Below, piece by piece: positions 1 through 64,000 of a DNA stretch of 64,000 bases. Under the pieces are notes generated by a model. That model did no database searches. It saw only the letters and a list, made by a program, of their open reading frames with translations, and had not been told where the DNA came from. This DNA comes from Clostridiales bacterium (GTDB taxonomy: Bacteria; Bacillota; Clostridia; Peptostreptococcales; Anaerovoracaceae), in assembly GCA_022773945.1 (NCBI GenBank), contig JALFNS010000018.1, positions 2,960-66,959 on the forward strand, read 5' to 3'. Made by a program: the position numbers and the translations under genes. How positions within the stretch are numbered: the stretch's first letter is position 1; every line of letters starts with the position of its first letter.

Positions 1-658
1 GACGTACGTTTCTCGGAATTACGGTTGTATAAACCTTCTCCTTGAAATACTTCTTGACTTCCTCGACAACCTGTATGGACAGATTCGTTCTGCCGTCGAA
101 CATGCTGAGGATAACCCCTTCAATTTCAAGATCAGGGTTGAGATTGTTTCTTACTATATCTATGGTGCTCATCAGCTGACTTACTCCCTCCAGAGCGTAG
201 AACTCGCACTGTATAGGAATGAGAACCGAATCAACCGCCGTGAGAGCGTTGATTGTCAGCGTTCCCAGAGATGGCGGGCAGTCAACGAATATATAGTCGT
301 ATTTAGGTTTCAGGACATCGATTGCCGCCTTGAGACGCTTTTCTTTGCCCGTCATACCTATAAGCTCCACCTCAACACCTGCCAGCTGCACGCTTGCAGG
401 CATTATATCCAGATTTTCTATGTCCGTAGGAATTACGGCCTCCTCCGGACGGTGATTGTCCTCTATGAGAATCTCGTGAGTCGTCACTTCCAGGTTTCTC
501 TTGGAAATACCAACACCGCTGGTAGTGTTTCCCTGCGGGTCAATATCCAGAATAAGAACCTTCTTCTGCATAAGTGCAAGGCACGCTGCCAGATTGATGT
601 TTGTGGTGGTTTTTCCTACGCCACCCTTCTGATTAAAAATCGCTATCGCTTTTCCCAT
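1..658 (-). CDS. parA: Chromosome partitioning ATPase ParA/Soj (3' end runs off the window)
   Basis: Not in the ORF track. Manual reverse translation from the ATG at 658 gives MGKAIAIFNQKGGVGKTTTNINLAA (deviant Walker A), then DYIFVDCPPSLG...VLIPIQCEFYALEG...MFDGRTNLS. RBS GGAGG upstream. Confidence 0.95.
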   Translation of the reverse strand, partial: MGKAIAIFNQKGGVGKTTTNINLAACLALMQKKVLILDIDPQGNTTSGVGISKRNLEVTTHEILIEDNHRPEEAVIPTDIENLDIMPASVQLAGVEVELIGMTGKEKRLKAAIDVLKPKYDYIFVDCPPSLGTLTINALTAVDSVLIPIQCEFYALEGVSQLMSTIDIVRNNLNPDLEIEGVILSMFDGRTNLSIQVVEEVKKYFKEKVYTTVIPRNVR

Positions 659-730
659 AGTAACCTCCTGATTTTCAATTCCGGATTTATTATATAACAT
701 CCATCCGTAATCTTCTATAGGTTTTTCGAA

Positions 731-746
731 TGTTTCACGTGAAACA
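731..746. promoter_or_regulatory. parS centromere site
   Basis: Perfect palindrome TGTTTCACGTGAAACA matching the ParB/Spo0J consensus, located upstream of parA. Confidence 0.95.
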
Positions 747-747
747 T

Positions 748-1467
748 CTATTTAATCGGACTTTTTCCCGGTGTTCCCGGTTTTCTCGGATACTTTGCCG
801 GTGTTTTTTTCTTTTTTGATACTATAACCAGTCTGTGTTCCGTACCCTCCGGGCCGCCGTATGCTTTTTCCACCGACCTGAGACTGCCACCCAGAATCTC
901 AATAGCCTTTGCGGCGTCTGCAATTTCTCCGTCACTTCCGGGTCCTTTGTAAGCGATGAAGCTTCCGCCCTCTCTCACGAAAGGAAGACAGAGCTCCGTC
1001 AGTGTCGACATGTTGGCAACCGCTCTGGACACACAGAGATCAAAAGCTTCTCTCAAGCCCTCGCGGCGTCCCAGCTCCTCTGCTCTGCCGTGAAGCGCCT
1101 GCACGTTGCTCAGTCCGTACTTCTCAGCGAGGCTTACTATTATCTTAATCCTCTTGTTGAGAGAATCAACCAGCACAAACTCCTTCTCAGGATATGCTAT
1201 CGCCAGAGGTATTCCCGGAAATCCGCCTCCCGTTCCCACATCTATAATGCGGCCGGCTTCCTGAAATTCAGGGGTGAAGGCGCACGCCATGGAATCGTCA
1301 TAGTGACCGGCTATGAAAGCATCTCGTTCTCTTATGGCTGTGAGATTGATGCTCTCGTTCAGCTCCAGTATATCCTCCATATAGCCTCTGTATATTGTTT
1401 CCTTCTCTTCGGTCAGCTCCATTCCAAGTCTGCGGAAGGTGTCTCTCAGATTATTGAATTCACTCAC
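748..1467 (-). CDS. rsmG: 16S rRNA m7G527 methyltransferase RsmG (GidB)
   Basis: [32 protein letters not shown] and KYPRKPG motifs. GTG start at 1467 overlaps the mnmG stop. Confidence 0.95.
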
Positions 1468-3343
1468 CCTTCTGTCTCCTTTTCTTCTCAAGGTGTATGA
1501 GCAGCACATTTATGTCCGCCGGCGATACTCCCGAAATTCGCGAAGCCTGTCCCACAGACAGCGGCTTGAACTTATCCAGCTTCTGCCGCGCCTCCAGACG
1601 CAGTCCGTCTATTTCACTGTAATTCATATCCGGACTGAGCTTCCTGTTCTCAAGACGATGGAACTTGTCTATCCTGGCCTGCTGCTTCCTTATATAACCC
1701 TCGTACTTGATCTGAACCTCCATCATGGTTTTCTCATGAGGCAGAAGCTGAGGTCTCTCCGGATCCGCCGGCAGAGTATCATCATAGGTTATCTCCGGAC
1801 GGCGCAAAAGCTCGATGAGAGGTGTGGCACCCTTAATAGGCGTGCTTCCTTTTTCTTCCAGTATGCTGTTTATATCCTCAGGCTTCACTGTCTTGTGTGT
1901 TATGCGCTCTGTTTCACGTGAAACAGCCTCCTTCTTTCTCAGGAATTTAGCATAGCGTTCTTCAGTGACGAGTCCCAGATTATATCCCTTCTCCGTAAGT
2001 CTCAAGTCCGCATTGTCCTGTCTGAGAAGCAGGCGGTATTCTGCTCTGCTTGTCATTATACGGTAAGGCTCCTCCGTCCCCTTGGTTATGAGATCGTCTA
2101 TGAGGACTCCTATATATGCTTCACTCCTGTCAAGCACGAAAGGCTCCTCACCTCTCAGAGAACATACGGCATTTATTCCCGCCATGAGACCCTGAGCGGC
2201 CGCCTCTTCATACCCGGAGCTTCCGTTAAACTGTCCCGCACAGAAAAGACCTTCTATCTGCCTGCTCTCCAGATTTAACTTCAGAGCCAGCGGGTCTATG
2301 CAGTCATATTCAATGGCATATGCCGGCCTTACTATTTCGAGATTCTCCAGTCCTTCTATCGTCTTGTAGAATTCCTCCTGCACATCCTCGGGAAGGCTGG
2401 ATGACATTCCCTGTATATACATTTCATTGGTATATAGACCTTCTGGCTCTATGAAGAGCTGGTGTCTCTTCTTGTCGGCAAACCTGTTTACCTTATCCTC
2501 TATTGACGGACAGTATCTGGGACCCACTCCCTCAATCTGCCCGCCGAAGAGAGCCGACCTGTGAAAATTATTTCTTATAACCTCATGAGTTTTCTCATTG
2601 GTGTATGTGAGCCAGCACTTCACCTGCTCGCGATGAAGCTCCTCGTTCATGAATGAAAAAGGAACAATCTCCTCATCTCCCTCCTGAGGCGTCATCTTGT
2701 CATAGTCGAAGCTTGCAGCCAGGCCGCGGGCGGGAGTTCCCGTCTTGAATCTTCTCATAGGAAGTCCCTTTTCCCTCAGGTTTGACGCCAGCTCAACAGA
2801 AGGTGCCATTCCGTTAGGGCCGCTGTCAAAGGCGCTCTCTCCGATGAAAATTCTTCCCGCCAGGAAGGTTCCCGTAGCCAGTATTACTGCTTTACTCCTG
2901 TAAACAGCTCCCGTGCGAAGCACAACTCCGCAGGCCTTTCCTTTTTCAACAATTATATCAACCACTTCTCCCTGCTTGAGAGTGAGGTTTTCCTGAGCCT
3001 CCAGGGTTTTCTTCATTTCTATATGATAACTGTTCTTGTCAGTCTGGGCTCTCAGAGAATGAACCGCCGGACCCTTGGCTCTGTTGAGCATCCGGCTCTG
3101 AATAAATGTCTTGTCAGTGTTAATTCCCATCTCGCCGCCAAGTGCATCTATTTCACGCACCAGGTGGCCTTTGCCCGTTCCGCCTATGGAAGGATTGCAG
3201 GCCATCATGGCCACAGCCTCCAGATTTATTGAGAACATGACTGTGCTCATTCCCATGCGGGCACAGGCGAGACCGGCTTCGCATCCGGCATGCCCCGCTC
3301 CTACCACAATCACATCATATGTACCCATCACATATTCTTTCAT
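1460..3343 (-). CDS. mnmG: tRNA uridine-5-carboxymethylaminomethyl modification enzyme MnmG (GidA)
   Basis: [33 protein letters not shown] and [17 protein letters not shown] motifs. Confidence 0.98.
1910..1925. promoter_or_regulatory. parS centromere site inside the mnmG coding sequence
   Basis: Second perfect TGTTTCACGTGAAACA. Confidence 0.9.
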
Positions 3344-3360
3344 CAGTACGGCCTTCCCAT

Positions 3361-4728
3361 CTACTTGCCCAGGCAGAACCTGGCGAAAACTTCATCTATT
3401 ATATCCTCGGAAACGGTGTCACCCGTTATCTCTCCCAGAACTTCATACGCTTCTCTTATATCTATTTCTGCAAAATCCATAGCCTCACCGGATTCCAGAA
3501 TTTTCCTCGCAGCCTTCAGGGAATCCTCAGCCTTATGCAAAAGCTCAATATGGCGGACATTATTCACCAGCACATCGTCGCTGCGTGAAATTCTGCCGCT
3601 GTATACCTGCTCTTCAATCTTATCCTCCAGCTCGGATATGCCCTCACCGGATGTGAGGACAGTTTCAATAACTGTGGCCTCCGGCAACAGACGTTTAAGT
3701 TCGTCTCTGTCGAGACAGCTGCCCCTGTCCTGCTTGTTAAGGAGAAGAAAACACTTTCTATCTCCTATATGCTCTATGATCATCTCGTCCTCTTCCGTCA
3801 GAGGAGAGCTTGCGTCCAGTATCAGTATTATTGTATCAGCCTTGTTGAAGGCATCCTTTGTCTTCTCTATTCCTATCTTCTCCACTATATCGTCAGTCTC
3901 TCTGATACCTGCCGTATCCGTCAGATAAACAGGTATCCCTCTTATGCTGAGAGCCTCCTCTATAGTATCCCTCGTAGTGCCGGGAATCTCCGTCACTATA
4001 GCTCTGGTTTCTCTGAGCAGAGCATTCATCAGAGAGGACTTTCCCACGTTAGGTTTGCCCACAATCACCATGCTCAGACCTTCTCTTACTATCCGGCCCG
4101 TATCGGCTCCGGACAGCAGTTTTTCAATCATATCGTTTATTGTCGATATTTTATTTATTATTCCTTCCGCTACTATCTGCTCTATATCTTCATCGGGATA
4201 ATCGATGTTAACCGCTATCTCCACCAGAAGGTCCATTATGCTGTTTCTGATTCGGTTTATTTCCAGAGAAAGACCCCCTTCGAGCTGTGACATTGCCACA
4301 TCGAAGCTTTTGTCGGTCCTGGCTTTTATAACATCTATTACTGCCTCAGCCTGGGAAAGGTCCATCCTGCCGTTGAGAAATGCGGTTTTGGTAAATTCAC
4401 CCGGTTCCGCCATACGGGCTCCCGATCTCAACACGGCCTGCAGTGTTCTTCTCAGAGAAACCATACTGCCGTGGCAGTTTATCTCAACCACATCGTCTCC
4501 AGTGTAACTGGCAGGTCCCTTCATATAAACGGCCAGCGCTTCATCTATTATCCTGTCGCCGCCCGGTTCGACTACATGACCGTAGGTCATCCTTCTGTCA
4601 TCCAGCCTGCTGCCTTTGCACCTGAAAACTCTCAGAGCCGTTTCGAGGGCCTCCGGACCGCTGATTCTCACTATTCCTATGCCGCCTTCACCGGCAGCCG
4701 TTGCTATAGCTGCTATAGTATCGTTCAT
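3361..4728 (-). CDS. mnmE: tRNA modification GTPase MnmE (TrmE)
   Basis: [34 protein letters not shown] motifs and C-terminal FCLGK. Confidence 0.98.
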
Positions 4729-4768
4729 CTTCTTAAACAGCGAAGGTCCGCATACGCGGACCCCGTTT

Positions 4769-5569
4769 CTACTTCTTAAGTTCTATTATAACTCTTCTGT
4801 AAGGCTCTTCTCCTTCACTTCTCGTAGTAATTCTGCTGTTCTGCTGAAGTGTGGAGTGGATAACCTTTCTCTCATAAGGATTCATAGGCTCCAGTCTTAC
4901 TCTCTTGCCTGTCTTGACAACCTTGGCTGCCAATCTGTTGGCAAGCTGTTCCAGTGTTCTCTGTCTCTTCTCTCTGTAATTTTCGGCATCGAGAACAACC
5001 TTCATATAGTTGCTTCTGTCCTTGTTTACAACGAGACTTGTGAGATACTGCACAGCATCAAGAGTCTGACCCCTCTTGCCTATTATCGTTCTGGAATCCT
5101 TGCCGCTCATTTCAATATAGACAAGGTCCTTGCCTGTTCTGGCACTGAACTGAAGCGACAGACCCATTTTCTCCGATACATCCTTGAGAAAATCAAGAGC
5201 CTCATGCTCTTCAACAGGTGTGAGACTTGCTACATCCACATCGTCAAGAGCTATGTTTACAGGCTGCTGTTTTTTCTTTTTCTTGCCGCCGCTGCCGTCC
5301 TTCTTAGGCTTATCCTTCTTCTCTTCTCTTTTAGTTTCTTTCTTAACTTCCTTGACTGCCTTGACTTCCGGAGCAGGCTCAACCTTCTCAGGCTCCTTCT
5401 TTATCTTCTCCACTCTGACGAGTGCGAGCTTGGCGCCAATTCCGAAAAATCCCCTTGACGGTTCCTCCAGAACCTGAATACTGACTTCATCTCTGGAGAC
5501 CTTCAAATCACTGAGGGCCAGCTCAACCGCTTCGTCTACGCTGGTTCCCCACTTTTCTATATGATCCAT
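4769..5569 (-). CDS. jag: RNA-binding protein Jag/KhpB (EloR)
   Basis: Jag_N domain (SVDEAVELAL...GFFGIG), KH domain (IIGKRGQTLDAVQYL), R3H domain (MNPYERKVIH). Start placed at MDHIEK after a GGAGA RBS. Confidence 0.93.
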   Translation of the reverse strand: MDHIEKWGTSVDEAVELALSDLKVSRDEVSIQVLEEPSRGFFGIGAKLALVRVEKIKKEPEKVEPAPEVKAVKEVKKETKREEKKDKPKKDGSGGKKKKKQQPVNIALDDVDVASLTPVEEHEALDFLKDVSEKMGLSLQFSARTGKDLVYIEMSGKDSRTIIGKRGQTLDAVQYLTSLVVNKDRSNYMKVVLDAENYREKRQRTLEQLANRLAAKVVKTGKRVRLEPMNPYERKVIHSTLQQNSRITTRSEGEEPYRRVIIELKK

Positions 5570-5570
5570 A

Positions 5571-6308
5571 CTATCTCCTGTTCTTCTTCTCAATCTTCTC
5601 TCTGATTCTCTTCTCTTCCTGTTCTCTCTTGATTTTCTTTCTCATTGTCTGCATGTGAATATTGAAGAAAATCTGAATGATCTGGCTGACAGCCCAGTAG
5701 AGAGCAAGTCCGGACGGGAATGATTTAGCCATCCACAGAATCATTATAGGGAATATGTACTGCATCATCTTCATCATGGCTCCCGACTGCTGAGTTGCAG
5801 CAGTGCCGGAATCCTGAAGAGCTCTGTTCATTGTGAATGCGATGAATGTTGCCACTCCTGCGATAATCGGCAGAACCCACGGGTCAGGCTGACTAAGGTC
5901 ATCTATCCATAAGAATGGTTCGTGGAACGCGAAAATCATATCATCCTTCGTTATATAACGGAGAGGATTTCTCAGAAGTGCGAAGAGACCCATTATTATA
6001 GGCATCTGAATGAGCATAGGAAGACATCCACCCATAGGATTGAATTTTTCTTCCTTGTAGAGCTCCTGCAGCTTGATGTTCATCATCTCCTGATCATTGG
6101 CGTATCTGTTCTGGATTTCCCTGATCTTAGGCTGCATTTCAGACATAACCGCAGTGGATTTAGTCTGCTTGATATAGAGCGGATAAATACAAAGCTTTAC
6201 AAATACAGTAAATATTATGATAGTGATACCGTAATTTCCTACAACATTGTAGAGGAAATCGAGAAGATATCCCATTGGCTTGGCAATTACGCCCAGTATT
6301 GTATACAT
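5571..6308 (-). CDS. yidC: Membrane protein insertase YidC/Oxa1
   Basis: NYGITIIIFT, NPMGGCLPMLIQMPI, DPWVLP and GLALYW motifs; conserved synteny. Confidence 0.95.
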   Translation of the reverse strand: MYTILGVIAKPMGYLLDFLYNVVGNYGITIIIFTVFVKLCIYPLYIKQTKSTAVMSEMQPKIREIQNRYANDQEMMNIKLQELYKEEKFNPMGGCLPMLIQMPIIMGLFALLRNPLRYITKDDMIFAFHEPFLWIDDLSQPDPWVLPIIAGVATFIAFTMNRALQDSGTAATQQSGAMMKMMQYIFPIMILWMAKSFPSGLALYWAVSQIIQIFFNIHMQTMRKKIKREQEEKRIREKIEKKNRR

Positions 6309-6321
6309 TAAGTATTTCCTC

Positions 6322-6531
6322 CTATTTCAAAGGATCGTATCCTCCTTCATGAAAAGGATGGCACTTGAGAATCCGTCTGATTCCCAGATACGTTCCCTTA
6401 AAAAAACCGTATTTTTCAAGTGCCTGTAAAAAATAGACAGAGCAAGTAGGATAAAACCTGCATCTGGGAGGAAAAAGAGGAGATATGAATTTCTGATAGA
6501 ATCTTATAATAAGAATCATTATCTGTTTCAT
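6322..6531 (-). CDS. yidD: Membrane protein insertion efficiency factor YidD
   Basis: [27 protein letters not shown]. Confidence 0.95.
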
Positions 6532-6881
6532 TGCTCAACCTCTCGGGATTTAATAAGGCCCGACCTCTGCAGAGCATTTATCACAGATCTGTTTACCTCT
6601 TCGAAACCTCGTCCGTTAATTCTGTTTCTGGATATGAAAATAATGTCATACCCCTGCTTGAGGTACTCCTTCTGAAATCTGTAGCTCTCTTTAAGAAGCC
6701 TCTTGGCCCTGTTCCTCTGTACGCTGTTACCTACTTTTTTGCTTGCCAGGAAAGCAGTTCTGTTATAAGAGAGCCCGTTCTTCCTGAAAATAACCACAAC
6801 ATACTTGTCGGGAACATTTTTCCCCTTCCTGTATATGGCCGAAAAATCCTTGTCTCTCCTTAAAACTTCTTTCTTAAGCAT
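6528..6881 (-). CDS. rnpA: Ribonuclease P protein component
   Basis: [22 protein letters not shown] motif; synteny. Confidence 0.95.
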
Positions 6882-6931
6882 CTCTTCATTTCAGTTTTCT
6901 CATGAAACAAAAAGACCACTCTCTGCGGTCT

Positions 6932-7066
6932 CTATGCTGATAAAACTTTTCTTCCTCTTTGTCTTCTTCTCTTCAAAACATTTCTACCGTTCTTTGTCTT
7001 CATTCTCTTTCTGAAGCCGTGCTCCTTCTTGCGCTGCCTCTTCTTAGGCTGGTAAGTCATTTTCAT
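6932..7066 (-). CDS. rpmH: 50S ribosomal protein L34
   Basis: Not in the ORF track. Manual translation gives [44 protein letters not shown] (44 aa). Confidence 0.97.
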
Positions 7067-7361
7067 AAGGTTATTCCTCCTGTTAAATTAATAAATCGTA
7101 CAATTCTCAATTTCAAATTGTACACATATGCTCAAATATTATACCTTTCAGTCTCTTTAAAGTCAATTTATTTTAAATATTGCGGTCCCGCAAAGGCCTC
7201 AAATACAACATATAGGTGATACTGTGAAATCTTTGCACAATTTTATCCACAAGTAGTGGATAATCCTCGAAATCCCCATAAAAAGGCATTTTTTATTTAA
7301 CTATTGCCTGTGGATAACTTTTTTTGTTATTATATATTTACTTTGTATGAGAGGATAAAAA
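7067..7361. other. oriC left part (rpmH-dnaA intergenic region) with DnaA boxes
   Basis: AT-rich. Perfect boxes TTATCCACA at 7243-7251 and TGTGGATAA at 7309-7317; near-matches AGTGGATAA at 7255-7263 and TTGTACACA at 7118-7126. Confidence 0.85.
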
Positions 7362-8768
7362 ATGACATTAAAGATAGACAAGGACAAATGGAAGGACATA
7401 CTTTCTGAAATAAGCGGCGAACTGACATCTGTCAGCTACAAAACATGGTTTCTGCCCCTGATTCCTCTGGAAATCGACGAAAACACGAATACCATGTACG
7501 TGGCTTCGACAGACAGCTTCAAGGTGAGCGTTCTCAACAAAAATGAGAAATACATAGCTCTCCTCGAAAAAGCCATCAAGAAAGTATACAGAACATCATA
7601 CAAAATAAAAATAATACATAAGAACGAATCAGAAATTAAGGCAGCTTCATCGGACAGAAAAAGCAGGAGCACATCGAGAGGTCCGGGAGCTGTTTCTGCG
7701 ACAGGGGATGAAGACCTCTACAACGAGGAATACTTCCTCAATCCCAGATACAATTTCGATAACTTCATAATAGGATCAAACAACAACTATGCCCATGCTG
7801 TGGCACTGGCTGTAGCAGAAACCCCGGCCAAGGTTTACAATCCGCTCTTCATATACGGAGGATCCGGACTGGGTAAGACACATCTCATGCACGCCATAGG
7901 TCACTACATTCTGGAGCACAATCCTGATATGAAGGTTCTCTATGTCTCCTCTGAAATGTTCACCAACGAACTTCTTCAGGCGATAAGAGACCCCAACAAT
8001 TCCAACAGCAGACTGAATTCATTCAAACAGAAATACAGAACCGTTGACGTGCTGCTAATCGACGACATTCAGTTCATCGAAGGTAAGGAAGCCACACAGA
8101 ACGAGTTCTTCCACACCTTCAATACACTCTATGAGCTGGACAAGCAGATTGTAATATCCAGTGACCGCTCGCCGAGCAAGCTGAAGGACCTGGATGACAG
8201 ACTGAAATCACGATTCCAGTGGAACGTCGTAGCCGACATACAGCCTCCTGATTTCGAAACAAGAGTTGCCATACTCAGAAACAAAGCCGAAATGGAGAAC
8301 ATAGACCTTGACGATGATGTTCTGGAGGTTATAAACCTTATAGCCGAGAGAGTCAAGTTCAACATAAGAGAGCTGGAGAGCGCGCTCACGAGAATAATCA
8401 GCTTCTCCAGGGTATTCAACAAGAAGATTACGGTCAAGTTTGCCAAGGACAGTCTGAGAGATATTTTCTCGGCACGTGACGCTGAAATATCGTGCGAAAC
8501 CGTTAAAAAAGCCGTTTGCAAGAAATTCGGCATAAAGCTCACAGACATTGAGTCCTCCAAGAGAAAGAGAGAATACACCTATCCGAGACAGATAGCAATG
8601 TATCTGTGCCGTGAAATGACGGATCTCTCACTTCCCAAGATAGGTCAGTCCTTCGGAGGCAAAGACCACACGACAGTTCTTCACGCATGTGATAAAATAT
8701 CTAAAGAGATAAAAACAAATCCGGTTCTGGCTGAAGATATAAGAAACCTGAAGGATGAGATACAATAA
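7362..8768 (+). CDS. dnaA: Chromosomal replication initiator DnaA
   Basis: YNPLFIYGGSGLGKTHL, LLIDDIQF, NIRELE and FGGKDHTTVLHA motifs. Confidence 0.99.
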   Translation: MTLKIDKDKWKDILSEISGELTSVSYKTWFLPLIPLEIDENTNTMYVASTDSFKVSVLNKNEKYIALLEKAIKKVYRTSYKIKIIHKNESEIKAASSDRKSRSTSRGPGAVSATGDEDLYNEEYFLNPRYNFDNFIIGSNNNYAHAVALAVAETPAKVYNPLFIYGGSGLGKTHLMHAIGHYILEHNPDMKVLYVSSEMFTNELLQAIRDPNNSNSRLNSFKQKYRTVDVLLIDDIQFIEGKEATQNEFFHTFNTLYELDKQIVISSDRSPSKLKDLDDRLKSRFQWNVVADIQPPDFETRVAILRNKAEMENIDLDDDVLEVINLIAERVKFNIRELESALTRIISFSRVFNKKITVKFAKDSLRDIFSARDAEISCETVKKAVCKKFGIKLTDIESSKRKREYTYPRQIAMYLCREMTDLSLPKIGQSFGGKDHTTVLHACDKISKEIKTNPVLAEDIRNLKDEIQ

Positions 8769-8910
8769 TTATCAACATGGCCCGTTGATAAAAAAAACAA
8801 CTTTTCCACAGATTTTAAACAACAATTAATCCATGCATTTCAATGGATGTACAGATTATCAACAGAATCAACACACACTACTACTATTACTACTGTATAT
8901 ATTATTTAAA
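8769..8910. other. oriC right part: DnaA boxes, DnaA-trio repeats and AT-rich unwinding element
   Basis: TTATCAACA at 8769-8777 and 8856-8864, CGTTGATAA at 8783-8791, TTTTCCACA at 8802-8810, then CTACTACTATTACTAC at 8878-8893 followed by TATATATTATTTAAAA. Confidence 0.85.
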
Positions 8911-8938
8911 AAGAGAAGATTTTTTTCGGAGGATTCCA

Positions 8939-10048
8939 ATGAAATTCACATGTCAGCAACAAACTCTGATGAAAGCACTGAACACTGTTTCCAAAGCAGT
9001 ATCAGCCAAGACCACAATCCCTACACTTAAGGGTATATTAATAGAAACGGCAGGTGACTCACTTGTTCTCACAGCATCCGATCTGGATTTAAGCATCAGA
9101 ACCAGGATAGAAGCTTCAGTTGAAGAAGAAGGATCAGCAGTCGTAACAGCCAAACTTCTCAGTGATATAGTGAGAAAGCTTCCTAATGAAGAGCTTACTC
9201 TCTTTGATGAAGGAGTAAACATAAATATAAAAACACTCTCCTCCGAATTCAAGGTTATATGCATGCCCGTGGAGGAGTTCCCGGAAGTGTACAAGAAAGA
9301 GGATGCCAACGATACTCTTGTTTTCAACAGAGAGCTGTTCATGGACATGGTCCGGAAGACAGCCTTTGCGGCAAGCATGGACGAGTCGAAAGGAGTGCTT
9401 ACCGGAATACTCACGGAAGTATCGCCTGACAGCATAAGCATGGTTGCCATCGACGGCTTCAGACTGGCCTATGTCAGAGAAGAGGCTAGAGGTGAGAGAG
9501 ACAAGAAGTTTATAGTCTCCGCCAGAATAATGAATGATATAAGAAAAATCATATCCGATGAGGATGAGGAATGTGATGTTATAGTTTCATTCGGAGCCAA
9601 GAAGACTACATTCAGTATAGGAAATACTATCGTTATTATACGATTGATGGAAGGTGAGTTCCTGGATTACAACAATATAATCCCTAAGGATTCCTTCACC
9701 AGAGCGGTTATAGGCAGGGAGGTTCTTCTCGAGAGCATTGAGAGAGCATCGCTGCTGGCCAGAGAAGGCAAGAACAATCTCATCAGAATGTCGATAGTGA
9801 ACAATCTTCTCACAATCACTTCCAGATCCGATGAGGGAAATGTGAAGGAAGAGATAGTTATTGAGAAGGACGGCAACGATATAGAGATTGGCTTCAACTC
9901 CAAGTATGTGCTTGATGTTCTCAAGGCCATAGATGATGAAGAGGTTCAGTTTAACTTCAAGTCAGGTGTGGATCCTGCCATCGTGACATCTGTGAATGGA
10001 GATGAGTACAAGTATCTGATACTTCCGGTCAGAATAACTTCGATTTAA
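8939..10048 (+). CDS. dnaN: DNA polymerase III beta clamp
   Basis: MKFTCQQ..KTTIPTLKGILI, ASDLDLSI, AIDGFRLA, IGFNSKY and YLILPVR. True start is the ATG at 8939 after GGAGG; the track's N-terminal extension is origin DNA. Confidence 0.97.
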   Translation: MKFTCQQQTLMKALNTVSKAVSAKTTIPTLKGILIETAGDSLVLTASDLDLSIRTRIEASVEEEGSAVVTAKLLSDIVRKLPNEELTLFDEGVNINIKTLSSEFKVICMPVEEFPEVYKKEDANDTLVFNRELFMDMVRKTAFAASMDESKGVLTGILTEVSPDSISMVAIDGFRLAYVREEARGERDKKFIVSARIMNDIRKIISDEDEECDVIVSFGAKKTTFSIGNTIVIIRLMEGEFLDYNNIIPKDSFTRAVIGREVLLESIERASLLAREGKNNLIRMSIVNNLLTITSRSDEGNVKEEIVIEKDGNDIEIGFNSKYVLDVLKAIDDEEVQFNFKSGVDPAIVTSVNGDEYKYLILPVRITSI

Positions 10049-10052
10049 GAAT

Positions 10053-11141
10053 ATGTACATCAGAGAAATAAGATTACATAATTTCAGAAACTACGTAGAC
10101 GAGAGAATATCCTTCAGCGATAAGGTTAACATTATCCTTGGTAACAACGGACAGGGAAAGACTAATCTGCTGGAGGGTATTTATTTAGATGCCTTCGGAC
10201 GCTCTTTCAAGAAGGTCAAGGACAGAGACCTCATTCGTTTCGGTGAGGAGTTCTGTCGCGTGGAGATAACAGGCGAGGACCGTTACGGAGAAGAGGAAAA
10301 GACCGAGATAGTAATAGACAGAAGCGGCAAGAAGGGGATAAAGGTTAAGGGCGTCAAGATAAGGAAGACCTCGGAGATGATGGACAGAATGTTCATAACC
10401 GTATTCTCTCCTGAGGACCTGAAGATAGTCAAGGATGAGCCGGAACGGAGAAGGAGGTTCCTGGACAGGGAGCTCTGTCAGATAAGAAAGGGATATATGA
10501 GCAATCTTAATGATTACAGGAGAGCTCTTAAACAGAAGAATGCCGCACTGAAGGAGGAATCATTTCCCGAAAGCCTTCTCGATATATGGGACAGAGAGCT
10601 GGCTCTCTACGGTAGCAGAATCATAAAAAAGCGAAAGGAATACATCGAGCGGATAAATGTAATATCGGGAGAGATACACAGAGACATATCGGGAGGAAAG
10701 GAAAATCTGACCATAAGCTATGAGCCTTCCATAGACTGCACGGATGAGGAAGAATATTACGATGAAATCTGCAGCTGCCGTGCTGATGATATGAGAAACA
10801 GAAGCACGGGCAAAGGCCCCCACAGAGATGACATCAGGATAGAAGCCGACGGCATTGACATGAGAAAGTTCGGATCACAGGGGCAGCAGCGAACTGCGGC
10901 ACTGTCACTAAAGCTTTCGGAAATAAAAATAACAGAAGAGGAAAAAGGTGAGAAACCGGTTCTCCTTCTCGATGATGTGCTGTCCGAGCTGGATACGGAC
11001 AGACAGAATTTCCTGCTTCAGAAGCTGGGAGACAACCAGATGTTCATAACGGATACGGATATTATGGCGGGAGTTGCCAGAAATCTGCCTGAAGGAAAAA
11101 TCATCAGAATATCCGACGGGAAAGTGGATGTGGAAATATAA
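10053..11141 (+). CDS. recF: DNA replication and repair protein RecF
   Basis: NFRNY, GNNGQGKTNLLE, SQGQQRT and LLLDDVLSELD motifs. Confidence 0.97.
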   Translation: MYIREIRLHNFRNYVDERISFSDKVNIILGNNGQGKTNLLEGIYLDAFGRSFKKVKDRDLIRFGEEFCRVEITGEDRYGEEEKTEIVIDRSGKKGIKVKGVKIRKTSEMMDRMFITVFSPEDLKIVKDEPERRRRFLDRELCQIRKGYMSNLNDYRRALKQKNAALKEESFPESLLDIWDRELALYGSRIIKKRKEYIERINVISGEIHRDISGGKENLTISYEPSIDCTDEEEYYDEICSCRADDMRNRSTGKGPHRDDIRIEADGIDMRKFGSQGQQRTAALSLKLSEIKITEEEKGEKPVLLLDDVLSELDTDRQNFLLQKLGDNQMFITDTDIMAGVARNLPEGKIIRISDGKVDVEI

Positions 11142-11168
11142 CTTAAAAATAAAATGGAATTATGTTAA

Positions 11169-13124
<1,956 letters not shown>

Positions 13125-13141
13125 AAGGGAATATTCAGCAG

Positions 13142-15670
13142 ATGACAACAACATTAATTGAAGATCGTAAGATGATACAGCACGAGATTCATGATGAAAT
13201 GAAGAATTCCTACATAGACTACGCCATGAGCGTTATAGTAGGACGTGCTCTTCCCGATGTAAGGGACGGTCTGAAGCCCGTACACAGAAGAATACTCTAC
13301 GGACTTCACGAGCTGGGAATCACTCCTGACAAGCCTCACAAGAAATCCGCACGTATAGTGGGTGAGGTAATGGGTAAGTACCATCCTCACGGAGACAGCT
13401 CAATATACGATGCCATGGTTAAACTGGCACAGCCTTTCGCCACCAGATATCCTCTGGTGGACGGACACGGCAACTTCGGTTCAATCGACGGAGACGGAGC
13501 AGCGGCAATGCGTTATACGGAAGCACGTATGACACCTTTCGCTCTCCAGATGATAAGAGATATAGACAAGGATACGGTAGATTTCATACCGAACTTCGAT
13601 GAAGAGGAAATGGAACCTACGGTACTGCCGTCCAGAGTTCCGAATCTTCTCATCAACGGAAGCAACGGTATCGCCGTAGGTATGGCCACGTCCATACCTC
13701 CTCACAATCTCTGCGAGGTAATAGATGCCTGCGTGCGCATGATCGATGATGAGGAATGCACACCGGAGGATCTGCTTAAGATTGTCAAGGGACCTGACTT
13801 CCCGACGGGAGCGCAGATTCTCGGCAAGAAGGGAATAAGAGAAGCATATCTCACCGGACAGGGCAAAGTCCAGGTGAGGGCCGTGGCCGAAATCGAAGAG
13901 ACATCCAGAGGTAAATCACAGATAATAGTCAGTGAGATACCTTATCAGGTGAACAAGGCCAGAATGCTGGAGAAAATCGGCGAGCTGGTCAAGGAAAAAA
14001 GAATAGAAGGTATATCGGCGATACGCGATGAATCCAACAGAGACGGAATCAGAGTCGTAATAGAGCTCAAGGCCTCGGCAAATCCGAGAGTCACACTCAA
14101 CAAGCTCTATAAGCTCTCCTCTCTTCAGGAGAATTTCAGCATAATAATGATTGCCCTGGTAAACGGACAGCCTAAGCTACTGACCCTCTATCAGATAATA
14201 GAGGAATACCTGAAGCATCAGAAGGATGTAGTCACCAGAAGAACCCGCTTCGATCTTGCAAAGGCCGAAGCCAGAGCTCACATTCTGGAAGGTCTGAGAA
14301 TTGCTCTTGACAACATAGATGAGATAATAAAGACAATCAGATCCAGCTACAATGACGCCAAAGAAAAACTCATGGAGAAGTTCGGACTCTCCGACAAGCA
14401 GGCTCAGGCGATTCTGGACATGAGACTGGCGCGTCTGCAGGGACTGGAACGTGAGAAGATAGAAGCAGAGTACGAGGAACTTTGCAAAATGATAGCCTAC
14501 TACAAGGAGCTGCTGGCTGACGAACACAAGCTCATGGGCGTCGTTAAGGACGAGCTTCTCGAAATCCGCAAGAAGTGGGGAGACAAGAGAAAAACGAAGA
14601 TAACCTCCGACGACGGAGAGATGGACGAAGAGGATCTTATCGAAGAGCAGCAGGTTGCCATAACTCTCACTCACAGAGGCTATCTGAAGAGAATACCGGC
14701 CGACACGTACAAGACTCAGAAGCGCGGCGGCAAGGGAGTGACAGGACTCACCACGAGGGAGAATGACTTCGTGAGAGACATGATACTCACTTCGACCCAC
14801 GACGAGCTGATGTTCTTCACGAACAAAGGCCGTGTTCACAAGATCAAAGCCTATGAAATACCTGAAGCCACAAGAACGGCCAAGGGAACGAATGCGGCAA
14901 ACTTCCTCAACATAACGGGAAGCGAAACGATTACAACGATAATACCTTTCAGGAATTTCAGGGATGACAAATATCTCATCGCCGTCACGAAGAAAGGAAC
15001 AATCAAGAAGACAGCAATATCCCAGTTTGACAACAGCAGGAAGACCGGCCTCATAGCAATAACTCTGGCTGACGGAGATGAGCTGGTTTCAATAAGACAG
15101 ACTTCAGGCGAGGACAACGTTCTCATAATAACAGAGAAGGGCAAGTGCATCTGCTTCTCGGAGAAGGATGTTCGTCCGATGGGAAGAAGCGCGCGGGGCG
15201 TTAAAGCCATAACGCTGGAGGATGATGACAGGGTTGTGGCAATGCAGCTGGTTAAGCCTCACGAGGAGCTCTTCGTGGTTACGAGCAAAGGCTTCGGCAA
15301 GAGGACTCCGGTGGAGGAATACAGAAGCCAGTCGAGAGGCGGCAAGGGCCTCCTGACTTATGACAAGACGAAATTTTCCAAGACAGGATATCTTGTAGGT
15401 GCATGCGTTGTAGATGATGATGATGAGATACTTCTCATCAATTCAGAGGGAACAGTGATAAGAATCCAGGCGAAGGAAGTGTCCAAGAGCGGCAGATCAA
15501 CCCAGGGCGTCAAGATAATGAGAACCGGTGACAACATCGAAATCATATCCATGGCCAAGATGATAAGGGAAGAGGAGCACGAGAAAGATGCACGCCTCGC
15601 CCAGGAGAAAAAAGCCAGAGAAAAAGCCGAGAAAGACAACGGCGAAGAACAGACCAAGCTTGATATATAA
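13142..15670 (+). CDS. gyrA: DNA gyrase subunit A
   Basis: [27 protein letters not shown]; GyrA-box QKRGGKG present. Confidence 0.98.
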
Positions 15671-15677
15671 GGAGTAG

Positions 15678-16664
15678 ATGATGAAACGAGTTTTTTCGGG
15701 CGTACAGCCTACGGGAAACATTCATATAGGCAACTATCTGGGTGCTCTCAAACAGTTCGTTGATCTTCAGGAGGATCACGAGTGCATATACTGTATAGTG
15801 GATGAACATGCCATCACAGTTCCGCAGGATCCTAAGGAACTGAGAAAACACGTGCTGGATGTGGCCGCACTCTACATGGCTATAGGAATCGATCCGCGCA
15901 AATCAATAATATTCGTGCAGTCCTCGGTAAGCGGTCACGCTGAGCTGGGATGGATTCTCTGCTGCAACTCCTATACGGGAGAGCTGACGAGAATGACTCA
16001 GTTCAAGGCCAAGAGCGGCGGACAGGAATCGGTGGGAACAGGACTTCTCACATATCCTGTGCTTATGGCGGCTGACATACTTCTCTACGACACGGACGTG
16101 GTTCCGGTAGGAAACGACCAGAAGCAGCACATTGAGCTGACGAGAGACATCGCTATCAGAGTAAACAACAAGTACGGGGAAACCTTCGTGGTTCCCGAGG
16201 GAAGATTCATGAAGGCAGGCGCCAGAGTCATGGCTCTCGACGACCCTACCTCCAAGATGAGCAAAAGCTCCCCTAACAATCACAGCAGAATTTCCCTCCT
16301 CGACGAGGACAGCAAGATAAAGAAGTCCATCATGAGAGCCACAACCGACTCCGACGGGGAGATAAGATTCGACCCTGAGAACAAGCCGGGAGTAAGCAAC
16401 CTGCTGAGCATATACAGCGCCTTCAGCGGAACAGCCATAGAGGATGTGGAAGCAGACTTCAGGGGCAAAGGCTACGGTGACTTCAAGAAGGCACTCGTTG
16501 AACTGACAAAGGAAGCACTGGCACCTATAAGGCAGAACTTCAATGAAATCAGAGAATCAGAAGAGCTTATCAGAGTTCTCGATGAAGGAGCCGAGAAGGC
16601 GGATGCCATAGCACAGAAAACGTTAAAGAGAGTTCGCGATACATTCGGACTCGGATACAGATAA
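15678..16664 (+). CDS. trpS: Tryptophan--tRNA ligase
   Basis: SGVQPTGNIHIGNYLG (HIGH), VPVGNDQKQH and KMSKS motifs. Confidence 0.97.
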   Translation: MMKRVFSGVQPTGNIHIGNYLGALKQFVDLQEDHECIYCIVDEHAITVPQDPKELRKHVLDVAALYMAIGIDPRKSIIFVQSSVSGHAELGWILCCNSYTGELTRMTQFKAKSGGQESVGTGLLTYPVLMAADILLYDTDVVPVGNDQKQHIELTRDIAIRVNNKYGETFVVPEGRFMKAGARVMALDDPTSKMSKSSPNNHSRISLLDEDSKIKKSIMRATTDSDGEIRFDPENKPGVSNLLSIYSAFSGTAIEDVEADFRGKGYGDFKKALVELTKEALAPIRQNFNEIRESEELIRVLDEGAEKADAIAQKTLKRVRDTFGLGYR

Positions 16665-16691
16665 ATCATTATAAGGAGAAAGGAAAACAAT

Positions 16692-17297
16692 ATGGGACTT
16701 AATGTAGTATGTCTGGATATGGAAGGTGTTCTCGTACCTGAAATATGGATAGCTTTTGCAGAGAAAACGGGAATAGAAGAGCTTAAGAGGACAACAAGAG
16801 ACGAGCCCGATTACGACAAGCTCATGGAATTCAGACTCGATATCCTCAGGAAGAACAATCTGGGAATCAAAGAAATCCAGGAGGTAATAGGTGAGCTGGA
16901 TCCGATGCCGGGAGCCAGAGAATTTCTCGACGAGCTGAGAACAATAACGCAGGTTATCATTCTCAGCGACACCTTCGAGCAGTTCGCACAGCCTCTCATG
17001 AAGAAGCTGGGATGGCCTACACTCTTCTGCAACACTCTGGATATAGACGAAGACGGCAATATTCTCAGACACAGAATGAGATGCGAGAAGTCTAAGTACA
17101 CCACGGTCAAGCATCTCCAGGCTATGGGATTCGAAACCATAGCAGCAGGAGACAGCCATAACGACCTGGGAATGATTCTCAACAGCAAGGCAGGCTTCCT
17201 CTTCAAGAGCACGGATGCCATCAAGGCTGAATATCCGCAGCTGCCTGCATATGAGGAGTATGACGAGCTTCTCGAGGCTATCAAGAAAGCTCTCTAA
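16692..17297 (+). CDS. thrH: Phosphoserine phosphatase / homoserine phosphotransferase (HAD family)
   Basis: CLDMEGVLVPEIW, RTTRDEPDYD, ILSDTF and AAGDSHND, as in ThrH. Confidence 0.88.
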   Translation: MGLNVVCLDMEGVLVPEIWIAFAEKTGIEELKRTTRDEPDYDKLMEFRLDILRKNNLGIKEIQEVIGELDPMPGAREFLDELRTITQVIILSDTFEQFAQPLMKKLGWPTLFCNTLDIDEDGNILRHRMRCEKSKYTTVKHLQAMGFETIAAGDSHNDLGMILNSKAGFLFKSTDAIKAEYPQLPAYEEYDELLEAIKKAL

Positions 17298-17303
17298 TTC
17301 AGA

Positions 17304-18038
17304 TTATTCAACGGCGGGAAGGGCGGACACTATAATGTCACGGACCTTGTCCGAGAGTGTCTTCTCTTCCTCCCGTGTTATTCCTTTCGTAGGAATCGGC
17401 TCATGAATGGTCACATCGAAGCGTGCGCCCTTGACCATGTAGCCTTTGTCCTCGAAGAATTTGCAGGTTCCGTCAATGGTGACAGGCACGATAGGAACGC
17501 CCGCCTTGGTTGCCAGCTTGAGGGAGCCCTTCATGAACTCACCCGGCACGGAGCATTTGGCCCGTGTGCCTTCGGGGAAGATTACCAGTGAAAATCCGTT
17601 GTTAAGGTACTCGATACCTTTTTTTATTGTTCTCAGAGATGCCCTCGGGTCGTCTCTGTCTATGAATATGCTCCTTATTCTCAGCATCCACGGACCGTAG
17701 AGAGGGATTTTGCCCAGCTCCTCCTTGGCGATAAACCCGAACTGAAATTTGGTGAAAGCCGCGAAGAGCGCGGGTATGTCGGCATATCCCTGATGGTTTG
17801 CCACTATGACAACAGGGCCCTCATCGGGAATGTTCTCCTCTCCGTGAAGATTGTAATCAATGTTGAAATGCTCCATGAACATTGTTCCGAAGGTGGAGGT
17901 TGAATCGAGAATCCACTTTCTCTCCTCCTCGAAATCCCCTGCCGCTCTGGCATCCTCAATCCGGTGGAGATTCTTGTTAAAAAATCTGGCGTCCTTAAAA
18001 AGAGTAACAAAACCCGGTAAATTTCTTATAATTTTCAT
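17304..18038 (-). CDS. plsC: 1-acyl-sn-glycerol-3-phosphate acyltransferase (PlsC family)
   Basis: NHQGYAD (HX4D), FIDR and FPEGTR motifs. Confidence 0.85.
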   Translation of the reverse strand: MKIIRNLPGFVTLFKDARFFNKNLHRIEDARAAGDFEEERKWILDSTSTFGTMFMEHFNIDYNLHGEENIPDEGPVVIVANHQGYADIPALFAAFTKFQFGFIAKEELGKIPLYGPWMLRIRSIFIDRDDPRASLRTIKKGIEYLNNGFSLVIFPEGTRAKCSVPGEFMKGSLKLATKAGVPIVPVTIDGTCKFFEDKGYMVKGARFDVTIHEPIPTKGITREEEKTLSDKVRDIIVSALPAVE

Positions 18039-18112
18039 ACAGAACTCCTTTCTGTCGTTTCCCGTTTATTATATAATAAGTACTCGTAAATCCAAAGAGG
18101 AAAAGGAAGCTT

Positions 18113-18793
18113 ATGAAAGAAAAAACAGCAATAGCGGGAGGAATCCTGATTTATGTTTTAATAACCATCGCCCTGTGCACAGGACGGGCGGAATGGTTCG
18201 ATGATATGGTGAGATTCCCCGTATACGCACTCAGAGACAGTGCGGCGGCACCGGTTCTGAAGGCGGTATCTGTGGTTCTTCACTATCTGGTGAGCTGGAA
18301 GGTTATAGTACCTGTGTGTATTGTTCTCCTGCTGATAAAAAAGACGAGAATAATATACGGTATCCCCGTATCGGCGGCGGCTCTGGCCGTCACCATGTTC
18401 AACAAGACGGTGAAGAGTATTGTGATGAGGCCTCGCCCCGATGACATAGTTCATCTGGTGAGCGAGGGCGGATGGTCATACTCGAGCGGGCATTCCATTA
18501 CCAGCATGTGCCTTTGCGTGGTGCTTATATGGATTGTGCTACGCAGATACAGGCAGGGCGCAATGAAAAAGACCGCCGCAATATCGCTGACGGTCTGTAT
18601 TTCTCTCGTTCTTGTTCTCACCGGTCCCAGCAGAATATTTCTGGGGGTTCACTACCCGACGGATGTGCTGGCCGGCTGGGCCGCAGGGCTGGCTGCCGCG
18701 GCGGCGACAATTCTCATAATCAAAGGCCGCAGCCCCTGGAGTCTAGAAAGACACGTCTCCGGCTCCTCTGTCGAAGAAGACGCTCTTCGATGA
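18113..18793 (+). CDS. PAP2-family membrane phosphatase
   Basis: KSIVMRPRP, SSGHS and SRIFLGVHYPTDV motifs; hydrophobic segments. Confidence 0.9.
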   Translation: MKEKTAIAGGILIYVLITIALCTGRAEWFDDMVRFPVYALRDSAAAPVLKAVSVVLHYLVSWKVIVPVCIVLLLIKKTRIIYGIPVSAAALAVTMFNKTVKSIVMRPRPDDIVHLVSEGGWSYSSGHSITSMCLCVVLIWIVLRRYRQGAMKKTAAISLTVCISLVLVLTGPSRIFLGVHYPTDVLAGWAAGLAAAAATILIIKGRSPWSLERHVSGSSVEEDALR

Positions 18794-19291
18794 GGTTGAG
18801 AGCGGAATGCCGTAGCAGACTCTGGTTCCCTCCGGGAAGAGATTCATGCGCAGTGCAGCCTTGCCTGCCGAGAAGAGAACCCGATTGTCCATTCTCCTGT
18901 CGGCAGCCACAGAAACGGCCGATCCTATGGCTATACCCGCGTCTGTCACGTTGAATGCGCAGGAGGCGCCGGCTTGTCTGTTGGCGGCACAGTCAGGGAA
19001 TCCGCAGTATCCGCAGTTGGTCAGCTGGATCGGATTGTCCATGGCGGCTATTATAACGACGCAGTGGCTGTTATCCACATTGCCCGCATCTCTCTCGTAG
19101 AAATCCTCTCCCGTCTCGCGGGCGATATCTCTCATGTGAGAGGCAAGAACGTCCTTCTCCTCCCCTGAGATAATAAGTGCATCCACGTTATCAACACCGC
19201 ATCCCTTAGGTGCGGTAAGTGCGGCTGCCACCATGTCCTGGGCAACTCTCATAGCCGCAGCGGCTGCGGCTTCATTTCTCTTTTCAATCAT
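18743..19291 (-). CDS. DUF2148-like ferredoxin-domain protein (nitroreductase-like fold with Cys cluster)
   Basis: AALTAPKGCG, RDAGNV, NCGYCGFPDC, CAFNVTDAGIAIGSA and DNRV motifs. Start placed at MIEKRNE. Confidence 0.75.
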   Translation of the reverse strand: MIEKRNEAAAAAAMRVAQDMVAAALTAPKGCGVDNVDALIISGEEKDVLASHMRDIARETGEDFYERDAGNVDNSHCVVIIAAMDNPIQLTNCGYCGFPDCAANRQAGASCAFNVTDAGIAIGSAVSVAADRRMDNRVLFSAGKAALRMNLFPEGTRVCYGIPLSTSSKSVFFDRGAGDVSF

Positions 19292-19760
19292 TCTTTTCTC
19301 CTTCGAATAAAATTTTCTGTCTGGCTGTATGTCCGGCGAAGGCTTCTCTCTTCTCCTCATCGCTTCCGAATTTCATGAAGGCGTGGTAGGTTGTGTCCGC
19401 CATTGAAAGGGCGCCTTCCCAGAGTTCATCCTCACTCATGTCACTGCCGGCGATAACGAGTCGGCAGCCTTCTATGAGCTCTCTTGACATGTCGTCGTGG
19501 AGAACACCGTCTCCGCAGAGAATGACCTTGCCTGAGTCAGTCAGTGTCTGAAGCAGTTCGTATTCCTTGTTTCTGTAGGAATGCTCACCTTCAAGCATGC
19601 AGATTCGCGTAATGCTTCTGCCGTCTGCAGCGGCGATTTCATCGTCCAGAACAACAAGCTCCCTGCCTTCGTCCCGGGCTATTGCCTCGGCCGTTTCACG
19701 AAGGGGAGCTCCGAAATATCCTGTCACGATTACCGTTTTGTTGTCTTTCTTAATATCCAT
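19284..19760 (-). CDS. Shikimate kinase-like protein with degenerate P-loop
   Basis: LDDEIAAADGRSITRICMLEGEHSYRNKEYELL and VILCGDGV resemble AroK, but the Walker A region reads GYFGAPLR. Confidence 0.6.
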   Translation of the reverse strand: MDIKKDNKTVIVTGYFGAPLRETAEAIARDEGRELVVLDDEIAAADGRSITRICMLEGEHSYRNKEYELLQTLTDSGKVILCGDGVLHDDMSRELIEGCRLVIAGSDMSEDELWEGALSMADTTYHAFMKFGSDEEKREAFAGHTARQKILFEGEKND

Positions 19761-19780
19761 GTGGATATTCTAACATAAAT

Positions 19781-19809
19781 TTGATTTTTTGTGGCACTGC
19801 TGTTAGAAT
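19781..19809 (+). promoter_or_regulatory. Sigma-A promoter for the nucleotidyltransferase gene, back-to-back with a minus-strand extended -10
   Basis: TTGATT-17bp-TAGAAT with a TG extension. On the minus strand TGTTAGAAT lies 6 nt before the ATG at 19760. Confidence 0.55.
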
Positions 19810-19845
19810 TATGGCACTGAATGAGAAAAAGGAAAGGATAAGCTT

Positions 19846-20766
19846 ATGGGTAAGGAACCGACATTAGTTGTAATGGCCGCCGGTATGGGATCCAGATACG
19901 GTGGGCTTAAGCAGGTTGATAAGATAACCGAAGCCGGAGAGATAATTCTTGACTTCTCTCTTTATGATGCCATGATGGCGGGCTTCGACAGGGTTATATT
20001 CGTAATAAGAGAGGAGCACAGGGATATTTTCAGAGAGATGGTGGACGAGAGAGCCGGCAGATTCATGAAGGTTGAGTACGCCTACCAGAAGCTGGATGAT
20101 ATACCTGAGGGATTCAGCATTCCGGAGGGAAGAGAGAAGCCGTGGGGAACCTCCCATGCCATACTCGCATGCAGAGACCTCATTGACGGACCTTTCGCCG
20201 TTATCAATGCGGATGACTACTACGGAGCGGGCGCATTCTCAACCATCTATGATTATCTGAGCACTCATAAGGATGGGGATATCTACTCCTATTGCATGGT
20301 TGCATACAAGCTCAAGAATACCATAACGGAGAACGGTCACGTGACCAGAGGAGTATGCGAACTCGATGAGAAGGGATTCCTCAGCGGTATTACCGAGAAG
20401 ATGGAGATAATGAGACGCGAGGAGGGCATAGCCTGTCATGAAGATGACGGAAGCTGGATGCCTCTTGAGGATGATACTCCTGTGTCGATGAATTTCTGGG
20501 GCTTCACGGAGAGCTTCATAGATGAGCTGAAGAAGGGTGCTTATGACTTCTTCGAGAACAAGGTTCCGGAGAATCCTCTGAAGAGCGAGTTTCTCCTGCC
20601 TGTGTCCGTGGATAAACTGATTAAATCGGGCAAGGCGCAGGTTGAAGTTCTCAGATCCTCTGACAAATGGTGCGGCGTCACATACAAGGAGGACAGGGAG
20701 CAGGTCAGGGACCAGCTTCAGGCGAGAAAGGACAAAGGCGAATATCCGGAAAAGCTGTGGAAATAG
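19846..20766 (+). CDS. Sugar-phosphate nucleotidyltransferase family protein
   Basis: LVVMAAGMGSRYGGLKQ, REKPWGT, FAVINADDYYG and SMNFWGF motifs. Confidence 0.85.
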   Translation: MGKEPTLVVMAAGMGSRYGGLKQVDKITEAGEIILDFSLYDAMMAGFDRVIFVIREEHRDIFREMVDERAGRFMKVEYAYQKLDDIPEGFSIPEGREKPWGTSHAILACRDLIDGPFAVINADDYYGAGAFSTIYDYLSTHKDGDIYSYCMVAYKLKNTITENGHVTRGVCELDEKGFLSGITEKMEIMRREEGIACHEDDGSWMPLEDDTPVSMNFWGFTESFIDELKKGAYDFFENKVPENPLKSEFLLPVSVDKLIKSGKAQVEVLRSSDKWCGVTYKEDREQVRDQLQARKDKGEYPEKLWK

Positions 20767-21474
20767 TTAACGCAGCTTTTCCAGCTGAGCATTATGGGCG
20801 GAGCTTATTACACTGTAAAAGCCCGCCATTTTTTTTGCCACTTTCTTGTCCCAGGCCGGGTCGGCCGCGTAGCGTTTGTTGACGGAGTCAATCGTCTTGC
20901 CTTTGTACAATGATCCGGATGGGCTGAGATACTTGTTGGCCAGGCATTTTGCCACTGTGTCTATGCACTCGGCCTTCGATGAGTAACCGCTTCTGCCGAA
21001 GCCGAAGAGGTTGTTGGGCCTGAAGCAGTGCGTACCGTAGGCGCTTTCGTGGGAGGCGATGGCCAGTACGAAGAGGCAGTTGATGTCATAGTCCTGCTCT
21101 GTCTGCCAGAAGGCCTCTTCAAGGCCTACGAGATTGTGTTTGGTAACCAGCTTGAGATCCGCCACGGTCACGCCGCTGGGCTTGCTGACGTCCATGGAGC
21201 AGATCTGATCGTAGGTGTAGGATGGAATGGAATCCTTGCTGTATACATAGTCAACGGTTATCTCTCTGAGATCGTTGCCCACGTCGACGGCTTCAGCCGA
21301 CTTGGAGGCTTTGCCTGCCGCCGCTCTGTCTGCCGCTTCCGATCCTTCGCTTGCCTGACGGTATGTCGCGAAGACACCTGCCGAAACGAGGGCGAGAGTG
21401 AGAACAACCGCAGCCGCTGCCAGGATGATTGCTCTTCCCGTTATTCTGCGTGTGTGATTTATCCTGTATTTCAT
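20767..21474 (-). CDS. Membrane-anchored glucosaminidase-domain (GH73-like) peptidoglycan hydrolase
   Basis: N-terminal hydrophobic segment; LAIASHESAYGT..NNLFGFG..YLSPSG..YAADPAWDKKV. Confidence 0.75.
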   Translation of the reverse strand: MKYRINHTRRITGRAIILAAAAVVLTLALVSAGVFATYRQASEGSEAADRAAAGKASKSAEAVDVGNDLREITVDYVYSKDSIPSYTYDQICSMDVSKPSGVTVADLKLVTKHNLVGLEEAFWQTEQDYDINCLFVLAIASHESAYGTHCFRPNNLFGFGRSGYSSKAECIDTVAKCLANKYLSPSGSLYKGKTIDSVNKRYAADPAWDKKVAKKMAGFYSVISSAHNAQLEKLR

Positions 21475-21475
21475 A

Positions 21476-22075
21476 TTACTTATCCTCCTCTTCGGAAGGC
21501 AGCTGCAGGCCTCCCAGGAGACTCTTCATTATGTCGTCGTCAAGCTTCAGATTCCACTGGCCGTAGCCGTCCGATATGAGAGGCAGATAGAGCTCGGTAT
21601 CCAGATCCGGTTCGTCTCCGGCGGCCTTCTCAAGGTCCGAAACGTATATGTCCAGGCATTTGGCCGCCAGCTTGTCCTTGTCTGTGACTGTATCGCTGTA
21701 GAGATTACCGCTCACGTATTTGTAGGAATCCTTCGTGTAATCCTCAAGTACGGCGGAGAAGTCATCGGTCTTAAGCTGCACCTGAACGACAGCCACGTCT
21801 CCTTTGGCTGCCGAATCTGTGATTTCATAGGAAAAGTTTCTGAAGATGGCCCCTCTCATTTTATCCAGCTCCTCATCATCCCCCTCGCTGTTGACAAGGA
21901 AGTTGACGTAGGTGTTGTCCACGTACTGTTCCAGCACCGTGGCGTTTCCTGCCGAAAGACCGTCGAGAAATTCGGCTGCAGTCTCCTCGGGAGGAGCCGA
22001 CGCAGCGGCCGTGCCGCCGAGACTCATATATACTGTAAGTAAAGTTGTTACTATTGAAGAAAAAAATCCGCTCAT
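21476..22075 (-). CDS. Exported/membrane hypothetical protein
   Basis: 199-aa ORF with an N-terminal hydrophobic signal and an acidic body; RBS upstream; adjacent to the glucosaminidase gene. Confidence 0.65.
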   Translation of the reverse strand: MSGFFSSIVTTLLTVYMSLGGTAAASAPPEETAAEFLDGLSAGNATVLEQYVDNTYVNFLVNSEGDDEELDKMRGAIFRNFSYEITDSAAKGDVAVVQVQLKTDDFSAVLEDYTKDSYKYVSGNLYSDTVTDKDKLAAKCLDIYVSDLEKAAGDEPDLDTELYLPLISDGYGQWNLKLDDDIMKSLLGGLQLPSEEEDK

Positions 22076-22138
22076 TGCTGAAATTCCACCTTTTCCTTCT
22101 TATGATATAAAAAATACAGAGTAATGGCAAGAAAAAAC

Positions 22139-22166
22139 TTGATTTTATCCGCCGCTGGTATATAAT
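22139..22166 (+). promoter_or_regulatory. Sigma-A promoter of rpsF-ssb-rpsR
   Basis: TTGATT-16bp-TATAAT. Confidence 0.55.
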
Positions 22167-22190
22167 ATTAGGGCGTGAATTTATCCGCCG

Positions 22191-22256
22191 CCGGGAAACC
22201 GGTGAATCCTTGCGACAGAGAAACTGTCGCCATCAAGTCCACAGGGAGGTGAAATA
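22191..22256 (+). ncRNA. Probable S6:S18 ribosomal leader (autoregulatory 5' UTR)
   Basis: TCCTTGCGACAG-AGAAA-CTGTCGC hairpin followed by AAGTCCACAGGGAGG overlapping the SD, directly upstream of rpsF, as expected for this leader. A CCGG-GAAA-CCGG hairpin precedes it. Confidence 0.55.
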
Positions 22257-22544
22257 ATGATTAACTACGAAGTAATGTTCATCCTCGATCCTGCACTGGA
22301 TGAGGAAAAGAGAAATGCCACTATCGAGACTGTTAAGGGCATCATCGCAGCTGAAGGCGAAGTAGGCGAAGTTGATGAGTGGGGTCTCAGAAAGCTGGCT
22401 TATCCTATCCAGAAGAAGAACGAGGGATATTACGTTGTAATCGAGTTCAAAGCACAGCCGACTTTACCGAAGGAGCTGGACAGAAGACTCAAGATTTCAG
22501 ACAACGTTATGAGACATCTTATCGTTAACAAGGATGAGAAATAA
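22257..22544 (+). CDS. rpsF: 30S ribosomal protein S6
   Basis: YEVMFILDP, WGLRKLAYPIQK and VMRHLIV motifs. Confidence 0.98.
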   Translation: MINYEVMFILDPALDEEKRNATIETVKGIIAAEGEVGEVDEWGLRKLAYPIQKKNEGYYVVIEFKAQPTLPKELDRRLKISDNVMRHLIVNKDEK

Positions 22545-22559
22545 GAGAAGGGGTGCCCT

Positions 22560-23012
22560 ATGAACAGTGTAGTGCTTATTGGGAATTTAACGAGAGACCC
22601 GGAACTGAGATATTCCACTGGGGCCAATCAGACGGCCATATGCAGATTCACCGTTGCCGTTAACGACGGCTACGGCGAGAAGCAGAGAACCAGCTTCATA
22701 CCTATCGTTGTCTTCGGCAAGCAGGCCGAGAACTGCGACAGATATCTGGCCAAGGGCAGGAAGGTAGCCGTTAACGGAAGAATTCAGACGGGAAGTTACG
22801 AGAAGGATGGACGTACAGTCTATACTACGGATGTTATCGCCAACAGCGTGGAGTTCCTCAGCAGCGGGCAGGGAAGCCAGGGCGGATTCGGCGGAGGTCA
22901 GAGTCGTGAGCAGAGTTTCGGTTACGACAGCGCGCCTTCACAGAGCCGCGGCGGAGAGCCTATGGACGTGCCGGGATTCCAGGCAATCGATGACGACGAC
23001 ATTCCCTTCTAG
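22560..23012 (+). CDS. ssb: Single-stranded DNA-binding protein
   Basis: [18 protein letters not shown]; C-terminal DDDIPF. Confidence 0.98.
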
Positions 23013-23029
23013 GAGAAAGGAGAATCATA

Positions 23030-23269
23030 ATGGCTTACGATAACAAGAGACGTGGCGGAATGAGAAGAAAAAAAGTCTGCCAGTTCTGTGCCGATAAGAC
23101 TAAGGAAATAGATTACAAGGATGTTGAGACTCTGAAGAAGTACGTTACAGAGAGAGGCAAGATCCTTCCTAAGAGAATCACAGGCACATGTGCTATGCAC
23201 CAGAGAGAAGTGACGAAGGCTATCAAGAGAGCCAGAATCGTAGCTCTTCTGCCATACACAGCAGAATAA
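23030..23269 (+). CDS. rpsR: 30S ribosomal protein S18
   Basis: [28 protein letters not shown] and [10 protein letters not shown] motifs. Confidence 0.98.
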
Positions 23270-23278
23270 TCGAGAAGC

Positions 23279-23310
23279 AAAGGCTGTTGCGATATGCAAT
23301 GGCCTTTTTT
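23279..23310 (+). terminator. Rho-independent terminator after rpsR
   Basis: AAAGGCTGTTGC-GATAT-GCAATGGCCTTTTTT. Confidence 0.85.
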
Positions 23311-23318
23311 CGTGAGGT

Positions 23319-23589
23319 TCGCGGCGCTCGTTTTGTGCGGACGATCCTTTGTCTGCAGCTTCACAGTCGCGCCTGCATATGCTACGGCTTAAGTCCTCGT
23401 CGCAGGCAACCGTCCGTTCGTCTTTCGCCGCCCGCCTGTTCGAATGCAGGAAGACCCTGCATTTCTCACCACGGCGCGACGGCTTCCATCCTCACACGGT
23501 TGCAGCTGCTTCTGCGGAAAAGCCGCAGCACATGCAGGCACGACTGCGAAGCCGAGGGCTCTTGCCGCCGCACAAAGCGAGCGCTGCGA
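23319..23589. repeat. 271-bp nested imperfect palindrome (REP/MITE-like or structured RNA)
   Basis: Arms at 23319-23390 and 23520-23589 are largely reverse-complementary. Inner pairs: GCAACCGT/ACGGTTGC and ATGCAGG/CCTGCAT. Confidence 0.8.
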
Positions 23590-23620
23590 TTATGAAAATC
23601 TTAAAGAGACCAAACAAATC

Positions 23621-23886
23621 CTGACAAAAGCTTTATTATCATAATTATTTTGTCAGGTTCTGTGAATATGTCAGAGACTTTTCTGACAAGGATATTTGAA
23701 TAACAGCCTGTCTTGTCAGAAATTCCTGTCATGGCGGGGTTATGGGCAAGTGGACAGGGGATGGAAAGGTCATCGCAGGCCATGATTCTGACAACCCCCG
23801 CGGATATCAGGGTATTCTTGTCAGAATTTAGCCGATTCAAGGCTGGTTCTCTGACAAGATGATTTCATATTTAGAAACTTTGTCAG
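23621..23886. repeat. Phased array of alternating CTGACAA / TTGTCAG half-sites
   Basis: Eight half-sites starting at 23621, 23650, 23683, 23713, 23788, 23818, 23851 and 23880, with gaps of 22, 26, 23, 68, 23, 26 and 22 nt. Confidence 0.85.
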
Positions 23887-23913
23887 AAATCCCTCGGAGC
23901 AAGGGCTGTGGAT

Positions 23914-23965
23914 AGATAAGGTGGGAATGAAGGCCGTGTCAGCCACCTTCATTCCCGCCTTATCT
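23914..23965. repeat. 20-bp-stem hairpin upstream of the gdpP promoter
   Basis: AGATAAGGTGGGAATGAAGG-12nt-CCTTCATTCCCGCCTTATCT (one G.U pair). Confidence 0.75.
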
Positions 23966-24066
23966 GCACAAAGTCCTGCCGAAAAATTTGAACATTACAG
24001 GAATTTTGTTGTATAATATAGGTTACGAAAGTATGCCCGACAGATAATTTGGGAGAACAACAGGAG

Positions 24067-25827
24067 ATGTATGTAGGAAGAGTAGAGAGACTGCTGGCAC
24101 ATTATGCGCCTCTGCCTGTATGTATAGTAAGCAGCCAGGGAAAGGTTACCAGAGCCAGCAGCAGAATCGTGGATGTATTCAAATATGACGGCATAGTTGA
24201 TTACGACATATTCGCGCTCACAGGATTCAAAATCCAGGAGATTGTTGAGGCCGCCGCAGAGGGCAAACCGCTTTATCTGGACAGAAACGACAAGAACTTC
24301 AAGGTTCTGGCCAGCATGATCGGCGAGGGGGAGAGTGCCTCCTGCATTATGGTCTTCATTGACGAGACCCCTTATGTGAAACTGAAGAGTCTCTATAAGG
24401 ACGAGAAGGTGTGCCTGGCCATGGTCAACATTGACAACTTCGATGAGCTGGCATCGAGCACATCCGAAGAGTGCGAGCTGGAATTCACCACAGAAATAGA
24501 CAGATTCATAAGAAACTGGGCCCGAGATCTCGATGCGGCGGTAATCCGCTATAAGGAGAATCTTTATGAGATAGTGCTGACCCATGAAGATGTGGATAAT
24601 CTCATTGAGGACAAATTCTCCGTCCTTGACAGAGCCCGAGAGATAAAGACCGAGGCGGATTTTCCTGTGACGCTGAGCATAGGAATCGGCATGGGCGGCA
24701 AAACTCTGGCGGAGCTGGACGAGTACGCTCAGGATGCCCTGGATATGGCACTGGGTCGCGGAGGGGACCAGGCGGTTGTGAAGAACATCCGCAGCATGGA
24801 ATACTTCGGCGGAAAAACCCAGAGCGTTGAGAAGGGAAACAAAGGCAAATCCCGTATTCTGGGACATGCCCTCAAAGCGCTGATCAAACAGTCATCGAAG
24901 GTGTTCATAATGGGCCACAGAAATCCGGATATGGACTGCTTCGGAGCGGCGCTGGGAATTCACAGAATGGCCGTGTCGGCGGGCAAGGAACCTTATATCG
25001 TTATGGGCCATTACGACGACTCCATGGTGGATATAATATCCGACGCCAAGGATACGGATGGATATGCATTCATCTCGGCTGAGAGGGCTTTGAGCCTGAC
25101 CGATGAAAACTCTCTGGTGATAGTGGTTGATACACACAGACCGGTACTGGTGGAATCGCCGGAGCTGGTTGAGGCGGTGAGCCGTCTGGTTGTTATAGAC
25201 CACCACAGGAAGGCGGAGGATGTGTTCTCGTGTCAGACGCTTTCATATATGGAATCATATGCGTCCTCGGCATCGGAGCTGGTTACGGAGATGCTCCAGT
25301 ATACGCTGGATGACAAGAAAGACCTCTCCAAGGTAGAGGCGGATGCGCTCCTGGCGGGAATCATGCTGGACACCAACAGATTCGCGGTCAAAGCGGGAGT
25401 GAGAACCTTCGAAGCCGCATCATGGCTGAAGAGATCGGGTGCGGATCTGCAGACGGTGAGAAGATACTTCCAGGCGGATTCATCGAACTTCAGAGCCAGG
25501 GCGGAGGGTATAGCCAACGCCAGGATAATCGAAGGGGGAATTGCCATGTCCATATGCAGCAACGTGACGGGCAATACGCAGATAATCAATTCCCAGGTTG
25601 CGGACGAGCTCCTGACTATCAAAGGCATCGAAGCCAGCTTCGTGGCAGGGAGCGACAGAATGGGCGGTACGGTTATAAGCGCCAGATCACTGGGGAACAT
25701 AAACGTGCAGAAAATCATGGAGCATTTCGGCGGCGGAGGACATATGAACACGGCAGGAGCCCGTGTGGACTGTCCGCCGGAGGAAATACTCGACAAAATA
25801 GAAGAATTCTTAAAAACAACACATTAG
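24067..25827 (+). CDS. gdpP: Cyclic-di-AMP phosphodiesterase GdpP-family protein (PAS, degenerate GGDEF, DHH/DHHA1) without N-terminal TM helices
   Basis: ALGRGGDQAVVK, GHRNPDMDCFG, VVDTH, IDHHR and GGGGHMNTAG motifs; located upstream of rplI-dnaB. Start is 24049 (TTG) or 24067 (ATG). Confidence 0.88.
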   Translation: MYVGRVERLLAHYAPLPVCIVSSQGKVTRASSRIVDVFKYDGIVDYDIFALTGFKIQEIVEAAAEGKPLYLDRNDKNFKVLASMIGEGESASCIMVFIDETPYVKLKSLYKDEKVCLAMVNIDNFDELASSTSEECELEFTTEIDRFIRNWARDLDAAVIRYKENLYEIVLTHEDVDNLIEDKFSVLDRAREIKTEADFPVTLSIGIGMGGKTLAELDEYAQDALDMALGRGGDQAVVKNIRSMEYFGGKTQSVEKGNKGKSRILGHALKALIKQSSKVFIMGHRNPDMDCFGAALGIHRMAVSAGKEPYIVMGHYDDSMVDIISDAKDTDGYAFISAERALSLTDENSLVIVVDTHRPVLVESPELVEAVSRLVVIDHHRKAEDVFSCQTLSYMESYASSASELVTEMLQYTLDDKKDLSKVEADALLAGIMLDTNRFAVKAGVRTFEAASWLKRSGADLQTVRRYFQADSSNFRARAEGIANARIIEGGIAMSICSNVTGNTQIINSQVADELLTIKGIEASFVAGSDRMGGTVISARSLGNINVQKIMEHFGGGGHMNTAGARVDCPPEEILDKIEEFLKTTH

Positions 25828-25839
25828 GAGGTTAAAATA

Positions 25840-26283
25840 ATGATTGTTATTCTTACCAAAGACGTTAAAGGAACAGGCAAGGCAGGAGAAGTTGTCAAGG
25901 TAAGCGACGGATACGCACGCAACATGCTTTTGCCAAAGGGACTTGCCAGAGAAGCAACGGAAGGCAATGTCAGAAGCCTTGAGAAGCAGAAGGCGATAGC
26001 CGAAGAGAAGAGACAGGAGCAGAAGGCTGCAGCTGAGAAGCAGGCTGAGAAGCTTGAGAAGATAGTAGTTACAGTTGAAACCAAGGGCGGCGAAAACGGC
26101 AAGCTCTTCGGATCCATCACGTCCAAGGACATAGCGGACGCCCTCGAGAAACAGGAGGGAATCAGTCTGGACAAGAAAAAAATCGTAATGGACGGACCTA
26201 TCAAGCAGGCAGGAGAGACGACCGTAACGGTGAAGCTCTTCCAGGATGTAAGCGCCGAAATGAAGGTGAAGGTAACAGTCTGA
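25840..26283 (+). CDS. rplI: 50S ribosomal protein L9
   Basis: [30 protein letters not shown] and KLFGSIT motifs. Confidence 0.98.
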
Positions 26284-26313
26284 ATCGCGAATTCCTGAGA
26301 GAAGGAGAACAGT

Positions 26314-27645
26314 ATGGAAGGAAGAATACCTCCCCACAGTCAGGATGCGGAGAAGGCGGTGCTGGGAGCGGCGCTGCTGTCAAAGGACGCACTCTATGAG
26401 GTGATGGAGACTGTCAGGGCGGAAGATTTCTACGATGACAGTCATAAGGAGATATTCAGAGCGATAAGCGATCTGGGCCGCAGGAACGAACCTGTGGATG
26501 CCCTCACCGTATCGGAATATCTCAAGAAAAAGAACACTCTTAACATGGTGGGAGGAAGAGCCTATATAGGAGCTCTTTCCTCGGAGACACCTACACTGGC
26601 CAATGCGGCACAGTACGCGAAGATAGTGGCGGAGAAGGCCTCCGTCAGAAAAATGATAGAAATGGCCGACGACGTGGTAGCCAAGGGTTACGAGGATTCC
26701 ATGGACGCCGGTGCCCTGCTGGATTATGCGGAGAGCGGCATATTCGCCATATCCCAGTCCAGACAGAAGGGTCAGTACACCCATATCAAGGATGTGCTGG
26801 TTGAGAATATAGAGACGATAGAGAAAGCCGCCCAGCTGGACGGCGGACTCACAGGCGTAACCACAGGCTTCAGAGATCTGGACAGCAAGACATCAGGGCT
26901 TCAGAAGTCGGATCTCATAATACTGGCGGCCAGACCCGCCATGGGAAAGACGGCTTTTGCGCTGACGCTGGCCCTTAATGCTGCGGTGAAGGGCAGAGCC
27001 TCCGTAATGATATTCAGTATGGAGATGGCCAAGGAGCAGCTGGGACAGAGACTTCTGTCCATGGAGTCGAAGGTTGAGATGCAGAAGCTGAAGACGGGGC
27101 GCCTGGAGAGACACGACTGGGACGACATAAGCGAAGCTCTGGAGATTCTCTCGGAAGCGAACATACATATCGACGATACGGCGGGAATCACCATAATGGA
27201 GATGAAGAGCAAGTGCAGGAGACTCAAGGCAGAAGGATCACTGGATCTGGTGCTCATAGACTATCTCCAGCTCATGACTCCGGAAGGCAGGGCGGATTCC
27301 AGAACACAGGAGATATCCACGATTTCAAGAAATCTGAAGCTCCTGGCCAGGGAGCTGGACTGCCCGGTAGTGGTGCTGTCCCAACTTTCGCGAGCACCTG
27401 AAACGAGAACGGATCACAGACCGATGCTGTCCGACCTGAGAGAATCGGGATCCATAGAGCAGGATGCGGATATAGTAATTTTTCTTTACAGAGACGAGTA
27501 TTATAACGAGGATACGGAAACTCCCGGAGAGTGTGAAGTCATCGTGGCCAAGCAGAGAAGCGGTCCTACAGGCACCGTCAAGGTGGCATGGCTTGACAAG
27601 ATCACCAAATTCGTTGACAGCGCCGGGAGCATGGGAGGCTTCTGA
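26314..27645 (+). CDS. dnaB: Replicative DNA helicase
   Basis: PPHSQDAE, ARPAMGKT, FSMEM, IDYLQLM, LSQLSR and DLRESGSIEQDAD motifs. Confidence 0.98.
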   Translation: MEGRIPPHSQDAEKAVLGAALLSKDALYEVMETVRAEDFYDDSHKEIFRAISDLGRRNEPVDALTVSEYLKKKNTLNMVGGRAYIGALSSETPTLANAAQYAKIVAEKASVRKMIEMADDVVAKGYEDSMDAGALLDYAESGIFAISQSRQKGQYTHIKDVLVENIETIEKAAQLDGGLTGVTTGFRDLDSKTSGLQKSDLIILAARPAMGKTAFALTLALNAAVKGRASVMIFSMEMAKEQLGQRLLSMESKVEMQKLKTGRLERHDWDDISEALEILSEANIHIDDTAGITIMEMKSKCRRLKAEGSLDLVLIDYLQLMTPEGRADSRTQEISTISRNLKLLARELDCPVVVLSQLSRAPETRTDHRPMLSDLRESGSIEQDADIVIFLYRDEYYNEDTETPGECEVIVAKQRSGPTGTVKVAWLDKITKFVDSAGSMGGF

Positions 27646-27671
27646 TACAGGAGCCCCGCGGAGAAGATTGA

Positions 27672-28907
27672 ATGGCGTTCAGAAGAGAAGGTTACAGAGA
27701 CTATTTCCTCCACGATACAGCGGTGGAGAATATGTTCATAAACGAATACATGCCGGGTGCACCGGGAGAATACGTGAAGGTTTATCTCTTTTCTCTCATG
27801 TACGCGGATATTGGCGTGGCCTTCACCAATGAGGAAATCGCCAAACATCTGAACATGGAGATTGAGGATGTGTACAAGGCGTGGAACTACTGGGAGCAGA
27901 TGGGTGCGGTCAGGAAAATCCGTCCTCAGGGAGGCGGCCGGTTCGATTACGATATAGAATTCATCCGTCTCAAGGAGAACCTTTACGGGGATGATGAGCC
28001 GGAGGTCTATGTCTGCGATGAGCCGGAGGGGCCTGCCGACGAGGAAATCCGCCGCATGTTCAGAGATATAGAGAAGGTGACGGGAAGGATTCTCAACAGC
28101 TCCGAGAGCAACGAGATTCTCTCCTGGACGGGAACTTACGGGGCTACGCTGGAGCTCATAACCTATGCCTTCGAATACAGCGGGAGCAAAGGCAGAAGCA
28201 CTGCGGTTCGCTACGTGGAGTCGATTGTCAGAGACTGGGCAGGAGAAGGGCTGAAGACGGCCGAGGATGTTGAGCGCATGCTGGCCGAGGAGGATAAGAA
28301 GCAGCATCTTTACAGGAGAGTCTTCAGGGCGCTGGGATTCAACAGGAACGCCACTGAGGAAGAGAAGAAGGTAATGGACAGCTGGTTCGGTGAAATGGGC
28401 TTCACCCTGGAACAGGTTCTGGAGGCCTGTGCGGCCACGACGGGAATATCCAGCCCGAACATTAAATATGTAAACAAGATACTCATAAGCCGCAAGGAGG
28501 AAGGGGACTCCGGCGGACAGGGACTTTCCACAGGGAAGGTTATGAAATACTACGAGGAGCTGAGAGCCCGGGAGGAAGCCGAGGCCGAAGAGCGGAGACG
28601 GGAAGTCTACGCTAAGATTCCTCGTGTCAGGGAGATTGAGGAAGAGATTAACAGACTTAACGGGGAAATCTCCAGGATAATAATTTCCGATAAGATAGAC
28701 AAGAAGGAGAGCATGGCTGCCATCCGTGACAAGGTGGACTCTCTCAATGCGGAGAGAGCTGTTCTGCTTACGGACGGCGGATTCGAAATGGATTACATGG
28801 ATGTTAAATACACCTGTGAAGAATGCCGGGATACCGGAATACTCGACACGGGAGAAAGGTGCCACTGCTTTTGGGAGATAAAGAACAGAAAAACAGAGAA
28901 GATATAA
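27672..28907 (+). CDS. DnaD-domain replication protein with a C-terminal coiled-coil and Zn-finger
   Basis: TAVENMFINEYMPGAPGEYVKVYL N-terminus, two DnaD/DnaB_2-like repeats (YVESIVRDW, KYVNKIL) and a terminal CEECRDTG..RCHC. Confidence 0.8.
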   Translation: MAFRREGYRDYFLHDTAVENMFINEYMPGAPGEYVKVYLFSLMYADIGVAFTNEEIAKHLNMEIEDVYKAWNYWEQMGAVRKIRPQGGGRFDYDIEFIRLKENLYGDDEPEVYVCDEPEGPADEEIRRMFRDIEKVTGRILNSSESNEILSWTGTYGATLELITYAFEYSGSKGRSTAVRYVESIVRDWAGEGLKTAEDVERMLAEEDKKQHLYRRVFRALGFNRNATEEEKKVMDSWFGEMGFTLEQVLEACAATTGISSPNIKYVNKILISRKEEGDSGGQGLSTGKVMKYYEELRAREEAEAEERRREVYAKIPRVREIEEEINRLNGEISRIIISDKIDKKESMAAIRDKVDSLNAERAVLLTDGGFEMDYMDVKYTCEECRDTGILDTGERCHCFWEIKNRKTEKI

Positions 28908-28921
28908 AGAACGTCGAAAGA

Positions 28922-31111
28922 GTGTCCGACGAGCTCAGCGATCTGAAGAACATGATCAGTTCTCTCCGTAAAAGGAATGAGGACATTGCTTCGGGTACCC
29001 GCAGACCGGAGAGCAGGCCGCCTCAGATGTCACCTGAAGAAGCAAACAGGTACAGGGAACGCAGACATGCTGAGAGGCACGTGGAGGAAACGGGGAATCC
29101 GGAGAGCGACAGAGAACGTATGAGAAAAGCTCTGGAGAAGAAGCTCCGCGAGGAAGAGAAGCGCGCCTATTCTCAGGCCAGGAAGGCGGCTGCCGAGAAG
29201 CAGAAGGCGGAGAAGCGTGCCTTGGAGCTGGAGCGAAGACGTGCCGAAGCGAGGGAAAAGCAGGAGAAGCAGCGCAGGAAGGATGAATACCAGAAGGTAA
29301 TCGAAGAGCAGCGGGCTCTCCAGAGACAGAGAAGAGAAGAGGCAGGCAGAGAATACAGGCAGCTGAAGCATGAGATAGAAGAGAAAAAGAAGGAAGAGAA
29401 GAGAGAACGCTCCGAGAAGAGCAGACGGGAACGTCAGGAGAGAGCGGAGCTCAGAAGACAGAGAAGAATCGCCAGGAAATCCGCAGAGCTCGGAGGCGGC
29501 ATAGTCAAGATTCACGGAACCGAAGTGACGACAGAGCTTCAGCCGGTGCCTTCATTCTCATGGCACGATCTCTTCGGTTACATCAGCAGGAAGGATAAGA
29601 AGGCCGCATCATCTCCGGAGGAGATGGAACAGCTGAAGAAGGAGGCTGAGGACAGGAAGGCGGCAGCCAGAGAAACTGCGGCCAGACTCAGGCTTCTCAA
29701 AAAAGAGAAGAGAAAGAACAACCCGATTATCCTCAAGCTAAGGGCTTTCGAGAGCTTTTGCGAGAGAAGGAAGAAGGAGCTGCTCATAGCATTTTCGGTG
29801 GGTCTCACCTTCATAATAGTAACGGGAACATTCATAAACAACTACACGGCTTACGAGTATTCATATAACGGCAAGACGCTCGGTTATGTCAAGAACAAGG
29901 ATGATGTTCTCCAGATCACCGACATGGTGCGGGAGGCTCTAACGGAAGAGAGGGATCAGGAGGTTAACATAGATGCCAGAGACGATATAAGCTTCGACAG
30001 AGTTTTCGTATTTGACGATCGGGTTACCATCGATTCGCAGGAGAATGTGCTCAAGCGTCTGACCTACATGGGCGACCTTAATGTCAAGGCATGCGGAATC
30101 TATATAGACGACAGGAAGGTCGGAGCCGTTAATGACAAGGAAGCGGCAGCTGAGGTGCTCAGCAACATCAAGGACAGATATGTGAGCGGCAAGAGCGGAT
30201 CTGAAGTCCTCGAAGCCGTAATAACCGACGATATAGAAATCAGGGAGAGCAACACGGACGTTGAGGATATCAGCACCGTGGATGAAATGGTGAACATACT
30301 GTGCACCAGCGGAACCAAGGAGGTTACTCACACAGTCGTTCCGGGAGAGACACTTTCGGATATCGCCACTGACTACGGCCTCAGCGAGAATGACATAATG
30401 GCAACGAACGAGGGAATAGATCCCAAGAAGCTTGAGGTGGGCAAGCCGCTCCTGATAAAGCAGGAGGCGCCGCTTCTCAGTGTCAAGGTTACGGAGAAGA
30501 GGACATACGACAAGACAGTGAAGTTCGAGGTGGAGGAGAAGAAGACGGACGAGCTGTACAAGGGAACCACCAGAGTGGATCGCAAGGGTGAAGACGGTAA
30601 GACGACAATAACGGAGAAGACTGTATACGTTAACGGTGAGGTTTCCGACAGCGAAGTTCTGGCCGAAAAGGTGAAGAAGGAACCTGTAGCGAAGATAGTG
30701 AGCGTGGGAACTGCCGATACACCGCCGACAACGGGAACAGGCACGTATATATGGCCGACCAACGGCAAGTACAGAATATCATCAAGATTCGGCCCGAGAT
30801 GGGGACGTAATCATGACGGCATAGATATGGCATGCAGCACAGGCACAGACGTGCTGGCTTCCGACGGAGGAACGGTAATTGAAGCGGGATATCACGGATC
30901 CTACGGTAATCTTGTTGTAATAGATCATCAGAACGGAATCCATACATACTATGCACACAACAGCAAACTGCTCGTAAGTGTGGGAGACAAGGTTTATCAG
31001 GGCTATCATATTGCCGAGTCCGGCAGTACGGGAAGAAGTACGGGACCGCACATCCATTTCGGTGTGAAGGTTAACGGCGTATTCAAGAATCCTGAGAACT
31101 ATCTGCCGTAA
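28922..31111 (+). CDS. M23 peptidase with LysM and G5 domains and a long charged N-terminal region
   Basis: TM segment; HTVVPGETLSDIA (LysM); G5-like segment; HDGID and HIHF M23 zinc motifs. Start uncertain (28922 GTG or 28952 ATG; the track begins at 28823). Confidence 0.85.
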   Translation: MSDELSDLKNMISSLRKRNEDIASGTRRPESRPPQMSPEEANRYRERRHAERHVEETGNPESDRERMRKALEKKLREEEKRAYSQARKAAAEKQKAEKRALELERRRAEAREKQEKQRRKDEYQKVIEEQRALQRQRREEAGREYRQLKHEIEEKKKEEKRERSEKSRRERQERAELRRQRRIARKSAELGGGIVKIHGTEVTTELQPVPSFSWHDLFGYISRKDKKAASSPEEMEQLKKEAEDRKAAARETAARLRLLKKEKRKNNPIILKLRAFESFCERRKKELLIAFSVGLTFIIVTGTFINNYTAYEYSYNGKTLGYVKNKDDVLQITDMVREALTEERDQEVNIDARDDISFDRVFVFDDRVTIDSQENVLKRLTYMGDLNVKACGIYIDDRKVGAVNDKEAAAEVLSNIKDRYVSGKSGSEVLEAVITDDIEIRESNTDVEDISTVDEMVNILCTSGTKEVTHTVVPGETLSDIATDYGLSENDIMATNEGIDPKKLEVGKPLLIKQEAPLLSVKVTEKRTYDKTVKFEVEEKKTDELYKGTTRVDRKGEDGKTTITEKTVYVNGEVSDSEVLAEKVKKEPVAKIVSVGTADTPPTTGTGTYIWPTNGKYRISSRFGPRWGRNHDGIDMACSTGTDVLASDGGTVIEAGYHGSYGNLVVIDHQNGIHTYYAHNSKLLVSVGDKVYQGYHIAESGSTGRSTGPHIHFGVKVNGVFKNPENYLP

Positions 31112-31141
31112 ACATAAGAAAAGGGTTGCCGGGAGACAGAA

Positions 31142-31582
31142 ATGAGAAAGAAGAGAAGGAGCAGACAATTTAAGGAAAGCAGCCGCGTCATAGACATGGA
31201 GGAAGCCAGACTCCGGCGCCGGGAAAAGCGCCGCGAGGAGGAGCGTGCCAGAGAACTGGAGGGAGATCCCTTATATGTTCGCAGTCAGAAGCGAAAGCGT
31301 GCGCTCAGACAGAAGCAGGCTGTAAGACGCATTATTCTCATAGGAATTCTCCTGGTTATGCTTCTGTTCATAGCAGGTTCCGTCACGCGGATAATACTGC
31401 TGAAGAAGGAGCAGAACGACGTCATGAAGAGGCAGGAGCAGCTTCTTGAGGAAAAGGCGGAGAAGGAAGAGGAGCTCAAGAATGTGGACAGCATCGAGAA
31501 CCTGGAGGAGCAGGCACGCAAGCTGAGACTCATCAAGCCGGGAGAGACGCTGTACATTCAGCAGGAAGACGAAGAGGAATGA
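31142..31582 (+). CDS. FtsB/DivIC-like septum formation initiator
   Basis: Basic N-terminus, one TM helix, coiled-coil, and IENLEEQARKLRLIKPGETLY. Confidence 0.75.
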   Translation: MRKKRRSRQFKESSRVIDMEEARLRRREKRREEERARELEGDPLYVRSQKRKRALRQKQAVRRIILIGILLVMLLFIAGSVTRIILLKKEQNDVMKRQEQLLEEKAEKEEELKNVDSIENLEEQARKLRLIKPGETLYIQQEDEEE

Positions 31583-32124
31583 AGATAAAGGAAACTGTAG
31601 TAGTCGAAGGAAGAGATGACACCCGTGCCGTCAGGGCGGCGGTGGACTGTCTCACTCTGGAAACTCACGGCTACGGAATAAGACCGGAGACATGGGACCT
31701 CATAGCTGAGGCCAGCGAACGCACGGGAATAATAATATTCACGGACCCGGATCATGCCGGGGAGCAGATAAGGCGAAGGATCAAGGCCAGATTTCCCGAC
31801 AGTCGGGAAGCTTTTCTCCCCCGGGACAAGGCTACTAAGGACGGAGATATAGGAATCGAAAACGCGGATCCGGAGAGCATCCGGGAGGCGCTGGCAAAGG
31901 CCAGAAGCACAGGCGGCAGAGAGGAATCCGGTATAACCATGGCGGATCTCGCCGGCTGGGGACTTTGCGGGAGAGAAGATTCGGCAGCCAGAAGAGAGGC
32001 TCTGGGAGCTCGTCTGGGGACGGGTCACGCCAACGGCAAAACTCTTCTCAGAAGGCTGCGGGCCTTCGGAATCACGGCGGCGGAGGTGGAAGCCGCTCTG
32101 GAAGACATGGACAAGGAACTGTAA
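31579..32124 (+). CDS. rnmV: Ribonuclease M5
   Basis: IKETVVVEGRDD, IIFTDPDHAGEQIR Toprim motifs; upstream of rsmA. Confidence 0.93.
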   Translation: MKIKETVVVEGRDDTRAVRAAVDCLTLETHGYGIRPETWDLIAEASERTGIIIFTDPDHAGEQIRRRIKARFPDSREAFLPRDKATKDGDIGIENADPESIREALAKARSTGGREESGITMADLAGWGLCGREDSAARREALGARLGTGHANGKTLLRRLRAFGITAAEVEAALEDMDKEL

Positions 32125-33011
32125 TGGAGCTTTATTCACCGAAGACAATTGAAGATATCAGGCGCAGATACGGATTCAGTCTGTCGAAGAGCCTGGGGCA
32201 GAATTTCCTGACCGACGGAAACATTATCCGCGACATTATAGAAGGTGCGGATATAGGTGAGGATGATCTGGTTGTGGAAATCGGCCCCGGACTGGGAGTA
32301 CTTACTGCGGCGGCTGCGGAGAAGGCGGCCTCTGTTGTGGCGCTGGAAATTGACAGCCGGCTCATCCCTATACTGGAGGAGACTCTGGGAGGCTTCGACA
32401 ACGTGGAAGTCATCGAGGGCGATGTGCTGAAGACGGATATTAACGAAATAATCCGCAGGAAGCGCCGCGAGGAGGCATTCACGGGCAAGGTGAGGGTTAT
32501 AGGCAATCTGCCCTATTACATAACAACACCGATAATCATGAATCTTCTGGAGAACCGGGTTGAAGCGGATACCATCACCGTGATGATGCAGAAGGAAGTG
32601 GCCGACAGAATAAATTCCGGGCCGGGAACGAAGAGCTACGGAGCGATATCCGTGGCAGTTCAGTACTACTGCACCGTCAGCAAGGTGATGAACGTGCCCG
32701 CGTCGGTTTTCGTGCCGCGGCCGAAGGTGGATTCCGCGGTTCTCAATCTGACACTGAGGGAAGAAATGCCTGTGGAACTCAGAGACCGGGAGCTCTTTTT
32801 CAGATGCGTCAGAGCCGGCTTCGGACAGAGGCGCAAAACCCTCAGCAACTCCCTTACGGGGGTAGGGGGTCTGGAGAAGAATGATATTGCAGAGATTCTC
32901 CGCAGAACGGATACGGATCCGCGGAGAAGAGCTGAGACACTTGACATTGGAGAATTCGCGGCAATAGCCAATGCTGCTTACGATTACCTGGCGGAGCGGG
33001 AGACGAATTAA
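32124..33011 (+). CDS. rsmA: 16S rRNA dimethyladenosine transferase RsmA (KsgA)
   Basis: KSLGQNFL, VEIGPGLG, GNLPYYITTPI and RRAETL motifs. ATG at 32124 overlaps the rnmV stop. Confidence 0.97.
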   Translation: MELYSPKTIEDIRRRYGFSLSKSLGQNFLTDGNIIRDIIEGADIGEDDLVVEIGPGLGVLTAAAAEKAASVVALEIDSRLIPILEETLGGFDNVEVIEGDVLKTDINEIIRRKRREEAFTGKVRVIGNLPYYITTPIIMNLLENRVEADTITVMMQKEVADRINSGPGTKSYGAISVAVQYYCTVSKVMNVPASVFVPRPKVDSAVLNLTLREEMPVELRDRELFFRCVRAGFGQRRKTLSNSLTGVGGLEKNDIAEILRRTDTDPRRRAETLDIGEFAAIANAAYDYLAERETN

Positions 33012-35003
33012 ATGAAGAAGATTAAATCAGCAGTCAGGTTTCTCTATGAGAGATATCCCCTGATGCTGCTAATAATAGCTGTAATACTGACGTTAATAAT
33101 AGAGACACTGGGAAGGCACTCCTTTATCGGGGCGGTTTCTTTCATGTGCATGCACCCGCTGGTGTTTATATGCAACATGCTCCTGATATATGTGGTGATA
33201 AGCCTGTCCCTGTTTTTCAGGAGGCGCATATTCGCCACATGCATGCTGTCCCTCACCTGGCTGGCCGTGGGAATAACCAACGGCGTGGTGCTGGCGAACA
33301 GAATGACGCCTTTTAACGTGAAGGACATGAGCAACCTGGAGGAAGGGGCCCAGATAATAACCAACTACTTCAACACGGTGACCATAATAATCGCCTGTGT
33401 TGCCGTGGGACTTCTGGTGCTGGGAGCCATTGTGCTCTTCAGGAAGACACCTAAGCTTGAGGGCAAGCTCAACTACAAGAGAATAACAGCCATTGTTATA
33501 GTTATAATCGTGGCTACGGCAGGCGCCATAGAGGGAGGCATGAAGACAGGAGTACTTGACACCTTCTTCGCCAATCTGGCTTACGCCTACAGAGACAACG
33601 GTGTGGCCTACTCCTTCCTCATAACCTGGATCAAGACGGGAATAGACAAGCCGGCGGACTACTCCGCAGAAAGCATAGAAGGAATATTCACCGGGGGCGA
33701 GCTGGGAGATGACGGGGTATATACCCCGGGAGAAGATGACGATCTCACGGAAGCCGACGGCAGATGCCCGAACATCATATTCCTCCAGCTGGAATCCTTC
33801 ATGGATCCGGAGAGAATAAAAAATGTAAGATTCTCGCAGGATGCCATACCAAACTTCAGGAAGCTGGAGAAGACATGCTCCACAGGATATCTGGAGGTGC
33901 CTGCGGTGGGAGCGGGAACGGCCAATGTCGAATTCGAGGCGATTACAGGTGTCAGCGCCAGATTCTTCGGACCGGGCGAATATCCGTACAAGAGCGTGCT
34001 CACGGAGAACACCTGCGAGACGGTGCCTAACGACCTTAGACTGCTGGGATATTCATCCCATGCCATCCACAATCACAGAGGCGCATTCTACAACAGGAAC
34101 ACCGTGTTCAGGAACATGGGCTTCGATACTTTCAGCTGTCTGGAGTACATGAACAATGTGGTGAAAACTCCTAAGAACTGGGCCAAGGACGGCATACTGA
34201 CGGAGCAGATTCTCGATGCTCTCAACAGCACGGAAGGCAAGGACTATATATACACCATCTCCGTACAGGGTCACGGCAAGTACCCTACGGAGGAGGTTCT
34301 GGAGAATCCGGTAATAACCGTTACGGATGCACCGGATGAGGAGAGCAAGTGGGCCTGGGAATACTATGTCAACCAGGTTTATGAGATGGATATCTTCCTG
34401 GGAGAGCTGATAGAAGCTCTGGAGGATTACGACGAGGATATTGTTCTCGTGGCTTACGGAGACCACCTCCCTGCCCTCGATATAACGGAGGATCAGCTTG
34501 ACAACGGCAATCTCTATTCATCACAGTACATAGTTTGGAGCAACTTCGGCCTGACCAAGAGGGATGCGGATACGAGCACCTATGAGATAACGCCGCAGTT
34601 GCTGAAGCGACTGGGAATATCGGCGGGAATAATGACCAAGTTCCACCAGAATTACAGCGGTACACCGGACTATTCCGATAACCTGAAGGCACTCTCTTAT
34701 GACATGCTTTACGGCGACTATTACGTATGCGGGGGAAGCAACCCTTACGAAGCCACAGATATGAGGATGGGGGTCAAGCCTATTAAGATTGATGAGATTG
34801 TTCAGATTGGCGAGAAGTATTACATCAAGGGACAGAACTTCACGGAATACAGCAAGATTTCCCTGGACGGAGAGGTTCTGAAGACCGTTTATCTGGGACC
34901 TACCATACTGGCTCTCAATGAGGAGGTTAACCCTGAGGATGCCTCCAGAATGAAGGTGAGTCAGGTTGAGAAGAACAAGGAAGTTCTGAGCACGACGGAG
35001 TAA
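33012..35003 (+). CDS. LTA synthase family protein (membrane sulfatase/alkaline phosphatase superfamily)
   Basis: Five N-terminal TM segments; PNIIFLQLESF, GAGTANVEFE, HNHRGAFYNR and YGDHLP motifs. Confidence 0.88.
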   Translation: MKKIKSAVRFLYERYPLMLLIIAVILTLIIETLGRHSFIGAVSFMCMHPLVFICNMLLIYVVISLSLFFRRRIFATCMLSLTWLAVGITNGVVLANRMTPFNVKDMSNLEEGAQIITNYFNTVTIIIACVAVGLLVLGAIVLFRKTPKLEGKLNYKRITAIVIVIIVATAGAIEGGMKTGVLDTFFANLAYAYRDNGVAYSFLITWIKTGIDKPADYSAESIEGIFTGGELGDDGVYTPGEDDDLTEADGRCPNIIFLQLESFMDPERIKNVRFSQDAIPNFRKLEKTCSTGYLEVPAVGAGTANVEFEAITGVSARFFGPGEYPYKSVLTENTCETVPNDLRLLGYSSHAIHNHRGAFYNRNTVFRNMGFDTFSCLEYMNNVVKTPKNWAKDGILTEQILDALNSTEGKDYIYTISVQGHGKYPTEEVLENPVITVTDAPDEESKWAWEYYVNQVYEMDIFLGELIEALEDYDEDIVLVAYGDHLPALDITEDQLDNGNLYSSQYIVWSNFGLTKRDADTSTYEITPQLLKRLGISAGIMTKFHQNYSGTPDYSDNLKALSYDMLYGDYYVCGGSNPYEATDMRMGVKPIKIDEIVQIGEKYYIKGQNFTEYSKISLDGEVLKTVYLGPTILALNEEVNPEDASRMKVSQVEKNKEVLSTTE

Positions 35004-35021
35004 TCCGGGAAAGGAAGGGCC

Positions 35022-35582
35022 ATGCTGAAGAAGCGTATTCGGGTGCCGCGCCTTGAAACAGAGAGACTCATACTCAGAGAATGGACTCCGGCGGATGCGG
35101 AGGACCTCTATGAGTATGCCAGAGATCCCGATGTGGGACCTCACGCGGGGTGGAAGCCTCATGAGGATGTGCGGGAGTCAAGGAAGATAATCGATGAACT
35201 CTTCAGATCCAATGAGACCTGGGCTCTTGTCGAGAAGGAAAGCGGCAGAATAGTAGGAAGCATAGGTCTGGAGCAGGACAAATACAGACCTGAGATAAGA
35301 AGCCGTGAGATGGGATATTCTCTGGGCAAGGCTTATTGGGGCCGGGGATACATGACTGAAGCGGCGAAGAGGCTTATACACTATGCCTTCGAGGAACTGA
35401 AACTTGAGGTCCTCATGATACGAACGGGAGATGCCAACCTGAGGAGCCGCAGAGTCATAGACAAGTGCGGATTCACCTATGAGGGAACTCTCAGGAGGGC
35501 CTACAGATTATATGACGGCAGGCTGAGGGAGGTCCGCTGCTATTCCATGCTTAGAGAAGAATTTGAGGAGCTGTACAGATGA
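35022..35582 (+). CDS. GNAT N-acetyltransferase (RimJ/RimL family)
   Basis: LETERLILREW, MGYSLGKAYWGRGYMTEA and NLRSRRVIDKCGF motifs. Confidence 0.9.
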   Translation: MLKKRIRVPRLETERLILREWTPADAEDLYEYARDPDVGPHAGWKPHEDVRESRKIIDELFRSNETWALVEKESGRIVGSIGLEQDKYRPEIRSREMGYSLGKAYWGRGYMTEAAKRLIHYAFEELKLEVLMIRTGDANLRSRRVIDKCGFTYEGTLRRAYRLYDGRLREVRCYSMLREEFEELYR

Positions 35583-35624
35583 TTCTTGATAGATAGAGTC
35601 AGATGTGGTAATATTGTAAAGCGT

Positions 35625-36089
35625 ATGAGTAGATACATGCAGATGGCGCTTGATGAAGCCGCAAAGGCTGCGGAGGCGGGCGAGGTTCCCGTGGGCGCAG
35701 TTATTGTTCATGAAGACCGGGTGATTGCCAGAGCGCACAACCTGACCATAACACTGGGTGATCCCACAGCCCACGCCGAGATTCTCGCTATAAGAGAAGC
35801 GGCGAAGGCGATGGGCGGCTGGAGACTGCCGGGGTGCAGCATGTATGTTACGACAGAGCCATGTTCCATGTGCGCGGGAGCCATCGTTCACGCCAGAATA
35901 GGGAAGCTGTATATAGGAACTGCCGACCCGAAGACGGGTGCCTGCGGATCTCTGTATAATATCCCACAGGACAGAAGGCTGAACCATTACACGGAGATAG
36001 AGACGGGCATTATGAGAGAAGAGTGCTCACAGATACTGAAGGATTTCTTCAGAAAACTAAGACACGCAAAGGCGGAGGAAAAAGTATGA
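35625..36089 (+). CDS. tadA: tRNA-specific adenosine deaminase
   Basis: YMQMALDEA, GEVPVGAVIV, HAE and EPCSMC motifs. Start approximate. Confidence 0.93.
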   Translation: MSRYMQMALDEAAKAAEAGEVPVGAVIVHEDRVIARAHNLTITLGDPTAHAEILAIREAAKAMGGWRLPGCSMYVTTEPCSMCAGAIVHARIGKLYIGTADPKTGACGSLYNIPQDRRLNHYTEIETGIMREECSQILKDFFRKLRHAKAEEKV

Positions 36090-37006
36090 AAAAACTGAGT
36101 GCATTGGTGTGCATAATAATGATGACGTGCCTGCTGGCAGTACCTGTACTGGCAGGAGCGGATGCTGTTTCGGCAGAGACGAAGTCCTCACTGACAATAG
36201 AGGAGACCTCTCCGGAAGCGGGAAGTGACGGGGTTGCCGTTGACAATTTCAGTGTCAAGGTGCGCTTCAACAAGGATGTGCTTCCTGCAAGCAAGAAGGT
36301 CAGGAAGACCAATGCGAAACAGGTTAAAATGGTTGATTCCGAAGGAACGAGAATTCCTGTCAAGGTTTACTACAGCGACGAGGAGGAAGGACTGATCCTC
36401 ATCGCTGCCGACAACTTCGACAACAAGGACAAGCAGATAAAGGGAAATGAGGAGTATACGCTCACAGTCGGAGGCAAGTTCACGGCGACCGACGGAACGA
36501 CTCTGGGCAAGAAGGCCAGACTGGAGTACAAGACTCTGAACCAGCAGAGATCCACAGCTGTATATTTCGTGCTCATGCTCGTCATGATGGGCGGAATGAT
36601 ATTCTTCACCATGAAGAGTGCCAAGAAGGAGGCCGAGAAGGAAGCAAAGGCCGCACAGGAGCACGTGAACCCGTACAAGGAAGCCAAGAGGACAGGCAAG
36701 TCCGTTGAAGAGATAGTAGAGAAAGAGCAGAAGAAGAAGCTGAAGAAGGAGGAAGAGGAAGCCAAGCGCAGGGAATACCGTGAACAGCTTGAAGCGGAGG
36801 TTCTCGAGAAGATGAGAAAGGAATCCAACAAGCGCGTTTCGGCACCTAAATCCATTTCGACAGCAGGAAGCAGCTACAAGGTCAAGGTTGTAAGCTCCTC
36901 CGGAGAAGAACTGACACCGAAGGCCAGCGTCGCCGCAACCTACAAGAAAACTAAGACGGCCAAGAAACCGGTTAAGAAAAAGGGCGGCAAGAAGAAAAAG
37001 AAATAA
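36086..37006 (+). CDS. Membrane protein with signal peptide, Ig-like domain, TM helix and highly charged cytoplasmic tail
   Basis: MKKLSALVCIIMM signal peptide; SPEAGSDGV..VKVRFNK beta-rich domain; TM helix; K/E-rich tail. Confidence 0.7.
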   Translation: MKKLSALVCIIMMTCLLAVPVLAGADAVSAETKSSLTIEETSPEAGSDGVAVDNFSVKVRFNKDVLPASKKVRKTNAKQVKMVDSEGTRIPVKVYYSDEEEGLILIAADNFDNKDKQIKGNEEYTLTVGGKFTATDGTTLGKKARLEYKTLNQQRSTAVYFVLMLVMMGGMIFFTMKSAKKEAEKEAKAAQEHVNPYKEAKRTGKSVEEIVEKEQKKKLKKEEEEAKRREYREQLEAEVLEKMRKESNKRVSAPKSISTAGSSYKVKVVSSSGEELTPKASVAATYKKTKTAKKPVKKKGGKKKKK

Positions 37007-37012
37007 GCAGTC

Positions 37013-37041
37013 AAGGGCTGTCGCATTAAGCGGCAGCCTTT
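37013..37041 (+). terminator. Rho-independent terminator
   Basis: AAGGGCTGTCGC-ATTAA-GCGGCAGCCTTT. Confidence 0.75.
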
Positions 37042-37074
37042 ATTGTTACACAGGAGAGAAAACCGGAGGAAGAT

Positions 37075-38007
37075 ATGAAGAACGTACATCTTAAAGCCTA
37101 CGGGAAGATAAATCTGAGTCTGGACGTTAAGGGGCTCACCGATGACGGGTTTCATCTGGTTGAGATGATCATGCAGCAGATTCTTCTCTGCGATGAGGTC
37201 GATCTGAAATGGAGAGAAGGGGATGAGCCCTTCAGCATAAAACTGAAGACCAACAGACCCTATCTGCCTGTTGACGAGAGAAATCTGGCATACAAGGCGG
37301 CCCTCATGATGAGAGAAACCTATGCACCGGACATGAGAGGCAGTCTGGAGATAAACATCAGGAAGAGAATCCCCGTGGCGGCAGGCCTGGCGGGAGGAAG
37401 CAGCAACGGAGCTGCTGTGATTCACGGGCTGAATGTACTCTGGGACCTGGGCCTTGATATGGAGGAGCTCTGCGCTGCGGGCGCGCGCCTGGGTTCGGAT
37501 GTGCCCTTCTGCATAATGGGTCAGGCGGCGGAGAATCCGGAGCTGAAGAAAATCTTCGACGGAGACCCTCTGGCCTGTCACTGCGCACTGGCAACAGGTA
37601 CGGGCACGGAGCTCACACCGGTGAAGAAGGGACTGAGAAGTCATCTGGTTCTATCCAAGCCTCCTATCAGCGTATCCACTGCGGAGGTGTACCGGGGAAT
37701 AGATAATGAAGAGATTCCTCTGCGCCCCGATACGGATAAACTCCTCGAGGCTCTGGAAAAAAACAACAGAGATTCCATAAGAAAAAATATGGTAAATGTA
37801 CTTGAAAATTACACCCTTAAGAGGTATCCTATAGTTGTGTATACAAAGAACAAAGTTCAGTCTCTATGCGGCGAAGACGGAGTTCTTATGAGCGGGAGCG
37901 GCCCTACTGTATTCGGACTTTGCGACAGTATCAGCCAGTCGCGCCGGGTGTGCGAAGCGATGCTGCGGGAAAACAGGGAGAGCTTCTGGACTCGCACAAC
38001 ATTTTAG
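37075..38007 (+). CDS. ispE: 4-diphosphocytidyl-2-C-methyl-D-erythritol kinase
   Basis: AYGKINLSLDV, IPVAAGLAGGSS, LGSDVPFC and LMSGSGPTVF motifs. Confidence 0.95.
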   Translation: MKNVHLKAYGKINLSLDVKGLTDDGFHLVEMIMQQILLCDEVDLKWREGDEPFSIKLKTNRPYLPVDERNLAYKAALMMRETYAPDMRGSLEINIRKRIPVAAGLAGGSSNGAAVIHGLNVLWDLGLDMEELCAAGARLGSDVPFCIMGQAAENPELKKIFDGDPLACHCALATGTGTELTPVKKGLRSHLVLSKPPISVSTAEVYRGIDNEEIPLRPDTDKLLEALEKNNRDSIRKNMVNVLENYTLKRYPIVVYTKNKVQSLCGEDGVLMSGSGPTVFGLCDSISQSRRVCEAMLRENRESFWTRTTF

Positions 38008-38023
38008 AGAAAAGAGGGAATGA

Positions 38024-38695
38024 ATGTTGAACTTTGATATTCAGAATCACAAGCCACTTCGCGAGATGGTGTACGAAGAGCTTAAGATGCAGATCCTGAC
38101 AGGTGCCATTATCCCGGGAACAAGGATGATGGAGGTTGAGCTTGCCGAGGAAATGGGTGTCAGCAGAACTCCTATCAGAGAAGCCATAAGAAAGCTTGAG
38201 AAGGAGCATCTGGTGACCATAGAGCCCAGACGCGGCGCATATGCGTCCATGATATCAACAGAGGATATGGTGGAAATACTCGAGGTGAGACAGGATCTGG
38301 AGGGACTGGCGGCATTTTATGCAGCTTCGAGAATGAAACCGGAGCAGATGGAGGAGCTCAGATCCGAGCATGCGCTTTACAACGACGCAGTCGAGAAAGG
38401 TGACATGCAGGAGATGATTAAACACGATACCAGATTCCACAGAATTATCGTGGATTCCTGCCACAACAAGATACTGGTGCAGATGATAGAGCAGCTTCAG
38501 GAGCTGGTTCTCAGATTCAGGTACATATATTACGATAACTTCAAACGTGCTGAGAATATGCCGGAGGAGCATGAGAAGATTCTCAACGCCATCGCAAGCG
38601 GAGATGCGGATGAGGCAAGAGCGGCAGCGGATGTTCATATCGACAGACTCAAGGAGCTTGTAATTACAGAGGGCGTCCAGCAGCGGCACGTATAG
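38024..38695 (+). CDS. GntR-family (FCD) transcriptional regulator
   Basis: ELAEEMGVSRTPIREAIRKLE wHTH plus FCD domain; ispE-GntR synteny is common in Clostridia. Confidence 0.92.
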   Translation: MLNFDIQNHKPLREMVYEELKMQILTGAIIPGTRMMEVELAEEMGVSRTPIREAIRKLEKEHLVTIEPRRGAYASMISTEDMVEILEVRQDLEGLAAFYAASRMKPEQMEELRSEHALYNDAVEKGDMQEMIKHDTRFHRIIVDSCHNKILVQMIEQLQELVLRFRYIYYDNFKRAENMPEEHEKILNAIASGDADEARAAADVHIDRLKELVITEGVQQRHV

Positions 38696-38711
38696 AGGAA
38701 TGATTTTTCGG

Positions 38712-38739
38712 GCCCCGGCGGTAGCGTCGGGGCTTTTTT
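38712..38739 (+). terminator. Rho-independent terminator
   Basis: GCCCCGGCG-GTAG-CGTCGGGGC followed by a T-run. Confidence 0.8.
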
Positions 38740-38767
38740 ATAGAGACAGCAGGAAAGGAACGATTAT

Positions 38768-40264
38768 ATGATTAAGGATTACAGCAGGCTGCAGAACGGC
38801 AGCGATATCAGAGGTGTTGCCATAGAGGGAGTAGCAGGAGAGCCGGTGAATCTTGACAAGGAGGCGGCGTCACGAATAGGCGGAGCATTTATCAGATGGC
38901 TCGCGGCGAAAACAGGCAAGGCCCCGGAGACGCTGGTTGTGGGAGCAGGCAGAGACCCTCGACTCTCCGGACCGGAGCTCATGGAGGGACTCATGGCCGG
39001 TTTCTCCGCATTCGGGTGCAGAAGCTACGATTTCGGTCTGGCATCAACACCTGCCATGTTTATGGCAACCATATTCCCCGAGTTCGCCTGTGACGGAAGC
39101 ATTATGATAACGGCAAGCCACCTGCCTTATAACAGGAACGGCTTCAAGTTCTTCACGAGAGAAGGCGGACTTGAGAAGGCGGATATTAAAGAGATTCTCA
39201 GAATGGCAGGGGAGGGAGATTTCCCTCGGCCGGCAGAGCAGGCCGCGCCGGTGAGCGCCGATATTATAGAGCCTTATGCCGCTCATCTCAGGAAGCTCAT
39301 CATCGACGGCGCAGATCTGGGAGACAGACCGCTTGAGGGGCTGAAGATAACTGTGGATGCTGGCAACGGAAGCGGAGGCTTCTATGCAGGCAGAGTGCTG
39401 GAGCCTCTGGGGGCGGATGTGAGCTCGAGCCTCTATCTGGAGCCTGACGGCACCTTCCCGAATCACCAGCCGAACCCTGAGAACAAGGAAGCCATGGCGG
39501 CACTGTCCCGCGGAGTTCTCGAGTCGGGAGCCGACTTCGGCCTCATATTCGACACGGATGTGGACAGATCAGCAGCAGTTGACGGCAAAGGCAGAGAAAT
39601 TGCCAGAGACGGCATAGTGGCCATGGCATCGGCTCTGGTTGCTGAGGACTATCCGGGATCCACGGTGGTAACGGACAGCATAACGGGAAGACAGCTGACG
39701 GACTTTCTCGAAAACACACTGGGGCTCAGGCACCTGAGATTCAGGAGAGGCTACAGAAATGTAATTAACAAGGCTATCGAGCTTAACGAAGAAGGAGTGG
39801 ACAGCCACCTGGCCATTGAGACATCGGGACACGGTGCCTTCAAGGAGAATTACTTCCTGGATGACGGAGCGTATCTGGCCACGAGAATCACAGTCAAGGC
39901 GGCACGCCTCCACAGAGAGGGCAAAACCATCGACAGCCTCATAGAGAAACTGGAATACCCGGCCGAGGAGGAGGAAATCAGGATTCCTATAAGCGGAGAG
40001 GATTTCGGAGCCTACGGAGACAAGGTTCTGGAAGACCTTGAAGCCTTTGCGAGGGAAAAGGAGGGACTGTCGCTTGAGGAACCGAATTACGAAGGTGTGA
40101 GAATCAATTTCGGTGATTTCGGATGGTGCCTGCTGAGAAAATCCCTTCACGATCCGATCATGCCGCTGAATATAGCTTCCGATAAGGTCGGCGGGTGTAG
40201 CGAAATACGGGAAATTATGATAGAATTTCTCTCAGGGTATGAGAAGCTTGATACGGAGGTATAG
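38768..40264 (+). CDS. Phosphomannomutase/phosphoglucomutase
   Basis: NGSDIRG, ITASHLP (catalytic Ser), FDTDVDR and IETSGH motifs. Confidence 0.92.
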   Translation: MIKDYSRLQNGSDIRGVAIEGVAGEPVNLDKEAASRIGGAFIRWLAAKTGKAPETLVVGAGRDPRLSGPELMEGLMAGFSAFGCRSYDFGLASTPAMFMATIFPEFACDGSIMITASHLPYNRNGFKFFTREGGLEKADIKEILRMAGEGDFPRPAEQAAPVSADIIEPYAAHLRKLIIDGADLGDRPLEGLKITVDAGNGSGGFYAGRVLEPLGADVSSSLYLEPDGTFPNHQPNPENKEAMAALSRGVLESGADFGLIFDTDVDRSAAVDGKGREIARDGIVAMASALVAEDYPGSTVVTDSITGRQLTDFLENTLGLRHLRFRRGYRNVINKAIELNEEGVDSHLAIETSGHGAFKENYFLDDGAYLATRITVKAARLHREGKTIDSLIEKLEYPAEEEEIRIPISGEDFGAYGDKVLEDLEAFAREKEGLSLEEPNYEGVRINFGDFGWCLLRKSLHDPIMPLNIASDKVGGCSEIREIMIEFLSGYEKLDTEV

Positions 40265-40265
40265 T

Positions 40266-42476
40266 ATGAGCGATACTGTTCAGTACGTAACTTGCGGACA
40301 GATGAAAGAACTTGAAGAGAAGGCGGACGGCGCCGGGCTCTCCTACTATCAGATGATGGAGAACGCGGGCGGTGCAGCTGCCGAATATATAACGGAACAC
40401 TGGGACAAATGCAGCGTCGAGGTTTTTTGCGGCAAAGGCAACAACGGAGGCGACGGTTTTGTTGTGGCGAGGAAGCTTTACGTTTCCGGCTACAATGTCA
40501 CTGTGATTCTCGTTGACGGGGAGCCGGTGACACCTGATGCCATAATCAACTACGAGCTGGTGCAGAGGCTGCCTGTCGAGATTGTGGACATGAGCGATCC
40601 GGGCGGATACATGAGCCTCTTCAGCGAGGCGCCCCATCTCATAGTGGATGCCGTATACGGTACCGGATTCAGAGGCCACCTGCAGGATAACGGCCTCAAA
40701 GCCGCCATGTACATAAACAAGCACAAGTCGCTGGGAACCAGGATCATATCTCTGGACATCCCTTCGGGTCTGGGTGGCGACATGATGGAGATAGAGCCGG
40801 AATGCGGCGATGCGGTCAGAGCGGATGTGACGATTGCTTTTCATGCAGGCAAGCCGGTTCATCTGGCAGACGGTGCGGATGCTTTCTGCGGCGAGACGGT
40901 AATCGCGGACATCGGCATCGATGAAGCAATTGAAGCGGCTGAAGCGGCACTCGAGGAGGTGCAAAATCCCGAAGAACCGCTGCCGGCGGAGGAACCTGCG
41001 GAGGCTGAGCCCGTTGAGGAAGAGGCCGGCGAAGAGCCTGATCCGGAAGAGCCGGAACCGGCAGAAACGGAAACCCCGGCTGTGGACAGAAAGAAGCTTA
41101 AGAAGCTGGAGGAAATCCTGGACGGCTACGGCAGTATGCTTCTGGCCCTTTCGGGCGGAGTAGACAGCGTATTTCTCCTGGCCTTCGCCTACAGACACTG
41201 GGGAGACGACAGAATCGCCGCGGTTACGGCGACAGGCCCTTACTTCGACAAGGAGGAGGTCGAGTATGCCCGTGAAATCTGCAGCAGACTGGGAATAAGC
41301 CACAAGATATTTGATGCGGGATATGTCCTCGACATGGTAAAGGACAATCCTGAAGACAGATGCTACTGCTGCAAGAGGGAGATATTCTCCGCAGTGAGAA
41401 GCATGGCCCGTATGGCGGGAAGCACTGCCGCCGACGGAACCAACGTTGATGATACAGAAGACTACAGGCCGGGATGCAGAGCACTTCAGGAGCTTGAAAT
41501 CGCCAGTCCGCTTCTTGAGGCGGGACTTACCAAGGCGGAGATACGCGAAGCGCTGAAGGAAATCTGCGAAGAGGACAGAGAAATCGGCAAAGCTCTGGAA
41601 TTCACGGAAATGGGACGGCCTGTGAACATATGGGAGAAGCCGGCATTCGCATGTCTGGCGTCGAGGATTCCTTACGGCGAGGAGATAAACGAGAGGAAGC
41701 TTGAAGCCATAAGAATTTCAGAGCAGTGGCTCAAGGTCAGAGGCTTCGATCAGGTGAGAGTCAGATGTCACGAGATTTCAGGCACAACACCTGACGGACA
41801 GCCGGCGGTAATGGCCAGAATAGAGCTTCTGCCTGAGGATATAGAGAGATTCCTCTGCCTCAAGGATGATGCCGAATGGTCCTTCCGCAGGATGGGATTC
41901 AGTTATGTCACACTGGATCTGGGCGGATATGAGAAGGGCAAGATGAACCGGGGCATCCCGGAAGGCACTCCGGCTGCCGCTGCTACTGGGGAGAGACTGC
42001 AGGAGCAGGAGACCGTTGTCAGAGGCAGGTCCGACAGTGAAGCAATGGAGGCTCTTCACAAACAGATAGACGATTTCATCCGGGAGACGGAGAACAGGGA
42101 TTACACCTTCTCCGACCTGGTGGAGATAATAGGCAGACTCAGGGAGCCGGACGGGTGTCCGTGGGACAGAGAGCAGACGCATGAGAGTCTTAAGAAGCAT
42201 CTTGTCGAGGAGGCCAACGAAGCTCTGGAGGCAATAGATGAAGGCGATATGGATCACCTCTGCGAGGAACTGGGAGATGTTCTCCTGCAGGTTGTGCTCC
42301 ACGCGCGCATAGCTTCCGAAGACGGTGCATTCACAATAGACGATGTGATAAGGAAGGAAGCATCCAAGATGGTCAGAAGACATCCTCATGTCTTCGGTGA
42401 CATCAAGGTCGACGGCCTGGAGGAACAGCTTGACCTCTGGGAGGAGATTAAAAAAAGAGAGAAGCTGCTTAAGTGA
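40266..42476 (+). CDS. Tri-domain fusion: NAD(P)H-hydrate epimerase (YjeF_N/NnrE) + LarE-type sulfur transferase + MazG pyrophosphohydrolase
   Basis: NnrE: MENAG, GKGNNGGDG, VDAVYGTG, LDIPSG. LarE: ALSGGVDS, RCYCCK, DGTNVDD, RPG, ACLASRIPYG, VRVR, YVTLDLGGY. MazG: CPWDREQT, EEANE, EELGDVLLQ, RRHPHVF. One uninterrupted frame with RBS GGAGG. Confidence 0.88.
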   Translation: MSDTVQYVTCGQMKELEEKADGAGLSYYQMMENAGGAAAEYITEHWDKCSVEVFCGKGNNGGDGFVVARKLYVSGYNVTVILVDGEPVTPDAIINYELVQRLPVEIVDMSDPGGYMSLFSEAPHLIVDAVYGTGFRGHLQDNGLKAAMYINKHKSLGTRIISLDIPSGLGGDMMEIEPECGDAVRADVTIAFHAGKPVHLADGADAFCGETVIADIGIDEAIEAAEAALEEVQNPEEPLPAEEPAEAEPVEEEAGEEPDPEEPEPAETETPAVDRKKLKKLEEILDGYGSMLLALSGGVDSVFLLAFAYRHWGDDRIAAVTATGPYFDKEEVEYAREICSRLGISHKIFDAGYVLDMVKDNPEDRCYCCKREIFSAVRSMARMAGSTAADGTNVDDTEDYRPGCRALQELEIASPLLEAGLTKAEIREALKEICEEDREIGKALEFTEMGRPVNIWEKPAFACLASRIPYGEEINERKLEAIRISEQWLKVRGFDQVRVRCHEISGTTPDGQPAVMARIELLPEDIERFLCLKDDAEWSFRRMGFSYVTLDLGGYEKGKMNRGIPEGTPAAAATGERLQEQETVVRGRSDSEAMEALHKQIDDFIRETENRDYTFSDLVEIIGRLREPDGCPWDREQTHESLKKHLVEEANEALEAIDEGDMDHLCEELGDVLLQVVLHARIASEDGAFTIDDVIRKEASKMVRRHPHVFGDIKVDGLEEQLDLWEEIKKREKLLK

Positions 42477-42490
42477 TGATTCACTGTGAA

Positions 42491-42531
42491 AAGAAGCTGC
42501 CGTGACGGCACAGCCGTCGCGGCAGCTTCTT
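42491..42531. terminator. Bidirectional terminator between convergent genes
   Basis: AAGAAGCTGCCGTGACGGC-ACA-GCCGTCGCGGCAGCTTCTT. Confidence 0.8.
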
Positions 42532-42564
42532 TCGTAAGAAGAGATTTATATAATGAGGTAATTG

Positions 42565-43491
42565 CTATAGTTTGTCCGGCTGTTTAGTCGGCAGGTTGGC
42601 AACGACTATGGCGGCGAACATGAGAACGCAGCCCACAACCTCTCTGACGGACATCATCTCGCCCAGGATAATCATGCCGGCGATGAGCGCGAACACTGAC
42701 TCCAGGCAGAGTATCATGGAAGCGACCGTCGGATCGGCATCCTTCTGGGCAACTATCTGCAGGGTGTATGCCACGCCGCAGGAGAGCACGCCCGAGTAGA
42801 GGATCGGCAGCCATGAGCCGATGACCGTTGATACTGTAGGCAGGTCGAAGCCCAGAGCCGAGTCAACGGGTGCCATGAAGATGAGGGACAGGATTCCCGC
42901 TACGAAAAACTGTATGCAGGACATCTTGGTTCCGTCCACCTTCGGGGAGAAGTAGTCGATAACCAGAATGTGCACGGCGAAGAGCACGGCGCACAGGAGG
43001 ATTATCAGGTCTCCCTTATTGACATGTCCGAAGCCGGAGGCCGGTATGCACAGCAGATACAGGCCTACTGCCGAGGCCGCCACGCAGCACCATATCACCA
43101 GAGGAACTCTCTTCTTCAGGAAGAGTCCCAGCAGCGGAACGATTACCACGTACATAGCTGTGATGAAGCCTGAGTGACTTACGGATGTATAGAATATGCC
43201 TATCTGCTGAACGTTCCCCGCCAGACAGAGAACCAGGCCGCAGCATACGCCGCCGATTATGAGAAGCTTCTTCTCGGTCTTCTTCTCTTCAGGTGTTCTT
43301 GTATCCTCACCCTTCTTACCGTTGAGAAGAAGAATGACAGGAATCAGAACCAGGGCGCCGATCAGTGTACGTATACCGTTGAAGGCGAGAGGTCCGATAA
43401 GATCCATTCCCTCCTTCTGGGCCACGAAGGACGTACCCCATATGAGAGCTGTCAGCATAAGCAGTGCATCACTTTTGAGTTTTTTACCCAT
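42565..43491 (-). CDS. DMT/EamA family transporter
   Basis: ALIWGTSFVAQK, GFITAMYVV and LESVFA motifs; ten hydrophobic segments. Confidence 0.9.
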   Translation of the reverse strand: MGKKLKSDALLMLTALIWGTSFVAQKEGMDLIGPLAFNGIRTLIGALVLIPVILLLNGKKGEDTRTPEEKKTEKKLLIIGGVCCGLVLCLAGNVQQIGIFYTSVSHSGFITAMYVVIVPLLGLFLKKRVPLVIWCCVAASAVGLYLLCIPASGFGHVNKGDLIILLCAVLFAVHILVIDYFSPKVDGTKMSCIQFFVAGILSLIFMAPVDSALGFDLPTVSTVIGSWLPILYSGVLSCGVAYTLQIVAQKDADPTVASMILCLESVFALIAGMIILGEMMSVREVVGCVLMFAAIVVANLPTKQPDKL

Positions 43492-43510
43492 GTTACCTCC
43501 GTTCGGGTTT

Positions 43511-44725
43511 TTATATGAGGGCTTCTGCCCCGAGAATTTTCACTGTCTTGTGTATTCTGGAGAAGATCATCATCTCCAGCAGCCCTTCCGGACTCTTGTC
43601 CGCATTCATAAGCTCTCTGATTCGCGAAAGCCTGTAGCGCACCGTGTTGGGATGCTGATACAGTCTGGAAGCTGTGAGCTTGACATCCAGAAGGCTGTCC
43701 GTGTATGCCATGAGAGTGTCCGTGAGAGCCGAATCGTGAGTATTGTCGTATTCCGTGAGCCTGTCAAGGCGGCTTCTGTAAAACTCCCTGTAGGCTTCCG
43801 TTCTGAAGAAGGGAACCAGAACCATGTCGGAACCCGTATCCTCGAACCTGCAGAAAGCCTCATTCTCCAGAACACCGTGAACCGCGGCGGTCATGGATTC
43901 GCTTATAGCCTCCCGCATGGAGCCCAGCCCTCTTCGCGGTGAGGATATTCCCACAGCGAAATCTCTCTGATTTGTGTTGAATTCCTTAAGCACTTCCCCG
44001 GCGCGCAGAATCGCATCTGTATCCTCTCGTTCCGGGAATTTGCTCGTGTGTATAATCACTATGCATTTCTCGCAGCGAATCAGGGAATCGTGGGAATCCG
44101 GATTGTGCATCTGCCCGGAGAAAGTTTTCCTGTAGCCCGCCAGAGCTCTGTCCAGAGCCTCGCGAAAGGCGTCCTCTCCGTAGCCGCATCCCAGAGGGAT
44201 ACAGCAAAGGCACCTGATGTTGTTATAGAAGAGCGGATTCAGATTCCGGGCTGCAGTCACCAGATTCTCCTCCTTCTCTCCCATGAGTCTCTTGAGACAG
44301 TCCAAGGCGATGGTGTTGGAGTCCTTCGCCAGAAGACTGCTTCTCACGGTGAAAATCAGGTCTTCCAGATATGTGTCGCTGTAGGTGAGAAGGGGAATCT
44401 TAAGCTTGTCCGCCATGGTTATAAGCCGCTCCGGGAGAATATCCCGAAGGGACATGCTCTTGTCCGCCAGCTTGAAGGATACGGCAGAGACACCTAGTCT
44501 CAGGAGGGCCTCAACCCCCGCGTCGCCTTTGCTACGGTTGCTGTCCTGCATGTACAGGGTTGTGAACACCATGTCACCTCGCGAAAACGTCTCGTAGATG
44601 TCTTCGGGATCTTCCCACTCGAGAATACCAACGCCTTCAATCTCGTTGTATATGCCCTCTCCGGAATTCTCAAGTCTGAATCCGGCGAAGATGGGAAGTG
44701 CCAGCAGATCCACCACTCTCAGCAT
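43511..44725 (-). CDS. PucR-family transcriptional regulator
   Basis: N-terminal PucR sensor (GVGILEWE..GDMVFTT), central GGDEF-like region, C-terminal LYQHPNTVRYRLSRI HTH. Start at MLRVVD after an AAGGAGG RBS. Confidence 0.85.
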   Translation of the reverse strand: MLRVVDLLALPIFAGFRLENSGEGIYNEIEGVGILEWEDPEDIYETFSRGDMVFTTLYMQDSNRSKGDAGVEALLRLGVSAVSFKLADKSMSLRDILPERLITMADKLKIPLLTYSDTYLEDLIFTVRSSLLAKDSNTIALDCLKRLMGEKEENLVTAARNLNPLFYNNIRCLCCIPLGCGYGEDAFREALDRALAGYRKTFSGQMHNPDSHDSLIRCEKCIVIIHTSKFPEREDTDAILRAGEVLKEFNTNQRDFAVGISSPRRGLGSMREAISESMTAAVHGVLENEAFCRFEDTGSDMVLVPFFRTEAYREFYRSRLDRLTEYDNTHDSALTDTLMAYTDSLLDVKLTASRLYQHPNTVRYRLSRIRELMNADKSPEGLLEMMIFSRIHKTVKILGAEALI

Positions 44726-44802
44726 AGTTCTTTCCTCCTTAAGTAAACCACAAGTATATACTATCATGCCATGGTAAAAAATACAAAAAAATATAAATCC
44801 AA

Positions 44803-44831
44803 TTGTAAACAATACAGACACATTCTATAAT
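44803..44831 (+). promoter_or_regulatory. Sigma-A promoter of the cobamide operon (leaderless)
   Basis: TTGTAA-17bp-TATAAT, then 6 nt to the ATG at 44838; no SD sequence. Confidence 0.6.
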
Positions 44832-44837
44832 GTATCT

Positions 44838-45608
44838 ATGATGAATATGAAAGACAGAATATATATAGCCACGATGAGTGAAAACTGGCGTTATATTGCG
44901 GAGGAATACGGTCTGAAGTTGGAGCTTGATCACTTCTGTCAGGCTCAGAACATGGACGGAGAGCAGGGGGAGAAAACCCTCGCCGAGGTGCGGAATCTGA
45001 CGGGAGACGGCGGATTTGGCGCCGCGGTGCTTCACGGTCCCTTTAACGAGCTCTTCCCGGCGGCGATAGATCCGCAGGCCAGAGCGCTGGCGATGAACAG
45101 GCTGAATCAGGCGGCGAATACAGCCGTGGATCTGGGAATCAGGAAGATGGTTGTCCACTCGGGATACATTCCCTTCGTATATTTCAGGGAATGGCACAGG
45201 GACAGATCCATCGAGTTCTGGCGGGAGTTCATGGAAGACAAGCCGGCGGATTTCATTCTGACCATCGAGAACGTGCTGGATGAGGATCCGTATACGATGG
45301 CTGAGATCGCGGAGGGCATCGGTGATGAGCGTGTGGGACTCTGTCTCGACGTGGGTCACGCCAATGTGGTGTCAGAGCTTGATATAGAGGAATGGATACG
45401 TGTCTTCGGACCTCATCTGAAGCATGTCCATCTCCACAACAACGACGGAAGCGGGGATTATCACGATGAAGTGTTCCGGGGAGAACTGCCTGCGGAGAGG
45501 CTCATGGAGATATTCTCGGGAAGTGATTTCAACGATACCGGCATTACCCTGGAGGTTATTCAGGGAAGGGAATCAGCACGCTGGCTGCACGAAAGAGGGT
45601 ACATATGA
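44838..45608 (+). CDS. AP endonuclease 2 / xylose-isomerase-like TIM-barrel protein; candidate cobamide remodelling enzyme CbiR
   Basis: LHGPF, VVHSG, IENV, CLDVGH, HVHLHNNDG..DYH and TLEV metal motifs; stop overlaps the cobT start. Confidence 0.7.
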   Translation: MMNMKDRIYIATMSENWRYIAEEYGLKLELDHFCQAQNMDGEQGEKTLAEVRNLTGDGGFGAAVLHGPFNELFPAAIDPQARALAMNRLNQAANTAVDLGIRKMVVHSGYIPFVYFREWHRDRSIEFWREFMEDKPADFILTIENVLDEDPYTMAEIAEGIGDERVGLCLDVGHANVVSELDIEEWIRVFGPHLKHVHLHNNDGSGDYHDEVFRGELPAERLMEIFSGSDFNDTGITLEVIQGRESARWLHERGYI

Positions 45609-46759
45609 TAAGAGAAACTGCGGGAAGGATAAGACCTGCCGACAAGGATATAATGGAAAAGGCGCGACAGAGACAGGAGTCGCTGGCCAAGCCTCCCGGA
45701 AGTCTGGGAGGTCTGGAGGAAATCTCCATAAGAGTGGCGGGCATGACCGGCCGCGTTATCAACAGAATAGAGAGAGGCTGCGTCGCAGTGTTCTGTGCGG
45801 ACAACGGTGTGGCCGCCGAAGGAGTGGCATCGGCACCTCAGAGTGTGACCATGGCTCAGACGGTGAACTTTACCAGGCGGCTGACGGGAGTGGGTGCACT
45901 GGCCGAGTCCTTCGGCAGCGAACTGCTCATAGTGGATATGGGCGTCAAGGACCCCATACCGGCAGAGCTCTACTGCAGCGAGCCTCTGGAGGATACACAT
46001 AAGATAGTGAACAGGCGCATACGTCTGGCAAAAGGTGAGACGGGAAACATAGCCACAGGGCCTGCAATGACGAGAGAAGAGGCGGAAGCTTCTCTGGCGG
46101 CCGGAGTTGAGATGGCAGATGCCATCAGGGACGCCGGTTATGATATTATGGGTATAGGCGAGATGGGAATAGGCAATACCACGACAAGCGCCGCGGTGCT
46201 CTCGGCTGTCACGGGACTCACCTCGGAGGAGACGGTGGGCCGCGGCGGCGGCGTCAATGACGAAGGCTTCCGGAGGAAGAAAGAAATTGTGGATTTTGCA
46301 GCGGCGGAATATGTGAACCGGGGCGGTATACTTAAATCTTCCGAGGACCCGGCAGAAGACATGGTTGAAGCGCTGGCCCGCATGGGCGGCTTCGATCTCT
46401 GTGCCATGACGGGAGCCTATCTGGGTGCGGCGGCGAACAGAATGCCCGTCGTGATAGACGGGTACATATCCGTGGTGGCCGCACTGGCTGCCCGGGTGAT
46501 AAATCCGGATGCGGCGGACTACATGATAGCGTCTCATAAATCCTGGGAAAAAGGCTATTCCCGGGCTGTGGAGATTCTGGGACTCAAGCCTTTTCTCGCT
46601 CTGGACATGCGTCTGGGAGAGGGCAGCGGATGCCCCGTGGCTTTCAGGATTATCAGAGGCGCCTGCGATGTCATGGCTAATATGGCAACCTTCAGTGAAG
46701 CGGCTATTAACGATGAGTATCTGGAGGAAATACGTGCGAAGGACAGTTACAGAAGGTAG
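45605..46759 (+). CDS. cobT: Nicotinate-nucleotide--dimethylbenzimidazole phosphoribosyltransferase
   Basis: LAKPPGSLGGLE, VFCADNGV, GEMGIGNTT, VIDGYIS and MRLGEGSG motifs. Confidence 0.95.
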   Translation: MIRETAGRIRPADKDIMEKARQRQESLAKPPGSLGGLEEISIRVAGMTGRVINRIERGCVAVFCADNGVAAEGVASAPQSVTMAQTVNFTRRLTGVGALAESFGSELLIVDMGVKDPIPAELYCSEPLEDTHKIVNRRIRLAKGETGNIATGPAMTREEAEASLAAGVEMADAIRDAGYDIMGIGEMGIGNTTTSAAVLSAVTGLTSEETVGRGGGVNDEGFRRKKEIVDFAAAEYVNRGGILKSSEDPAEDMVEALARMGGFDLCAMTGAYLGAAANRMPVVIDGYISVVAALAARVINPDAADYMIASHKSWEKGYSRAVEILGLKPFLALDMRLGEGSGCPVAFRIIRGACDVMANMATFSEAAINDEYLEEIRAKDSYRR

Positions 46760-46765
46760 TTATCG

Positions 46766-47296
46766 ATGAATGTATTTATAAGCGGCGGCTGCAAAAACGG
46801 TAAGTCATATCAGGCTCAGCGTATCGCCCGGGATCAGGCCCGGGGCGGGGATCTCTACTATGTGGCCACGATGATTCCCGGAGATGATGAGGATCTGAAG
46901 CGAATTGCACGTCACCTGCGTGAACGTGAGGGCTGGGGATTCACAACTCTGGAGCGGCCTGTGAATATACTGGAGCTGACTGAGCGGCCCGATGTGAATC
47001 TCGGCGGCTCATTTCTCGTGGACAGCGTCACCGCCATTCTTCAGAATGAGATGTTCACCCCAGAAGGAGAGATGGATGGGGAGGCACCGGAGCGGGTGGC
47101 GCGGGACATGGTGCGCTTCGCCGAAATGACGGGCAATACGGTGTTTGTATCCGACTATATATACGGAGATCTGGGAATGTACAGCGAGTCCACGGAGGAG
47201 TACAGGTGCGGACTGGCCGCTGTGGACAGGGCTCTCGCCGCGGCATGCGACAGGGTGATTGAGATATCCTACGGCACGGAGGAAGTCTGGAAATGA
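46766..47296 (+). CDS. cobU: Adenosylcobinamide kinase/phosphate guanylyltransferase
   Basis: SGGCKNGKS, YYVATM, RIARH and LVDSVT motifs. Confidence 0.85.
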   Translation: MNVFISGGCKNGKSYQAQRIARDQARGGDLYYVATMIPGDDEDLKRIARHLREREGWGFTTLERPVNILELTERPDVNLGGSFLVDSVTAILQNEMFTPEGEMDGEAPERVARDMVRFAEMTGNTVFVSDYIYGDLGMYSESTEEYRCGLAAVDRALAAACDRVIEISYGTEEVWK

Positions 47297-48069
47297 AATA
47301 TATAAGAGGTTTTTTAATGGCCTGGGGGATGTTCTGCTGGATTCCATGCCCCTACAGGCAGTGGCGCATGGAGGACCGGCGGGCCCAGATAGGGATGCTG
47401 CCTCTGGTGGGGCTTTTAATGGGTGTGATTCTCTGCGTCCTCTGGAAGCTCATGCTTATGTTTGTCAGCGTGGGGCCGGTGCTGGCGGGAGTGCTTCTGA
47501 CGGGAGCGTATTTCCTCATGACCGGGTTCATTCACCTGGACGGCTTCATGGACTGCAGCGACGCCATCATGCCGAGGCATCCGTCCCTGGAGGAAAGACG
47601 CAGAATCCTGAAGGATTCCCATTCGGGAGCCTTCGCTTTGATCTGCGCCGTAATTCTCTTCATGGTTTTCGCGGCCTCCCTGGGGGAGGTATATGAAAGC
47701 GCCGGGTTGCCGCTCTTCGCGGCGGTGGTGTGCGTGCTCACCTGTTCGAGAACTGTGAGCGCCGTATCCGTGCTGGTATGCAGACCCATGGAGACAAGTC
47801 AGTATGTGCAGACTCAGGGGAGAGGCCGGGAAACGGCAGCTCCGGTAATAACAGCCGCCCTGGCGGTGGCTTTGAGCCTTTGCGCGGTACGGGGGACTGC
47901 GGGTGACATGCTCCTCGTGATTCTGCCGGCGGCGGTGACGGTGGCGGCAGCGCTGGTTGCGGGATTTTATGACAGGAAGAAGCTTGAGGGAATGAACGGA
48001 GATATATCCGGTCACATGATAACCCTCTCGGAAATGGCCGGAATTCTCACGGCCGCGTTGATGATATAA
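47293..48069 (+). CDS. cobS: Adenosylcobinamide-GDP ribazoletransferase
   Basis: TGFIHLDGFMDCSDA, ILKDSHSGAF and GMNGDISG motifs; membrane protein. Confidence 0.93.
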   Translation: MKYIRGFLMAWGMFCWIPCPYRQWRMEDRRAQIGMLPLVGLLMGVILCVLWKLMLMFVSVGPVLAGVLLTGAYFLMTGFIHLDGFMDCSDAIMPRHPSLEERRRILKDSHSGAFALICAVILFMVFAASLGEVYESAGLPLFAAVVCVLTCSRTVSAVSVLVCRPMETSQYVQTQGRGRETAAPVITAALAVALSLCAVRGTAGDMLLVILPAAVTVAAALVAGFYDRKKLEGMNGDISGHMITLSEMAGILTAALMI

Positions 48070-48081
48070 TCAGGAGGTAAG

Positions 48082-48453
48082 ATGATACTTGTATTCGGAG
48101 GCGCCTATCAGGGCAAACTGGATTACGTGAGAGAGAACCTGGTGCAGGGCCGGGAGTGGGACTGCGCAGGCGGGGCGCCGGACTTCAGCGCCGATGTGAT
48201 CTGCGGTGTGGAGAGCTTCGTCATGGACTGCGTTGACAGGGGCACTGAGGCCGCCGATTATTTCAGGGAACACAGAGATGAGTGGATAGGCGATAAGGTG
48301 CTGATTCTGACGGATGCTTCCCAGGGTGTGGTGCCCGTTGAGCGTAGGCTGCGGGATTTCAGGGAGATGAACGGCCGGCTGATGATATATCTGGCCGGTG
48401 AAGCGGATAAGGTAGTGAGAGTATTTTGCGGAATAGGTAAGCAGGTGAAATAA
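48082..48453 (+). CDS. Short CobU/CobP-like protein
   Basis: MILVFGGAYQGKLDY, GVVPVE..RDFRE..GR and LAGEADKVVRVFCGI motifs. Confidence 0.75.
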   Translation: MILVFGGAYQGKLDYVRENLVQGREWDCAGGAPDFSADVICGVESFVMDCVDRGTEAADYFREHRDEWIGDKVLILTDASQGVVPVERRLRDFREMNGRLMIYLAGEADKVVRVFCGIGKQVK

Positions 48454-49085
48454 TGAGCAAAGGCATTAAATCGGAAATCGTTCTCATCAGACACGGAATC
48501 ACAACGGGCAACATTCGCAAACTGTACTACGGCAGCACGGATGTGCCTCTGGCGGACAAAGGCATCAGAGGACTTGAGGAGAACAAGGCTAGCGGTATCT
48601 ACCCCGACGGTGATGCTGCGGATTTTTACACTTCCGGAATGCTCCGCACGGAGCAGACTCTGGAGCTTATCTACGGCGCCAGGGAGCACGTGAAGATTCC
48701 TCAGCTGCGGGAGCTTCACTTCGGTGAGTTCGAGATGAAGAGCTATGACGAGCTGAACAAAGTTCCCGAGTACAGAGCCTGGATCAACTGCGGCGACGAC
48801 ACCATGCCCCCTCCGGGCGGCGAGAGCATCGCTCAATTCACAAAGAGAGCCAGAGAAGGTTTCGACATACTTCGCAATCTTCACGGTCATCGCGTTCTCA
48901 GTCTCAGACACCGTGACGAGGAGGCCAGGAGCATATGCATCTGTCACGGCGGAGTCATCTCCGGCATCATGGCATACATCTGGCCCGGCGAACACAAGAA
49001 CTTCTATCAGTGGATTCCCGACCCGGGACACGGCTACATCCTGACCCTGGACGGCGGAGAGGTTACGGACCGCACCATGTTCTAG
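48453..49085 (+). CDS. cobC: Histidine phosphatase family, probable alpha-ribazole-phosphate phosphatase
   Basis: LIRHGIT, LRELHFGEFE and CHGGVI motifs; last gene of the cob operon. Confidence 0.75.
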   Translation: MSKGIKSEIVLIRHGITTGNIRKLYYGSTDVPLADKGIRGLEENKASGIYPDGDAADFYTSGMLRTEQTLELIYGAREHVKIPQLRELHFGEFEMKSYDELNKVPEYRAWINCGDDTMPPPGGESIAQFTKRAREGFDILRNLHGHRVLSLRHRDEEARSICICHGGVISGIMAYIWPGEHKNFYQWIPDPGHGYILTLDGGEVTDRTMF

Positions 49086-49142
49086 AGCCATCGCGCAAAG
49101 ACCGGAACATGCCGCGGGCAATTGTAGGATAATTTAAAAATT

Positions 49143-49192
49143 AATCCGTAAAAGTACTACAATTTCAAAATTTTGTAGTACTTTTACGGATT
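49143..49192. repeat. Perfect 20-bp inverted repeat between convergent genes
   Basis: AATCCGTAAAAGTACTACAA-10nt-TTGTAGTACTTTTACGGATT. Confidence 0.85.
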
Positions 49193-49228
49193 TTTACTTC
49201 AAAAAACCACTAATTGTAACAAAGATTA

Positions 49229-51205
49229 TTATGTCACCGGATTTCCGTCATCGGCCCTTGTGGTTACAAACTCGCAGCGTTCCTTGCCGTCAACCACATT
49301 GTCCGCGAAGAGGAGCATGCCCTTTGACTCCAGGCCTCTCAGCTTACGAGGCTTCAGGTTGGCAACGACTACAACCTTCTGGCCAACGCATTCTTCAGGC
49401 TTGAAGTCCTCGGCAACGCCGGAGATAATCTGGCGCTTTTCGGTTCCCATCTTAACCTGGAACACGAGGAGCTTGTCAGCCTTCGGGTGCTTCTCTGCGG
49501 AGAGGATTGTTCCTACTCTCAGATCCAGCTTGTCAAAGTCATCGTATTCTATCTCGTCCTTGAGCTCCAGAGGAATGTTCACGTCTGCGCCCTTGGCGGC
49601 AGCCGTTTCGGCACCTATCTTGTAGAGCTCCTCCAGCTCCTTCTCGATGTCCAGTCTAGGGAATATGGCTTTGCCCTTCTTAACCTGTTCGCCGCACATC
49701 ATCTCGAAGGTGAATGCGTCCTCCCAGGCGACATCCGAGTACCAGAGACCCATCTGCTTCCTTATAGCATCCGAAGTCGTGTGCATATACGGGTGGATGA
49801 GTATTGAAATGATTCTGATGGCCTCTGCCAGGTTGTGGAGAACATTGTCAAGTCTAGGCTTCATAGCCTCGTCCTTGGCCAGTGCCCACGGCATGGTCTC
49901 GTCGATGTACTTGTTGGCGCGTCTCACGAGAATCCAGATCTCCTCGAGAGCCATGTTGAACTTGAAGTCGTCCATGTTCTTCTCAACCTTAGGGGCAGCT
50001 CCCAGAGCAACCTCCTTCAGCTGAGCATCATAGTCCACCTCATCGCGGCAGCGGCCTTCCTCGGTGAGATCAGGCACGAAACCGCCGTTGTATTTCTCGA
50101 TCATACTCACTGTTCTGGAAACCAGATTTCCCAGGTCGTTTGCCAGATCGTAGTTCAGTCTCTTGAGCATCACCTCATTGGTGAAGGTTCCGTCCTGACC
50201 GAAGGTGTACTCTCTCAGGAGGAAGTACTTGAGAGCATCGATACCGTAGCGGTCTATGAGAACTACAGGATCGATGACATCCAGACCCTTGGCTGCCTTT
50301 GACTTGGAAACCTTCTCGCCGCCCATGAGCAGCCATCCGTGACCGCGCACCTGCTTAGGCAGCGGCAGACCCGCACTCATGAGCATTGCAGGCCATATGA
50401 TGGAGTGGAAACGCACGATTTCCTTGCCCACGAGATGAACGTCAGCAGGCCAGTACTTCTCGTACTTCTCCGGTTCATCCGGCCATCCCAGTGCAGTGAT
50501 GTAGTTCGTCAGCGCGTCGAGCCATACATATATAACGTGTTTCTCATCGATAGGAACAGGGATACCCCAGTCGAAAGTGGATCTGGAGATGCAGAGATCC
50601 TCAAGCCCCTGCTCGATGAAGGCTATCATTTCGTTTCTTCTTGATTCAGGCTCCAGGAATTCCGGCTTCTCTCTGAAAAGCTTCAGCAGGTCGTCCGCAT
50701 AGCTGCTGAGCTTGAAGAAGTAAGCCTCCTCCTTGGCCTTGGTTACCGGCCTGCCGCAGTCCGGACATTTGCCGTCCACCAGCTGGGCCTCCGTCCAGAA
50801 GGATTCGCAAGGCGTGCAGTACCAGCCTTCGTACTCGCCTTTGTATATATCACCCTTCTCATACATTTTCATGAACATGGCCTGAACGCGCTTGATGTGT
50901 CTGTCCTCTGTAGTTCTGATGAAATCGTCGTAGGAAATCTCCATGGTTTTCCACAGATCCTTGATTCCCGCAACGACCTCGTCCACATACTCCTGAGGAG
51001 AAACGCCCTTTTCCTGGGCGAGAAGCTGAATCTTCTGTCCGTGCTCGTCAGTGCCGGTCAGGAACATGACATCATAGCCCTGCAGCCTCTTGAACCTGGC
51101 CATGGCATCCGCCATAACCGTACAGTAAGTGTGCCCTATATGAAGGTTAGAGCTGGGGTAGTAGATAGGTGTACTGATGTAATAAGTTCCTTTGTCCTTT
51201 GCCAT
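49229..51205 (-). CDS. metG: Methionine--tRNA ligase with C-terminal tRNA-binding domain
   Basis: YYPSSNLHIGH, GTDEHGQKI, KVSKS and DLRVGTILSAEKHPKADKLL motifs. Confidence 0.98.
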   Translation of the reverse strand: MAKDKGTYYISTPIYYPSSNLHIGHTYCTVMADAMARFKRLQGYDVMFLTGTDEHGQKIQLLAQEKGVSPQEYVDEVVAGIKDLWKTMEISYDDFIRTTEDRHIKRVQAMFMKMYEKGDIYKGEYEGWYCTPCESFWTEAQLVDGKCPDCGRPVTKAKEEAYFFKLSSYADDLLKLFREKPEFLEPESRRNEMIAFIEQGLEDLCISRSTFDWGIPVPIDEKHVIYVWLDALTNYITALGWPDEPEKYEKYWPADVHLVGKEIVRFHSIIWPAMLMSAGLPLPKQVRGHGWLLMGGEKVSKSKAAKGLDVIDPVVLIDRYGIDALKYFLLREYTFGQDGTFTNEVMLKRLNYDLANDLGNLVSRTVSMIEKYNGGFVPDLTEEGRCRDEVDYDAQLKEVALGAAPKVEKNMDDFKFNMALEEIWILVRRANKYIDETMPWALAKDEAMKPRLDNVLHNLAEAIRIISILIHPYMHTTSDAIRKQMGLWYSDVAWEDAFTFEMMCGEQVKKGKAIFPRLDIEKELEELYKIGAETAAAKGADVNIPLELKDEIEYDDFDKLDLRVGTILSAEKHPKADKLLVFQVKMGTEKRQIISGVAEDFKPEECVGQKVVVVANLKPRKLRGLESKGMLLFADNVVDGKERCEFVTTRADDGNPVT

Positions 51206-51252
51206 TTATAAATCTTCCTTTCTTCTTCCCGCGAATGAGCGGTGCTGTTGTA

Positions 51253-52077
51253 TTACAAAAAGAGCTTCGGCTCTTTAGGTTCAGGGTATCCGAGCTCAAG
51301 CTCCTCCTTATGGTAGAGGTAGCCCGGGTCATCGAAATAGAGCGCCCCCTGAGGGCATTTCTTCTCGCAGCCGCAGCATTTGATGCAGATGCCGTCCACA
51401 ACGCCGGGAGCTTCCGGCTTGATGGAGCCCATCGGGCAGGCTTCAACGCAAAGTCCGCAACCGTCGCATTTAGCTTCATCCAGCTTCGGCTTGACCTTGA
51501 GAATGTTTATGAAGTTTCCCTGCCTGTCGCGCGGCTTGTAGTAATCCCGCAGAGGTTCCTGTCCGTCAACGGTTACAGGTCCCGGAGGCACATCACCGGA
51601 GAGGATTTTGGCCGCTGCGGATTTTGCAAAATCTCTGCAGATTGCCATATCCTTCTCGTTGGGCCGTCCGGCCGCCAGCACCCTTGAGAATGAGTGCTCG
51701 CCGATAAAGGCTGCCGCGGCAACAGTGTGGAAGCCCCGCGCTTCCAGTATGTCACGCAGCTCGATGAGTGCGTCGTCGAAATTCCTGTTGCCGTAGAGAA
51801 CCACGGGCACGGCCAGTGCCCCGCCGCCCTCCAGCGTGTTCAGAAACTTCAGCAGAACGTTGGGCACGCGGCCTGCGATTACAGGGGTTCCGAAGACGAC
51901 AAGGTCTTCGCTGCTGAATCGGTAAACCTTCGACCGGGTCTGCAGAGGCGTGAAGTTTATCTGTGCCAGGCTGCTGCCCGGTATTTCTTCGTGCATTGTC
52001 TCAGCGGCGGCGGTGACGATTTTTCCTGTGGTTCCCGTGCCGCTGAAATACATTCCTATTACTCTCTTAATCATCAT
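51253..52077 (-). CDS. EFR1-type flavodoxin plus 4Fe-4S ferredoxin protein
   Basis: YFSGTGTT, LYGNRNFDDAL, CDGCGLCVEACP and CIKCCGCEKKCP motifs. Confidence 0.88.
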   Translation of the reverse strand: MMIKRVIGMYFSGTGTTGKIVTAAAETMHEEIPGSSLAQINFTPLQTRSKVYRFSSEDLVVFGTPVIAGRVPNVLLKFLNTLEGGGALAVPVVLYGNRNFDDALIELRDILEARGFHTVAAAAFIGEHSFSRVLAAGRPNEKDMAICRDFAKSAAAKILSGDVPPGPVTVDGQEPLRDYYKPRDRQGNFINILKVKPKLDEAKCDGCGLCVEACPMGSIKPEAPGVVDGICIKCCGCEKKCPQGALYFDDPGYLYHKEELELGYPEPKEPKLFL

Positions 52078-52714
52078 AGATGGTGCTCTCCCTCCAGACC
52101 TGCTTCTCCGAGTAGGCGATAATCAGATCCACTATATCCTCGATCTCCAGGTAGCCGCTGTCGATGCAGAGATTGTAGTTGATAGGTTCGCCCCACTTGC
52201 GGCCTGTGTGGTATGCATAGTAGTTGGCTCTGGCTTTGTCAGTGTCCTTCATGAGCTTCTTCACCTGATCCTCAGGTACGCCGTACTCGTTGACGGCCCT
52301 CTTGATCTTGTCCGCCTCTTCCGCGTAGATGAACACGTTGGTGGCATAAGGAATTCCTCTGAGGATGTAGTCGGCGCAGCGGCCTACTATAACGCAGGAT
52401 TCCTCCTCTGCGATTTTCCTGATGGTGTCGAACTGAGCCAGGAAGAATCTCTCGTTCAGGCTCAAGCTCTCAGGGCCGGCTTCTCCTGTGCCCATAGCGG
52501 AGGCCAGGCTGTAAAGAAAGCTGTTCTTGGCCTTCTTCTTGGCTGATTCCATCATTTCCTTGCTGTAGCCGGATTCCTCGGCGATTCTGTCCAGAAGCTG
52601 CTTGTCATAAAACGTTACGCCCAACTTCTCGGCCAGTCTCTTGCCTATGAGGCGTCCGCCGCTGCCGAATTCACGTCCGATGGTTATTATTTTCCTGTTG
52701 TTAGTGTTGGTCAT
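52067..52714 (-). CDS. Cytidylate kinase-like family protein
   Basis: IITIGREFGSGG, CVIVGRCADYIL and RANYY..HTG.KWG motifs. Confidence 0.85.
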   Translation of the reverse strand: MTNTNNRKIITIGREFGSGGRLIGKRLAEKLGVTFYDKQLLDRIAEESGYSKEMMESAKKKAKNSFLYSLASAMGTGEAGPESLSLNERFFLAQFDTIRKIAEEESCVIVGRCADYILRGIPYATNVFIYAEEADKIKRAVNEYGVPEDQVKKLMKDTDKARANYYAYHTGRKWGEPINYNLCIDSGYLEIEDIVDLIIAYSEKQVWRESTIYDD

Positions 52715-52752
52715 TTTCCTGTTCCTCCTTTCTCGTATTATATCACAGTTTC

Positions 52753-53670
52753 TCAGAAGATACTTAAGTATCTTTCGCCCGTGTCAGGCAGGATAACTAC
52801 GATTTTTTTACCGGCATTCTCCTCCCTGGAGGCCACATCCACAGCGGCCTTTGCGGCGGCTCCCGAGGACACTCCCACCAGCAGGCCTTCTCTCACAGCC
52901 AGCTGCTTCATTGTCGACAGGGCGTCATCATCGGTAACTGTCAGGACTTCGTCCACCACGTCCATGTCCAGATTCTCAGGGATGAAGTTGGCGCCGATTC
53001 CCTGTATCTTGTGCGGGCCCGCGTGTCCCTCGGTAACCAGCGGGGAGGCGGCAGGTTCGACTCCGATCACGCGGATGTCCGGGTTCATCTTCTTGAGGTA
53101 TCTGCCCGTGCCGCTGACAGTTCCGCCCGTACCGAAGGTCGCCACCAGTATGTCTATATTGCCATCTGTGTCTGACCAGATTTCCGGGCCTGTTGTCTCC
53201 TCGTGAGCCTGCGGGTTTGCCGGGTTGTAGAACTGACCGGCGATGATGCTGCCGGGGATTTCTTCGAGAAGTTCCTCCGCCTTCTTCACGCTGCCCTGCA
53301 TGCCTTCCTCTGCCGGGGTGAGAACGAGCTCCGCACCCAGGGCTGAGAGCAGCTTCCGTCTCTCAACGCTCATGCTCTCGGGCATTACCATGAGCGCTCT
53401 GTAACCTCTGGCGGCGGCGGTCATGGCGATGCCCACTCCCGTGTTGCCGCTGGTCGGCTCTATGATGGTGCCGCCCTTCTTCAGGCGCCCCTCCTTCTCC
53501 GCGGTGATTACCATGTTGTAACCGACTCTGTCCTTGATGCTGCCTGCCGGATTGAAGTACTCCAGCTTGGCGATGATTTCGGCCTTTGCGCCGGAATCCT
53601 CCTCCAGTCCGTGAAGCCGCATGAGCGGCGTACCGCCTATAAGTTCGGTGATTGTATCGTATATTTTCAT
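52753..53670 (-). CDS. cysK: Cysteine synthase A
   Basis: IGGTPL, FNPAGSIKDR (PLP lysine), EPTSGNTG, IQGIGA and PDTGERYLS motifs. Confidence 0.95.
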   Translation of the reverse strand: MKIYDTITELIGGTPLMRLHGLEEDSGAKAEIIAKLEYFNPAGSIKDRVGYNMVITAEKEGRLKKGGTIIEPTSGNTGVGIAMTAAARGYRALMVMPESMSVERRKLLSALGAELVLTPAEEGMQGSVKKAEELLEEIPGSIIAGQFYNPANPQAHEETTGPEIWSDTDGNIDILVATFGTGGTVSGTGRYLKKMNPDIRVIGVEPAASPLVTEGHAGPHKIQGIGANFIPENLDMDVVDEVLTVTDDDALSTMKQLAVREGLLVGVSSGAAAKAAVDVASREENAGKKIVVILPDTGERYLSIF

Positions 53671-53735
53671 AGTGTCACGCTCCTTTCTCACACCTATTTT
53701 ACCACGAACCCGCCCCCTGCAAAATCCTCAGTCAA

Positions 53736-53750
53736 AATTGTCAGAAAAAC
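53736..53750. promoter_or_regulatory. CodY-box-like site between cysK and the surface protein gene
   Basis: AATTGTCAGAAAAAC versus consensus AATTTTCWGAAAATT (3 mismatches). Confidence 0.35.
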
Positions 53751-53866
53751 TTAAAAATGCACAATAGTTTTATGGACAAACCGTGCAGGGGGGTTATAAT
53801 CTAGATACGTTATTTAGTACGCATACTATATGCGAAAAGTAAGAAGAGAGAATCGGAGGAAAAGAG

Positions 53867-55609
53867 ATGAAAAGGAAAAGGAAAATCTGGGCAGTCATGC
53901 TGTCACTGATGATGGTGATGGCGCTCAGCCCGATCAGTACCTTCGCGACCGCCTCGGGAACAGACGGAGCGGCTCCGGCCTCGGTTGAGGCTCAGGCTGA
54001 TGCTCAAGAGGCTGACGTCCAGGAGCCGGCGGCGGAACCTGAGGTGGTTCAGCCTGCAGCGGAAGAACCGGCAGCAGTTGAGGAGGAAGTAACGGTTGAA
54101 GAACCGGCAGTTGAAGAGCCTGCAGGGGATGCAGATGGAGGAATTGTAGCCGGAGCGTTGTACAAGGACGCAAATCAAGGTGATCGTCAACCTGGCATGT
54201 CTGGCGGCAATGATGGAAATAATTATAATGCGAACTATAGATTTGGCTATGATTCGTTTAATTCAGGTTCCAGTACCGATTTAGCAGGCCTTGCATCAGT
54301 GAGTGTAGGAAATACCGCGTTGTCTAGAAACTCAGCAGCTTCAACTGTTGGCGCTGCAGTGAGTCAAGGCGTAACGGTTAGCTTTAATCCGGGATACTAT
54401 TTGTATCAGTATAAAATTGTATGTGGAGACAAGTATAGCTGCCAGACCGCAGCAAGAGGTCAGGCTACAGCAGCTACCGGTGTAATGTCGGGAGCCACAA
54501 ATGCGTCATATACGATTGCATGCACTAAAGGTGATTTTAATCATACAAGTAAAAAAGACCCATATTGGATTCTGCTGCAGCTAAAACAAGATACAGCAAC
54601 ATATACTGTTACATACGACTGGGGAGAATTGAAAACAGCTCTGAAAGCTACGGTTCCGGAGGATAATACAAAATATCTTGTCAATCAGATAGTAACAGTA
54701 AAAGAGCCATCCGAGGCAGCTGTTGCTGAGGCTAAATCACTGGGGTATGAATTCACTGGATGGGAACTGGATAAATCTGTATATCAGGCTAATGATAAGT
54801 TTGGCATGCCTCAGAAAAATGTGACCCTGGTTGCCCAATGGGAAAAAATCGAAATCGAAACGGTAGATATCAATGTAAATAAAATATGGGTTGATCCGGA
54901 AGGAACTGAGCATCCTAAAGTAACCATTAACCTTCTGAAGAACGGCAAGGAGGTTGCTGAAGTTGTTCTGAAGAATGGGGAAACAGCATATAAATTTGAA
55001 GACCTTGAAAAATACTCCTATACATATAATGAGGACGGTTCTGTAAAGGCTGTAACGATAAATAATTATAGCGTTACGGAGGATGCGGTAGAAGGATACA
55101 CTTCAACTATTGACGGCTACAACATAACCAATACCATTGATCAGGTATATATACCGATTTCAGGAAGTAAGACATGGATTGCACCGGAGGGGACTGAGTA
55201 TCCTAAAATAACCATTAATCTTCTGAAGAACGACGAGGAGATTGCTGAAGTTGTACTAAAGAACGGCGAGACGGAGTATGCCTTCGGTGAGTTCCCTAGA
55301 TACGAGTTCAACAAGGATGGCAGCGTAACACTTAACGAGTATACAATCACGGAAGATTCTGTTGATGGATACATAGCGAAGGTGGACGGGTTCAACGTGA
55401 CCAACACTCTGATAGAGGTTCCTGTAACTCCTGATCAGGGCGATGAAGACAACGAACCGGACGACGGCACAACAACAGACAAGGCCGCTGACAACAGCGA
55501 CAGCAGTGCTAAGACCGGGGACTTCATGAATCTCGGAATGCTCATCGCGATAATGATGCTCGCAGTAGCCGGCATAGCAGGAGCCCTGCGTTTCAGAAGA
55601 AGAGCATAA
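53867..55609 (+). CDS. Cell-surface protein with InlB B-repeat-like domain, two Cna-B-type repeats and a sortase-type C-terminus
   Basis: Signal peptide; E/P/A-rich linker; YTVTY..GYEFTGW..VTLVAQW; two ~85-aa repeats (KxW..PEGTE.PK.TINLLKN..ITN); SAKTGD followed by a TM helix and RFRRRA. Confidence 0.85.
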   Translation: MKRKRKIWAVMLSLMMVMALSPISTFATASGTDGAAPASVEAQADAQEADVQEPAAEPEVVQPAAEEPAAVEEEVTVEEPAVEEPAGDADGGIVAGALYKDANQGDRQPGMSGGNDGNNYNANYRFGYDSFNSGSSTDLAGLASVSVGNTALSRNSAASTVGAAVSQGVTVSFNPGYYLYQYKIVCGDKYSCQTAARGQATAATGVMSGATNASYTIACTKGDFNHTSKKDPYWILLQLKQDTATYTVTYDWGELKTALKATVPEDNTKYLVNQIVTVKEPSEAAVAEAKSLGYEFTGWELDKSVYQANDKFGMPQKNVTLVAQWEKIEIETVDINVNKIWVDPEGTEHPKVTINLLKNGKEVAEVVLKNGETAYKFEDLEKYSYTYNEDGSVKAVTINNYSVTEDAVEGYTSTIDGYNITNTIDQVYIPISGSKTWIAPEGTEYPKITINLLKNDEEIAEVVLKNGETEYAFGEFPRYEFNKDGSVTLNEYTITEDSVDGYIAKVDGFNVTNTLIEVPVTPDQGDEDNEPDDGTTTDKAADNSDSSAKTGDFMNLGMLIAIMMLAVAGIAGALRFRRRA

Positions 55610-55657
55610 CGCAAAATCAGACAACCGGGAGAAGCACAAATAAATAGCAACATATCG

Positions 55658-55682
55658 TAGGGGATCCGAACCGGGTCCCCTA
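55658..55682 (+). terminator. Probable terminator hairpin
   Basis: TAGGGGATCC-GAACC-GGGTCCCCTA. Confidence 0.6.
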
Positions 55683-55703
55683 TTAAAATGTCTTTTTTAG
55701 TGC

Positions 55704-55732
55704 TTGCAATTCCGCCGGGCCTGATGTAAAAT
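55704..55732 (+). promoter_or_regulatory. Sigma-A promoter (leaderless transcript)
   Basis: TTGCAA-17bp-TAAAAT, then 6 nt to the ATG at 55739; no SD sequence. Confidence 0.65.
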
Positions 55733-55738
55733 ATTACC

Positions 55739-56515
55739 ATGAATTACATTAAATACTATATGGGCGCTCTGAAGCGCCTCCATGCCGCGGCCACGCGTCA
55801 TCTGGCGGAAATCGAGAAAGAACTGAAAACCATGCCCGAAGGCAATTTGCACATCAAGAAGCGAGGGCATGGATATTCCTGCTATAACTATGAAAAAGGA
55901 ATCCAAAGAAGCATATCATCAAAAGATAAGAAAGTTGAGAGGCTTGGGAGAAAGCGCTTTCTTGAAAGAGATGCGACCTTTTTCAGAACCGTCTGTGAAT
56001 CGCTGGAGCGGTTGTTTGCCAAGGTAGAGGACAACAGGAAGGATACAGCTACACATACAGGACTGATAGACATGTTCGGCGAGGCAAGAATGAAATACAC
56101 GAGAGAACAACTTGCCTGGCTCACATCCGTTCAGACCGCTGATAATCTGAGACCGGAAGAGAAAAAATACAGGACCAGGAGCGGCATTCGGGTGCGTTCT
56201 ATGTCGGAACGATATATAGCAGATATACTCTATGACTTCGGTATATTGTTCATATATGAACCGGAGCTGATTCTGGGTGGCGAGACATTCGTTCCTGACT
56301 TCGTAATACTTCGGCCGGATGGGGAAATTATTATCTGGGAGCATTTCGGTCTTACTAGCATCGAAGAATATAGGCAGAGAATGGAATACAAGCTGGCGAA
56401 GTACAGGGAATACGGCTTCTATCAGCATACTAACCTGATCTGCACCTACGAAGATGATATTGAAGATAAAGCAAGAATAGAAGCCATAGTAAAGGAACGA
56501 CTCTGTCGAATATGA
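55739..56515 (+). CDS. Hypothetical protein with N-terminal helical region and C-terminal PD-(D/E)XK / Vsr-like nuclease domain
   Basis: TRSGIRVRSMSERYIADIL..YEPEL..VPDFVI..WEHFG..Y...KLAKY..G..LICTYED fits a restriction-endonuclease-like fold. Confidence 0.7.
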   Translation: MNYIKYYMGALKRLHAAATRHLAEIEKELKTMPEGNLHIKKRGHGYSCYNYEKGIQRSISSKDKKVERLGRKRFLERDATFFRTVCESLERLFAKVEDNRKDTATHTGLIDMFGEARMKYTREQLAWLTSVQTADNLRPEEKKYRTRSGIRVRSMSERYIADILYDFGILFIYEPELILGGETFVPDFVILRPDGEIIIWEHFGLTSIEEYRQRMEYKLAKYREYGFYQHTNLICTYEDDIEDKARIEAIVKERLCRI

Positions 56516-56525
56516 AGGATGCACA

Positions 56526-56836
56526 AGTATCCAAAATTAAAGAAATCACAAAAAATAGATACAGTCCACTTTGCTTTGAAAAGCAGACTGTATCTATTTT
56601 TTATGAAAAGATGAAATCTGGATACATACACCACTGTCGTGATGAGTTCAAAACACCGAAGCAGATTCCATGTGTATCTATATATGCGAATTACAGCAAA
56701 AATAGATACATACCGACGACGAATAATAGCCTGACTGCATCTATTTAGGGAAGAAATCGAGAATCTGGATACATAGAGCCATTCAGCTACAGCCTGCATG
56801 TATCTAGAATCGAAGAAAACCCTCGAAATAGATACA
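56526..56836. repeat. Phased array of alternating (A/G)GATACA / TGTATCT half-sites
   Basis: Ten half-sites starting at 56526, 56557, 56589, 56620, 56673, 56704, 56736, 56767, 56799 and 56830. Confidence 0.88.
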
Positions 56837-56951
56837 TACATGTACTTTGACCGACAATCACAGGTGCGACCGCCGTCAGGCCCCGAAAACGCTTTAATAA
56901 GTTAAACCTCTACCTGTTTACTGCCCAACCATTTTTTGCCAAAAGTATAGT

Positions 56952-56966
56952 AATTGTCAGTTAATT
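56952..56966. promoter_or_regulatory. CodY-box-like site upstream of the hut operon
   Basis: AATTGTCAGTTAATT versus consensus AATTTTCWGAAAATT (3 mismatches), in the AT-rich promoter region. Confidence 0.4.
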
Positions 56967-57037
56967 TATATATAATTAGCCTACAAACAGGAAGAGATTT
57001 CGCACGTATAATAGTATGTTAAAAAAGGAGAATTGCT

Positions 57038-58579
57038 ATGACTATCAGAATTGACGGTAACAGTCTGACGGTTGAAGACGTGATTAAGGTGTGCCGTGAG
57101 GGCGAGAAGGTTGAAATCGCCGAGGAAGCTAAGGCGGCAGTAAACAGAGCGAGAGCTTATGTAGAGAGAAAGCTGGAGGAGGATGCGGTAATCTATGGTC
57201 TGACTACAGGCTTCGGCAGATTTGCCAACGTTAAGATTTCCCAGGAGGAGACGGCGCTTCTGCAGAAGAATCTGATTATCAGCCACACCTGCGCCATGGG
57301 TAATCCGTACCCTAAGCACATCGTGAGAGCTGCAATGCTCCTGAGATGCAATGCGCTTTCGAGCGGATATTCAGGCATCAGACTTTCTACGATTCAGACA
57401 ATGGTTGACATGCTCAACGCAGATATAATTCCGGTAGTTCCGGAGAAGGGTTCAGTCGGATCCTCAGGTGACCTGGCACCGCTGTCATGTATCGCCCTGG
57501 GTCTCATAGGAATGGGCAAGGTTGAATACAAAGGCAAAGTGGTTGATGCCGCAGAAGCCTTTGCAGCCGAAGGACTGAAGCCGGTTGAGCTGGCAGCCAA
57601 GGAAGGCCTGGCGCTCAACAACGGAACACAGATGATGACGGCAGTAGGCGTTAACGTTCTTTACGACGCCATGCAGCTTCTCAAGACGGCAGATATAGCG
57701 GCGGCGCTCACGGGCGAAGCCCTCAAGGCCATCCGCAAAGCCTACGACCCTAAGGTTCACAAGATCAGAGGACACAAGGGTCAGATGACCGAGGCAGAGA
57801 ACATGAGAACGCTTCTCGAAGGATCGGAGAACGCCAAGTGGCTCCACGAGACGAAGGTGCAGGATCCGTATTCACAGAGATGCATGCCTCAGATACACGG
57901 AGCATCGAGAGATGCCATCGAATATGTGTACGACAAGGTATCAATAGAAATCAATGCAGTAACTGATAATCCGCTGGTATTCTCCATATCCGACGAAGTA
58001 ATCTCCGGAGGAAACTTCCACGGACAGCCGATGGCACTGGCCTTTGACTTCCTGAAGATAGCTATATCCGAGCTGGCTAACGTATCAGAGAGAAGAACGG
58101 AGAGAATGGTTAACTCGCAGCTTTCTGAAGGCCTGCCTGCATTCCTTGTTAAGAACGGAGGACTCAACTCCGGTTACATGATCGCACAGTATGCGGCAGC
58201 ATCCATGGTATCCGAGAACAAGGTCTACGACCACCCGGCATGCGTGGACTCCATCCCTACGTCAGCCAACCAGGAGGACCACGTTTCCATGGGAACGACA
58301 TCCGCCAGAACAGCGGCAATGGTACTGGACAACGCGCAGAAGGTTATCGGAATCGAGCTTTCGGCGGCTGCACAGTCAATATGGCTCAGACAGGAGCAGG
58401 GCGAGCACGGAATCGACAACCTGGCACCGGCAACGAGAGCCGCATATGACCACATCAGAACCAAGGCCGACCCTATAGAAGAAGACATCATAATGCTTGA
58501 TGAACTGGCTAAATTTGACGAAATGGTTAAGAGCTTCGAGATAAACGAAGCCGTTGAGAAGGTAGTAACCCTCAAGTAG
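57038..58579 (+). CDS. hutH: Histidine ammonia-lyase
   Basis: IYGLTTGFG, LIISH, GSVGSSGDL, KEGLALNNGT, QDPYSQRC, SGGNFHGQP and NQEDHVSMG motifs; first gene of the hut operon. Confidence 0.93.
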   Translation: MTIRIDGNSLTVEDVIKVCREGEKVEIAEEAKAAVNRARAYVERKLEEDAVIYGLTTGFGRFANVKISQEETALLQKNLIISHTCAMGNPYPKHIVRAAMLLRCNALSSGYSGIRLSTIQTMVDMLNADIIPVVPEKGSVGSSGDLAPLSCIALGLIGMGKVEYKGKVVDAAEAFAAEGLKPVELAAKEGLALNNGTQMMTAVGVNVLYDAMQLLKTADIAAALTGEALKAIRKAYDPKVHKIRGHKGQMTEAENMRTLLEGSENAKWLHETKVQDPYSQRCMPQIHGASRDAIEYVYDKVSIEINAVTDNPLVFSISDEVISGGNFHGQPMALAFDFLKIAISELANVSERRTERMVNSQLSEGLPAFLVKNGGLNSGYMIAQYAAASMVSENKVYDHPACVDSIPTSANQEDHVSMGTTSARTAAMVLDNAQKVIGIELSAAAQSIWLRQEQGEHGIDNLAPATRAAYDHIRTKADPIEEDIIMLDELAKFDEMVKSFEINEAVEKVVTLK

Positions 58580-58596
58580 CCCGGAAGGAGGACGAA

Positions 58597-60621
58597 ATGT
58601 TAGAAAACAAAGCAATCGGAGAAGCGATGACAATCAAGCTCGACGCAGAGTATCCCGACTATCCCGAGTTCAAGGAAGGCATCAGAAGAGCTCCTGACAG
58701 AGGCTTCAGACTGACAAAGGCTCAGACGAGAATAGCCCTCAAGAACGCGCTGAGATACGTGCCTGAAGAGCTTCATGAGAAGTTGGCGCCGGAATTCATG
58801 GAGGAACTGAAGAATTACGGCAGAGTGTACGCATACAGATACAGACCGGAAGGCAGAATCTACGGCAAGCCGATTGACGAATACAAAGGCAACTGCCTGG
58901 CAGGCAAAGCCTTCCAGGTAATGATAGACAACAACCTGGACTTCGAAGTGGCTCTCTATCCGTACGAACTGGTAACCTACGGAGAGACAGGACAGGTATG
59001 CCAGAACTGGCTCCAGTACAGACTCATCAAGAAGTATCTCGAGGAGATGACTGAGGAACAGACACTGGTAGTTGAGTCGGGACACCCGCTGGGACTTTTC
59101 CCGTCCAAGCCTGAAGCACCGAGAGTAATAATCACCAACTCCATGATGGTGGGAATGTACGACAATCTGGACGACTGGGAAGTTGCCGAGCAGATGGGCG
59201 TGGCCAACTACGGACAGATGACGGCCGGCGGCTGGATGTACATAGGACCTCAGGGAATCGTTCACGGAACATTCAACACGATCCTCAACGCAGGAAGAAA
59301 AGAACTGGGAATCCCGGAAGACGGCGACCTGGCAGGACACACCTTCGTATCCTCAGGCCTGGGCGGCATGAGCGGCGCTCAGCCTAAGGCTGCCAACATA
59401 GCCAACGCAGTGGGAATCTTCGCTGAAGTTGACAAATCAAGAATCGAGACGAGACACAGCCAGGGATGGGTTGACGTGGTATGCGACGACTTGGACGAAG
59501 TGTTCCGCCTGGCAGAGGAGAAGGTTGCAGCAAAGGAGAGCATCTCCATAGCATACTGGGGTAACATCGTAGACCTGCTGGAGAGCGCAGTTGAGAGAAA
59601 CTTCAAGATTGACCTTCTCTCAGACCAGACATCATGCCACAACGTATACAACGGCGGATACTGCCCGGTAGGACTTACTTTCCAGAAGAGAACAGAGATG
59701 CTCCACCACGACAGAGAAATGTTCTGCGAAATGGTTGACGCATCACTCCACAGACATTATGAGGCAATCAAGGCCCTCACAGAGAGAGGAACATACTTCT
59801 TCGACTACGGCAACTCCTTCATGAAGGCAATGTACGATGCCGGAATCAAGGAGATTTCCAAGAACGGAGTGGACGACAAGGACGGATTCATATGGCCTTC
59901 ATACGTTGAGGACATTATGGGACCTATCCTCTTCGACTACGGCTACGGCCCGTTCAGATGGGTATGCCTCTCAGGCAAGCCTGAGGATCTGAGACTGACA
60001 GATCAGGCCGCCATGGATGTAATCGACCCTAACAGACGTGGACAGGACAGAGACAACTGGATCTGGATAAGAGACGCAGAGAAGAACAAACTGGTTGTGG
60101 GAACACAGGCCAGAATACTCTACCAGGATGCAGAAGGCAGAAGAGACATCGGACTGGCTTTCAACAAGCTGGTTAGAGAAGGCAAGATCGGCCCGGTAAT
60201 GATGGGAAGAGACCACCACGACGTATCGGGAACAGACTCACCGTTCAGAGAGACATCAAACATCAAGGACGGTTCCAATGTTATGGCTGACATGGCAGTG
60301 CAGTGCTTCGCGGGTAACGCGGCCAGAGGCATGAGCCTTTGCGCGCTCCACAACGGCGGCGGCGTAGGAATCGGTAAGGCCATCAACGGCGGCTTCGGAC
60401 TCCTCCTCGACGGAAGCGAGAGAGTTGACGAGATCCTCAAGTCCGCTATGATGTGGGACGTAATGGGCGGCGTTGCCAGAAGAAACTGGGCGAGAAACGA
60501 GCATGCGGTTGAGACTTCGGTGGCATACAACGCCAACTACGAGGGCAAAGGCCACATCACCATCCCTTACATCGCAGACGACGAGCTGGTTGACAAGGTT
60601 GTCGATGATTTCGTGGAATAA
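58597..60621 (+). CDS. hutU: Urocanate hydratase (long type)
   Basis: YPYELVTYG, GQMTAGGWMYIGPQGIVHGT, GLGGMSGAQP, GRDHHD and HNGGGVG motifs. Confidence 0.96.
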   Translation: MLENKAIGEAMTIKLDAEYPDYPEFKEGIRRAPDRGFRLTKAQTRIALKNALRYVPEELHEKLAPEFMEELKNYGRVYAYRYRPEGRIYGKPIDEYKGNCLAGKAFQVMIDNNLDFEVALYPYELVTYGETGQVCQNWLQYRLIKKYLEEMTEEQTLVVESGHPLGLFPSKPEAPRVIITNSMMVGMYDNLDDWEVAEQMGVANYGQMTAGGWMYIGPQGIVHGTFNTILNAGRKELGIPEDGDLAGHTFVSSGLGGMSGAQPKAANIANAVGIFAEVDKSRIETRHSQGWVDVVCDDLDEVFRLAEEKVAAKESISIAYWGNIVDLLESAVERNFKIDLLSDQTSCHNVYNGGYCPVGLTFQKRTEMLHHDREMFCEMVDASLHRHYEAIKALTERGTYFFDYGNSFMKAMYDAGIKEISKNGVDDKDGFIWPSYVEDIMGPILFDYGYGPFRWVCLSGKPEDLRLTDQAAMDVIDPNRRGQDRDNWIWIRDAEKNKLVVGTQARILYQDAEGRRDIGLAFNKLVREGKIGPVMMGRDHHDVSGTDSPFRETSNIKDGSNVMADMAVQCFAGNAARGMSLCALHNGGGVGIGKAINGGFGLLLDGSERVDEILKSAMMWDVMGGVARRNWARNEHAVETSVAYNANYEGKGHITIPYIADDELVDKVVDDFVE

Positions 60622-60633
60622 GGGGACGATAGC

Positions 60634-61866
60634 ATGAAGCGCACATTAGTCAAGAATATAGGCATCCTGCAGACACCTGCGGGATGCTACAGCCACAAAG
60701 GCAGCAAGCAGGGAGTCAACCTGAAGCTGAAGGATGCGGCAATAGCCATAGAAGACGGCCTGATCAGAGAAATCACCGAGGACGGCAAGCTCCCGGAAGG
60801 AGAGTTTGATGAGGTGATAGACGCAGAGGGCAACCTGGTTACTCCGGGGCTGGTTGACGGACACACCCACCTGGTGTTCGGAGGATACAGACAGCATGAA
60901 ATCGCCATGAAGCTGGCGGGAGCGGATTATCTGGATATTCTCAAGGCCGGCGGCGGAATACTGGACACGGTGAGAAAGACCAGAGAGGCTACAGAGGAAG
61001 AGCTTGTCGAGAAGAGCATGGGCTTCCTGGACGAAATGCTGAATCTGGGTGTTACCACCACGGAGATCAAGAGCGGTTACGGACTGGATTTAGAGAACGA
61101 GCTGAAGCTTTTGCGCGTTATCAGGACTCTCGGGGAGAAGCACGCCATGGATGTGGTCCCGACCTTCATGGGACCTCACGCGGTGCCGCCTGAATACGAA
61201 GGAAGAGGTGACGAATACATCGACATGGTATGCAGCACCATGCTTCCTGAAATAAGAAAAGAGAATCTGGCCGAGTTCTGCGATGTGTTCACGGAGGATT
61301 CCGTGTTCAATGCGGAGCAGAGCCGCAGGTACATGACATGCGCCCGTTCACTGGGCTTCGAGCTTAAGATTCATGCGGATGAAATAGAAGCAATCGGAGG
61401 CAGTGAGCTGGCAGGCGAGATGGGAGCCGCTTCGGCGGAGCACCTCATCGCCATAACGGAGTCGGGAATGGAGGCCCTGGCAGCGGGAGGAACGACGGCA
61501 ATGTGTCTGCCGGCAACTTCCTTCTACCTGGACAAGACATACGCCCCGGCAAGAAAAATGATAGAGAAGGGAATCCCTGTTGCCATCGCCAGCGATTTCA
61601 ACCCGGGATCCTGCCCGTCTCTTAACCTGCAGTTTGCCGCCAATCTGGGCAGCCTGAAGTACAAGCTGACACCGGAGGAGGTGCTGACTGCAATCACCAT
61701 AAACCCTGCCTGCGCCATAGACAGAGGGGACGTGGTGGGAACTCTCGAGAAGGGGAAGCAGGCGGATCTGGTAATCTGGGACGCGCCTGATTTCGAGATG
61801 ATCTGCTACAGATTCGGTTCGAATCTGGCTAAACATGTTATCAAAAACGGAGAGCTGGTTAAATAA
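60634..61866 (+). CDS. hutI: Imidazolonepropionase
   Basis: PGLVDGHTHLVFGG, EIKSGYGL, KIHADE, ASDFNPGS and GKQADL motifs. Confidence 0.96.
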   Translation: MKRTLVKNIGILQTPAGCYSHKGSKQGVNLKLKDAAIAIEDGLIREITEDGKLPEGEFDEVIDAEGNLVTPGLVDGHTHLVFGGYRQHEIAMKLAGADYLDILKAGGGILDTVRKTREATEEELVEKSMGFLDEMLNLGVTTTEIKSGYGLDLENELKLLRVIRTLGEKHAMDVVPTFMGPHAVPPEYEGRGDEYIDMVCSTMLPEIRKENLAEFCDVFTEDSVFNAEQSRRYMTCARSLGFELKIHADEIEAIGGSELAGEMGAASAEHLIAITESGMEALAAGGTTAMCLPATSFYLDKTYAPARKMIEKGIPVAIASDFNPGSCPSLNLQFAANLGSLKYKLTPEEVLTAITINPACAIDRGDVVGTLEKGKQADLVIWDAPDFEMICYRFGSNLAKHVIKNGELVK

Positions 61867-61878
61867 AGGAGCAACAAG

Positions 61879-62505
61879 ATGAAATTAATTGACATGAAGT
61901 TAAGCGAATACCTGGATGTACTCATTTCGGATGAGCCGGCACCGGGCGGCGGCAGTGTGAGCGCACTGGCGGGAGCACAGGGAGCGGCCCTCATGTCCAT
62001 GGTATGCGATCTGACGATTTCCAAGAAGAAGTATGCGGATGACCACGACTTCTGCAGAGGAATCAAGGAAGAAGCCGTGGCTCTGTACAAGGATCTGTCG
62101 GCAGCCATAGACAAGGATACTGACGCCTACAATCTGGTGGCGGCCGCATTCAAGATGCCTAAGGGAACCGACGAGGAGAAGGCTGCCAGAAAGCAGGCCA
62201 TAGCCGACGGAACTCTCGAGGCGACCAAGGTGCCTTACAGTGTTATGGAGATGGCGACGAAGGGACTGGACATAGCGGACAGACTTTACGGACACTTCAA
62301 CATGAACTGTGCCAGTGACTACGGCGTGGGCGTTCTCAACTTCCTCGCATGTGTCAAGGGAGCATGGCTCAACGTTAAGATCAACCTGCCGGGCGTGAAG
62401 GATGAGGCTTTTGCGGCTGAATGCGAAGCTAAAGGCAGAGAGATGATGGCCAGATGTGAAGAGATAGCAGGAAGATTATACAGCAAGATTGAGGAGGAAT
62501 TATAA
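61879..62505 (+). CDS. Formiminotetrahydrofolate cyclodeaminase family protein
   Basis: PAPGGGSVSALAGA, IDKDTDAY, GTLEATKVP and AWLNVKINL motifs. Confidence 0.9.
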   Translation: MKLIDMKLSEYLDVLISDEPAPGGGSVSALAGAQGAALMSMVCDLTISKKKYADDHDFCRGIKEEAVALYKDLSAAIDKDTDAYNLVAAAFKMPKGTDEEKAARKQAIADGTLEATKVPYSVMEMATKGLDIADRLYGHFNMNCASDYGVGVLNFLACVKGAWLNVKINLPGVKDEAFAAECEAKGREMMARCEEIAGRLYSKIEEEL

Positions 62506-63401
62506 TGGCGAAGATTATCGAAAGCGTACCTAATATAAGTGAAGGCAGAAACCGTGAGGTTATCGAAGCATGCGTGGATCAGATCAGAAACACACCGGGA
62601 TGCACTCTTCTGGACTATTCGTCCGACGAGACTCATAACAGATCGGTTATAACATATATGGGAAGCCCTGAGGCCTGTGAAGAGGCAAGCGTGAAGCTGG
62701 CCAAGAAGGCTGTCGAGCTCATCGACCTGACGAAGCACGAGGGCGGACACCCGAGAATGGGATGTGTTGACGTAATGCCGTTCATTCCTATCAAGGACGC
62801 AACTACAGAGGACTGTGATGAGCTGGCCAAGAAGGTTGGTGCCAGAATCGCAGAAGAGGCTGACCTGCCGGTATTCCTCTATGAGGATTCCGCATCAGCA
62901 CCGCACAGGAAGAACCTGGCCAAGATCAGAAAGGGTCAGTTCGAAGGCATGGCCGAGAAGGTTAAGGAAGACAAGTGGATTCCTGACTTCGGCGGACAGA
63001 GAATACACCCTACGGGCGGCGTTGTGGCAGTAGGAGCCAGACCTCCTCTCATCGCCTTCAACATCAACCTGGGAACAGACGACGAAGGAATAGCCAAGAA
63101 GATTGCCAACATCATCAGAGAAGTCAAGGGCGGATTCAAGTGTGTCAAGGCTATGGGCCTGCTCCTTGAGGACAGAAACGTTGCTCAGGTTTCGATCAAC
63201 ATGACTGACTTCAGAGTAACGCCGCTCCACAGAGTTCTCGAGCTCGTCAGAAGAGAAGCTGCCAGATACGGAGTCAACGTTATAGGAACCGAAATCATAG
63301 GACTGGCTCCTATGCAGGCATTCCTTGATGCGGCAGATTACTATCTGCAGATTGAGGACTTCGACCCTGACGTGCAGGTAATCGAGAATCACTTGCTCTA
63401 A
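62505..63401 (+). CDS. ftcD: Glutamate formimidoyltransferase
   Basis: IIESVPNISEGR, HNRSVIT, HPRMGCVDVMPF, GARPPLIAFN and QVSINMT motifs. Confidence 0.95.
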   Translation: MAKIIESVPNISEGRNREVIEACVDQIRNTPGCTLLDYSSDETHNRSVITYMGSPEACEEASVKLAKKAVELIDLTKHEGGHPRMGCVDVMPFIPIKDATTEDCDELAKKVGARIAEEADLPVFLYEDSASAPHRKNLAKIRKGQFEGMAEKVKEDKWIPDFGGQRIHPTGGVVAVGARPPLIAFNINLGTDDEGIAKKIANIIREVKGGFKCVKAMGLLLEDRNVAQVSINMTDFRVTPLHRVLELVRREAARYGVNVIGTEIIGLAPMQAFLDAADYYLQIEDFDPDVQVIENHLL

Positions 63402-63422
63402 GAGCCGGGGGAGGTAAACAAG

Positions 63423-64000
63423 GTGCGTCGACAGACCATTCCGGGCGAGGTCACGCTTGCTGATGAAATAACAGAAATAATCAGAGGCAGGATTATAGCC
63501 GGCGAATATTCCATGGGGGAGCGCCTCGTGGAGAATCAGATAGCCAAGGAGCTCAAAGTGAGCCGGACACCGGTTCGCGATGCTATGAAGAAGCTGCTTA
63601 GCGAGGAGCTTGTTGAGTATGTGCCGAACAAAGGCTGTTTCGCCAAAGGCTTCGACAGTCAAGACATGAAGGATGTTTATGCTGTCAGGGCTGCAGTCGA
63701 GCAGCTGGCTGTGGTATGGGCCATAAGAAACAGGACCGACAAGGAGATGGAGAAGCTCAGGCGCCAGCTGGAGATCATGAGCCTGTATACCGCCCAGAAA
63801 TCACAGGAGAAGCTGCTCCAGGCCAATGAGGATTTCCACAATATGATTTTTCATATGACCAGGAGCCGGTTTATCGTCAGGGCGCTGAGGACGTACCAGG
63901 ACTATGTGCATCTGGCGAGAAAGGCAACATTGTCAAAGGAGGAGAATCTCCCGGAGGTGTACAGAGAGCACGAGGAGATTTTTAAAGCCATTGAAGCCGG
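63423..64000 (+). CDS. GntR-family (FCD) regulator, runs off the window
   Basis: Not in the ORF track. GTG after GGAGG gives RRQTIPGEVTLADEITEIIRGRII..RLVENQIAKELKVSRTPVRDAMKKL, followed by an FCD-like region. Confidence 0.88.
   Translation, partial: MRRQTIPGEVTLADEITEIIRGRIIAGEYSMGERLVENQIAKELKVSRTPVRDAMKKLLSEELVEYVPNKGCFAKGFDSQDMKDVYAVRAAVEQLAVVWAIRNRTDKEMEKLRRQLEIMSLYTAQKSQEKLLQANEDFHNMIFHMTRSRFIVRALRTYQDYVHLARKATLSKEENLPEVYREHEEIFKAIEA

What the first reader, a model, noticed from the sequence alone, without database searches (positions are those of the whole stretch)
23621..23886. Second, gene-less phased array with the same geometry but a different motif
Seen: eight half-sites alternate CTGACAA / TTGTCAG (extended core TTCTGACAA/TTGTCAGAA), with gaps of 22, 26, 23, 68, 23, 26, 22 nt. 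The unit is 62-63 bp, the long gap is 26 + 42 (4 extra helical turns), and the gap series is mirror-symmetric. The central gap also holds an extra pair (TCATGGC/GCCATGA). The 62-bp unit breaks reading frame, which argues against a coding origin. Inference: this is the same class of element as the 56.5-kb array with a different specificity, either orphaned from its cognate gene or served in trans. Two motif variants sharing one geometry suggest a diversified protein/array family. Alternative: a cooperative binding platform for a host regulator, since the core resembles part of the CodY box.
Basis: partly seen in the sequence, partly recalled or inferred. Interest (0 to 1): 0.7.

Follow-up and report, generated by a model that had tools for sequence, protein, structure and literature searches.

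The report
Gene-less phased protein-binding site array
Eight copies of a short DNA word, alternating in direction and all on one face of the helix, sit gene-less upstream of gdpP in an uncultured pig-gut bacterium, and most likely form a docking platform for a member of a large uncharacterised nuclease-fold protein family whose genes normally carry such an array beside them.

Summary
Eight exact CTGACAA/TTGTCAG words alternate at 23621-23886, with centre spacings of 29, 33, 30, 75, 30, 33, 29.

The geometry matches two arrays that lie beside homologous genes: the 56.5-kb array, next to ORF 55739-56515, and an array next to its 72% homologue in another contig. All three have a 62-64 bp period. 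Each has one long gap, extended by 4, 2 or 1 helical turns.

The ORF family has no Pfam model. It has 9,731 clusters at 50% identity. The predicted fold is a prefoldin-like coiled coil followed by a PD-(D/E)XK domain. All six other family gene loci I examined carry an inverted-repeat array with its own motif.

One locus, found only through the CTGACAA DNA pattern, encodes a family member that ends 11 nt before a CTGACA array. Two gene-less copies of that array lie elsewhere in what is probably the same genome. That is a precedent for arrays served in trans.

The array here is a lineage-specific insert in a hypervariable rpsR-gdpP spacer. It is polymorphic for a 168-bp deletion. No metatranscriptome contig covers it. 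It resembles neither a CodY box nor any Rfam family.

The cognate protein was not found in this window. Binding and function are inferred, not shown.

The parts
23616..23892 (.). The whole array: eight alternating half-sites, consensus (t)TCTGACAAg, with spacers unrelated in sequence
   Evidence: Aligning the two halves scores no better in direct than in inverted orientation, and both scores are largely accounted for by the sites alone.
23621..23656 (.). Pair 1: CTGACAA (23621-23627) and TTGTCAG (23650-23656), centres 29 bp apart; lies inside a 23-nt imperfect palindrome
   Evidence: (inverted repeat I5)
23683..23719 (.). Pair 2: TTTCTGACAAG / CTTGTCAGAAA, 11-nt perfect arms, centres 30 bp apart
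   Evidence: (I13)
23788..23824 (.). Pair 3: ATTCTGACAA / TTGTCAGAAT, 10-nt perfect arms, centres 30 bp apart; 75 bp (33 + 42) from pair 2
   Evidence: (I22)
23851..23886 (.). Pair 4: CTGACAA (23851-23857) and TTGTCAG (23880-23886), centres 29 bp apart
   Evidence: (I14)
23682..23849 (.). 168-bp segment missing in some strains, by a deletion between sites 3 and 7 through a 9-nt shared TCTGACAAG. This leaves a 4-site array. Both forms coexist in one pig-gut metagenome.
   Evidence: contig L100; joint 23681>23850 at depth 3.7 beside a full-length contig at depth 5.3 in run X5
23669..23674 (-). Extra off-register TGTCAG between sites 2 and 3 (TCTGACATA on the minus strand)
23308..23597 (.). Left flank of the insert: a 290-nt GC-rich, near-perfect hairpin. 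Its core (23381-23477) is a dispersed repeat in the same metagenomes.
   Evidence: -154.6 kcal/mol, z -9.8; I1, I4; extra contigs and raised depth over 23381-23477 only
23902..23977 (.). Right flank of the insert: a hairpin with 32-nt arms and a 12-nt loop that contains TGTCAG (23937-23942)
   Evidence: I3
23279..23307 (+). rpsR terminator-like hairpin followed by a T run; metatranscriptome contigs of the rpsF-ssb-rpsR operon stop at 23269-23277
   Evidence: I17
23988..24017 (+). gdpP promoter (TTGAAC-18-TATAAT). Blast homology with relatives resumes at about 24005; the -35 match from about 23982 is by eye.
55739..56515 (+). Comparator: the only family gene in the window (258 aa; prefoldin-like N-terminal part plus a PD-(D/E)XK-fold C-terminal domain)
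56553..56840 (.). Comparator: its array of nine alternating (A/G)GATACA half-sites, with a 63-bp period

Best explanation
The array is a multi-site docking platform on double-stranded DNA. It is most likely bound by a sequence-specific member of the protein family exemplified by ORF 55739-56515: a prefoldin-like coiled coil followed by a PD-(D/E)XK, T7-endonuclease-I-like domain.

**Proposed mechanism (inferred).** A two-fold-symmetric dimer contacts two inverted half-sites whose centres lie about 30 bp, or three helical turns, apart. Neighbouring dimers sit about 33 bp further on. All eight half-sites therefore face the same side of the helix. A cooperative complex would cover about 270 bp, ending about 100 bp upstream of the gdpP-rplI-dnaB promoter.

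**Source of the protein (inferred).** No family gene stands beside this array, and the only family gene in the window has a different motif. The protein would therefore come in trans, from a paralogue elsewhere in the genome.

**Shown.** The sites and their phasing. The same geometry in arrays beside family genes. The linkage of family genes with private-motif arrays. A CTGACA-type array directly beside a family gene in another organism, with gene-less copies in what is probably the same genome.

**Inferred.** That the protein binds the arrays at all, its stoichiometry, and any effect on gdpP or on chromosome organisation.
For: 1. **Non-random sites.** Eight exact sites, against about 0.07 expected from the rest of the window.
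2. **Helical phase.** Same-orientation distances are 62, 105, 63 and 63, 105, 62 bp, which is 6, 10 and 6 turns of 10.5 bp. In the 56.5-kb array they are 63, 84, 63, 63. In L114 they are 64, 75, 64.
3. **Only sites and spacing are kept.** The spacers are unrelated in sequence. In strain L102, nine substitutions fall within 23841-23900 and none hits a half-site.
4. **Gene-array linkage.** Every family gene locus examined has a neighbouring inverted-repeat array with its own motif: the window, L114, L116, L119, L122 and L125. These six plus L079 (point 5) make seven of seven.
5. **Independent hit.** L079 was retrieved only by the DNA pattern. It encodes a family member (hmmsearch 4.5e-15; hhalign 97%, E 7e-11) whose stop codon lies 11 nt before a CTGACA array.
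6. **Trans precedent.** L013 and L068 carry arrays with identical spacing (12, 18, 12, 19, 12, 18, 12) and no family gene. Their tetranucleotide profiles correlate at 0.88-0.93 with L079, against at most 0.73 with any other locus.
7. **Motif in a relative.** The 81% relative L095 has its only two CTGACAAG copies 18 nt apart, just upstream of the gdpP promoter.
8. **Protein fold.** The AlphaFold model has pLDDT 89.6. Its C-terminal domain matches TnsA, the R2 endonuclease domain, Card1 and McrC. Its N-terminal part matches prefoldin. The motif RSxSE...YE...PDF matches T7 endonuclease I.
Against: - No family gene lies next to this array. The only one in 64 kb has a different motif. I could not scan the rest of the genome.
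- The array is absent from the 87%, 81% and 70% GdpP relatives, so conservation does not support a function.
- A 168-bp deletion halves the array in some strains. Eight sites are therefore not essential.
- The CTGACA arrays of L079, L013 and L068 have a different internal geometry, with doubled hexamers and a 61-bp period. Because the search demanded this hexamer, the shared motif proves nothing by itself.
- The canonical catalytic lysine of the PD-(D/E)XK motif is replaced: E-H-x-G is invariant. Nothing shows which domain reads DNA.
- Binding has not been tested.
Confidence: 0.55

Rival explanations
1. A relic: the array belongs to the same class but has lost its gene, is no longer bound by anything, and is decaying neutrally in a spacer that tolerates insertions.
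For: The insert is lineage-specific. The rpsR-gdpP spacer is hypervariable: 154 bp in the 70% relatives, an amidohydrolase gene in the 81% relative, and the end of a surface-protein gene in the 87% relative. A 168-bp deletion is polymorphic. The array is flanked by a dispersed-repeat hairpin. No family gene lies nearby.
Against: All eight 7-mers are still exact. By comparison, only six of nine sites are exact 8-mers in the gene-linked 56.5-kb array. Strain substitutions avoid the sites, though weakly (P about 0.09). There is no pseudogene remnant of a family gene, a PDDEXK_2 gene or the amidohydrolase in the interval. CTGACAAG recurs upstream of gdpP in the 81% relative.
Confidence: 0.2
2. A substrate for cutting or recombination rather than a passive binding platform. 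On this view the nuclease-fold protein nicks or cleaves at the half-sites, and the arrays are recombination or rearrangement sites, shufflon-like or mobile-element-end-like.
For: The family's C-terminal domain keeps the acidic residues E157, D187 and E201 of the PD-(D/E)XK site. It resembles TnsA and T7 endonuclease I. It is homologous to the C-terminus of the PADLOC defence candidates PDC-S68 and PDC-S69. The 72% homologue is co-operonic with a PDDEXK_2 'transposase', and in L115 it is preceded by a Y1 transposase gene. The endpoints of the natural 168-bp deletion lie exactly in two half-sites.
Against: The deletion uses the longest direct repeat available (9 nt), so ordinary replication slippage explains it. 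No inversion joints appear in four DNA metagenomes, although contigs drop rare variants. The canonical lysine is missing. In three species the family gene sits at the same nadE-pstS locus, so it is inherited vertically and is not mobile.
Confidence: 0.12
3. A cooperative platform for a general host regulator such as CodY or Spo0A that controls gdpP-rplI-dnaB.
For: The array lies about 100 bp upstream of the gdpP promoter. The core TTGTCAGAA looks superficially like half of a CodY box or a Spo0A 0A box (my reading from memory). The half-sites also resemble a -35 hexamer, which gives 7 promoter-like hits against 1.3 expected.
Against: Against AATTTTCWGAAAATT the best matches have 4-5 mismatches, and only two positions have 4 or fewer. 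The sites are non-palindromic 7-mers about 30 bp apart, unlike a 15-bp CodY palindrome. TGTCAGA differs from the 0A box TGTCGAA at two of seven positions (read directly from the sequence). Outside the array the 7-mer is not clearly enriched in the window: 16 copies against 8.4 expected, and the largest shuffle also reached 16. Relatives with the same gdpP promoter lack the array.
Confidence: 0.06
4. A structured RNA, either an sRNA or an untranslated-region element of four hairpins.
For: Each convergent pair could form a 7-13 bp stem. The 301-nt stretch folds better than shuffles (z -3.6).
Against: There is no Rfam match at gathering score or at relaxed threshold. Four metatranscriptomes have contigs over rpsF-rpsR up to 23277 and over gdpP from 24047, but none in between. 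The loops of 22-23 nt are unconserved. Both arms keep exact sequence, not merely pairing. Sister arrays lie on either side of their gene.
Confidence: 0.04

Closest known systems
The gene-linked arrays of the ORF 55739-56515 family (window 56553-56840; L114 4778-5029), not described in the literature I could search
   Same: Alternating inverted half-sites of 7-13 bp. A 62-64 bp period, split about 30/33. One longer gap that adds a whole number of helical turns. Spacers unrelated in sequence. An intergenic position upstream of an operon.
   Different: No family gene is adjacent. The motif is different (CTGACAA, against TAGATACA and CACGTGTAC).
Plasmid centromere arrays bound by adaptor proteins (F sopC/SopB, R1 parC/ParR); from my own knowledge
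   Same: Many short binding sites, some as inverted pairs, arranged in helical register so that a cooperative nucleoprotein complex can form. Specificity diversifies rapidly together with the cognate protein.
   Different: In those arrays the whole unit (43 bp or 11 bp) is repeated directly and conserved. They lie beside parA/parB-type genes. No such genes are here, only the half-sites are conserved, and the putative binder has a nuclease fold.
Iteron or operator arrays of replication initiators and phage repressors; from my own knowledge
   Same: Clusters of phased sites next to the gene of the protein that binds them. In some family members the arrays abut the gene's own promoter (L116, L122).
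   Different: Iterons are direct repeats of about 17-22 bp at a spacing of about 22 bp. Repressor operators are about 17-bp palindromes with contiguous half-sites. Here the half-sites are about 30 bp apart.
REP/BIME clusters with RAYT transposases; from my own knowledge
   Same: Alternating orientation of a short repeat in intergenic DNA, with two alternating spacer lengths. One homologue of the family gene is preceded by a Y1 transposase gene.
   Different: REPs are 20-40-nt palindromes conserved over their whole length and dispersed in hundreds of copies. This array has no other copy at 90% identity or more in metagenomes that hold the genome, unlike the adjacent hairpin core.
CRISPR arrays; from my own knowledge
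   Same: A regular period of about 63 bp, with constant short elements separating variable segments of constant length.
   Different: The constant element is only 7-11 bp and alternates in orientation. There are no cas genes in the neighbourhood, and the array has only eight elements.

Membership tests
Phased inverted-repeat arrays linked to the ORF 55739-56515 protein family (unnamed) | At least four strictly alternating inverted half-sites of 7-13 bp, with spacers unrelated in sequence | tested here: met
   Eight sites; the spacers do not align beyond the sites.
Phased inverted-repeat arrays linked to the ORF 55739-56515 protein family (unnamed) | A 62-64 bp period, split into about 29-30 and 33-34 bp between centres | tested here: met
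   29, 33, 30, 75, 30, 33, 29 here, against 33, 30, 54, 30, 33, 30, 33, 30 (56.5 kb) and 36, 28, 47, 28, 36, 28, 36 (L114). More distant family members (42% identity or less) use other spacings.
Phased inverted-repeat arrays linked to the ORF 55739-56515 protein family (unnamed) | An irregular gap that preserves helical phase | tested here: met
   The extra lengths are +42, +21 and +11 bp in the three arrays, about 4, 2 and 1 turns. With only three cases this is suggestive, not proof.
Phased inverted-repeat arrays linked to the ORF 55739-56515 protein family (unnamed) | A family gene directly adjacent to the array | tested here: not met
   A profile search of all six-frame ORFs of 100 aa or more, and tblastn, find only 55730-56512 in the window. 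There is no remnant in 23270-24050. Gene-less arrays of this kind do exist elsewhere (L013, L068).
Phased inverted-repeat arrays linked to the ORF 55739-56515 protein family (unnamed) | Bound by a family protein | not testable with these tools
   Needs EMSA, DAP-seq or ChIP.
CodY-binding sites | A 15-bp palindrome AATTTTCWGAAAATT with few mismatches at each site | tested here: not met
   The best matches have 4-5 mismatches, and only two positions have 4 or fewer.
Known RNA families (Rfam 15) | A covariance-model match at gathering score; transcription | tested here: not met
   No match. No metatranscriptome contig lies in 23278-24046; low depth makes the transcription part only weak evidence.
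REP/BIME-type dispersed repeats | Many near-identical copies of the whole unit across the genome | tested here: not met
   In four metagenomes that hold the genome, extra contigs at 90% identity or more match only 23381-23477, in the neighbouring hairpin, and never the array. The full genome was not scanned.
CRISPR array | Direct repeats of 24-48 bp that are identical over their whole length; cas genes or a leader | tested here: not met
   The repeats are 7-11 bp and inverted. Tandem Repeats Finder reports nothing here.
Plasmid-type centromere or iteron arrays | Adjacent parA/parB/parR or rep gene; direct repeats of the whole unit | tested here: not met
   The neighbours are rpsF, ssb, rpsR, gdpP, rplI and dnaB. 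There is no similarity to 72,556 plasmids or 50,697 phages.
Invertible or shufflon-like segments | Alternative orientations of segments bounded by the inverted sites; a nearby recombinase | tested here: inconclusive
   Only a deletion joint was seen, with no inversion joints, but contigs hide rare variants. No recombinase gene is adjacent.

The most novel reading that the evidence does not exclude
The array may be one visible piece of an undescribed bacterial DNA-organising system. On this reading, a very large family of proteins (thousands of clusters, no Pfam model) combines a prefoldin-like oligomerising coiled coil with a restriction-endonuclease-fold head. Each protein has co-evolved with its own helically phased array of inverted half-sites. 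Some arrays sit beside the gene and others are scattered in promoter-bearing spacers of housekeeping operons, such as gdpP-rplI-dnaB here, and mraZ and fhs elsewhere. The whole would form a multi-locus, trans-acting nucleoprotein network, either regulatory or architectural, with no characterised counterpart.
Probability: 0.3. Interest if true: 0.85.

Novelty: new variant of a known kind. Interest (0 to 1): 0.68.

Why it matters
If correct, the array and its relatives pair a widespread, unannotated protein family with a directly readable DNA target. The family has 9,731 representatives at 50% identity, 3,891 of them at E <= 1e-30. Such a pairing is rare for proteins of unknown function, and it makes the family immediately testable by EMSA, DAP-seq or structural work.

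The private motifs, combined with a conserved helical geometry, would give a natural set of orthogonal protein-DNA pairs. The gene-less copies suggest that these proteins act at several chromosomal places. One of them is the promoter region of the operon that encodes the c-di-AMP phosphodiesterase GdpP and the replicative helicase.

If the array is only a relic, it still documents how such arrays are gained, halved and lost in a hypervariable spacer.

Tried and rejected
- **Rfam.** No family matched at gathering score on the whole window or at relaxed threshold on 23200-24100. Only generic hairpin-like microRNA noise appeared.
- **tRNA and tmRNA.** None found.
- **Tandem Repeats Finder.** Nothing at the array.
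- **Metagenome pattern scan.** The three-site pattern returned 90 stretches, mostly single chance hits or unrelated repeat families. These include a high-GC <><> element with gaps of 27-28, 20, 27-28 seen in many contigs, which I did not follow. The window's own species was not in that collection.
- **Viral contigs.** Four hits, none with this geometry.
- **Genome collection with GdpP.** Only one true relative, at 81% identity.
- **Phages and plasmids.** Distant blastn of the whole insert gave nothing meaningful.
- **Aligning the arrays.** The 56.5-kb and L114 arrays do not align with each other or with this array better than shuffled sequence, so the arrays share geometry and not sequence.
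- **Tandem duplication.** A test of the 168-bp duplication hypothesis found that direct and inverted alignments of the two halves score alike, and both scores are largely accounted for by the sites alone.
- **Pseudogene remnants.** None in the interval for a family gene, PDDEXK_2 or the relative's amidohydrolase.
- **CodY box scan.** Poor matches.
- **Literature.** Searches by motif, by PADLOC candidate names and by concept found nothing relevant.

Full report
**1. The observation**

The sequence at 23621-23886 holds eight exact copies of one 7-mer in strictly alternating orientation. CTGACAA lies at 23621, 23683, 23788 and 23851. TTGTCAG lies at 23650, 23713, 23818 and 23880. The gaps are 22, 26, 23, 68, 23, 26, 22 nt.

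The word occurs 24 times in the window against 8.4 expected, and none of 100 shuffles reached 24. The 16 copies outside the array predict about 0.07 copies in 266 bp.

A blind scan of all 7-mers for clusters in both orientations found only this array and the one at 56.5 kb. Thirty block-shuffled windows produced no chain of four or more alternating sites.

The extended consensus is TCTGACAAG: four sites match exactly, two have one mismatch and two have two.

The extra TCATGGC/GCCATGA pair in the long gap exists. Its chance expectation is roughly 10% by my estimate, and it is lost in the natural deletion variant.

The mirror symmetry of the gaps is real but cannot be told apart from a 167-168-bp translational repeat.

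**2. Context**

The organism is an uncultured pig-gut member of the Bacillota. The same sequence is in MAG GCA_028720665.1 and in many pig-gut metagenomes. Its GdpP is 68% identical to one from a Lentihominibacter MAG.

dnaA (7362-8768) and dnaN lie about 15 kb upstream, where the GC skew changes sign.

The array sits in a 780-bp spacer between rpsF-ssb-rpsR and gdpP-rplI-dnaB. The spacer contains, in order:

- the rpsR terminator-like hairpin (23279-23307);
- a 290-nt GC-rich hairpin at 23308-23597 (-154.6 kcal/mol, z -9.8);
- the array;
- a second hairpin at 23902-23977;
- the gdpP promoter at 23988-24017.

**3. Comparative evidence at this locus**

Seven contigs of the same species are nearly identical. 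One of them, L100, lacks exactly 168 bp between sites 3 and 7, which leaves four sites. In one metagenome the deletion joint (23681>23850, 9-nt shared sequence, depth 3.7) coexists with the full form (depth 5.3).

In strain L102, nine substitutions fall within 23841-23900 and none hits a half-site. By my estimate that is weak evidence, P about 0.09.

More distant relatives lack the insert altogether:

| Relative (GdpP identity) | What lies between rpsR and gdpP (for the 87% relative: upstream of gdpP) |
|---|---|
| 70% | a 154-bp spacer |
| 81% | an amidohydrolase gene |
| 87% | the end of a surface-protein gene; every contig breaks there |

By blast, only the last ~45 bp before gdpP, from the -10 box into the 5' leader, is conserved across relatives. 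The array is therefore a lineage-specific insert in a hypervariable spot.

One link to the relatives remains. The 81% relative has its only two CTGACAAG copies, in 9.7 kb, lying 18 nt apart just upstream of the gdpP promoter.

**4. Not RNA, not a mobile repeat, not CodY**

- **RNA.** There is no Rfam match. Metatranscriptome contigs from four runs cover rpsF-rpsR up to 23277 and gdpP from 24047, with nothing in between. Depth is low, so this is weak evidence.
- **Dispersed repeat.** In DNA metagenomes, extra contigs at 90-95% identity match only 23381-23477, the core of the large hairpin. That core is a dispersed repeat and the array is not.
- **Phages and plasmids.** No similarity.
- **CodY.** The best matches to the consensus have 4-5 mismatches in 15.

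**5. The class**

The 56.5-kb array follows ORF 55739-56515 by 38 nt. The centre-to-centre distances of the three arrays are:

| Array | Half-site | Centre-to-centre distances (bp) |
|---|---|---|
| This array, 23621-23886 | CTGACAA | 29, 33, 30, 75, 30, 33, 29 |
| 56.5 kb, beside ORF 55739-56515 | (A/G)GATACA | 33, 30, 54, 30, 33, 30, 33, 30 |
| L114, beside the 72% homologue | TCACGTGTACAGT | 36, 28, 47, 28, 36, 28, 36 |

All three have a period of 62-64 bp, about six helical turns. Each has one longer gap, extended by +42, +21 or +11 bp, which is about 4, 2 and 1 turns. Same-orientation sites therefore stay in helical register, and all half-sites face one side of the DNA. The arrays do not align in sequence; they share only the geometry.

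**6. The protein family**

ORF 55739-56515 has no Pfam or NCBIfam match. The other evidence on it is:

- **Family size.** A profile of 19 homologues finds 9,731 representatives at 50% identity with E <= 1e-3. Of these, 3,891 have E <= 1e-30, and most are 240-290 aa and full length.
- **Invariant residues.** R153, S156, E157, Y173, P186, D187, F188, E201, H202 and G204.
- **Sequence match.** The stretch RSxSE...YE...PDF aligns weakly with T7 endonuclease I (E 0.2).
- **Predicted fold.** The AlphaFold model has pLDDT 89.6. It shows two long helices with three beta strands between them, followed by an alpha/beta domain.
- **Structural neighbours.** Foldseek places the C-terminal domain with the R2 endonuclease domain, Card1, McrC, TnsA and restriction-endonuclease-like proteins. 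It places the N-terminal part with prefoldin. All these matches are weak (E 0.007-0.3).
- **Defence candidates.** The C-terminal domain is clearly homologous to the C-terminus of the PADLOC candidates PDC-S68 (E down to 6e-28) and PDC-S69.
- **Active site.** The canonical lysine of the ExK motif is absent, and E-H-x-G is invariant.

**7. Gene-array linkage**

Every family gene locus I examined has inverted repeats of a private motif next to the gene:

| Locus | Half-site | Position relative to the family gene |
|---|---|---|
| L116 | ATTATCG | upstream, reaching its -35 |
| L119 | AACGTGAA | both sides |
| L122 | CCTTGAA | upstream |
| L125 | CTGACCTGA | upstream |
| L114 | TCACGTGTACAGT | downstream |
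| Window | (A/G)GATACA | downstream |

Three species carry the gene at the same nadE-pstS position with three different motifs. This points to vertical descent with co-evolving specificity.

**8. An independent link between CTGACA arrays and the family**

The metagenome scan used only the DNA pattern CTGACAA-N-TTGTCAG-N-CTGACAA. One of the loci it returned, L079, encodes a 255-aa family member:

- tblastn E 6.5e-8;
- hmmsearch E 4.5e-15;
- hhalign probability 97%, E 7e-11, over residues 18-221.

Its stop codon lies 11 nt before a CTGACA/TGTCAG array.

Two further loci of the same assembly carry arrays with exactly the same spacing (12, 18, 12, 19, 12, 18, 12). L013 lies between dapF and fhs, and L068 lies upstream of mraZ. 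Neither has a family gene.

The tetranucleotide profiles of the three loci correlate at 0.88-0.93, against at most 0.73 with any other locus. They are therefore probably from one genome. That is a direct precedent for one gene serving several gene-less arrays.

The caveat is that their internal geometry differs from the array studied here: the hexamers are doubled and the period is 61 bp. The shared hexamer was also imposed by the search.

**9. Interpretation**

The best-supported reading is a double-stranded-DNA docking platform for a trans-encoded family protein.

I infer that a symmetric dimer spans about three turns between inverted half-sites, and that neighbouring dimers assemble along one face of the helix. 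The prefoldin-like N-terminal part is a plausible oligomerisation and spacing device. None of this is shown.

What the complex does is unknown. Candidates are modulation or insulation of the gdpP-rplI-dnaB promoter about 100 bp downstream, or an architectural role.

The main rival is a relic of a lost gene-array module. Against it, all eight words remain exact and no pseudogene remnant exists. For it, the insert is young, variable and flanked by a dispersed-repeat hairpin.

A cleavage or recombination role cannot be excluded. The domain has a nuclease fold, and the deletion endpoints lie in half-sites. Ordinary slippage on the 9-nt repeat explains the deletion equally well, however.

**10. Limits**

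The cognate gene therefore remains unidentified.
- Only contigs were available, not raw reads, so rare rearrangements and low transcription would be missed.
- The helical-phase argument rests on three arrays.

Noticed in passing
window 23308-23597: A 290-nt GC-rich, near-perfect hairpin directly after the rpsR terminator (-154.6 kcal/mol, z -9.8). Its core, 23381-23477, matches several other contigs at 90-95% identity in the same pig-gut metagenomes, in both orientations and with unrelated flanks. It is therefore a dispersed, MITE- or REP-like repeat.
   Followed up: partly
window 23902-23977: A hairpin with 32-nt arms between the array and the gdpP promoter. Its arms contain DnaA-box-like words (TGTGGATAG / TTATCTGCACA), and its loop carries another TGTCAG.
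   Followed up: no
window 55739-56840: ORF 55739-56515 and its nine-site (A/G)GATACA array represent a very large unannotated family: 9,731 clusters at 50% identity and no Pfam model. The predicted fold is a prefoldin-like coiled coil plus a PD-(D/E)XK domain. The C-terminal domain is homologous to PADLOC defence candidates PDC-S68 and PDC-S69.
   Followed up: partly
window 55700-55741; L116 2950-3003; L119 2946-3002; L122 2930-3003; L125 2943-3003: Family genes share a conserved promoter, TTGAC(T/A)-N17-TGTAAAAT (TTGCAA in the window). In the window the ATG follows the -10 box by only about 7 nt, which suggests a leaderless mRNA.
   Followed up: no
L114 3001-4595; L115 153-1890: The 72% homologue overlaps by 13 nt with a downstream PDDEXK_2 (Rpn-like 'transposase') gene. 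In L115 it is preceded by a Y1 (IS200/RAYT-type) transposase gene. This hints at a link with mobile or recombination functions.
   Followed up: no
L095 3871-3896: The 81% relative has two CTGACAAG copies 18 nt apart: one just 5' of the terminator hairpin upstream of the gdpP promoter and one in its loop. They are the only copies in 9.7 kb.
   Followed up: partly
L068 7100-7220: Directly upstream of the CTGACA array, in the mraZ upstream region, lies a second array with the same doubled architecture but a different word (TACTGAC-TTTTT x2 ... AGTCAG x2). Two specificities therefore stand side by side.
   Followed up: no
L048 5108-5367: A 27%-GC metagenome contig has alternating TGTCAGACA/TGTCTGACA sites at 30, 66, 30, 33, 30, 64 bp. 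The period is 63 bp, the same geometry as here, and there is no family gene within 13 kb. Its spacers are similar to one another, unlike those here.
   Followed up: partly
L007, L019, L026, L029, L042, L046, L052, L055, L060, L084, L088, L090 (also L003, L004, L031, L056, L085): Many high-GC (0.68-0.72) metagenome contigs share a four-site TTGTCAG/CTGACAA element with fixed gaps of 27, 20, 27 or 28, 20, 28. It is a conserved element of unknown nature, possibly coding.
   Followed up: no
window 23270-24048 compared with L095, L104-L113: The rpsR-gdpP spacer is a hotspot of change among close relatives. It is 154 bp in some, holds an inserted amidohydrolase gene in another, and holds the end of a surface-protein gene in a third. 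All 19 contigs of that third relative break there.
   Followed up: yes
window 3035-3042 and 3110-3117 (minus strand): Two further exact CTGACAAG copies in the same orientation, 75 nt apart, inside the long minus-strand ORF 1460-3343. This is probably coincidence.
   Followed up: no

What the first reader, a model, noticed from the sequence alone, without database searches (positions are those of the whole stretch)
44838..49085. Cobamide remodelling operon led by a CbiR-like TIM-barrel enzyme
Seen: an AP-endonuclease-2/xylose-isomerase-like gene overlaps cobT (ATGA) and heads cobT-cobU-cobS-cobU-like-cobC. No corrin ring synthesis genes or cbiZ are present in the window. Established: CbiR of Akkermansia muciniphila belongs to this superfamily and cleaves cobamides to cobinamide-phosphate plus the ribosyl-base, which CobU, CobS, CobT and CobC can rebuild with a new lower ligand. 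Inference: this is a compact lower-ligand swapping module in a Firmicute. The operon appears leaderless, leaving no room for the usual cobalamin riboswitch.
Basis: partly seen in the sequence, partly recalled or inferred. Interest (0 to 1): 0.6.

Follow-up and report, generated by a model that had tools for sequence, protein, structure and literature searches.

The report
CbiR-like cobamide remodelling operon, Clostridia
A pig-gut Clostridia bacterium that cannot make vitamin B12-type cofactors carries a six-gene operon to rebuild their lower half, led by an unannotated metal enzyme that probably cuts imported cofactors open, as CbiR of Akkermansia does, though it belongs to a separate branch of that enzyme superfamily.

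Summary
A 256-aa xylose-isomerase-like TIM-barrel gene (44838-45608) overlaps cobT by ATGA and heads cobT-cobU-cobS-short cobU-like-cobC.

CbiR (NF041277) is the best curated match, but at 46.9 bits against a cut-off of 105. In trees the protein sits in its own well-supported clade, apart from endonuclease IV and sugar epimerases. Its sister group is unresolved.

Context, not sequence, ties the family to cobamides:
- The same cassette occurs in 51 of 80 related loci.
- TIM-CobT fusion proteins exist.
- In loci without cobT the gene lies in cobalamin-riboswitch-linked uptake loci (DUF4430, ECF transporter).

The aligned endonuclease IV metal ligands (eight of nine, by profile alignment) are conserved, which favours phosphodiester hydrolysis. 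The genome (98.6% complete) lacks CbiZ, CbiB and CbiC but has MetH and two B12-dependent aminomutases.

No riboswitch precedes the operon here, nor in the 19 TIM-first relatives scanned. A -10 box ends 6 nt before the ATG and there is no Shine-Dalgarno, so a leaderless start is plausible but unproven. A divergent PucR regulator and EamA transporter recur beside it.

This scan already noted the same cassette in another genome (e1-1479101). Activity is untested, and A. muciniphila CbiR could not be fetched for direct comparison.

The parts
42565..43491 (-). EamA/DMT-family transporter, a recurrent divergent neighbour of the operon
   Evidence: PF00892 EamA at 124 bits. A homologue lies just upstream of, or beside, the TIM-cobT cassette in about 30 of the 51 cobT-linked loci. 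Its substrate is unknown; import of a lower-ligand base or export of the released riboside is inference only.
43511..44725 (-). PucR-family transcription regulator, divergent from the operon
   Evidence: PF07905 PucR plus PF13556 HTH_30. The likely start is the ATG at 44725, preceded by AGGAGG. A PucR-family gene occupies the same slot between EamA and the TIM gene in L003, L017, L024 and L033.
44803..44831 (+). Sigma-70-like promoter (TTGTAA-17-TATAAT) whose -10 box ends 6 nt before the ATG
   Evidence: Joint-best match (10 of 12) in the 5-kb scan. No Shine-Dalgarno lies before 44838. A similar -10 box 5-9 nt before the ATG, again without a Shine-Dalgarno, is seen in L003, L010, L015, L016, L062 and L067. 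These are consensus matches only; no transcript-start data exist.
44838..45608 (+). CbiR-like TIM-barrel metallo-phosphodiesterase candidate (256 aa)
   Evidence: PF01261. The best NCBIfam hit is CbiR NF041277 at 46.9 bits (cut-off 105), collinear over residues 8-242. The AlphaFold model has pLDDT 97.3. The nearest solved structures are TTHB071 and MJ1311, then endonuclease IV. Invariant residues H66, H107, E144, D171, H174, H198, D207, H209 and E239; all but H66 align to the endonuclease IV ligands H109, E145, D179, H182, H216, D229, H231 and E261.
45605..46759 (+). CobT, nicotinate-nucleotide:base phosphoribosyltransferase
   Evidence: PF02277 at 392 bits; TIGR03160 at 374 bits, over its cut-off of 319. 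The start overlaps the TIM gene's stop as ATGA.
46766..47296 (+). CobU, cobinamide kinase / cobinamide-phosphate guanylyltransferase (divergent)
   Evidence: PF02283 at 82.7 bits; NF004469 at 58.7 bits, under its cut-off of 161. The P-loop GGCKNGKS and the RIARHLRER histidine motif are present in the translation.
47293..48069 (+). CobS, cobamide-5'-phosphate synthase
   Evidence: PF02654 at 121.9 bits; TIGR00317 at 81.9 bits, under its cut-off of 110.
48082..48453 (+). Short CobU-like protein (123 aa) of unknown role
   Evidence: Only residues 70-119 match the C-terminal end of the CobU model (27.8 bits). The N-terminal GGAYQGK is a degenerate P-loop and there is no histidine motif. It shows no significant similarity to the full CobU. 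It is conserved in virtually every cobT-linked locus and in the operon that carries the TIM-CobT fusion.
48453..49085 (+). CobC-like alpha-ribazole-phosphate / cobamide-phosphate phosphatase
   Evidence: PF00300 at 102 bits. The best NCBIfam hit is TIGR03162 ribazole_cobC at 92 bits, under its cut-off of 163.

Best explanation
This is a self-contained cobamide lower-ligand exchange and salvage operon in a cobamide-auxotrophic pig-gut Clostridia bacterium. The proposed mechanism is as follows. The first gene product is a small endonuclease IV-like TIM-barrel metalloenzyme. It hydrolyses the phosphodiester of the nucleotide loop of imported cobamides, as CbiR of Akkermansia muciniphila does, giving cobinamide-phosphate plus the alpha-riboside of the old base. 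CobU guanylylates cobinamide-phosphate. CobT activates the preferred base to its alpha-ribotide. CobS joins the two. CobC removes the 5'-phosphate. The operon is not under a cobalamin riboswitch, which makes sense for genes whose substrate is a cobamide. It is probably transcribed from a promoter placed so that the mRNA starts at or next to the ATG, and it may be controlled by the divergent PucR-family regulator. What is shown: gene content, conserved synteny, fusion, riboswitch-linked paralogous contexts, conserved metal ligands, genome-wide absence of corrin synthesis, CbiZ and CbiB, and presence of cobamide-dependent enzymes. What is inferred: the substrate and bond cleaved, the leaderless start, and the roles of PucR, EamA and the short CobU-like protein.
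For: (1) Synteny. 51 of 80 related loci from species-representative genomes carry TIM-cobT-cobU-cobS-cobU'-cobC, at only 40-64% TIM identity.
(2) Fusion. P0178 (619 aa) is a TIM plus full-length CobT fusion sitting in a cobU-cobS-cobU' operon. P0174 is a second, truncated fusion.
(3) Loci without cobT. There the TIM gene lies next to DUF4430 proteins and ECF transporter genes. Cobalamin riboswitches lie directly upstream or downstream in 7 of the 12 loci scanned. The two contexts interleave on the tree, so one cobamide-related function fits the whole core clade.
(4) Chemistry. Nine invariant His/Asp/Glu residues; eight align to endonuclease IV metal ligands, and the HxH and CxDVGH motifs are shared with CbiR-model proteins. 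CbiR is the top NCBIfam hit for 105 of 106 family representatives.
(5) The genome has its own true endonuclease IV, at 287 bits.
(6) The genome lacks CbiZ, CbiB and CbiC. It encodes MetH, a lysine-5,6-aminomutase-like protein and an ornithine-4,5-aminomutase-like protein, and has two cobalamin riboswitches in front of surface/DUF4430 loci.
(7) The published mechanism and locus logic of CbiR are given in PMC7733943.
Against: The score on the curated CbiR model is far below its cut-off: 46.9 against 105 bits. Profile comparison is no closer to a CbiR-model protein (E 1.6e-5) than to E. coli endonuclease IV (E 1.6e-8). AU tests cannot tell which is the sister group. A. muciniphila CbiR itself could not be obtained, so no direct alignment was made. 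All 15 other genomes of the same order that carry the family also have CbiC, so the enzyme is not specific to auxotrophs and could have another role in nucleotide-loop assembly. Outer members of the wider family, seen on short contigs, show no cobamide context. One fusion to RecQ exists. No enzymatic or transcript-start data exist.
Confidence: 0.6

Rival explanations
1. The TIM-barrel enzyme is cobamide-related but does a different job from CbiR. Possibilities include cleaving the other ester of the loop phosphate (giving cobinamide plus alpha-ribazole-3'-phosphate), hydrolysing cobinamide-GDP or an alpha-ribotide, or proofreading wrongly assembled cobamides during de novo synthesis.
For: The family is its own clade, not nested among CbiR-model proteins. 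All 15 other carriers sampled in the same order are CbiC-positive, that is, likely producers. The operon's CobU appears to keep its P-loop, so a cobinamide product could still be used. The tight coupling and fusion are with CobT specifically, not with CobU or CobS.
Against: The uptake-locus contexts (DUF4430, ECF transporter, riboswitch) fit an enzyme that acts on incoming complete cobamides. A. muciniphila strains that have de novo synthesis also keep CbiR (PMC7733943). CobC already supplies the phosphatase step.
Confidence: 0.22
2. It is a DNA-repair nuclease of the endonuclease IV type that merely sits beside cob genes.
For: The endonuclease IV metal ligands are conserved and the profile match to E. 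coli Nfo has 95% probability. Endonuclease IV structures rank just after TTHB071 and MJ1311. One metagenomic protein fuses the domain to a RecQ helicase. An Exo_endo_phos gene is a neighbour in L005.
Against: The genome already has a bona fide endonuclease IV above its cut-off. The family forms a separate clade from 11 endonuclease IV sequences, with 100% support. Synteny with cobT/U/S/C in 51 loci, the CobT fusions and the riboswitch association are not expected for a repair gene. The protein is about 30 residues shorter than Nfo.
Confidence: 0.05
3. It is a sugar or sugar-phosphate isomerase/epimerase, as public annotation says, perhaps acting on a ribose moiety.
For: Database names given by sources are 'sugar phosphate isomerase/epimerase'. 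There are weak NCBIfam hits to fructoselysine 3-epimerase and related families in part of the family.
Against: Those names are generic superfamily labels. No sugar-metabolism neighbours are conserved. The nine-residue site follows the endonuclease IV pattern for the eight residues aligned. The E. coli Hyi, FrlC and SgbU sequences fall outside the clade.
Confidence: 0.05

Closest known systems
CbiR of Akkermansia muciniphila (Amuc_1679; NCBIfam NF041277; Mok et al. 2020, PMC7733943)
   Same: Both are AP-endonuclease-2 / xylose-isomerase-like TIM barrels of about 250 aa with conserved His/Asp/Glu metal ligands. Both are encoded next to, and co-oriented with, cobT/cobU/cobS/cobC. Both occur in an organism that salvages rather than makes corrinoids. 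CbiR is the best curated model hit.
   Different: The score is 46.9 bits against a cut-off of 105. The protein lies in a separate, strongly supported clade. The Clostridia lineages carrying it (Anaerovoracaceae, Lentihominibacter, Sedimentibacter and others) do not appear in the paper's Table S1. The only three Firmicutes entries there are weak hits that are not next to cobamide genes. Activity is untested, and no direct alignment to Amuc_1679 was possible.
TTHB071 (PDB 3AYT/3AYV, Thermus thermophilus) and MJ1311 (PDB 3WQO, Methanocaldococcus jannaschii), small endonuclease IV-like TIM barrels
   Same: These are the closest solved structures (Foldseek E 2e-13 and 8e-12, TM about 0.75). MJ1311 is the closest PDB sequence to the family profile (E 3.3e-28), sharing the HAPF..L.PA, HxGY, EN, DxGHAN and HxHxxD..D.H motifs.
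   Different: The PDB titles assign no function ('uncharacterized', 'D-tagatose 3-epimerase-like'). Identity is about 22%. Their genomic contexts could not be examined here.
Endonuclease IV (Nfo; TIGR00587)
   Same: Same fold, and eight metal ligands align one-for-one in the profile alignment.
   Different: Nfo is a different clade. The match to deoxyribonuclease IV models is only 33.6 bits against a cut-off of 244. The genome has a separate true Nfo. The protein is shorter, and its context is cobamide genes rather than repair genes.
CbiZ amidohydrolase route of cobamide remodelling (Rhodobacter sphaeroides, archaea)
   Same: Same physiological purpose: removing an unwanted lower ligand so that the loop can be rebuilt.
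   Different: CbiZ is an unrelated fold and cleaves a different bond (the amide). It needs CbiB afterwards. Neither CbiZ nor CbiB is found in this genome.

Membership tests
CbiR (NCBIfam NF041277, equivalog) | Whole-protein score at or above the curated cut-off (105 bits) | tested here: not met
   46.9 bits, E 2.3e-12, collinear over model positions 9-236 of 249. None of 106 family representatives exceeds the cut-off; the best E-value is 5.4e-24.
CbiR (as defined in Mok et al. 2020) | AP endonuclease 2 superfamily TIM barrel with conserved His/Asp/Glu metal-binding residues | tested here: met
   PF01261 at 81 bits. The model is a TIM barrel with pLDDT 97. Nine invariant His/Asp/Glu residues; eight align to Nfo ligands and the same positions are conserved in CbiR-model proteins.
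CbiR (as defined in Mok et al. 2020) | [quoted passage not shown] | tested here: met
   ATGA overlap with cobT. The same arrangement is seen in 51 of 80 related loci.
CbiR (as defined in Mok et al. 2020) | BLAST E < 1e-14 to A. muciniphila CbiR and placement in the CbiR clade | tested here: inconclusive
   The Amuc_1679 sequence could not be fetched with the tools. Against Bacillota proteins that pass or approach the CbiR model, the family is a separate clade. AU tests accept both family+CbiR-hits (p 0.76) and family+EndoIV (p 0.80).
CbiR | Hydrolyses cobamides to cobinamide-phosphate plus alpha-riboside | not testable with these tools
   A biochemical assay is needed.
Endonuclease IV (TIGR00587 / NF002198) | Score above the curated cut-off and placement in the Nfo clade | tested here: not met
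   33.6 bits against 244. The Nfo clade of 11 sequences excludes it with 100% support. The genome's own Nfo is at C3:18367-19179.
Cobalamin riboswitch (RF00174) control of the operon | Aptamer upstream of the first gene | tested here: not met
   There is no hit in the window. None precedes the TIM gene in the 19 scanned relatives where TIM heads the operon. The exception is L070, where a riboswitch leads a divergent cobT operon. The genome has two riboswitches elsewhere.
Nucleotide-loop assembly pathway (CobT, CobU, CobS, CobC) | All four activities encoded | tested here: met
   CobT is over the TIGR03160 cut-off. CobU, CobS and the His_Phos_1 protein pass Pfam gathering scores but fall under the NCBIfam equivalog cut-offs, so they are divergent.
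Leaderless mRNA | Transcription start at or within a few nt of the start codon, with no Shine-Dalgarno | tested here: inconclusive
   The -10 TATAAT ends 6 nt before the ATG and there is no Shine-Dalgarno. The same geometry is seen in six relatives. Metatranscriptome contigs do not cover the start.

The most novel reading that the evidence does not exclude
The Clostridia family is an independently recruited endonuclease IV-like phosphodiesterase lineage, not an orthologue of Akkermansia CbiR. It forms a dedicated lower-ligand exchange module together with three conserved partners: a PucR-type regulator that replaces the riboswitch, an EamA transporter for the base or the released riboside, and a short degenerate CobU-like protein. 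The enzyme works physically coupled to CobT, as the natural TIM-CobT fusions suggest. It may have a cleavage site or substrate range different from that of CbiR.
Probability: 0.25. Interest if true: 0.7.

Novelty: new variant of a known kind. Interest (0 to 1): 0.5.

Why it matters
Cobamide structure decides which gut microbes can use which B12 analogue. Remodelling has been shown biochemically only for CbiZ, certain CobS homologues and Akkermansia CbiR.

This family is annotated only as 'sugar phosphate isomerase/epimerase'. It escapes the curated CbiR model. It is absent from the published list of CbiR homologues. It occurs in at least 179 loci of the species-representative genome collection, mostly gut and rumen Anaerovoracaceae and relatives.

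If it is a cobamide phosphodiesterase, remodelling would extend to a widespread group of amino-acid-fermenting Firmicutes that depend on AdoCbl aminomutases. Predictions of corrinoid cross-feeding from genomes would need to include it. The riboswitch-free, possibly leaderless, PucR-flanked layout also offers a testable example of how a cobamide-consuming operon avoids repression by its own substrate.

Tried and rejected
1. Fetching A. muciniphila CbiR for a direct alignment failed.
- A phylum-wide genome search with NF041277 gave only three Bacillota proteins over the cut-off. These come from Anoxybacter and Thermaerobacter (named), genera whose entries in the paper's Table S1 are weak hits not adjacent to cobamide genes.
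- These proteins, and others scoring 74-100 bits, have no cobT/U/S/C and no cobalamin riboswitch within 8 kb on either side. They are not validated CbiRs and make a poor reference set.
- A profile search seeded with them returned no Akkermansia protein.

2. Resolving the sister group by phylogeny failed. The backbone is a polytomy, the careful search did not finish in time, and AU tests accepted both alternatives.

3. Transcript evidence was not obtained. RNA-library contigs from pig-gut metatranscriptomes cover bits of cobT, cobS, the cobU-like gene and cobC at 100% identity but not the TIM gene or its start. They are contigs and may derive from DNA, so they give no transcript start and no proof of expression.

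4. Genes inserted between cobT and cobU in some relatives (an aminotransferase and an acetyl-CoA hydrolase) are unrelated insertions.

5. The context of outer family members was uninformative: the contigs are short and show no cobamide genes.

6. The ESM Atlas look-up gave only generic names.

7. Literature on MJ1311 gave nothing on function.
Full report
**Observation**

Pfam and NCBIfam name them as follows:

| Coordinates | Length | Assignment |
|---|---|---|
| 44838-45608 | 256 aa | AP_endonuc_2 / xylose-isomerase-like TIM barrel |
| 45605-46759 | 384 aa | CobT, over the TIGR03160 cut-off |
| 46766-47296 | 176 aa | CobU |
| 47293-48069 | 258 aa | CobS |
| 48082-48453 | 123 aa | matches only the last 50 residues of the CobU model |
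| 48453-49085 | 210 aa | histidine phosphatase, best hit CobC |

The TIM gene and cobT overlap as ATGA at 45605-45608. CobU, CobS and CobC pass Pfam thresholds but fall below NCBIfam equivalog cut-offs, so they are divergent versions. CobU keeps a P-loop and the RIARHLRER histidine motif. The 123-aa protein has only a degenerate GGAYQGK and no histidine motif. It shows no significant pairwise similarity to CobU.

**The organism**

The window lies in a 1.83-Mb, 50-contig genome estimated 98.6% complete. Near-identical DNA is found in pig-gut metagenomes from many studies.

- The genome has no match to CbiZ, CobD/CbiB or CbiC.
- It encodes an 804-aa MetH, a lysine-5,6-aminomutase-like beta subunit and an ornithine-4,5-aminomutase-like protein.
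- It has two cobalamin riboswitches, which precede large surface proteins, and two DUF4430 loci, one of which adjoins the C35 riboswitch.
- It has a bona fide endonuclease IV elsewhere, at 287 bits.

It is therefore a cobamide user that cannot make the corrin ring, and it keeps only the nucleotide-loop module. Twelve of 13 sampled genomes of its own family have CbiC, so loss of synthesis looks recent.

**What the TIM-barrel protein is**

- *Curated models.* CbiR (NF041277) is the best NCBIfam hit, collinear over nearly the whole length, but at 46.9 bits against a cut-off of 105. Deoxyribonuclease IV comes next at 33.6 bits.
- *Family size.* The protein belongs to a large family. A word-indexed search found 543 clusters at 90% identity. 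An exhaustive profile search found 449 representatives at 50% identity with E < 1e-30. Where sources name these proteins at all, the names are generic: 'sugar phosphate isomerase/epimerase' or 'TIM barrel protein'.
- *Relation to the CbiR model.* 105 of 106 representatives hit the CbiR model, and none reaches its cut-off.
- *Metal site.* Among 21 diverse members the residues H66, H107, E144, D171, H174, H196/H198/H200, D207, H209 and E239 are invariant. Profile alignment to E. coli Nfo (probability 95.5%) puts H107, E144, D171, H174, H198, D207, H209 and E239 on the metal ligands H109, E145, D179, H182, H216, D229, H231 and E261. H66 lies outside the aligned stretch. It matches the HAPF motif of MJ1311.
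- *Motifs shared with CbiR-model proteins.* Alignment to the Anoxybacter protein that scores 154 bits on the CbiR model shows the same positions, plus shared CxDVGH and HLH motifs.
- *Chemistry.* A site following the endonuclease IV pattern points to phosphodiester hydrolysis rather than sugar isomerisation. This is inference.
- *Structure.* The AlphaFold model is confident, with pLDDT 97.3. The nearest solved structures are the small endonuclease IV-like proteins TTHB071 and MJ1311, to which the PDB titles assign no function, followed by true endonuclease IV and then ketose epimerases.

**Phylogeny**

The trees included family members, Bacillota proteins scoring 71-154 bits on the CbiR model, 11 endonuclease IV sequences, and E. 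coli Hyi, FrlC and SgbU. The family is a single clade (99-100% SH-aLRT) and endonuclease IV is another (100%). The backbone is unresolved.

AU tests do not reject the family grouping with the CbiR-model proteins (p 0.76). They do not reject it grouping with endonuclease IV either (p 0.80).

There are two caveats:
- A. muciniphila CbiR itself could not be obtained.
- The Bacillota 'CbiR-model' proteins are not validated. Those over the cut-off come from Anoxybacter and Thermaerobacter, genera that Mok et al. list as weak hits not adjacent to cobamide genes. I likewise found no cob genes or riboswitch within 8 kb of them on either side.

The protein therefore does not cluster inside sugar isomerases or endonuclease IV, and it is not shown to be a CbiR orthologue.

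**Context ties the family to cobamides**

This is the strongest evidence.

- *Synteny.* Of 80 related loci from species-representative genomes (179 confirmed in all), 51 have TIM-cobT-cobU-cobS-cobU'-cobC. TIM identity in these is only 40-64%.
- *Fusion.* A 619-aa metagenomic protein fuses the TIM barrel to a full CobT, inside a cobU-cobS-cobU' operon. A second, truncated fusion exists.
- *Uptake loci.* In the 27 loci without cobT, the commonest neighbours are DUF4430 proteins (the domain family of the C-terminal part of eukaryotic B12 binders, per PMC4350170, title only) and ECF transporter components, including fused A-A-S proteins and CbiQ.
- *Riboswitches.* Cobalamin riboswitches lie directly upstream of the TIM-containing operon in L008, L021 and L050. 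They lie immediately downstream of the TIM gene in L004, L005, L007 and L011. That is 7 of the 12 loci scanned.
- *Interleaving.* cobT-linked and uptake-linked members interleave on the tree, with 6 changes of context. One cobamide-directed function for the core clade is the economical reading.

Evidence pointing the other way:
- Outer family members seen on short contigs show no such context.
- One protein fuses the domain to RecQ.
- All 15 other carriers sampled in the same order also have CbiC. The enzyme is therefore not restricted to auxotrophs. That is also true of CbiR in Akkermansia.

**Regulation**

No Rfam family is found in the window. I scanned 20 cobT-linked relatives. None of the 19 with TIM at the head of the operon has a riboswitch in front of it. 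L070 has one in front of a divergent cobT operon.

The intergenic region is 112 bp once the PucR start is placed at the ATG at 44725, which has an AGGAGG upstream. The joint-best sigma-70-like site of the 5-kb scan is TTGTAA-17-TATAAT at 44803-44831. It ends 6 nt before the ATG at 44838, and no Shine-Dalgarno follows. A -10-like box 5-9 nt before the ATG, again without a Shine-Dalgarno, recurs in L003, L010, L015, L016, L062 and L067, while other relatives have ordinary Shine-Dalgarno sequences. A leaderless start is thus plausible for this sublineage, at roughly 0.6, but it is unproven. Metatranscriptome contigs did not cover the start.

A PucR-family regulator sits divergently between an EamA transporter and the TIM gene here and in L003, L017, L024 and L033. 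EamA homologues flank the cassette in about 30 of the 51 cobT-linked loci. Their roles are inferred only.

**Comparison with the known, and verdict**

The module works like the CbiR locus of A. muciniphila (PMC7733943). A superfamily phosphodiesterase would open the nucleotide loop, and CobU, CobT, CobS and CobC would rebuild it, in a genome without CbiZ or CbiB. Membership in the curated CbiR family fails on score and is unresolved on phylogeny. I therefore file it as a new variant of a known kind: a distinct, unannotated Clostridia clade with a CbiR-like context.

The scan has already reported the same cassette in another genome (e1-1479101), and the leaderless geometry on this window (e1-5169884). 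My tests agree with both notes. Interest is moderate. The prediction is coherent, widespread in gut Firmicutes and directly testable, but a specialist who knows CbiR would not be greatly surprised.

Noticed in passing
window 40239-42476 (+): A 745-aa protein combines a YjeF_N NAD(P)HX-epimerase domain, a LarE-like ATP-dependent sulfur-transferase / PP-loop domain (TIGR00268 at 246 bits, over its cut-off) and a C-terminal MazG domain. This is an unusual three-part fusion.
   Followed up: no
window 48082-48453 (+); also L003-L081 and L121:7489-7860: A 123-aa degenerate CobU-like protein is conserved between cobS and cobC in essentially every cobT-linked cassette. It has a C-terminal CobU segment only, a GGAYQGK remnant in place of a P-loop, and no guanylyl-histidine motif. 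Its role is unknown.
   Followed up: partly
window 42565-44725 (-); L003, L017, L024, L033 and others: An EamA transporter and a PucR-family regulator recur divergently upstream of the TIM-cobT cassette. They are candidates for a base or riboside transporter and for a protein regulator that stands in for the riboswitch.
   Followed up: partly
L045:1957-2826 and L048:6341-6970: In two relatives an NADPH-dependent FMN reductase gene lies directly upstream of, and co-oriented with, the TIM gene. It may be a corrinoid or flavin reductase partner.
   Followed up: no
G000 contigs C35:3079-4752 and C3:61914-67553 (L090, L091): The genome's two cobalamin riboswitches do not precede classical BtuFCD genes. 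One precedes a family-less protein that follows a 128-aa DUF4430 gene. The other precedes a 1052-aa Ig-like surface protein followed by a subtilase. These may be a corrinoid-capture apparatus.
   Followed up: partly
L104-L115, L135-L142: Bacillota proteins that score best on the NCBIfam CbiR model (74-154 bits, three of them over the cut-off, from Anoxybacter and Thermaerobacter) have no cob genes and no B12 riboswitch within 8 kb on either side. The cobamide-linked clade scores only about 47 bits. In this phylum the model score does not track cobamide context.
   Followed up: partly
L122:1853-4513 (P0123): An 886-aa metagenomic protein fuses a member of this TIM family to a complete RecQ helicase (DEAD, Helicase_C, RecQ_Zn_bind, RQC, HRDC). 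It is a single short contig, and the fusion could be a chance event or an assembly artefact.
   Followed up: partly
G000 versus its family: 12 of 13 sampled genomes of the window's own family have CbiC, but this genome does not. This suggests recent loss of corrin-ring synthesis with retention of the loop-assembly cassette.
   Followed up: partly
G462:C8:67952-68701: The family member in one genome of the same family carries an in-frame TAG. It may be a pseudogene or a sequencing error.
   Followed up: no
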